Source: Zygophlyctis sp. KS116 (lineage: Eukaryota > Fungi > Chytridiomycota). From it: a stretch of DNA of 15,539 nt. Numbering within the stretch: position 1 is the first letter of the stretch; the number at the start of each line of letters is the position of its first letter. Under the pieces are notes generated by a model, which was not told the origin of the DNA, did not search any database, and was given only the letters and a program-made list of their open reading frames with translations. Shown here piece by piece: positions 1 through 15,539 of this stretch. The translations under genes were made by a program, and so were the position numbers. Where the stretch lies: positions 1-15,539 of the forward strand of contig BAAFSQ010000234.1 of the NCBI GenBank assembly GCA_054661495.1. The letters are read 5' to 3'.

Positions 1-19
1 ATTTACGTGATTTTTCGTG

Positions 20-1518
20 ATGATTATGGCAGATATGCAACAAAGGATTATGACAGTTGATGGTGACTTTGGTACTATTCGGTATAAAGGAGCATTGCCA
101 GGAAAAGATGGGGAATTTTGGGGAATAGAATGGGAAGATGTAGCAAAAGGAAAACATTCAGGAGTATTTCAAGGACAACAAATCTTTAAGCCAAATGTGG
201 AAAATTCAGCAACGTTTCTTCCAGTTCATTCAAAAAAGATTATATTTAAAAAAGGATTTCAGGAGGCTTTGATCGATAAATATCAGGAATCACAACCTGA
301 TGACGGTGTCTTATCGTTGGGTGATTCAACAATTGAAGTTGAAACGGTCGGTTGGGAGAAAATTAAACAAAAACAGCACAATCTTTCTAATCTGAATATT
401 GTGGGACTAGCAGGCTATGGAATCGGTTATTGTTCAAATTCGCTAAAAGTGCAAGATATATGTCCCAGAATTCAAGATTTAGATTTATCTAAAAATTTGT
501 TTGATGAATGGGCAGATATAAGGGATATAACTTGTGGGTTGTCAGAGCTGGAGTCTTTGAGATTGACATTAAATCGGTTTAATCCTGTTAATATTGATAT
601 GAGTGGTGCTTTTAACAAACTTAAAAGAGTTATATTAAATGCAACTCTAATCAGCTGGTCTGATTTGATGAAAGTTGCGCAAAATATGCCATTAGTAGAA
701 GAGTTACATTTTGGATGGAACAATGTCACAAAAATAGACACCATTGGTATTATTTTACAATTTAATATTTAGTCAATCTTAAATGTTTGAAATTGTTAAA
801 TTTAGAACATAATCTACTAGAATCTTGGGATGAAATTTCAAATCTGATAAATCTTTCAAATCTAGAGGTCTTGTATCTTCAAAATAATCCAATCAAGAAT
901 GTTGAATATAATACTGGGGATTTTCTTAAATTGAAAACGCTTAATTTGCATGAATCTAACCTTGGAAATTGGATGGATATTCACTCTCTAAATCTGTTTC
1001 CCTGTTTAACAGAAATAAGATTGAAAAATGTTCCAGTACTAGAAAATAATCCTGATGTTGCTGCTACATTAGCTGCAAGGCTAGGAAAAGTCTTAGTTTT
1101 GAATGGATCAAAGTTGAGCTCTCGCAGAAGATTAGATGCTGAACTTTGGTATATTAATCAGGGGTTCAAGGAAAAAGATATTCCGAATTTTGACCTTGTT
1201 CATCCTAGATACCAAGAACTCGTTCAACTTCACGGAGAACCTGTAGCTGTCCCTATTGAATTATCATCTAATATTCTCAAAGATCGCTTACTAGTCTTAA
1301 ATCTCAAGCACAAGGACAAAACCATTCAGAAAAAACTCACAAGTACATTCAAAGTCCGTGCACTCAAGATGCTAATGAATAAGCTTTTCAAAGTTAATTC
1401 TTCAGATAGTCAAATTATTTTACTTGAAGAACCAGTCATCGAACTTGATGATGAATGGAAAGATTTGGCATGGTATGATGTTAAAACCGGACATGAACTA
1501 GAGCTACTGATTAAATAG
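20..1518 (+). CDS. TBCE: Tubulin-folding cofactor E (CAP-Gly + LRR + C-terminal ubiquitin-like); join(20..746,773..1518), about 490 aa
   Basis: CAP-Gly motif GTIRYKG..WGIEWED..KGKHSG, LRRs (LDLSKNLF, LNLEHNLL, LYLQNNPI) and a UBL tail (ELDDEWKDLAWYDV). Removing the 26-nt intron 747-772 joins the two ORFs in frame (IDTI-V-NLKCLKLL). The start could be ATG 20 or 26. Confidence 0.93.
747..772 (+). other. 26-nt spliceosomal intron in TBCE
   Basis: gtattattttacaatttaatatttag; GT-AG, phase 1, restores the LRR frame. Confidence 0.9.
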
Positions 1519-1542
1519 TTTTTTCGTATATTCAAATTCTTT

Positions 1543-2109
1543 TTATTCTTCCTTGGTCCAAATATCTCCTTCATCATCATCGACCTCACCTTGAATCTCA
1601 TCTCCAAGATCTAGACCAGCATCGGACTGAAATTCTGACGAATGCTCTTTCCTTAAAATCCCAGATATTAAATAAAATTTAGTACCTATATCCCAATCAT
1701 CTTCTGCTAATTCTGAATATGAGTTATCATCTACACTTTTTGTCTCATCTATTTTGTCCGAATCTCGTTCCAAGAGATTATCGATCGAAAAGTTATTAGA
1801 TACTATATCCGCTGTAATACCATTTGAGTAATCATGTTCTGGACTTGATAAATCTGTGAATTCAAAAAACTCTGGATAATCAAATGTAGAACTTGAGCCT
1901 TGCTCCAAAGGAAACGATAGATCAGGCGTAGTTAGCGTCAAATCTGGCTCATCTGATGTTATGATTGAATCTAAGAAGGCTTCCCATTCATGATCTTCTA
2001 GATATTCTGGCTCACCAGGGGGCTGATAAATCATGTTTGACTTGGTCATATCAATGGCTCCATAAGGATCTGCAGACACCACGAATTTAGAATGCGGCTG
2101 TTTGGGCAT
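1543..2109 (-). CDS. Hypothetical very acidic, probably disordered protein (about 188 aa)
   Basis: Open frame filling the gap between TBCE and the DsbA-like gene; first in-frame ATG at 2109 (MPKQPH); D/E/S-rich; no family recognised. Confidence 0.6.
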   Translation of the reverse strand: MPKQPHSKFVVSADPYGAIDMTKSNMIYQPPGEPEYLEDHEWEAFLDSIITSDEPDLTLTTPDLSFPLEQGSSSTFDYPEFFEFTDLSSPEHDYSNGITADIVSNNFSIDNLLERDSDKIDETKSVDDNSYSELAEDDWDIGTKFYLISGILRKEHSSEFQSDAGLDLGDEIQGEVDDDEGDIWTKEE

Positions 2110-2161
2110 ATAGTCTAATTTCAAGGAAGCTTTTCTGTAAGAGTTATGAATCGAAAGTCTG

Positions 2162-2200
2162 CATGGGAAGTCAAAGATTGATCATGGGAAGTCAAAGATT
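2162..2200. repeat. Perfect 18-bp direct repeat CATGGGAAGTCAAAGATT x2 (21-bp period) in a divergent promoter
   Basis: Copies at 2162-2179 and 2183-2200, with a 3-bp spacer. Confidence 0.9.
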
Positions 2201-2241
2201 ATAAAAAAGCCTTCGATTAGCCTCAAAGTTTAACGCTTAAA

Positions 2242-2847
2242 ATGAATACAAAGCAACTTTTTGTTGGGACTAGCATTGGATCTCCTACAGCACCAAATGT
2301 ACTAGAATTTTTTTGGGATTATTGTTGCCCATACTCTGCAAAATCATTTAATATGGTATATAATCTTGTTATACCAACTATGGAGTCTTTGTATCCTGGA
2401 GAATTCAAATTTGTGTTTCGTCATTTAGCTCAGCCTTGGCATCCTCAATCAGCAATGATGCACGAGTCTGCAATTGCAGTAAGAATGATTGATCCTTCTC
2501 TCTTCTTTAAATATTCTAAACTTTTGTTTGAACGTCAGGAAGAGTTTTTTGACGATCAAACTTACAATCTTTCTCGCTCTGAAATATATTCTAAATTAGC
2601 AAATTTAGCTAAACAAGTTGGAGTAGATCAAGATAAAATGACTTCACTTTTGGCTTACAAAGATATTCCTGGAAGTCATAATTCTGGAAATGAAATTACC
2701 CAAAAATTGTTGATTTTAACTAGAATTGCTCGTAAACAGGGAATTCATTACACTCCAACAGTTTTAATTAATGGACTTGAAGACTTGTCTATTCAATCTT
2801 CATGGGATTTGGAGACTTGGAAAGCATATATGAACAAGCTATTATAA
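2242..2847 (+). CDS. DsbA/thioredoxin-fold protein (fungal Thioredoxin_4-like)
   Basis: FWDYCCPYSAK active-site region, QPWHPQS motif and the cis-Pro loop GIHYTPTVLING; AAAATG start context. Confidence 0.88.
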   Translation: MNTKQLFVGTSIGSPTAPNVLEFFWDYCCPYSAKSFNMVYNLVIPTMESLYPGEFKFVFRHLAQPWHPQSAMMHESAIAVRMIDPSLFFKYSKLLFERQEEFFDDQTYNLSRSEIYSKLANLAKQVGVDQDKMTSLLAYKDIPGSHNSGNEITQKLLILTRIARKQGIHYTPTVLINGLEDLSIQSSWDLETWKAYMNKLL

Positions 2848-2883
2848 ATTCAGAAAGAAACGTATATTTTTTACATTCTACTA

Positions 2884-6235
<3,352 letters not shown>

Positions 6236-6251
6236 ATTCTATTAGTCATCC

Positions 6252-6848
6252 ATGGTCACGCCCCTAGCACACTTGCCGCACTTTAAACTTATGATTTCCT
6301 CCTCATTTGATGAGCAAGTACATCTTCTTGAAGAAGACAGAAGAAAAGGAAGGTGCTGGTGCTGTTGGGAAGAAGATGAAACTGCCAACAATCCTCTGAT
6401 AAGAGTCTGCAAAGGCTGTAAAGATTTGGATCTTCAATGGATTCATCAGGATTGCATTGACCGATATATTTCTCTATTACCTCCCCCAAGAACTGGTCCC
6501 CTAATAGACTCTGATCAAGATTTTGCCTGCACCCGTTGTAAAGATCCATATATTGTTGAATCTAGAAGGACATATCCTCTAATTGCTCTTAAATCTGAAC
6601 CGTTTCTATTCCCTTCAATGATAATCATTACTCTATGTATGATTGTCCTTACAGCATCATGCATTAGTCTAATTATTGATAACCTGCACTCTGGCTTTGT
6701 CTTTTATTTTGATATACCTATTTGGATGATTGGAATGTTTATGTTGTTATTTTGTCATATGGTAAATACTGCCACTTGGATTCTAGTAATTCAATATTGC
6801 TCTGGTAGATGGACTAGACATGTATTACAGATTAAAGAAGATAATTAA
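6252..6848 (+). CDS. RING-CH (RINGv/MARCH-like) membrane E3 ubiquitin ligase with two TM helices
   Basis: CWCC..NPLIRVCKGC..WIHQDC..CTRC zinc-ligand pattern followed by two hydrophobic segments. The true start may be ATG 6291. Confidence 0.8.
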   Translation: MVTPLAHLPHFKLMISSSFDEQVHLLEEDRRKGRCWCCWEEDETANNPLIRVCKGCKDLDLQWIHQDCIDRYISLLPPPRTGPLIDSDQDFACTRCKDPYIVESRRTYPLIALKSEPFLFPSMIIITLCMIVLTASCISLIIDNLHSGFVFYFDIPIWMIGMFMLLFCHMVNTATWILVIQYCSGRWTRHVLQIKEDN

Positions 6849-6890
6849 CATTTTATGATTAGCAAATAATTATGCCACATCTATTCCAAA
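6481..6890 (+). repeat. Left copy of 410-bp direct duplication (3' part of RING-CH gene, 21-bp spacer, last 6 codons and stop of LEU5)
   Basis: Aligns without gaps to 14315-14724 (offset 7834), with 6 mismatches. Confidence 0.97.
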
Positions 6891-7322
6891 CAAGAAATTG
6901 ACCTTGTTCATCAGTCTTCCATCAAAGCTTTTGCCAGAGCTCTTGCCAAAGTCAGACGTCCCGAAGTTGATACTCACACTCTTCGCAATGGAACACTTAC
7001 AGAGCACGACTTTGCTGATACAATCAATTTGCTTCTTTCAATTGGTGAACAAACCGTCACTGCAATCAACTCAAATGTCCCAGTCAGCCCATTCCCATAC
7101 AACGTTAGCACTCACATGGACGTCGACTCCCGAATCAAAGTTTTGACTCGAAGAATCACAGTACACAAGTCTGAGATACCATCTGGTCGAGACACCAGCT
7201 CACAAGCTACTCATCTTCAACTCCGTCAGTTTATTGGTCAAGACTTGGCCGCTTTGGAGCTTTGTTTCGAGAATCAAAAGGATTTCAACGACTATACAAC
7301 AAAACAGTTCAATTGGAAATAA
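6891..7322 (+). pseudogene. 5'-truncated ORF of unknown family (143 codons, QEIDLVHQSSIKAFARALAKV...KQFNWK)
   Basis: The frame is open from the island junction to TAA 7322 with no ATG at or upstream of the junction. About 44% GC by hand count with strong C-ending codon bias. Confidence 0.6.
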
Positions 7323-7406
7323 ATTCTTGTTTCTTGTCATTTAAACAAAAGTATAATAGGTGTTGAATTTTCTTCATTTAACAAATATAGTAATTTCTCT
7401 CCATCC

Positions 7407-9618
7407 TTATAAATAGTACTTTATTGACATATGATTCTGAGAAATCAACTTTTTAATTAGAATAAACATATCCAAAGTTAATCCATTGCAACAGCCATTG
7501 CCATTTATAAATACAACATTATTATACTGTTCTTCTCTCTGATGGGTTCCCAAATATAACCACATCAATAGACTAACAGACTCATCGTTAGTCTTTGACT
7601 TTTTTAGTTGGCTTTGTATTGTCTTGTCACTTGAAAGATTAAAAGACGCCTTGCTTGAAACAGCAATATTACCCTTATTTGAAGGTAATATAATGTCGTG
7701 ATGAGCATTGTGAGTTTTACAGTTGTGAATGACAGCTAAAGGTAACTCTTGATTCACAAATGCCTCTTTTTCAGGTAAGATCATCCCTAAAGAGAAATCA
7801 ACATATATATCGGATAAAGTTTCCACTGTTTTTGCATTTGAAACGTTGTAAATGTTTAAAATTGAAAATAATTGTTGATTGGGATGTTCCAATTTATAGA
7901 GATAGTATTTTACAGCCAAACTAGAAGCAAATAATGATTCATAACACATCCCAAGATTATACAAATCGAGCTGCCTGAGCTTATCGTAGGATACGAACAG
8001 GTTATTGATATCCAAATTCGGAATTAATGATTTGCAACTGTCCACAATTCCAGCTCTTGTTTTCGTATAATCACCCATTTGACGATTGGTAGGAGTCTTG
8101 GCTGCCCACATTAGCCTAAAAGGTATGATATAGCAATTATCCAAATAAGGAAATATGATAGACATAGAAATCAGATGGGCCCATAAAATAGTCGTACCAG
8201 GAACACAAGAATTGATGTCACGAACTTCCCAATGAGCCCCACAACATAATAAAATGTGAGGAATATCATTACCAGTGAATTGAGGATTGTAGAGGAGTTC
8301 TGCAATTTCTGGATAGAACTGGATTGCGACATTTTCATAATCTTGAAGCGGAGCTATTCGGTCTGTAAGATATGAATTAGTTTTGTGATCAAACCATGCT
8401 AAATGAGCTAAAAGTAATAGCCTTGGAATCTTATATGAAGCATACACGAGAGAATTAAACATTTCTTCATCTTGATCTGTCATTATTACGCTTTGGCTCC
8501 CAATAACATTCTTATACTCTGTTCTTTGTTTCCAAAAGGTTTTGTAATCTTCCTCCTTGCGCAGAGTAGACAAAGACACAAACTGAGGGACGAATTTAGA
8601 CTTTTCTGTGATAAAGATGATATTTCCACTATTTGTGCCAGTACATATGCAAACTGGCTTGTGCAATCCAGCCAACTGAGTAAGCAAAAACGATAAAAAC
8701 GAATGATATATAACATGACTATCCTTAAATTTTGACTGGATTGTAGTTTGTTTCAATAATCCTTGAATTTCGTCAAGCAAGAATACCGGTGGAGACATGC
8801 AGTTGACTCCAAAAGCGAGATTGGTGAGGCGAATGTACTCGTCCATCATATCGTCTGCATTCCGTTTTAACGAGTTCTTTACCCACATTTTAAACCTAAG
8901 TTGACTTCCAATAATGGTAGTAATAGTCTCAAATTGACTGATTTTTTCAAAGTGAATTCCATCCACTTGAGTTCCATCAAACATACGGCATAAAAAGTAA
9001 ATCATCAAGCGAGTAAAGAATGTTCCAATGTCTTCTTCAGTATTCACAGCAGTTCTTGCAGCAGCACCGGCAAAATCAAAAGAGAGAATGCGACCATATT
9101 GAAGTGCATCAATAATCAAATTATTTTTCAAATTCTCTTTAACAAGCTGCATCCCTATAGCCTCCATAAACGCCGTCTTCCCCATTCCTCTACTAGTACT
9201 GCAAATAATTGGCTGATACTTTTCTACTTCCCTCTTTGATATTATCCAATTTACTTGCTGGATAACATTGTCTCTGGCCAAAAGAGCATTTTCACCAAAA
9301 TGCTTCAGGTACACTTCAATATCAGGATCAAAGAAGGGGAAATAGTGATTGTTTTTGGATTGATATATAGCAGAATCAAAAGGACGGATATCAATATCCA
9401 TAGCTGTTCCTGTTGTTATTTGGGAAACAATACCTTGATTTTGGTCTCTCTGCAATATTATAGTTTTCTGCTTTAGAAGCTCTTGCTCTTTGTCTCTGAG
9501 CTGCTCATGGTTTCCAAACTTTTGCTTTTCCTTTGGAGTCATAGTCCTTATCCAATAGCTCTTCAATAGCATCAAGTTTAGTGTTCAGTTTGTTGATTTC
9601 AGTTTCAATTTGGTCCAT
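7407..9618 (-). pseudogene. Crinkler-type (CR) P-loop NTPase + restriction-endonuclease-fold protein, with a frameshift near 9541
   Basis: Walker A STSRGMGKT, Walker B VFLLDEIQ and C-terminal HHDIILP..IAVSSKAS (PD-(D/E)xK-like). The probable N-terminus MDQIETEINKLNTKLDAIEELLDKDY starts at ATG 9618 in another frame. It may still be translated from ATG 9542. Confidence 0.7.
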
Positions 9619-9839
9619 TTGTTGAAAGAATTATTTTAAGTGAAAAAAGGTGGGCTACCATGAAACATCAACAGCAATGCAACGTCAATTTCAAATAAGA
9701 ACTAATGCTTTTGATTATAAATTAAAACTTTATTCCCTGCATTTGTTTTGCTCAAAGTTCCAATTGAATTCCATTGATTCGTTGTTGAAACGCATCTGCG
9801 TCTCCCTTGTCACTTGCATTCTTTGCTAAATTAATGTTA

Positions 9840-11886
9840 TCATGTAGAGTATGACACACATGATCCCACAGAAAAAGAATTTAATGCAGATGAACATGCA
9901 TTCCGTTTTGCTTCTGATTTAGATTTCCCTAATCCAGACGCAATGCATAAATTATCAAGCCAGATGTGACATGTAAAACATTAAAAAGATCAATCTATGA
10001 TATTTCATTCAGTTGTCGAACACAGCTTTTTGAGTCTTGGTTAAAAGATAATACTAAAAGAGGAAGAATTATCTGTTTAAAGTCTTCAATGTTCCAATTT
10101 AAATCAATTAGAATTGCTCCACAAATAGATTCCCAGACATCACTCCCAAATTTGGATAAAGAGTCTACTAGTCCGTGATTTTTAGCCAATACTGAAAAGT
10201 TTCGGTCACAAATTAGACCTTGTCTGGAATCATTCAATTCTCCAACAGAATTATTGTTACAAGATTTGAAAAGGAAAATTGTACAAATTATTTCTAAAGG
10301 CTGAATCACCCAGGCATTCAAGCCTTTTAAACATCTTTAAATCGTGCTTATTGCATATTTCAGTGCCTAATGCAGATCTTAAAAGATTTTTGTTTGAAAA
10401 ACTGTATTTCAGAGATTGTTCAACTTTTGATAATTCACCATTGCTATGAAGGATCTTTTTAGGAATATCAACTAACTTGCAATGTAAAACTCCAATGTCA
10501 TATAAAAAGTCTTTGCATTTATCAAGTCCTTTGCTTAAATAAATTGCTCCTAAAAAGGCTTCAAAGCAGTCTGCAATCATTTTGGTTGTTATTGAAAGCA
10601 AGTTTAGATTTTCACGGGTGAAAAAAGGTGGAATCTAGTCTTTTGCACGTAATGGTTGTGTAACAAGTAAATTTCCAAGATTCAGCTTTTGGCCAACGAG
10701 GTACAGATTTTTGTTTGACACTATTAATGATCTTGATGGAGATATAGGGTGGTCAGGAGCCATTTTCCATAAATCTACCGTAACTAGATACTTTAGTATT
10801 GAATCACCGATAAATTCTAGTTTTTCATAATTCATATAATCTTGTGCAGCGGGCGTTAAGAATGTTTCAACCAGGTGATTCATATCTGAATCCAATCCAT
10901 TCAAATCATTAAATTCGCTCAAAATGGCATGCACGTCAATGAGCGTATTGACAATGTGAATAAGCGAAATGCATCGATATGGTTGTACTAAGCATGATTT
11001 TTCTAACAAAAGTGCATCGGAAGTTAGATTTTGAAATTAGCCTTGCTTGAATTAGTATATCATCAGATAGATCACCATATCCTCGAGATTCAAAAAAAGC
11101 TCGGTATGTCATTTGCAAATCATCAGAAAATGAATCTAAAGTTATAATGCTTTCAATCCCCAGACATCTGTACAGATTTAGATTATGCTTGCTTCTGATC
11201 ATTAGATTAGTAAGATAGTCTGGACTAGATAGATCTTTAGGAGCAATATCAATTAGATTATATTGCAAATTTTGAATCTGTGAAATAAAATCCCAATCAA
11301 TATCCCATCCAACAGAAACGCCTTCCAGTCTGAAATGAATAGGACAAATCAAGTAGCTCTTTGAAGTGTTTTCTAGTTTTAAATTTGTCATGAGTTCAGA
11401 ACATATATAAATCTGAAATTTTTTGATCATTTCAATCTGAGAAACGTGAAGCTGATATGTTTTTGTATCTATAGAAATTTGATTCTGACTTATATTTGAG
11501 GTCCAGTTTATTTCTTTGTCTATGAAGTATACGCTTGGAATATTCAAAAGAGTAGGCAAAAATACTGCAAATCCTTGGCCGTATGCTTTTAATCGCGGGA
11601 TGAATAGATGGATGTAAACATTTACAAGATCAGATTCCAAATTTGGCTGAATGCAAGACACGGAAAGAATTTGTTTTTGTCATCTTCAATGCTATTGTAT
11701 GATCCAAAAGCCGTGTTTGCAGTGCTATTCTTTTGAAGTAAGTCATTTTCCGAATATATTAGAGTTTGAGAACTTTTAACTTGTCCGAGTTCAATACTGC
11801 TTAATCCAGGATCCAAAACCTTGAAACTCTTTATAGAAACAATCTTCTCCAGATCTTTCAACAAATCCCAATTCTTCCATTACCAT
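9840..11886 (-). pseudogene. Dicer-like pseudogene (platform/PAZ-like - RNase IIIa - RNase IIIb - dsRBD; no helicase visible)
   Basis: RIIIa YEKLEFIGDSILK / KMIADCFEAFLGA; RIIIb KRLECLGDSA / SDVWESICGAI; dsRBD ASGLGKSKSEAKRNA. Frameshifts at about 11635, 11022, 10297 and 9985, and a TAG in place of the W.PP tryptophan at 10635-10637. Confidence 0.85.
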
Positions 11887-11960
11887 TTTTACTTTAACTA
11901 GAGTCCCTTGATTCTCTATTTACAAAGGAAGAACTCAAAGAATGTAACGAAATTGAAAAT

Positions 11961-12659
11961 ATGGACTGTGAATTATTAGCATTTCATTTTACTGCTAAAT
12001 CTAATCTAGGATGGATATCCTGGAAAGAAAGAGAAGCATCGTTATTTAGATTATTGGAAAGAATATTTAATGCGCAGAGCTGTTGTATGAATTTTACTAA
12101 TCGCTACAATGAAATCATTATAGAATTTAGTGCTCCGTGGAGTCAAATTGAAAGGTATTTAGAAAATATTTATAATAGAGTCTCAAAGTATGTACGTCAG
12201 GGACAATTAGCAAGTGAAATAGATAAGACTCATGGCATTTTAAAGGATTGTGTATTGGCTAAATTAGTTTCTGTTCCCGGGAAAAGAGTTGATGGTAAAA
12301 GTAGTCTAGAAAGTATTCAGGATCGCGTATTAGCACTTACATCAATTGATTATACTCGGAAAAGAGAGATTGTCGCATTAACTACACAATTTGATTTTTT
12401 AAGAGATAAAGCACAGGCAGCTCTAGATATATTTGAAGAGGAATATGATCAAAAGCTTCATGATAAATGTATCTCTAAATTCCAAAATATTGAAAAGAGA
12501 ATTATTGAAATTGTTGATCAGGATTTGAAGATTTTAAGATCTGATATTTGTAATCTTTCTGATTGGAAACTTGTAATTCTTAAACAACTTGTAATTTCCA
12601 CTGTTAAGAACTTTTTAGCCCTCTTAGAAAGTGAAACATTGAATAAAGCAATTCGCTAA
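11961..12659 (+). CDS. Hypothetical alpha-helical protein, possibly the 3' exon of a truncated gene
   Basis: 232-codon ORF. The frame stays open upstream to 11898 and begins at an acceptor-like tttttactttaactag (AG 11900-11901). Confidence 0.5.
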   Translation: MDCELLAFHFTAKSNLGWISWKEREASLFRLLERIFNAQSCCMNFTNRYNEIIIEFSAPWSQIERYLENIYNRVSKYVRQGQLASEIDKTHGILKDCVLAKLVSVPGKRVDGKSSLESIQDRVLALTSIDYTRKREIVALTTQFDFLRDKAQAALDIFEEEYDQKLHDKCISKFQNIEKRIIEIVDQDLKILRSDICNLSDWKLVILKQLVISTVKNFLALLESETLNKAIR

Positions 12660-12762
12660 AAGCTCTGCTAAAACTGTCCAATCATACCGAAAAGTGAGAA
12701 AGATTCATTAAAGTTTATTGATACCATTAAAAACCCAGTGGGAAAAGGCATACAAATCATAT

Positions 12763-13059
12763 TCATCGGCGACGGCTACTGTTATATCGCCTTGCAGCGT
12801 TAGCCCAAAAAGACCTCTTTTGATAAGATGAAAAGGATTTGATTGTTTTCTCTGCTTTTCGAGCATTAGATGACCAAACAGCTCCAAGTGGTCTGAAATA
12901 AGTTCCTCTTCCAACCCAGGACGATTTGTTTCCATTACGAACATTTCTAATGTGTTCACCACATCTTACAGATGGACTTCTGGTGGTCATACCAGTGTAA
13001 ATGCTTTTCGACCCATCATTCCTTGTGCTTTCACCCACGTAAACCCATCCAGCAGTCAT
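12763..13059 (-). CDS. Small stand-alone GIY-YIG endonuclease (UPF0213/SLX1-like), 98 aa
   Basis: GWVY..IYTGMT..R.GEH..ARKAEKTIK match GIY-YIG motifs including the catalytic R and E; AAAATG context; basic tail. Confidence 0.82.
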   Translation of the reverse strand: MTAGWVYVGESTRNDGSKSIYTGMTTRSPSVRCGEHIRNVRNGNKSSWVGRGTYFRPLGAVWSSNARKAEKTIKSFSSYQKRSFWANAARRYNSSRRR

Positions 13060-13148
13060 TTTATTTTAGGAAAGGTGTTTATTAATGTATCAAATCATGG
13101 AAATTATTATCTCTCAATTTCACAGACTAAACAACAACTTCATATTTT

Positions 13149-14143
13149 TCATTGTAAAAGAGAATATAGTTTGCCAACCACTTCTGACAGTCCATCTTGC
13201 TTGGGAACACCATTTGATTCAAACCCAATGACATACTTTCGTCAACTAAGATTTCTTCATCTTTACTCCTGATAAATATCCACTGAGTAAAGTTTGTCAC
13301 AATTCCACACACCATATTGCTTCCATCCAGTTCAACAGCAACTTCACATCCAACTAAATTTTGGGCCATTCCCTGTCTGAATTTTTCATCTTTGGCTTCA
13401 ATGATGCAAATTCGTTTGAGGCCTCTGATGAGAATGAATTCAAAGTGTTCATTAGCATGCACATTGACCCCATTCAAGTCTTCTTCTACTTTCAAAACAA
13501 CGTCGGGTAATATAGATACAACACACATGATAACAGGGGCAATCAAGTGCAAACGTTTCGCTTCATTTCCACTGAGTAAAGTCATTCCATAACATTTCAT
13601 CACAAGAGTCAAGTACTTTGACAACAAAGAAAAAGTTTCTTCAGGAATAGGCATGACTGGTTCATAATATGACTTCGTTTCAGCGTCAAATATCTCTTTC
13701 ACGGCATCCCAAGTGGTTTTGTTGTATGGAGTGGAAACGTCGTCATCTTCGGTTGCACCTTTGCGCTTTTTGGAATACCTGCTTTTGTCTAGTACAGCGT
13801 TTAAAGCTTTTTGCCTTTTCACTCGATTAGGATGCATTGCTTTTCTTTCAAGACTGATTTCTGATGAAGAATCACCAATAGCAACAAATGTTTTCACAAT
13901 GAGAGGATTTCCTCCAGAATTTCCTCCCACTAATAAAGAAGGAGAGACTTCAACATCAATTTCAACCTCTTGCCAATCCTTGAGTTGATAGAGAGTGATG
14001 GGGGTCTTTGAAGGGATGCAGAGTTGAGGCTCCTTTCTGATTTCCTTGAGAAAGTCATCCACATATTCACATTCTTGAATAGAGACTTTTGTAGGACCAA
14101 ATGTCTTTGCAGGCGTCACATACGAAACCCAAAGTTTTGACAT
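13149..14143 (-). pseudogene. Crinkler-type effector: N-terminal Ubl-like header + restriction-endonuclease-fold domain; frameshift at about 13233
   Basis: Header LWV..PTKVSI..CEYVDDFLKEI..NPLIVK; NEAKRLHLIAPV, FEF..CIIEAK, QGMAQNLVGCE, GIVTNF.QWIF. A family-like tail VIGFESNGVPKQDGLSEVVGKLYSLLQ* lies in a shifted frame ending at 13149; the uncorrected ORF ends at 13127. Confidence 0.75.
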
Positions 14144-14314
14144 TTTTGTTTTTTAGTGGGAAAAGTCCTCTCGAATTTCACACTTTATTGATAATAAAAC
14201 TTGTATATTAAACTGGACTGGATTTATTTAAGAATTATCAATTTGGATGAATTTATCAGAGAATTTCATTTAAAATAAAATGGTATCATTCGGTGCTCTA
14301 TCTAACATACTTAT

Positions 14315-14724
14315 CTCCCCCAAGAACTGGTCCCCTAATAGACTCTGATCAAGATTTTGCCTGCACCCGTTGTAAAGATCCATATATTGTCGAATCTAGA
14401 AGGACACATCCTCTAATTGCTCTTAAATCTGAACCGTTTCTATTCCCTTCCATGATAATCATTACTCTATGTATGATTGTTCTTACAGCATCATGCATTA
14501 GTCTAATTATTGATAACCTGCACTCTGGATTTGTCTTTTATTTTGATATTCCTATTTGGATGATTGGAATGTTTATGTTGTTATTTTGTCATATGGTAAA
14601 TACTGCCACTTGGATTCTAGTAATTCAATATTGCTCTGGTAGATGGACTAGACATGTATTACAGATTAAAGAAGATAATTAACATTTTATGATTAGCAAA
14701 TAATTATGCCACATCTATTCCAAA
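14315..14724 (+). repeat. Right copy of 410-bp direct duplication (headless RING-CH fragment + functional 3' end of LEU5)
   Basis: 98.5% identical to 6481-6890; lacks the first six RING zinc ligands and any ATG before the junction. Confidence 0.97.
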
Positions 14725-15539
14725 AGACTTTTTCATATACTCATAGACGTAAAATGATATCGCAAACATTGGTGTAACTTTGAGATATCCAATAGATAAT
14801 CCAACCCAATAACCTCTAAATCCCTTTCTCCTCCAAATGCCTCTTGCGGCATCTAAAGTTGAATGATACACTACAGTTCCAGGAATACCAGAAGATCCAC
14901 CAATTTGCATAACTCTCCTTATAACTTCAAAAGGATATGATGCAGTTTGCGCCAATGCACCTGATAATGCACCAGATCCTAAATATGCCCATGCTTTTAA
15001 TCTCTTTTTTCCATTTGAATCTATTGTAGTAGTATACTGAGATGAATATGCATAATTTTTAAGATTTTCATAAGTTAAAAAAGATACTCCTGCATATGGT
15101 ATCATTCCATAGATTGTAGGAGCAAATCCTTTGTAAAAATTAATTAAACGTCTCTGAGAGACTGGTCCCTCATTATAGATCACTTTACAAGTTTCTAAAA
15201 GACTTAGAGATGTTTGAGCATTTGCAGCCAATGCCAACCTTACTCTTAATAAATCCAGTGGGTATGAGAAAAGTACAGCGGTACATCCTATAATTAAATA
15301 TTTTTCTATTAATTCATACCTGCTAATGATCCTGCCAAAAACTTTTTTAAATGTGTTTCTGACTCTTTATTTGGTATCATGATTGACTTTAATTGTTCAT
15401 ACGCCATAAACTTAATTGCTGCATAAGGGAAAATACGGAGTAAAGTTGCTGAATGTCCCTGATAAAGTCCCAAAATCCCAGATTCTTGAAAGATTGCATT
15501 CGCTGCTCTAAATACTCCAAAAAATGTTCCTTTTTCTTA
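14704..15539 (-). CDS. LEU5: Mitochondrial coenzyme A carrier (SLC25A16/A42-like), 5'-partial; exons about 15529..15320 and 15287..14704
   Basis: GLYQGHSATLLRIFPYAAIKFMAYEQ signature, carrier motifs YPLDLLRVRLA and YPFEVIRRVMQ; runs off the window end. Confidence 0.9.
15288..15319 (-). other. 32-nt intron in LEU5
   Basis: gtatgaattaatagaaaaatatttaattatag; joins AGSLA-G-CTAV. Confidence 0.92.

Follow-up and report, generated by a model that had tools for sequence, protein, structure and literature searches.

Textbook DNA transposons duplicate only a few bases of their target, and duplications of hundreds of bases are, to our knowledge, tied to one LINE family only. In mutation-accumulation lines of Chlamydomonas, target duplications with a median of 900 bp flank de novo insertions of Dualen LINEs (Lopez-Cortegano et al. 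2023, PMC9977147). The island described here, from the freshwater chytrid Zygophlyctis sp. KS116, is a 7.4-kb insert that separates two convergent genes and is flanked by a direct repeat of host DNA; it lies in a window of 15,539 nucleotides (the whole stretch of DNA that was analysed). It resembles the Dualen insertions in having one defined end and a copy of hundreds of base pairs of target on both sides, the length of which would be the distance between the strand breaks. The terminus at 14311, the truncated gene at 6887, the 4-bp overlap and the variable length of the duplication from locus to locus (113 to at least 1491 bp) are likewise features of a target-primed, LINE-like insertion. 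However, Dualen is a retroelement that inserts by target-primed reverse transcription, whereas complete members of the island's family have inverted repeats at both ends and 6-bp target duplications, and no reverse transcriptase domain is found in the insert above the Pfam threshold.

One-ended transposition is known for Tn3-family elements in bacteria and for RAG in vitro, and the bacterial products retain the normal short duplication; we know of no established case, for a family in a eukaryotic genome, in which it is accompanied by a duplication of the kind described below. It has also been proposed for Dada transposons (PMC3706591). As in the island, one precise end is joined to the target and the other boundary is variable and not a terminus, but descriptions of one-ended transposition do not include the 0.1 to 1.5 kb duplication of this family. 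Campbell-type, or 'ends-in', integration of a circle is familiar from phage lambda and yeast integrative plasmids. It shares with the island the direct repeats that bracket the insert and occur once at the empty site, the rebuilding of both genes and the possibility of pop-out; it differs in that neither a recombinase nor a common att core nor a circle has been found for the island, and in that one boundary of the island is a transposon terminus. Nor is a single attachment sequence re-used as in att-type integration, since the duplications at the other loci (543 bp at C7, at least 1491 bp at C129 and 113 bp at C168) are unrelated.

Cut-and-paste transposons can also duplicate flanking host DNA directly beside the element, as is seen for the island, by alternative transposition of Ac and P elements. 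Hybrid-element insertion of P elements, reportedly the subject of work by Preston, Sved and Engels in 1996, is said to give products that keep both termini. The reversed-ends tandem duplications of maize Ac are arranged as element-segment-element-segment, and 8-bp duplications mark the new joint (PMC3744419). The island, in contrast, is one element with one terminus, and its other joint is end-joined inside a cargo gene. With an ordinary cut-and-paste insertion of a terminal-inverted-repeat (TIR) element it has in common the conserved multicopy terminus, but two inverted termini and a 6-bp duplication are not found at this locus.

The duplicated target and its host genes

A segment of 410 bp had been reported, from the sequence-only reading, to recur without gaps at 6481-6890 and 14315-14724. 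Repeat search and pairwise alignment confirm a single gap-free direct repeat with a spacing of 7834 bp, which is the sole long repeat within the window, but the two copies are not identical. The true homology starts at 6478/14312 and includes one extra mismatch at 6480, giving 413 bp with 406 identities (98.3%). Base-by-base comparison places the remaining mismatches at six sites (6557, 6573, 6617, 6647, 6695 and 6716), and the final 174 bp are identical between the copies. The features of the locus are as follows.

6252..6848, + strand: complete RING-CH (RINGv-like) gene, a 198-aa ORF with a weak Pfam RINGv match; its 3' part lies within the left copy
6478..6890: left copy of the duplicated target, made up of the 3' 371 bp of RING-CH, a 21-bp spacer and, from the carrier gene, its final 21 bp
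6887..6890: junction L, a 4-bp microhomology (CAAA) at which the end of the host copy is also the start of the cargo-gene fragment, from alignment with C594 and C541
6887..7321, + strand: inward-reading fragment from the interior (about codons 20-164) of a 279-aa gene that is present in many copies, 97-99% identical to C594 and C541
7322..7413: 92-bp spacer, unmatched in the rest of the assembly
7407..9575, - strand: 722-aa P-loop NTPase gene (cargo), with a Walker-A region and sub-threshold DnaA/AAA Pfam matches
9995..11864, - strand: RNase III gene (cargo; two-domain, Dicer-like), split over several ORFs, with Pfam Ribonuclease_3 in three consecutive ORFs
11961..12659, + strand: 232-aa ORF (cargo), with a 95% paralogue on C585 and only a sub-threshold RVT_N Pfam match
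12763..13059, - strand: 98-aa ORF without a Pfam match, in which a GIY-YIG-like motif, recognized by eye, is no more than a lead
13127..14143, - strand: 338-aa Crinkler-type gene, directed inward from the terminus; the Atlas clusters closest to it have PF20147 Crinkler (score 0.98)
14282..14311, - strand: terminal inverted repeat, the right terminus and the only one in the window, directly abutting the right copy
14293..14682, + strand: headless RING-CH remnant, an open 129-aa frame that starts inside the terminus (predicted only)
14312..14724: right copy of the duplicated target, which begins right after the terminus and leads into the intact carrier gene
14704..15237, - strand: complete last exon of a mitochondrial carrier gene (LEU5 in the sequence-only reading), Pfam Mito_carr E = 5.5e-30

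The empty site, with the two genes 21 bp apart, had been named as a check on the structure, and it is found in contigs L031 and L032 from two public freshwater runs, which have no insert and a single copy of the repeat sequence (L031 12132-12545) versus two in the window. As had been proposed, the RING-CH ORF is made whole by the left copy and the last carrier exon by the right copy, and both genes match these uninterrupted alleles. RING-CH in the window has the same length as the gene in L031/L032 and differs from it by four residues, the carrier exon matches a 176-aa gene call there, and the left copy runs on from upstream host DNA as in the empty allele. A search of JGI metagenome contigs for relatives of RING-CH found none. 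Look-ups of identical proteins gave no record for RING-CH, the carrier exon, the 338-aa gene, a thioredoxin-like gene, or the aminotransferase and the cargo ORF of the C7 locus described below. A piece of a contig of run X3 that corresponds to 6345-6483 and lies 8318 letters past 6890 was considered as the missing half of a split RING-CH gene and rejected; it is a downstream paralogue, 72% identical.

Five of the six differences between the copies are private to the left, functional copy, while the idle right copy has one or two changes. Of the letters that distinguish the copies, those of the right copy agree with the empty allele except at 14314 and 14451, and at least one left-copy variant, T at 6557, is present in run X4 too. 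Such an excess of private changes in the functional copy would be unexpected if both copies had been identical at birth, and would need later allelic exchange, the homologue as template or mixing of haplotypes by the assembler.

In run X1, the flank contig ends at 6510, as expected for a second sequence joining at 6481. The repeat contig of the same run, in which only right-copy letters survive, continues unbroken for 396 letters beyond 6890. It ends at 15120, just ahead of the stretch 15121-15150 in which the window and the empty allele differ, which suggests two haplotypes in the sample. The depths in X1 (335 for the flank, 614 or 1.8 times the flank for the repeat contig, and 98 or 0.29 of the flank for the spacer 7322..7413) fit no simple model, and depth arithmetic is not counted as evidence. 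None of the listed contigs of any run bridges 6890/6891; junction L is known from the assembly alone.

One family terminus at four loci

The insert is a decayed member of a multicopy TIR family. Its right edge is a family terminus joined to host base 6478, whereas its left edge falls at about codon 20 of the terminal cargo gene and is not a terminus; a search for a second terminus in the window found none. The same terminus is present at 32 sites in the genome, versus 0 for a control pattern, and the flanks diverge immediately beyond it. Complete members are represented by the contig pairs C194/C585 and C71/C223, which have identical inverted ends and 6-bp target duplications (CACACA and ATCGTC). 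The general statement that DNA transposons make only short target duplications holds for these complete members, but has to be qualified for this family in view of the 413 bp found here. No transposase gene was detected in the island or within 1.5 kb of 20 termini.

At three other loci, one family terminus likewise abuts a long host duplication (113 to at least 1491 bp).

C7: 543-bp duplication, 100% identical, with a 1.4-kb insert, the other end of which is not a terminus
C129: duplication of at least 1491 bp, 100% identical, seen at the terminus-side boundary
C168: 113-bp duplication, 94% identical, seen at the terminus-side boundary

Each of these loci has one terminus motif nearby, and their host duplications are unrelated to each other and to the 413 bp of the window. 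Since the host duplication is different at each locus, the repeat would have its origin in the respective target and not in homology that the element carries from site to site. The terminus on C204 has no duplicate of its flank on the same contig, and the flank of the terminus on C136 belongs to a high-copy tandem family and is uninformative. The C7 locus contains an aminotransferase gene and a cargo ORF, and one open frame there already runs from the insert into the duplicated host exon.

Probable one-ended insertion and its alternatives

The best explanation, and on balance a probable one, is that the island is a copy of a Crinkler-cargo TIR DNA transposon that entered the RING-CH/carrier locus by only one end. 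On the right, the junction is of the normal transposase type, with the terminus joined to host base 6478, and the chemistry is inferred. On the left, about 19 codons of the terminal gene have been lost together with the promoter and the terminus, and the remainder is end-joined to host base 6890 on the 4-bp microhomology. We read the repeat as target DNA that was re-copied by host repair, either in a one-ended insertion or in the repair of a one-ended excision. Repair synthesis would copy the 413 bp of target between two strand breaks on both sides, resulting in a giant target-site duplication. This could have occurred in one aberrant insertion, with single-end strand transfer, copying of the element from the 3' end of the target and a distant break in the second strand. 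Alternatively, an ordinary 6-bp insertion inside RING-CH may later have been cut at one end only, after which the host end would have copied the far flank anew and then been rejoined to the trimmed element. Copies that bear the duplication may persist because both neighbouring genes, with stop codons 21 bp apart, stay whole. The layout looks like a recurring, gene-sparing way of inserting. That the TIR family regularly makes one-ended, truncated copies by target-primed DNA synthesis, each with a gene-rebuilding duplication of 0.1 to 1.5 kb, is possible rather than probable.

The sequence-only reading had preferred a 7834-bp circle, composed of the island and one 413-bp host segment, that integrated into the empty RING-CH/carrier locus by a single homologous crossover. 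One crossover would indeed give exactly the final structure, and the same model was proposed by Woodhouse et al. for transposed genes in Arabidopsis (PMC2869330). Such a circle could have arisen from an allele in which an ordinary insertion lay at 6478, and have been closed by the 4-bp microhomology at 6890/6891, with junction L as the circle-closing joint. The variants fit a crossover between 6481 and 6556, in that the terminus-side T at 6480 is followed in the right copy by letters of the common type, and the C at 6480 in the left copy by a foreign haplotype. With a family terminus at the right edge, a truncated left edge and different segments at different loci, this model is nevertheless not favoured and we regard it as quite improbable. 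Three rare steps are required (insertion, imprecise circular excision with host flank, and re-integration), and each of the four loci, with its own host segment, would require them independently. A branch at 6483, the mark of a donor allele with an ordinary insertion, is absent from X1, and no circle junction is seen beyond the integrated form, with which a circle would share both joints. The earlier remark that no integrase is visible agrees with the Pfam search of the island ORFs, in which no integrase or recombinase domain appears at E <= 1. Less probable still is that a 413-bp tandem duplication formed first, by slippage or unequal exchange, and later received transposon material at its junction. 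Tandem duplications as such are common, and unequal exchange had been listed beside break repair as a fallback; break repair is closer to the data, but unequal exchange does not agree with an insert located exactly between the end of the first copy and the start of the second, nor has an allele with a bare tandem duplication been seen. A family terminus at the boundary in four independent loci would, moreover, be a very unlikely coincidence.

The structure might instead be a product of assembly, either as an unrolled graph cycle, the reality being an empty chromosome plus an element, extrachromosomal or elsewhere, that carries the island together with a single host segment, or as two haplotypes threaded into one path, in which case the 98% identity would represent allelic differences. 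The genome is in 1175 contigs with 77-bp end overlaps, and at C7 and C129 the repeats, being 100% identical and exceeding the length of short reads, can have been placed only by loop resolution. The behaviour of X1 points the same way, with right-copy letters only, a contig that passes 6890, an end at 15120 that suggests two haplotypes and a low spacer depth. A de Bruijn assembler, however, cannot invent junction words, which means that both novel joints exist in the reads, and X1 independently shows the branch at 6481. The genome contains neither a separate empty-site contig nor a spare copy of the repeat, and a terminus at the boundary of four loci is a geometry unlike that of random misjoins. 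Taken together, the two assembly explanations are unlikely.

If one-ended insertion is true, repeated duplications of 0.1 to 1.5 kb would be a new outcome for class II elements, and mobile conflict genes (Crinkler-type nucleases, RNase III, P-loop NTPase) would be able to settle without killing host genes. If it is target-primed, it would represent at the DNA level what target-primed reverse transcription does for retroelements, or a counterpart of one-ended transposition in bacteria, by which Crinkler-type nuclease and NTPase cargo would spread with little damage in an extremely gene-dense genome. The direct repeats would make each island reversible by recombination, and headless gene copies would be raw material for chimeric genes.

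Cargo of the insert

The N-terminal ~85 residues of the 338-aa gene next to the terminus are common to many copies, and an E-A-K nuclease-like motif can be recognized by eye; Pfam gives no match to this gene. In the follow-up Pfam search, nothing was above threshold for the cargo and terminus-adjacent ORFs, and the 'nuclease' labels therefore rest on by-eye motifs and Atlas leads. For the 722-aa NTPase, the nearest Atlas clusters comprise 'archaeal ATPase'-like proteins of eukaryotes and, in one case, Crinkler. Paralogues of the NTPase and of RNase III are found on C194 (94%) and C585 (91%), respectively. Terminal repeats of a unit containing the 722-aa gene were sought at 7322-7413 and 9790-9870, and none was found. 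The ORF of the 279-aa gene is complete in contigs C594 and C541, and on contig C3 a relative of it starts ~190-250 bp inside a family terminus and reads inward. The fragment of this gene in the window (6887..7321) is present at ~20 times the flank depth in run X1.

The direct repeat, the flanking genes and the empty site

The only long repeat in the window is a gap-free direct repeat with a spacing of 7834 bp, found by repeat search and pairwise alignment. The segments 6481-6890 and 14315-14724 mismatch at 6557, 6573, 6617, 6647, 6695 and 6716; homology actually starts at 6478 and 14312, with an extra mismatch at 6480, which brings the duplication to 413 bp at 98.3% identity, and the final 174 bp of the two copies are without differences. 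With the left copy the 198-aa RING-CH ORF is whole, and with the right copy the last exon of a mitochondrial carrier gene (Mito_carr, called LEU5 in the sequence-only reading). A headless RING-CH frame (14293-14682) also lies at the right copy. The long duplication around the island (6891-14311) and the preservation of both flanking genes, as described in that reading, are confirmed. A 177-aa paralogue of RING-CH lies 8.3 kb downstream of it (20819-21352 of L031, an empty-site contig described below, and 50211-50498 of contig C34); it has 72% DNA identity to window 6345-6646 and, in the alignment of run contigs, showed up as a second piece of the X3 contig described below.

Logan contigs of four public sequencing runs were aligned to window 4900-10899. 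A 10,977-bp contig of run X2 and a 32,752-bp contig of run X3 pass 6890 directly into carrier-gene sequence. Both were retrieved (as L031 and L032) through the exact product of the adjacent 629-aa gene (Pfam Myb_Cef), and in both the gene calls RING-CH and Mito_carr are separated by 21 bp, which is the empty site that had been predicted. L031 matches window 1-6890 at 99.3% and 14311-15539 at 98.3%; the matched parts are adjacent and overlapping, with a single repeat copy. The two runs have closely spaced accession numbers and identical variants and may represent one strain. The window is all of contig C234 in an assembly of 12.7 Mb and 1175 contigs; in this assembly, C34 overlaps the right end of the window by 77 bp and then runs colinear with L031. 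About 1 kb past the carrier gene, C34 carries an 801-bp insertion (57755-58555) that is absent from the X3 contig (L031:13614-13635); it has an imperfect flanking duplication of ~14-16 bp and lacks the terminus of the transposon family treated below.

The organism-labelled run X1 bears on the assembled structure itself. Its flank contig matches the window without a difference and terminates at 6510, the place expected if other sequence joins at 6481. Its 806-bp repeat contig has a depth of 614 against 335 for the flank (1.8x), carries right-copy letters exclusively and continues unbroken for 396 letters beyond 6890, ending at 15120 beside the sites at 15121-15150 where window and empty allele differ, a sign that the sample may contain two haplotypes. 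No contig bridging 6890/6891 was present among the listed contigs of the runs aligned to 4900-10899, and this junction could be masked by graph simplification beside a 20-fold repeat. In X1 the depth is 98 in the unique spacer (7322-7413) compared with 335 in the flank, ~6100 at 7414-7537 and ~7500 at 6900-7100, and no simple model matches the depths over 4900-7500. Since a graph assembler cannot invent joints, both joints of the island must be present in the reads, whether as parts of a single chromosome or of a circle that coexists with an empty site.

The island as a member of a transposon family

All parts of 6891-14311 are members of a multicopy family. The cargo of the island comprises:

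P-loop NTPase gene
RNase III gene, fragmented
two small ORFs
338-aa gene, with a Crinkler domain in its nearest Atlas clusters

For the NTPase and Crinkler labels Pfam gave no above-threshold match, and the Atlas clusters serve as leads only. The right 1.2 kb of the island consists of the 338-aa gene and 170 bp upstream of it, and this upstream stretch is closed by a 30-nt sequence (14282-14311) which also ends many other copies, the flanks diverging beyond it. The genome has 32 occurrences of the sequence and 0 of a reversed control. At the ends of contigs C194 and C585 it is part of identical inverted 77-mers (1-77 of each), and the flanks of the two join at the window equivalent of 9855-9860 with the 6-base CACACA repeated; C71 and C223 form a second inverted pair, with ATCGTC repeated. 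These inverted pairs with their 6-base repeats show that the 30-nt sequence is the terminal inverted repeat of a family of DNA transposons whose target duplications are 6 bp long.

A second terminus was not found in the window with up to 3 mismatches permitted. At its left edge the island starts near codon 20 of a 279-aa gene, of which C594 and C541 have whole copies, and 4 bp (CAAA) are shared there with the host copy. A relative of this gene on C3 begins ~190-250 bp inside a terminus, reading inward. The truncated gene and the C3 layout together suggest that the left end is missing, so that the island looks like an element without roughly 250 bp at that side.

A paralogue of the middle block of the island (91-94%) is divided over C194 and C585 by the same-family insertion at the window equivalent of 9855-9860, and in the C585 copy the RNase III gene is separated from the 232-aa gene by three added segments of 198, 598 and 578 bp. 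In X2, X3 and X4 a low-depth contig connects 9827 back to 7349. By this joint, other strains also have the 2479-bp unit with the 722-aa gene (window 7349-9827) in tandem or as a circle, and a search at the ends of the unit gave no terminal repeats. A segment of ~70 bp precedes the 279-aa gene on C594 (2341-2419) and C541 (714-784) and its relative on C3 (554-613), and lies also inside the 3' end of the 232-aa ORF of the island (window 12546-12613) at 78-80% identity; it may be a shared promoter-like module.

Recurrence at other loci

On C7 (loci L061 and L062) a direct repeat of 543 bp with 100% identity (79813-80355 and 81756-82298) surrounds a 1400-bp insert, which starts with the terminus, preceded by 6 additional bases that duplicate its first six, and has a non-terminus sequence at its other end. 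With the left copy a 409-aa gene is complete; the upstream region and start of an ORF, possibly the next gene, lie in the right copy. Within the insert is an ORF of 300 aa in which a nuclease-like E-A-K motif was recognized by eye, and a single open frame crosses from the insert to the 3' part of the 409-aa host gene that is duplicated there. On C129, positions 19692-21182, host DNA starting 2 bp beyond the only terminus on that contig (locus L040 covers 18160-21182), equal 14293-15783 of the same contig at 100% identity over at least 1491 bp, the copies being 5399 bp apart and the second one upstream. On C168 (L041, 1021-4043), 113 bp adjoining the terminus are found again 2.7 kb away at 94% identity (2401-2513 and 5118-5229), an older case. 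The terminus on C204 is without such a flank duplicate on its own contig, and the flank of the C136 terminus belongs to a high-copy tandem family. At the window, C7, C129 and C168 alike, the terminus lies 0-6 bp from the boundary of the duplication, which all but excludes coincidence.

Origin of the duplication

The island has one transposase-type junction and one junction that is end-joined at a truncated point, the target segment stands on both sides of it, and the arrangement recurs with the same family. We read the structure as a transposon insertion by one end that recurs in this family and leaves a giant target duplication, and hold this somewhat more probable than all other readings together. 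Two strand breaks would have lain 413 bp apart, with repair synthesis copying the stretch between them twice; this would have taken place while the one end inserted, or else after an ordinary insertion inside RING-CH had been cut at one end only. Such products would survive because both genes stay whole. The sequence-only reading had proposed a Campbell-type integration of a 7834-bp circle through the long duplication; the transposase-type right junction, the truncated and end-joined left junction and the recurrence with the same family speak against it, and it is not favoured.

Four differences from the empty allele (6496, 6500, 6501, 6672) are common to the two copies and five are private to the left copy (four synonymous and H108Y). 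Private to the right copy are a single synonymous change and a junction-codon change at 6480. Run X4 has T at 6557 within an otherwise empty-allele-like background, which makes one or more of the left-copy differences a segregating polymorphism. The pattern departs from drift of copies identical at birth. It fits an allelic exchange that came later and changed the functional copy, repair templated by a homologue, a Campbell crossover somewhere from 6481 to 6556, or an assembler that mixed haplotypes.

Related phenomena are known. Insertions of Dualen LINEs have duplications with a median of 900 bp (PMC9977147), one-ended transposition has been proposed for Dada elements (PMC3706591), and the repeats flanking transposed genes in Arabidopsis occur once at the orthologous site (PMC2869330). 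The tandem duplications of maize Ac (PMC3744419), in contrast, have a layout unlike that of the window.
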